From Zygophlyctis sp. KS116 (lineage: Eukaryota; Fungi; Chytridiomycota): a stretch of 5,266 nt of DNA. Made by a program: the position numbers and the translations under genes. The stretch spans positions 1 to 5,266 of the forward strand of contig BAAFSQ010000488.1 of NCBI GenBank assembly GCA_054661495.1, read 5' to 3'. The notes beneath the pieces are model-generated. The model saw nothing but the letters and a program-made list of their open reading frames with translations, ran no database searches and was not told where the DNA came from. Of this stretch, positions 1 through 5,266 are shown piece by piece (positions within the stretch are counted from its first letter, which is position 1; each line of letters starts with the position of its first letter).

Positions 1-150
1 TGTAATTTGTGAGCATATTGTAGTGAACCCAACAATATCTGAAAAAAAGATCGTGGCGGATCCAAACGATTCCGGTGATGGGGTAACTCCTTTAAGAAGT
101 TGAGCGGCTGCCTTAGGTGGAAGCATTTGGCCAATCAAATCATTTGCCCT
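1..150 (-). other. Cyclase signalling helix and N-terminal part of class III nucleotide cyclase catalytic domain
   Basis: RANDLIGQMLPPKAAAQLLKG...ATIFFSDIVGFTTICS; first metal-binding Asp codon at 37..39. Residues determining ATP versus GTP specificity lie outside the window. Confidence 0.92.
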
Positions 151-2301
151 CTTATTAGAACTATCAACTTCTGAAACTAATTTCTCCAGCTCTTGCTGTT
201 TTTTTCTTTCGTTCGCCGTATTAGCTTTTTCCAGTTCGACCTAACATGAATGTAAGTTTGCCTACCTCTTCGGTCAGATCTCTCACTATTCCCGTGAATA
301 GATGGGCGCCATCTTCTTTAACCTCTGATACAGACAAAAGAAGCGGGAAATGTGATCCATCTTTCTTTAGCCCAAAGGCACGTCTACTGCCACCAATAAC
401 CTTTTTAACGCCAGTAGTTAAGTAATTGGTGAGATAAGAATCATGTTCCACAGAATAGTTAGAGGGCATCATATCCCTAATATTTTTGCCAAGTACTTCA
501 GAAGAGGAATAGCCAAACATTTTTTCGGCTGCCGGATTGAATCTGCGTATTGTTCCGATTGGGTCAATATTGATAATACCATCCACGACAGTATCCAAAA
601 CACTATTAAGGATTCGTCTCTCCACAAGCATTTTCAATTCAGCATCATGTACAGATGCCTCCATTGCAATTTCCTTTTCTTGAACGCTAGTGATGTTTTC
701 AAGCTCCTGCTCATGGTCCGATCGCAGGCTTTGCAGCTGCAGATCATGAGATTCGTCCAAGTCACGTAGTCTTGCTTGTACAGACAGCTGACAATCCTCC
801 ATCTCTTGTTTCAGAGTCAGTATGAGAATGGAAAGGGCTTCAGCATGTTTTTTTTGCAATGTTTTCAGTGCGATTTTCCCTTTATCCGCGATTTGTTCAA
901 TAGACCCCGCACCATCAGTACGCTCTTCTTCGTCCTCCTGGGTAGTTTCAAACTTAATCTTTATATTGGATATATTAAGACCGTTGGCTGATCTTGAAGC
1001 AACTGATCCGCCTACTACTGATCCACTAAAATCACTCTCGCCTCGATCAACTGATTCTAATGATTCAGCTCTTGACATTGATGCTGAATGTGCCCCAGAC
1101 TGTCTACTACGGCTCGGAGAAGCTGATGAAATTTTAATAGTAGATGCAACAAGCCTACTATCAACATTCCGGTAACGCTGTTGAAGAGCTATTTCTTGTT
1201 GTGATTTCAATGCTCGAATCTGATGTCTATGCATCTGGTTGAGTTTTTTAATTTCAGTGGCATGTTGTATCTCCAGAATCGACACTTTATCTCTTTCATG
1301 TTTTGCAGCAAGTCGTTCCTTTTCTGCAGTCAGTTCCTGATTTTGACAAGTTTCTAGATCTGCCTTTCGACTGATATGCTCTGCTTTCAGCGCTTCTATT
1401 TCGTCGAAACATTTTATATCCAGATCAAATCTTTCTTTTGCTTGTTGAGCCTCAGTTTGCTGGATTTCTCGAAGCTGGTCACCAATTCTCTTATTAAGAG
1501 CTCTATGCCTTTAAATGAAGTTAATTACGTTTGATGGTTGATACGAACTTGTAAGTTCTTTGCTAACGATGCTTTTACTTCTTCTTTCAAATGTCTATTT
1601 TGAATATCATTAATCATTCTCTCATACTGAAGTTTTCTCTCTTGGGAGGCAGCAAGCTGTTTTCTTTGTTTCTCATGAAGACTCTCCATATGTTGCATCA
1701 GAAGGTCAAATGCCGCTCTCTTTCTAGCAAGTATTTCCTTTACTCTTGATGCCACTCTTGATGCCTCCTCTTGAATCATAATGGTTCGATCTCTATTCTT
1801 TGTTTGTCGCATCATAGTTCGCAATGTTTTTTTTGCCAACTTTCTATCCTTTCTCGCCTCAAGAGTCTTTGAGAACGCATCCTTACGTTGGATCAGTTCC
1901 TCCTTTTGTAAAGTTTGAGTGAATGCTATTTCCGCTTCATTTCTTTGGACCATAAAGCCTAGATCTTCCCTATATCTTGCTTCATCTTCAGCTTTTTTCA
2001 TGTTTGCTTCTACAGCCACACAATCATTTCGGACACTTTCAAAGACTGAAAATGCTTTAGCATTCACATGCTCCATAACTGGCTTGATTGCTTCTTCATC
2101 TGCAGCGGATGATCCCTTAGTTATAACTTCTGCTTTTGCTGGCTTGAACTGGCACACTGAATTTGGAGAAGTGGTAGATCCGCCACCACTGGCAGCGGTG
2201 TCCGAAGAAATTGTCGATACACATCCTTTTGACGCATCTTCTGCTAATGGCTTGCGTTCAGATATAATAACTTCTGGCTTTGCAATTCTATCAACTCTCA
2301 T
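1..2301 (-). CDS. Soluble coiled-coil / FixL-like PAS / class III adenylate-guanylate cyclase, 3' end outside window. Exons 2301..1529, 1502..266, 240..<1 (750 aa visible)
   Basis: Two GT-AG introns (1503..1528, 241..265) join ORFs 1525..2301 and 221..1285 and the frame at 240..1 into one stop-free frame. Exon 3 reads VELEKANTANERKKQQELEKLVSEVDSSNKRANDLIGQMLPPKAAAQLLKGVTPSPESFGSATIFFSDIVGFTTICSQIT, i.e. the cyclase signalling-helix motif (MLP..AxxL) and the catalytic FSDIVGFT motif. ATG at 2301 is preceded by an A-run. No transmembrane segment seen. Confidence 0.9.
241..265 (-). other. 25-nt spliceosomal intron, phase 0
   Basis: GTAGGCAAACTTACATTCATGTTAG on the minus strand; removal joins the PAS end (DLTEE) in frame to VELEK and the cyclase domain. 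Confidence 0.9.
266..613 (-). other. PAS domain, FixL heme-PAS-like
   Basis: ILNSVLDTVVDGIINIDPIGTIRRFNPAAEKMFGYSSSEVLGKNIRDMMPSNYSVEHDSYLTNYLTTGVKKVIGGSRRAFGLKKDGSHFPLLLSVSEVKEDGAHLFTGIVRDLTEE; canonical PAS motifs FNPAAExMFGY, G.KDG..FP and RDLTE. Confidence 0.93.
1503..1528 (-). other. 26-nt spliceosomal intron, phase 2
   Basis: GTAATTAACTTCATTTAAAGGCATAG on the minus strand; removal gives RINHQT-ALNKRIGDQLREIQ and an open frame to 266. An in-frame AAG acceptor at 1509 (20-nt intron) is a less likely alternative. Confidence 0.82.
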
Positions 2302-2744
2302 TTTTTATTGTTGTGTAAACTCGTCATGCATCATGTAAACATAGTTTGCTCCAGACCGCAATCTATGAGTAAATTTGAGACAGAACTGTAAACAAACCAT
2401 TTGTCTAAATATAACTCTTAATTACTCGAATGATTACTAAGACTGCGGCCAACTTTGTATCTAGCAGTGTTTGCTATTACTCATTGTTTCCATTAAATAT
2501 GCAAATATTAGCAAATTGTCCGAAACTTATCCAAATCGTCACGTTTTTACGTTTAGCCTTGAATGATTTGCATACCAATAAAAAATATATGTATTGAAAA
2601 TGTCAAATAAAGTATTTATTTCTAATTTGCTCATACCACTTAAATTAAATTCAGGAGAAGGATGACCAACCTTTATAAGTATGACGTCAACAGAAAGCAT
2701 TGTTCTCGAGAACAATACGTAAACATAAAGTTAAACAATATAAA
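2302..2744. promoter_or_regulatory. 443-bp head-to-head intergenic region, probable bidirectional promoter
   Basis: AT-rich non-coding stretch between ATG 2301 (-) and ATG 2745 (+); CCAAT at 2575..2579, TATAA-like at 2674..2678. Confidence 0.6.
2682..2689. promoter_or_regulatory. Perfect CRE/ATF-type bZIP palindrome TGACGTCA
   Basis: Exact 8-bp palindrome about 55 nt upstream of ATG 2745; half-site CGTCA at 2537..2541. Function not demonstrable from sequence. Confidence 0.35.
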
Positions 2745-2816
2745 ATGATATCGATCTCCTTTAAGAAATCTATCTTGGCATTGGCTTTAGCTGCACTTAT
2801 AGCTGGAGTAAATTCC
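2745..2816 (+). other. Signal peptide
   Basis: MISISFKKSILALALAALIAGVNS: basic KK, hydrophobic core, probable cleavage VNS/QA; ATG in AAAATG context. Confidence 0.85.
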
Positions 2817-5266
2817 CAGGCTGTGAACACAGCAATACAATCACATGAAATCAAGGTTATTATTGCAGTAGACAATCTATACAAATTAACTGTCGATGGG
2901 CAGACCATCCCAGTGGATCCCAAATATGGATGGTCAACTATAAATACTCACAAGTTTACTGTGGCAGGAGAAGGACCATGGGTTGTAGCCGTGGATGGAA
3001 TTGACGTGGGTTATGCTTCAGGCTTTTTGGGAGCCGTATATGTTGATGATGTATTGAAAGCAGCTTCAGGGACTACAGATCCTGGCATTATTGATTTCAA
3101 AACAATACTTAATCCATCCGCTGGATGGAATCAGTCTGCAAGTTTTGATGATTCACTTTGGTCTTTACCAGCAGTCTGCAATATCAACCCTTGGGGAGGT
3201 TGGCTAAGTACCTTCCGGTCTTTAACAAAGTCAAATGCTTCTGTCGTATGGTTAGAATCTTGTTGGAAAGTCTGGATGACAGCCTACTTTAGAGTTGTTG
3301 TGACTCCTACAGTTCAAAATATCCCGGAATATTGCAATTCTAGTTCTCCACAATGCTGCCACGTTGTCCGTATCTGGCAATTGATGGGAAAGACAACTAC
3401 AGTTGACCCCAATATCAACAATAGCTGTTGCTCTATGGCTGGAGTTACTTGCAATACAGATCTTGGAACAGTCTTAACGTTGAATTGGACCTCACAAGGT
3501 CTGTCCGGAATAATCCCTTCGAATATTGGAAATTTGCCAAATTTACAAAGTCTGTAAGTCTATTTGCGAATTTAAATATCAGTGACTTGAGTAACAATCA
3601 TCTTTCAGGCACCATACCTGCTGAGATTGGAAATTTGTCTTATTTGCAAAATCTGTAAGAATTTTTGTAATTTAATCTTAAAGTAACTTGACTAACAATT
3701 ATCTCTCAGGAAAAATTATACCTCAGATTGGTAATTTGACAAATTTGATTACGCTGTAAGACTTTCTAATTTAAAAATAGCGGAATGGCCAAAAATAAAT
3801 TCTCGGGACCGATTTTCCCCGAAATTGGTACGCTGAAAAATTTGGTTGATCTGTAAATATTTTTAAATTTAACTGTTAGTAATCTAAGCAACAATTGGCT
3901 GTCAGGAGTATTTCCAACTGAGATTTTAAACCTTCCGAATTTACTAAATCTGTATTTATTTCTTTATGTTGAAAATTACAGTGTTATTTCTAACAATGTG
4001 GATCTCAATGGATTTTATATTGCCAGATGCGGAATTAATATGTAAATCTCTCACATTAAAATTTAAAGAAAAGCAGATGCTACTGAAATTTTATTACGGC
4101 AATGTGTGGCGAATTGCGATTCCTCGTCTCCTCAATGTTGCTGGGTTGTCCGATCATGGCGATTGATGGGAAAGTCATCAAGTGTTGATCCAACTGTACC
4201 AAATGGCTGCTGTTCTATGCCTGGAGTTACTTGCGTCGGGACAAATGTTACAAAGTTAGTTTGGAATCATAATCAGCTGTCTGGACCGATTCCTTTAGAG
4301 CTTGGGAATTTGAGCAGTTTAGAGAATCTGTAAGTTTTTAAATTTGATATTCTAGTCATATGTGGGGCAATCAACTCTCGGGACCAATCCCTTCTGTGAT
4401 TGGAAATCTAAAAAACTTGCGTGAAATGTAACTTCTTTGCGTTACGTTTAGTGAACTTAGCTCGAATCGGCTCAACGGGTATATTCCTCCAGAGTTGGGA
4501 AATTTATCATCTTTAACGGCACTGTATTTTTTGAAAGATATAATATACAGACTCTTGGGATTTAATCAGCTAGATGGACCCATTCCTTCAGAGATTGGAA
4601 ATTTAGCAAATTTGAAATACCTGTATACTTTAACTAATTAACCTGAAAGTCACATTGAACAGAATAAATTATCTGGTATTATTCCGACAGCTATATATCA
4701 GTTGACAAATCTTGAAAGACTGTAAATATAAATATTAAGTAATCGCAGATGGCTCAACAATAATCAACTATCTGGAGAAATATCAACTCAAATCGGGCAG
4801 CTGTCCAAGTTGACTTCATTGTATTTATATATATATCTATAAACTTAAGATTATTACATGTCAATCAATTTGCAGGATCAATCCCTTCAATTGCACAGCT
4901 GAATAATTTGCAAGAAATGTAATGCTCTTTAAATATAACTCATAGTAACCTGAGCGACAATAAATTCTCAGCACTTCCGCTCGCAACCTGTGACTCCTCA
5001 TCTTCTCAGTGCTGCTGGGTTGTCCGATCATGGCAATTGATGGGAAAGACTGCAATGTTGCAATTGATAGGAAAATCATCTCTAGCTCATCCCACCAAAG
5101 AAAATGGCTGCTGTTCTATGCCTGGAGTTACTTGCGTCGGGAAAAATGTTACAAAGTTAGTTTGGAATCATAATCAGCTGTCTGGACCAATTCCTTTAGA
5201 GCTTGGGAATTTGAGCAGTTTAGAGAATCTGTAAGTTTTTAAATTTGATATTCTAGTCATATGTGG
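2745..5266 (+). CDS. Secreted or cell-surface lectin-like domain plus multi-module LRR receptor-like protein, 3' end outside window. Exons 2745..3553, 3583..3654, 3684..3755, 3781..3852, 3880..3951, 3982..4041, 4069..4329, 4356..4427, 4452..4523, 4551..4622, 4650..4721, 4749..4820, 4850..4918, 4946..5230, 5257..>5266 (714 aa visible)
   Basis: Removing 14 phase-2 GT-AG introns gives one stop-free frame with repeats fitting LxxLxLxxNxLSGxIPxEIGNLxx (e.g. DLSNNHLSGTIPAEIGNLSYLQNL, ELSSNRLNGYIPPELGNLSSLTAL, LLGFNQLDGPIPSEIGNLANLKYL). N-terminal signal peptide and many N-x-S/T sequons. Confidence 0.9.
2847..3308 (+). other. Beta-sandwich lectin-like domain (CBM67 / Pleurotus ostreatus lectin-like)
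   Basis: Ordered motifs AVDNLYKLTVDG, GW, VVAVDG, GFLGAV, GWNQSASFDDSLW, PWG, ASVVW, YFRVVV; recognised by pattern recall only, no search run. Confidence 0.6.
3333..5135 (+). repeat. Three copies of a 6-Cys LRR N-cap (3333..3452, 4115..4234, 4989..5135)
   Basis: C-x6-CC-xVVRxWxLMGK-xn-CCSMxGVTC in all three copies, each followed by LRRs. Confidence 0.9.
3554..5256 (+). other. 14 miniature phase-2 introns: 3554-3582, 3655-3683, 3756-3780, 3853-3879, 3952-3981, 4042-4068, 4330-4355, 4428-4451, 4524-4550, 4623-4649, 4722-4748, 4821-4849, 4919-4945, 5231-5256
   Basis: All start GTA and end AG, are AT-rich and 24-30 nt long; each removal restores frame, and 13 fall at the same Leu/Ile codon of the LRR. 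Confidence 0.9.
4201..5266 (+). repeat. Near-identical direct repeat 4201..4365 vs 5102..5266 (offset 901), running off the window end
   Basis: 163/165 identical by manual comparison (4242 C vs 5143 A; 4288 G vs 5189 A), including an identical 26-nt intron. Confidence 0.95.

Follow-up and report, generated by a model that had tools for sequence, protein, structure and literature searches.

Introduction

The known outputs of heme-binding PAS domains are kinases, c-di-GMP phosphodiesterases and transcription factors. Among heme-based gas sensors, those with cGMP as product are, to our knowledge, known with H-NOX domains only. HemAC-Lm of Leishmania is a globin-coupled adenylate cyclase: its heme fold is a different one (globin) and its output is cAMP. 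The FixL-like PAS proteins FXL1 and FXL5 of Chlamydomonas reportedly bind heme and O2; the FXL proteins have no known output, and they illustrate that a FixL-type PAS domain is able to hold heme in a eukaryote. We know of no heme-PAS guanylyl cyclase (GC) among DosP, HemAC-Lm and FXL1/FXL5. Zoosporic fungi, which include ecologically important parasites of amphibians and algae, steer their swimming by cGMP from rhodopsin cyclases.

Here we analyse a stretch of 5,266 nucleotides from a lake chytrid (the window; G000:C488:1-5266, with position 1 at the contig end). Its minus strand encodes approximately the 5′ three quarters of a gene for a predicted soluble protein of ∼930 residues. Through this uncharacterised protein, swimming fungal spores probably convert an O2 (or NO/CO) signal to cGMP. 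A literature search turned up no account of a heme-PAS guanylyl cyclase or of this fungal family, and the database entries for family members are hypothetical proteins.

The protein shares with FixL of Bradyrhizobium japonicum and Sinorhizobium meliloti (1dp6, 1d06, 8js5) the sensor domain with its His, Arg and hydrophobic pocket, as well as the DLT exit into a coiled coil. However, the output of FixL is a histidine kinase, whereas the window gene continues into a class III guanylyl cyclase, and Pfam gave no HisKA or HATPase_c match in any exon or in full-length orthologs. Furthermore, the window gene is eukaryotic and spliced, and its protein has a long N-terminal coiled coil where FixL carries a first PAS domain or membrane segments. 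The sensor is FixL-like only; the whole protein is not a FixL. The heme sensor DosP of E. coli (1v9y, 9cdr), the second-best match of the PAS domain, also acts on second-messenger turnover, but its output is c-di-GMP hydrolysis.

With animal soluble guanylate cyclase (sGC; 6jt0, 8hbe) the order PAS, coiled coil, transducer element and GC aligns over ∼385 columns, and both would be heme-based gas sensors (predicted here) with cGMP output; the animal-type catalytic domain of an ortholog is 39–55% identical to those of sGC and GC-A (GC-A 55%). In sGC, however, the H-NOX domain holds the heme, the PAS domain is cofactor-free and the enzyme is an alpha/beta heterodimer, whereas here H-NOX is missing, the PAS domain is the predicted heme site and a homodimer is predicted. 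The zoosporic-fungal BeGC1/RhGC (6aob, 6sir, 5oyh) likewise consist of a sensor and a homodimeric E/C guanylyl cyclase with a coiled coil between the two (catalytic domain 42–46% identical); they occur in the same organisms and have also diversified into paralogs with degenerate residues. They differ in having a membrane rhodopsin and light as input instead of a soluble predicted heme-PAS domain and gas. Uncharacterised proteins with a His/Arg FixL-like PAS domain upstream of a class III cyclase are found in diatoms (P0162, Conticribra weissflogii/MMETSP) and in Leptospiraceae (P0234). These have several tandem PAS domains, a Lys at the first specificity position (adenylyl-type) and another linker, lack the fungal N-terminal coiled coil and appear to be independent fusions.

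Results

A spliced gene with three exons at a contig end

The coding sequence is that of a spliced nuclear gene with three exons and two mini-introns on the minus strand (Table 1). Spliceosomal mini-introns and chytrid orthologs bear out the eukaryotic nature of the gene assumed in the preliminary description. Taking intron 1 as 26 nt gives a gap-free junction against Polychytrium aggregatum P0185 (Q226-x-A228) and leaves two residues between NHQ and LNKRI, matching Globomyces P0034; a 20-nt version (alternative acceptor 1509, same phase) was dropped after ortholog alignment. With the 26-nt intron the His in question is residue 611, the number assigned to it earlier. Intron 2 is a canonical mini-intron of a size typical within the window: left unspliced it leads to a stop after 15 codons, and spliced it gives a DLT-to-MLP spacing of 43 residues, which 12 of 13 homologs share. 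The orthologs P0005 and P0008 read continuously across its position. The splicing rests on orthologs and frame logic, as no RNA contig spans an intron: six short metatranscriptome contigs from lake, freshwater and estuary (four studies) lie on exons with 97–100% identity, among them exact matches on exon 2 (562-712, 778-1001 and 1095-1351), and none of the six is intron-spanning; DNA carry-over in the RNA libraries is possible. Protein searches were run exon by exon or with database orthologs.

Table 1. Features of the cyclase gene and its upstream region, in positions of the window
Feature	Position	Strand	Remarks
Exon 1	1529..2301	-	ATG 2301..2299; 257 codons + 2 bases of split Thr codon; open frame
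Intron 1	1503..1528	-	26 nt, GTAATT...ATAG; frame shift of 2, as required
Exon 2	266..1502	-	Remaining coiled-coil region, N-cap helix and PAS; open frame
Intron 2	241..265	-	25 nt, GTAGGC...GTTAG
Exon 3	1..240	-	Truncated by contig end; signalling helix, cyclase transducer element, cyclase start
N-cap helix and FixL-type heme-PAS domain (predicted)	266..640	-	266-613 in the preliminary description = PAS core; PAS about residues 545-675
Predicted proximal heme ligand His611	443..445	-	CAT codon; Falpha helix; BjFixL His200 / RmFixL His194 by alignment
Predicted distal Arg631	383..385	-	AGA codon; BjFixL Arg220 by alignment
DLT motif	272..280	-	End of last PAS strand, start of output helix; read directly
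Signalling helix	139..240	-	Within exon 3
Cyclase transducer element	88..138	-	Within exon 3
Catalytic domain, first 24 residues	1..72	-	Metal-binding Asp codon 39..37 in FFSDIVGFT
Intergenic region	2302..2744	.	Between gene and divergent lectin-LRR gene (ATG 2745, + strand); ORF map

After 24 residues of the cyclase domain the contig stops. When the exon 3 protein was searched against the assembly, it hit the window itself and otherwise only a different cyclase, on C71 (27% match), and the other cyclase loci (C71, C219, C80, C199) have no FixL-type PAS domain. No contig continues the gene; the assembly thus lacks the catalytic domain of this copy, for which ∼185 further residues would be expected. 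Another contig, C943, stops within an almost identical PAS start. It was rejected as an allele: its coiled coil is 49–64% identical, yet the last 39 residues (MEAS…IGTI) are identical. C943 is a second paralog and the likely cause of the assembly break. One could ask whether misassembly or contamination merely placed a bacterial FixL fragment next to a eukaryotic cyclase, or whether the gene is dead. The contig end within the gene and a break of the assembler at the C943 repeat would fit such an artefact. However, we regard it as hardly credible: a single contig holds both the PAS domain and the cyclase start, with a canonical mini-intron of 25 nt between them, all three exons are open, no kinase remnant is present, and ∼30 ortholog clusters from independent genomes have the same architecture.

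A FixL-type PAS domain with a predicted heme pocket

The motif HDSYLTNYLTTGVKKVIGGSR is present in the minus-strand translation of 266..640, with His and Arg 20 residues apart. In the alignment with 1dp6 the stretch hdsyisryrttsdphiigigr stands opposite this motif, which agrees with the FixL sequence given in the preliminary description, and the distal pocket residues I215/L236/I238 of BjFixL align to V/L/V as proposed there. The assignment as a FixL-type PAS domain stands: proximal His, distal Arg and hydrophobic pocket are all present. In a phmmer search against the PDB all FixL heme domains rank first (RmFixL 1d06, E = 5.3e-30; BjFixL 1dp6, E = 1e-25; both alignments gapless over 114 residues, 46–52% identity to FixL), DosP is next with E = 2e-13, and the best 13 sequence matches are FixL or DosP. 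Pfam recognises PAS_9 (1.6e-13) and PAS (3.8e-13), both above cut-off, at residues 301-413 of translated exon 2. The AlphaFold model of the domain (pLDDT 85) shows five strands and the Falpha helix; with this model the best 20 Foldseek matches are all FixL heme domains (TM 0.79–0.93, rmsd 1.0–2.4 Å, 18 of the 20 at 1.0–1.3 Å), followed by DosP, and the best 31 matches are FixL or DosP. In neither the phmmer nor the Foldseek ranking does a non-heme PAS domain stand above the heme PAS domains.

The heme-propionate partners of BjFixL are replaced, Arg206 by Asn and His214 by Lys. Asn/Lys is the commonest pair at these positions among the bacterial FixL-like PAS domains recovered, by which the exchange is a subgroup trait and not a loss of the pocket. 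Heme binding and a gas response of the domain are what we infer from these similarities. Alternatively the PAS domain may be heme-free, binding another small ligand or serving as a dimerisation module only, like the PAS domain of animal sGC. sGC indeed shares the layout of PAS, coiled coil and cyclase with a cofactor-free PAS domain, three family members lack the His, and Arg206 is not kept. Against this, the His together with the whole pocket is conserved across the chytrid–blastoclad divergence (28/31 members), and the domain is 46–59% identical to heme-binding FixL-type PAS domains with no non-heme PAS domain ranked higher, so that we judge a heme-free domain improbable.

Orthologs in chytrids and blastoclads

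At least 10 named species of chytrids and blastoclads have orthologs, among them Blastocladiella emersonii (H9P43_008877); carriers are Polyrhizophydium, Polychytrium, Boothiomyces, Nowakowskiella, Globomyces, Blastocladiella (two species), Catenaria, Sorochytrium, Coelomomyces and Paraphysoderma. The ortholog P0022 is flanked by exportin and dynein genes. The proteins begin with a conserved, family-specific coiled-coil region of ∼550 aa, of which exon 1 is the N-terminal part: it aligns with residues 3-226 of Polychytrium aggregatum P0185 (42% identity, E = 2e-47) and with 21 further full-length orthologs. This N-terminal region gave no match in Pfam or the PDB; an FBF1 match in one ortholog was sub-threshold and taken as coiled-coil noise. 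No membrane segments were found in the orthologs. H-NOX (PF07700) is absent from exons 1-2, from full-length orthologs and from this (incomplete) assembly, in line with the contrast to animal cyclases drawn before.

All 19 fungal homologs in the first set have the equivalent of His611, as do 28/31 members of the wider family, the exceptions being P0207, P0222 and P0227. Arg631 has its equivalent in 18/19 homologs of the first set and is kept in most chytrid members; it is replaced in some orthologs from blastoclads, namely B. emersonii P0182, Catenaria P0188 and one Sorochytrium paralog. Since some members have no His and others no Arg, the sensing chemistry predicted across the fungal PAS-cyclase family is not uniform. 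Heme-pocket positions conserved in the family are H200, Y207, T210, G217, R220, L236, I238 and F249 (FixL numbering). The DLT motif is conserved in the homologs, and bacterial FixL-like PAS domains read D-I/L-T-E. The family also includes divergent paralogs in which catalytic or sensor residues are degenerate.

The preliminary description considered a bacterial origin of the PAS domain, which is 50–59% identical to bacterial FixL-like PAS domains. In a quick tree (SH-aLRT, 125 columns; unrooted and weakly supported) the fungal clade nests among the latter; the sequences were chosen by similarity, the transfer direction is not derivable from such a tree, and the nearest outgroup, P0004, also comes from a eukaryote. 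A bacterial origin is thus plausible and, given the similarity-chosen matches, the unrooted weak tree and the eukaryotic outgroup, unproven.

From the coiled coil to the cyclase

A short helix had been thought to lead from the PAS domain directly into a class III cyclase. A coiled coil does lead into the cyclase, but the connecting helix is ∼42 residues long, and in the DNA the 25-nt intron (265..241) separates the two parts. The connector consists of a signalling helix and the cyclase transducer element. Exon 3 matches the C-terminal coiled-coil part of Pfam HNOBA (profile 176-216, E = 2.1e-5) and, truncated to 24 residues, shows a sub-threshold similarity to the start of Guanylate_cyc (PF00211; profile 4-26, E = 0.0025, 17.9 bits versus a cut-off of 21.9); full-length orthologs reach 160–218 bits with PF00211. 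The visible cyclase start (MLPP...FFSDIVGFT), which includes the first metal-binding Asp, matches the closest full-length orthologs. Between DLT and the transducer element the linker of the window gene has a length of 43 residues; 12 of 13 word-search homologs and most members of the wider family share this length, which would be expected of a signal that travels via the coiled-coil register.

The residues that specify GTP or ATP, which were to be read downstream, lie beyond the contig end; guanylyl cyclase specificity rests on orthologs because the catalytic domain of the window gene ends after 24 residues. Orthologs with 76–89% PAS identity read YKVETIGD and MPRYCLFGD, i.e. the GTP-specifying E and C, and have both metal Asp residues and the N/R pair. 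The E/C pair is seen in P0005, P0008, P0022, P0181, P0182 and others: it is found in all closest full-length orthologs, and most of the family has this signature. An adenylyl cyclase would be compatible with the position of the specificity residues of this copy outside the window and with the Lys at the first specificity position in the diatom and Leptospiraceae fusions; we consider it very unlikely, as E and C occur in all closest full-length orthologs, whose start the visible start matches.

The ortholog model shows the order PAS, 42-residue helix (123-164), transducer helix (167-174) and cyclase. Prediction as a homodimer gave a value of 0.55, compared with 0.00 for the best control; the mark is one that 21 of 30 solved homodimers and none of 23 solved single chains attain, and the pass may reflect memory of solved GC dimers. 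Contact agreement between dimer runs was at least 79%, with a partner pLDDT of at least 85, and the coiled-coil contacts are in register (304:304, 307:307, 311:311, 314:314, 318:318).

Discussion

The protein is probably a homodimeric heme-PAS-regulated guanylyl cyclase, whose heme binding, ligand, regulation and physiological role we infer. The enzyme may act in zoospore aerotaxis or development, as raised in the preliminary description. Its layout would comprise a coiled coil of ∼550 residues, one FixL-type PAS domain, a signalling helix/transducer of ∼42 residues and a class III guanylyl cyclase. Two parallel chains would pair via the N-cap helices, the PAS sheets, the in-register coiled coil and a head-to-tail cyclase dimer, and each PAS domain would carry a b-type heme bound to His611. 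When a diatomic gas binds the ferrous iron, the FG loop and Arg631 would shift in the way described for FixL; this motion would pass through the DLT junction and the coiled coil of fixed length to the transducer element, which would alter the geometry of the two active sites and hence how fast cGMP is made. Whether the ligand would switch the enzyme on or off is not predictable. The cGMP would feed the pathway that already serves chytrid zoospore phototaxis.

For the window gene O2 is the likeliest ligand, as the O2-reading distal Arg is retained. FixL heme also binds NO and CO (heme domains were solved with both; 1dp8, 1lsv, 1xj4), so that sequence alone cannot settle the ligand. A heme-bound PAS domain sensing NO, CO or redox instead of O2 would make the family a fungal counterpart of NO-sensitive sGC. 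The O2-discriminating Arg is lost in B. emersonii, Catenaria and one Sorochytrium ortholog; H-NOX was not found in this assembly, a weak point given its incompleteness. Furthermore, the B. emersonii genome paper places zoospore biogenesis under NO-linked GC activity (PMC9730499, citing Vieira 2009) and names only an HNOBA-containing GC, which is without a heme domain. Nevertheless Arg631 is kept in the window gene and in most chytrid members, and an NO synthase gene was not found in B. emersonii (PMC9730499); we hold this reading to be rather unlikely.

More speculatively, zoosporic fungi may possess their own gas-sensing guanylyl cyclase, in which a bacterial-type FixL heme-PAS domain and an opisthokont cyclase were joined in the ancestor of chytrids and blastoclads. 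We put forward only tentatively that this enzyme might also be the missing heme receptor for NO/cGMP-dependent zoospore formation in Blastocladiella and, in chytrids that keep the Arg, an O2 sensor that steers zoospores in gradients via the cGMP pathway of phototaxis.

Being predicted to be soluble, small and homodimeric, the module may become a gas-switchable cGMP tool in parallel to the optogenetic RhGC. Orthologs exist in cultured species, such as Polychytrium aggregatum (XP_052968854.1), B. emersonii (KAI9159537.1) and Catenaria (ORZ40493.1), and the idea is thus directly testable. For the NO/cGMP effects reported in Blastocladiella, where the genome paper pointed only to the HNOBA coiled coil (PMC9730499), the family supplies a specific candidate for the heme-dependent cyclase involved. 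If the proposal is true, it would constitute a third independent switch from gas to cyclic nucleotide, beside the H-NOX cyclases and the globin-coupled cyclase of Leishmania, and would give the cGMP-steered zoosporic fungi a second sensory input.

Gene model and domain architecture

The gene was reconstructed on the minus strand as three exons separated by two very short introns, and the last exon is still open where the contig ends (see table); the window comprises the opening 5266 bases of contig C488 in an assembly of 12.7 Mb and 1175 contigs. The reading frame shifts between the exons are those that splicing needs, and the introns belong to the same size class as the mini-introns of the adjoining gene. 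Exons 1 and 2 align without a break to residues 3–226 and 228–497 of the Polychytrium aggregatum ortholog, and at the second exon junction the orthologs P0005 and P0008 are continuous. After splicing, the DLT junction and the MLP in the transducer element are 43 residues apart, as in 12 of 13 homologs. The gene product comprises 750 residues up to the contig end; since full-length orthologs have 830–1140 residues, ∼185 residues are missing. Searches were run with one exon at a time or with database orthologs as query.

Features of the window gene and of the adjoining gene
Feature	Coordinates	Strand	Remarks
Exon 1	2301..1529	minus	ATG at 2301
Intron 1	1528..1503	minus	26 nt, GT..AG; alternative in-phase acceptor 1509 gives 20 nt
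Exon 2	1502..266	minus	codes for coiled coil, N-cap helix and PAS
N-cap helix and PAS	640..266	minus	within exon 2
His611 codon (CAT)	445..443	minus	predicted proximal heme ligand
Arg631 codon (AGA)	385..383	minus	predicted distal Arg
Intron 2	265..241	minus	25 nt, GT..AG
Exon 3	240..1	minus	open at contig end
Adjoining secreted-protein gene	2745-5266	plus	
Mini-introns of adjoining gene	3554-3582, 3756-3780, 4330-4355, 5231-5256	plus	25–29 nt

A coiled-coil region encoded by exon 1 and extending 290 residues into exon 2 has no match in Pfam or the PDB and is preserved across the fungal PAS-cyclase family with E-values down to 2e-47. The PAS domain follows C-terminal to it. In exon 3 the Pfam profile HNOBA is hit at its C-terminal coiled coil (positions 176–216, E = 2.1e-5), a stretch that represents the signalling helix and the cyclase transducer element. 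Beyond this stretch the exon matches positions 1–23 of Guanylate_cyc, and the first metal-binding Asp is present in FFSDIVGFT. An H-NOX, kinase or GAF domain or a membrane segment was looked for in the protein and not found.

The adjoining gene encodes a signal peptide and a domain of ∼180 aa without Pfam match, followed by Cys-rich caps and 24-residue LRRs, several of which are encoded at one per 72-nt exon. A block at ∼4100-4370 of this gene is repeated at 5000-5266.

The PAS domain resembles FixL heme domains

The preliminary description had reported a FixL-like motif with a His and an Arg codon 20 residues apart; motif and codons were recovered in the minus-strand translation, and the His is indeed residue 611 of the spliced model. 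When the PAS (125-residue query) was compared to all PDB chains by phmmer, FixL heme domains ranked first (Sinorhizobium meliloti 1d06, E = 5.3e-30; Bradyrhizobium japonicum 1dp6, E = 1e-25), followed by the heme-PAS of E. coli DosP (E = 2e-13). Over 114 residues the alignments to 1d06 and 1dp6 contain zero gaps. They reproduce the FixL sequence quoted in the preliminary description, and His200 and Arg220 of FixL stand opposite the His and Arg of the window protein. A sequence match of this quality far exceeds what chance would give. The PAS of the window protein, modelled by AlphaFold (pLDDT 85, with a 25-sequence alignment as input), yielded FixL heme domains as the best 20 Foldseek matches, with TM-scores of 0.79–0.93 and rmsd values of 1.0–2.4 Å (1.0–1.3 Å in 18 of the 20); DosP was next in rank.

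In the first fungal set the positions corresponding to H200, Y207, T210 and G217 of B. japonicum FixL are kept in 19 of 19 sequences and R220 in 18 of 19, and L236, I238 and F249 are conserved or conservatively exchanged. R206 is replaced by Asn and H214 by Lys, as in most of the recovered bacterial FixL-like PAS domains. In the wider family the heme His is kept in 28 of 31 members and lost in three paralogs, the distal Arg is substituted in B. emersonii, Catenaria and one Sorochytrium ortholog, and the first metal Asp is missing from several members. Losses of this Asp and/or the heme His occur among the family members P0195, P0203, P0206, P0222, P0216, P0185, P0210 and P0266. The pattern recalls, by analogy, soluble GC and the RGC/NeoR pairs, in which an active chain is combined with a degenerate one, and suggests that degenerate paralogs may form obligate heterodimers of one active and one degenerate chain. 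In close orthologs of the window gene all catalytic residues are intact, including the GTP-specifying Glu (YKVETIGD) and Cys (MPRYCLFGD).

Predicted structure and dimerization

AlphaFold predicts for residues 158–533 of the ortholog P0005 a PAS, an unbroken 42-residue helix, a short transducer helix and the cyclase. Foldseek matched this model to animal GC-A (55% identity), to soluble GC alpha and beta over ∼385 columns, thus including PAS and coiled coil, and to catalytic domains of fungal rhodopsin-GCs. A homodimer prediction with heme included scored 0.55 compared to 0.00 for the best control, a mark attained by 21 of 30 solved homodimers and by 0 of 23 solved single chains, with at least 79% contact agreement between runs and a partner pLDDT of at least 85. 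The predicted interface involves the N-cap, the PAS sheet, a parallel in-register coiled coil and the cyclase dimer. The score may partly or wholly echo solved GC dimers on which the predictor was trained; the prediction speaks for likeness and not for binding.

Distribution in zoosporic fungi

A word search identified lake-metagenome homologs of the same PAS-cyclase architecture (97%, 89%, 86%, 78% and 71% identity) and further homologs in Globomyces pollinis-pini, Paraphysoderma sedebokerense, Coelomomyces lativittatus and Blastocladiella britannica. A profile made from a PAS-to-C-terminus alignment and run against 1.84 billion representatives matched ∼30 clusters end to end as one stretch. 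Named clusters come from Polyrhizophydium stewartii, Blastocladiella emersonii (H9P43_008877, KAI9159537.1), P. aggregatum, Catenaria anguillulae, Sorochytrium milnesiophthora (two paralogs), Boothiomyces, Nowakowskiella (two) and B. britannica; all of them are labelled in the databases as hypothetical proteins or simply as cyclases. This distribution makes the family ancestral to Chytridiomycota plus Blastocladiomycota. One metagenomic member is flanked by exportin-5 and dynein heavy-chain genes. The top scores in the profile search went to P0129-P0161, metagenomic giants of 2300–4500 residues with ∼13 tandem FixL-like PAS repeats.

The KS116 genome itself contains at least a second paralog (contig C943:1-1513, locus L002), whose coiled coil is 49–64% identical to that of the window gene; over the final 39 residues before C943 ends, which cover the N-cap and PAS start (MEAS…IGTI), the two do not differ at all. 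This points to gene conversion or to a partial duplication of very recent date, together with a collapsed repeat in the assembly, and the paralog probably explains the assembly break within the window gene.

Exons 1 and 2 match six short metatranscriptome contigs with 97–100% identity (lake, freshwater and estuary; four studies), none of which spans an intron. These matches document that organism and gene are present in nature; as DNA carry-over is possible in such libraries, they at most suggest transcription.

Origin of the PAS domain

The PAS shares 50–59% identity with bacterial FixL-like PAS domains and only 31–44% with the many FixL-type PAS domains found elsewhere in the KS116 genome. 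The latter occur four or sometimes more in tandem on contigs C52, C555, C557, C553, C196 and C68, with further copies on C434, C810 and C98 (loci L016-L033). Nearly all of these multi-PAS domains carry the heme motif HD.YL..Y..T and their genes contain no cyclase; KS116 thus has many candidate heme-PAS proteins beyond the PAS-cyclase. A quick maximum-likelihood tree groups the fungal PAS-GC domains into a single clade (SH-aLRT 91) amid bacterial sequences and places the multi-PAS domains on long branches. A bacterial origin of the PAS, as initially proposed, is plausible from identity and tree placement but not demonstrated: the tree has no root, is short and relies on sequences picked by similarity, and P0004, its nearest outgroup, shares a contig with TFIIA and is eukaryotic. 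A bacterial sensor joined to an opisthokont-type cyclase is a plausible reading of the sequences. FixL-type PAS-class III cyclase fusions are also found in diatoms (P0162, P0213; MMETSP, Conticribra weissflogii) and Leptospiraceae (P0234); their first specificity position is occupied by an adenylyl-type Lys. These fusions appear to be independent of the fungal one and are candidate heme-regulated adenylyl cyclases.

Proposed mechanism and ligand

FixL-like PAS proteins that bind heme and O2 are known from Chlamydomonas (FXL1, FXL5), and Leishmania possesses a globin-coupled adenylate cyclase. ODQ-sensitive NO/cGMP signalling has reportedly been observed in Blastocladiella sporulation. The window protein is not a FixL and, in contrast to soluble GC, not of the H-NOX type. 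A FixL-like mechanism is most likely: a ligand at the predicted heme would shift the FG loop and Arg631, and the change would be relayed via the DLT junction and a coiled coil of fixed length to the cyclase. We favour O2 as the ligand because Arg631 is kept. The main rival is sensing of NO or CO instead, above all in the blastoclad members without the distal Arg.

For B. emersonii 17 cyclase genes were listed, and BeGC1, BeGC2 (H9P43_007348) and BeGC3 (H9P43_009044, HNOBA) were treated regarding NO signalling, with no mention of a PAS or heme domain (PMC9730499). The B. emersonii ortholog H9P43_008877 is a gene other than these three. PAS or heme is likewise not mentioned in PMC10622942 and PMC4046227, and our literature searches found no description of a heme-PAS guanylyl cyclase. 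As far as computation goes, the reading as a FixL-type PAS fused to a cyclase is supported, with heme, ligand and physiology being predicted. The protein combines two well-known modules in a new way, and the combination is kept across zoosporic fungi and unremarked in databases.

What the first reader, a model, noticed from the sequence alone, without database searches (positions are those of the whole stretch)
3554..4945. One-LRR-per-exon cassette array: candidate shufflable immune or recognition receptor
Seen: nine exons of exactly 72 nt and one of 69 nt, each one LRR, all flanked by phase-2 introns at the same codon position (CT/AT/TT|GTA). Any exon can be skipped, duplicated or swapped without frameshift. 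Known: the same layout occurs in plant ERECTA/SERK receptor genes and in Ectocarpus LRR-ROCO genes, where exon shuffling has been proposed to diversify candidate pathogen receptors. Inference: this locus could be a combinatorially diversifying extracellular receptor system in a microbial eukaryote with about 27-nt introns.
Basis: partly seen in the sequence, partly recalled or inferred. Interest (0 to 1): 0.85.

Follow-up and report, generated by a model that had tools for sequence, protein, structure and literature searches.

The report
Chytrid secreted lectin-LRR repeat protein
A lake-dwelling, probably chytrid, fungus carries a large family of secreted binding proteins built from one-repeat exons; this member has sugar-binding domains at its ends and varies between lake samples by ordinary DNA recombination that ignores exon borders, so it looks like a variable host-attachment protein rather than a shuffled immune receptor.

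Summary
In detail: nine 72-nt and one 69-nt LRR exons, 14 phase-2 GT-AG introns of 24-30 nt; one junction is seen in lake RNA. A complete paralog ends in a second lectin domain, with no membrane helix, kinase or ROC-COR. About 90 caps occur in this 12.7-Mb genome. The family is variable: hypervariable concave residues, internal duplications, and different module arrangements in three samples, including a collapsed 901-bp duplication here. But the exon is not the unit of exchange: the intron cuts the binding strand in two, the duplication junction lies inside an exon, linkage decays within exons with no extra drop across introns, no inverted or orphan exons were found, and module 1 is colinear with its paralog. 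Best reading: a secreted lectin-LRR recognition or adhesion protein diversified by unequal crossover and gene conversion. The layout is known from brown algae and plants; I found no paper on it in chytrids or on the lectin-LRR-lectin build. The scan noted this family earlier on other contigs (s1-560669).

The parts
2486..2744 (+). Upstream/promoter region shared with the paralog on contig C306 (about 98% identical from 2536), duplicated or converted together with the gene start
2745..2843 (+). Start codon, hydrophobic signal peptide and short linker; identical in protein to the C306 paralog
   Evidence: hydropathy only; no signal-peptide predictor run
2844..3308 (+). CBM67 / Pleurotus ostreatus lectin-like beta-sandwich domain (155 aa) with the Asp-Asn motif
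3324..3553 (+). Cysteine-rich cap 1 plus first LRR, end of exon 1
3583..3951 (+). Module 1: four 72-nt LRR exons with 25-29-nt phase-2 introns; colinear with C306 paralog
3982..4041 (+). 60-nt end-of-block LRR exon
   Evidence: equivalent exon ends each block in C306 and C1165
4069..4329 (+). Linker, cysteine cap 2 and first LRR of module 2
4356..4918 (+). Module 2: five 72-nt exons and one 69-nt exon
4946..5230 (+). Hybrid exon: start of an LRR (4946-4964), in-exon junction at 4964/4965, variant cap with a 9-residue insertion, first LRR of a second copy of module 2
4289..4964 (+). Segment collapsed by the assembler: contig end 5190-5266 equals 4289-4365 (77 nt) and contig C1165 begins with 4888-4964 (77 nt), implying a 901-bp tandem duplication with exit to C1165 (third module and C-terminal lectin domain)
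   Evidence: overlaps measured; path inferred
5231..5256 (+). 26-nt intron whose donor is confirmed by an RNA contig

Best explanation
The gene encodes a secreted, soluble protein: signal peptide, CBM67-like lectin domain, three or four [cysteine cap + plant-type LRR block] modules and (inferred) a near-identical lectin domain at the C terminus. It belongs to a four-gene lectin-bearing branch of a family of dozens of secreted LRR genes in a freshwater zoosporic fungus, probably a chytrid. The lectin ends most likely tether the protein to glycans (host or own wall) while the LRR faces bind variable protein or glycan targets, as in host recognition, attachment or interference (inferred). Diversity arises in the germline by homology-driven unequal crossover and short-tract gene conversion among roughly 100-nt exon+intron repeats and among the conserved cap sequences. 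One intron per repeat is the footprint of duplicating that unit; any in-register crossover keeps the frame wherever it falls, so introns are not needed as swap points.
For: Shown: exon structure and one spliced junction. Lectin fold by profile and structure; nearest named homologs are Batrachochytrium and Homolaphlyctis proteins. Complete paralog C306 has signal-lectin-3 modules-lectin-stop and no internal membrane helix. 93 cap matches and 7 lectin matches in the genome; 174 72-nt LRR exons in 22 fetched stretches. Exact internal duplications of 2-3 repeats in L007 and L025. Ends of exact shared tracts of 40 nt or more fall in introns in 19 of 83 cases (23%), no more than the 28% introns occupy. 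Association between variable sites decays from z 2.3 under 10 nt to about 0 beyond 40-50 nt inside exons, and crossing an intron adds little (coefficient -0.13 z, sign not stable in subsamples); similarity across the intron r 0.12 versus across the exon core 0.055. The window's own duplication junction is 19 nt inside an exon. Runs X2 and X3 show other arrangements of cap 2, and module 1 at about a quarter of flank depth. N- and C-terminal lectin copies are identical over 278 nt, and identity to C306 is patchy (100% next to 63-80%), as conversion predicts.
Against: No ligand, host or life stage is known. The 3' end is inferred from 77-nt assembly overlaps, not read. Contig depth is a weak measure and the tool filters records. 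Short-range association may partly reflect residue co-variation, and exact-match ends also mark later point mutations. For this gene's module 1 versus C306, concave positions show pN 0.12 < pS 0.27 (20 codons), so fast binding-face change is shown for the main subfamily (pN 0.64, pS 0.54, framework pN 0.05), not for this gene. Taxonomy rests on few named hits; two neighbouring genes hit Blastocladiomycota at about 50-60%.
Confidence: 0.65

Rival explanations
1. Exon-cassette system: whole 72-nt exons are skipped or exchanged through introns (alternative splicing or intron-targeted, possibly somatic, rearrangement) to generate a combinatorial repertoire.
For: All LRR exons are symmetric phase 2-2; the longest exact duplication (210 nt, L007) starts and ends in introns; brown algal ROCO genes show alternative splicing of such exons (PMC11378527).
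Against: The intron cuts the variable strand (most variable positions lie on both sides of it); no intron enrichment of tract ends or linkage breaks; no inverted or orphan exons and 23-30-nt introns cannot hold them; the single RNA junction joins adjacent exons; skipping would need a ~130-nt intron where every intron modelled is 30 nt or less; from my own knowledge, skipping is rare where splicing is intron-defined.
Confidence: 0.1
2. Secreted effector or decoy delivered at or into an algal host, mimicking or binding host surface proteins, with the lectin ends only for localisation.
For: Plant-type LRR consensus, no membrane anchor; fungal secreted LRRs, including one from the chytrid Globomyces, were proposed as mimics of plant receptors (bioRxiv 10.1101/2025.08.22.671746).
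Against: No host or expression timing; same diversification mechanism would apply, so this differs from the best reading only in target.
Confidence: 0.15
3. Defence or self-protection: soluble pattern-binding proteins against bacteria, viruses or hyperparasites (immune-like opsonins).
For: Hypervariable concave face in the family; CBM67-like lectins bind Gal, GalNAc, GlcNAc and L-rhamnose (PMC11186620), and rhamnose is common on bacterial surfaces (own knowledge).
Against: No signalling or killing domain; LRR immune receptors are nearly absent in fungi (PMC2939053); a single zoospore gains little from soluble opsonins (inference).
Confidence: 0.07
4. The rearrangements are assembly or amplification artefacts and the repeat array drifts neutrally.
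For: Fragmented 1175-contig assembly; window end is a graph loop; junction contig in X3 has only 30 nt on its left side (below the tool's 31-nt rule).
Against: The variant cap joined to module 2 is one contig in an independent study (X2, depth 247) and in RNA (X16); framework residues are under strong purifying selection.
Confidence: 0.05

Closest known systems
Brown algal LRR-ROCO genes with type I LRR exons (Ectocarpus, Saccharina; PMC3341825, PMC11378527)
   Same: One 24-residue LRR per 72-nt phase-2 exon; variable concave residues; expanded family.
   Different: Those are cytoplasmic GTPases whose exon runs from GxxP to LxxNxLx, keeping the whole strand in one exon, with long introns that hold non-coding and inverted LRR exons. 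Here the protein is secreted, has no ROC-COR, the intron splits the strand, introns are 23-30 nt and no stray exons were found.
Plant LRR-RLK/RLP genes with many introns (ERECTA, SERK) and PGIP-type secreted LRRs
   Same: Plant-type LRR consensus with the SGxIP motif, cysteine cap before the repeats, signal peptide; one-repeat exons in ERECTA/SERK (own knowledge, position not tested).
   Different: No membrane helix or kinase in complete paralogs; caps and LRR blocks are themselves repeated; lectin domains at the ends; cap gave no Pfam LRRNT hit.
CBM67-like lectins: Pleurotus ostreatus lectin (6KBJ, 6T0Q, 6T1D), Streptomyces avermitilis rhamnosidase CBM67 (3W5M/N); tandem copies in Batrachochytrium and Homolaphlyctis hypothetical proteins
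   Same: Fold, profile match and the Asp-Asn/Asp-Asp motif at the first strand.
   Different: Here fused to LRR modules; the Batrachochytrium and Homolaphlyctis proteins scanned are lectin repeats with no LRR hit; sugar specificity untested.
Fungal secreted LRR proteins (ZtLRR group; chytrid high-copy LRR-RLK-like families, PMC13618815)
   Same: Secreted or surface LRRs in fungi including chytrids, proposed for host detection or mimicry.
   Different: Those reports describe neither one-repeat exons nor lectin fusion in the passages I searched.

Membership tests
Brown algal exon-shuffling LRR-ROCO | One LRR per 72-nt phase-2 exon | tested here: met
Brown algal exon-shuffling LRR-ROCO | Exon holds the whole LxxLxLxxN strand (type I boundary before GxxP) | tested here: not met
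   Exons start at xLxxN and end at LxxL; boundary splits the strand (versus PMC3341825)
Brown algal exon-shuffling LRR-ROCO | ROC-COR GTPase domain | tested here: not met
   Complete paralog C306 and inferred 3' end (C1165, C306 fragment) end in a lectin domain and stop; the window gene itself is cut by the contig end
Brown algal exon-shuffling LRR-ROCO | Non-coding or inverted LRR exons within introns | tested here: not met
   nhmmer on 22 stretches, both strands: none inside introns; opposite-strand hits only at E 0.02 or worse
Brown algal exon-shuffling LRR-ROCO | Diversifying selection on concave residues | tested here: inconclusive
   Main subfamily pN 0.64 vs pS 0.54 at five positions; this gene vs C306 pN 0.12 vs pS 0.27; simple counts on recombining repeats
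Brown algal exon-shuffling LRR-ROCO | Alternative splicing of LRR exons | tested here: inconclusive
   One junction seen, adjacent exons
Plant LRR-RLK/RLP | 24-residue plant-type LRR consensus | tested here: met
   Position consensus over 174 exons
Plant LRR-RLK/RLP | Single membrane helix after the LRRs | tested here: not met
   Terminal exons of L011, L013, L016 end in the lectin domain; hydropathy peaks of 1.3-1.7 lie inside that soluble fold
Plant LRR-RLK/RLP | Cytoplasmic kinase (RLK) | tested here: not met
   Stop codon follows the lectin domain in all four lectin-bearing 3' ends
Plant LRR-RLK/RLP | Same intron position as ERECTA/SERK | not tested
   Recalled only; the paper passages read did not give the position
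CBM67-like lectin | Beta-sandwich fold of POL/CBM67 | tested here: met
   AF2 pLDDT 95.7; VIA Z 9.7 (6KBJ, rmsd 2.9, 115 aligned) and 9.2 (3W5N); top five all POL or rhamnosidases; Foldseek ranks the same entries first but at E 0.07-0.26
CBM67-like lectin | Sequence profile match | tested here: met
   81-sequence profile: POL E 3e-20, 3W5M E 5e-12; no Pfam hit for the window domain itself
CBM67-like lectin | Calcium-site residues | tested here: inconclusive
   Window D10-N11, W30, D54 align with 3W5M D179-N180, W203, N228; their role as ligands is from memory, the paper was not held
CBM67-like lectin | Calcium-dependent sugar binding | not testable with these tools
   needs protein assay

The most novel reading that the evidence does not exclude
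These lake chytrids run a gene-for-gene style host-recognition repertoire: lectin-anchored, secreted LRR binders whose modules and binding faces rearrange fast enough (perhaps within clonal lineages) to set strain-level host range on phytoplankton.
Probability: 0.2. Interest if true: 0.8.

Novelty: new variant of a known kind. Interest (0 to 1): 0.5.

Why it matters
The molecules by which chytrid zoospores recognise algal or cyanobacterial hosts are unknown; lectin-sugar recognition has been proposed (PMC13391722). A secreted lectin-LRR-lectin protein in a large, polymorphic family is a concrete candidate that can be expressed and tested, and gene callers miss it because 160 of 174 donors put a stop right after the split codon. 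It also gives a case where one-repeat exons accompany diversification without the exon being the unit exchanged, which bears on how the brown algal 'exon shuffling' claim should be tested.

Tried and rejected
Pfam on exon 1 and the lectin domain: nothing. First fold with 5 sequences was poor (pLDDT 58) and its Foldseek result was discarded. Metagenome scan with the lectin alignment: no confirmed locus. Homolog search with cap 1 plus first LRR: none. ESM Atlas: no usable hit for exon 1, uninformative taxa for TAF5. Following the operators' note, the spliced model was searched exon by exon by reference; the joined protein was not searched or folded (it was translated in a script only to check the frame). 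Rejected: bacterial origin (introns, RNA junction); alternative acceptors of intron 6; membrane receptor; intron-targeted shuffling as the main mechanism; naming the species (Rhizophydium megarrhizum genomes average 15.4 Mb; identity not tested).

Full report
Observation. The window holds a + strand gene starting at 2745. A model with 14 introns, all GTA...AG, 24-30 nt and phase 2, is open to the contig end; alternative acceptors for intron 6 break it. A lake metatranscriptome contig (run X16) joins 5101-5230 to the exon sequence of 4356-4382 without mismatch, which confirms one junction; X15 covers 2995-3145. The regularity is not chance, but it is what duplication of a 100-nt exon+intron unit produces (period 101).

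Anatomy. Exon 1 encodes a signal peptide, a 155-residue domain, a cysteine-rich cap and the first LRR. Caps recur at 4115 and 4989, so the protein is built of [cap + LRR block] modules. The 155-residue domain has no Pfam hit, but a profile from 127 relatives (alignment A2) matches Pleurotus ostreatus lectin at E 3e-20 and the CBM67 of Streptomyces rhamnosidase at E 5e-12; the AlphaFold model (pLDDT 95.7) gives Z 9.7 and 9.2 to the same structures. Its best named homologs are tandem-repeat proteins of Batrachochytrium and Homolaphlyctis. With freshwater-only occurrence and neighbouring genes whose few named hits are zoosporic fungi, the organism is probably a chytrid; this is not proven.

Family. 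The 12.7-Mb genome gives 93 cap matches and 7 lectin matches. In 22 fetched stretches there are 174 72-nt LRR exons, with 141 introns of 23-30 nt between them. Contig C306 holds a complete paralog: signal, lectin, three modules, lectin, stop. All lectin-bearing 3' ends stop right after the lectin, with no membrane helix or kinase. The same layout occurs in related lake organisms (L029, L032, L033), and an intron-free contig of a relative (L031, read as a transcript) shows the same modules followed by a different C-terminal domain, so whole modules and end domains are also recombined.

The end of this gene. The last 77 nt of the window equal 4289-4365; contig C1165 starts with 77 nt equal to 4888-4964 and ends with 77 nt equal to C306 4739-4815. 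These look like assembly-graph overlaps. The simplest path is a 901-bp tandem duplication of module 2, collapsed over 4289-4964, with exit through C1165 into a third module and a C-terminal lectin that is identical to the N-terminal one over 278 nt. This path is inferred. The duplication junction (4964/4965) lies 19 nt inside an exon and the second cap carries a 9-residue insertion. Three samples thus differ in arrangement, with the caveat that contig depth is crude and records are filtered.

Is the exon the shuffled unit? Five tests say no or not shown. (1) The most variable positions (3.4-3.9 bits) lie at both exon ends, so the intron cuts the binding strand; in Ectocarpus the exon keeps it whole (PMC3341825). 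(2) Ends of exact shared tracts are not enriched in introns (19 of 83). (3) Similarity is linked at least as well across the intron (r 0.12, p 0.007) as across the exon core (r 0.055, p 0.12); the difference is not significant. (4) Association between variable sites decays within exons over about 40 nt and crossing an intron adds little. (5) No inverted or orphan exons were found. For this gene, the four module-1 exons each match the same-position exon of C306 best (12-19 differences) and show pN below pS, whereas the main subfamily has pN 0.64 versus pS 0.54 at concave positions and 0.05 at the framework. An ortholog of another lectin-bearing gene from a different sample is colinear at 94.5%. 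Exon skipping is untested beyond one normal junction.

Mechanism. Shown: exon structure, lectin fold, family size, mosaicism, sample-level polymorphism. Inferred: secretion; germline unequal crossover and short gene conversion among repeats and caps; glycan tethering through the lectin ends with variable LRR binding, most plausibly in host recognition or attachment, for which lectin-sugar interactions have been proposed in chytrids (PMC13391722). Effector mimicry and defence remain open.

Novelty. One-repeat phase-2 exons are known in brown algae, plants and gonadotropin receptors (PMC11378527). My six paper searches found no description of this layout in chytrids or of a CBM67-LRR-CBM67 protein. 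It is a new variant of a known kind, not a new diversification system. The scan had noted this family on other contigs (s1-560669) and the lectin domain on this window (s1-545139); I reached and tested both readings before or apart from those notes.

Noticed in passing
window 224-2301, - strand: Divergent gene with coiled-coil region and a PAS domain (Pfam PAS_9 E 1.5e-13); homologs carry a guanylate/adenylate cyclase domain and the PAS part resembles FixL-type sensors.
   Followed up: partly
L011 (C306) 4673-4975: Remnant downstream of the paralog: a broken cap start joined to the last half of a lectin domain 96% identical to the window's; either a deletion remnant or the true 3' end of the window gene cross-joined by the assembler at a 77-nt shared word.
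   Followed up: partly
L011 2678-2823, L026 3377-3500, L018 5674-5739: Places where two repeats lie in one exon: apparent intron loss or in-exon deletion junctions.
   Followed up: no
L024 782-840; L010 270-311: Frame-broken or internally deleted LRR exons inside arrays (pseudogene or skipped exon candidates).
   Followed up: no
all 72-nt exons: 160 of 174 donors read as a stop codon directly after the split codon, and only 2 of 141 introns are both 3n and stop-free, so intron retention nearly always truncates.
   Followed up: partly
window 2873; L003 (C1165) about 738: The lectin Asp-Asn motif reads Glu-Asn in the C1165 copy, and runs X2 and X3 show that base at 2873.
   Followed up: no
L012 3345-3896, L014 2022-2576, L021 408-950, L031 C terminus: Most non-lectin family members end in a different cysteine-rich C-terminal domain of about 180 residues.
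   Followed up: no
L010 1350-2243, L023 2174-2650: Some members carry cysteine-rich CPAG-type repeats before the cap.
   Followed up: no
proteins P0136, P0137, P0139: Batrachochytrium hypothetical proteins with 4-9 tandem CBM67-like domains, unannotated as lectins in the names shown.
   Followed up: partly
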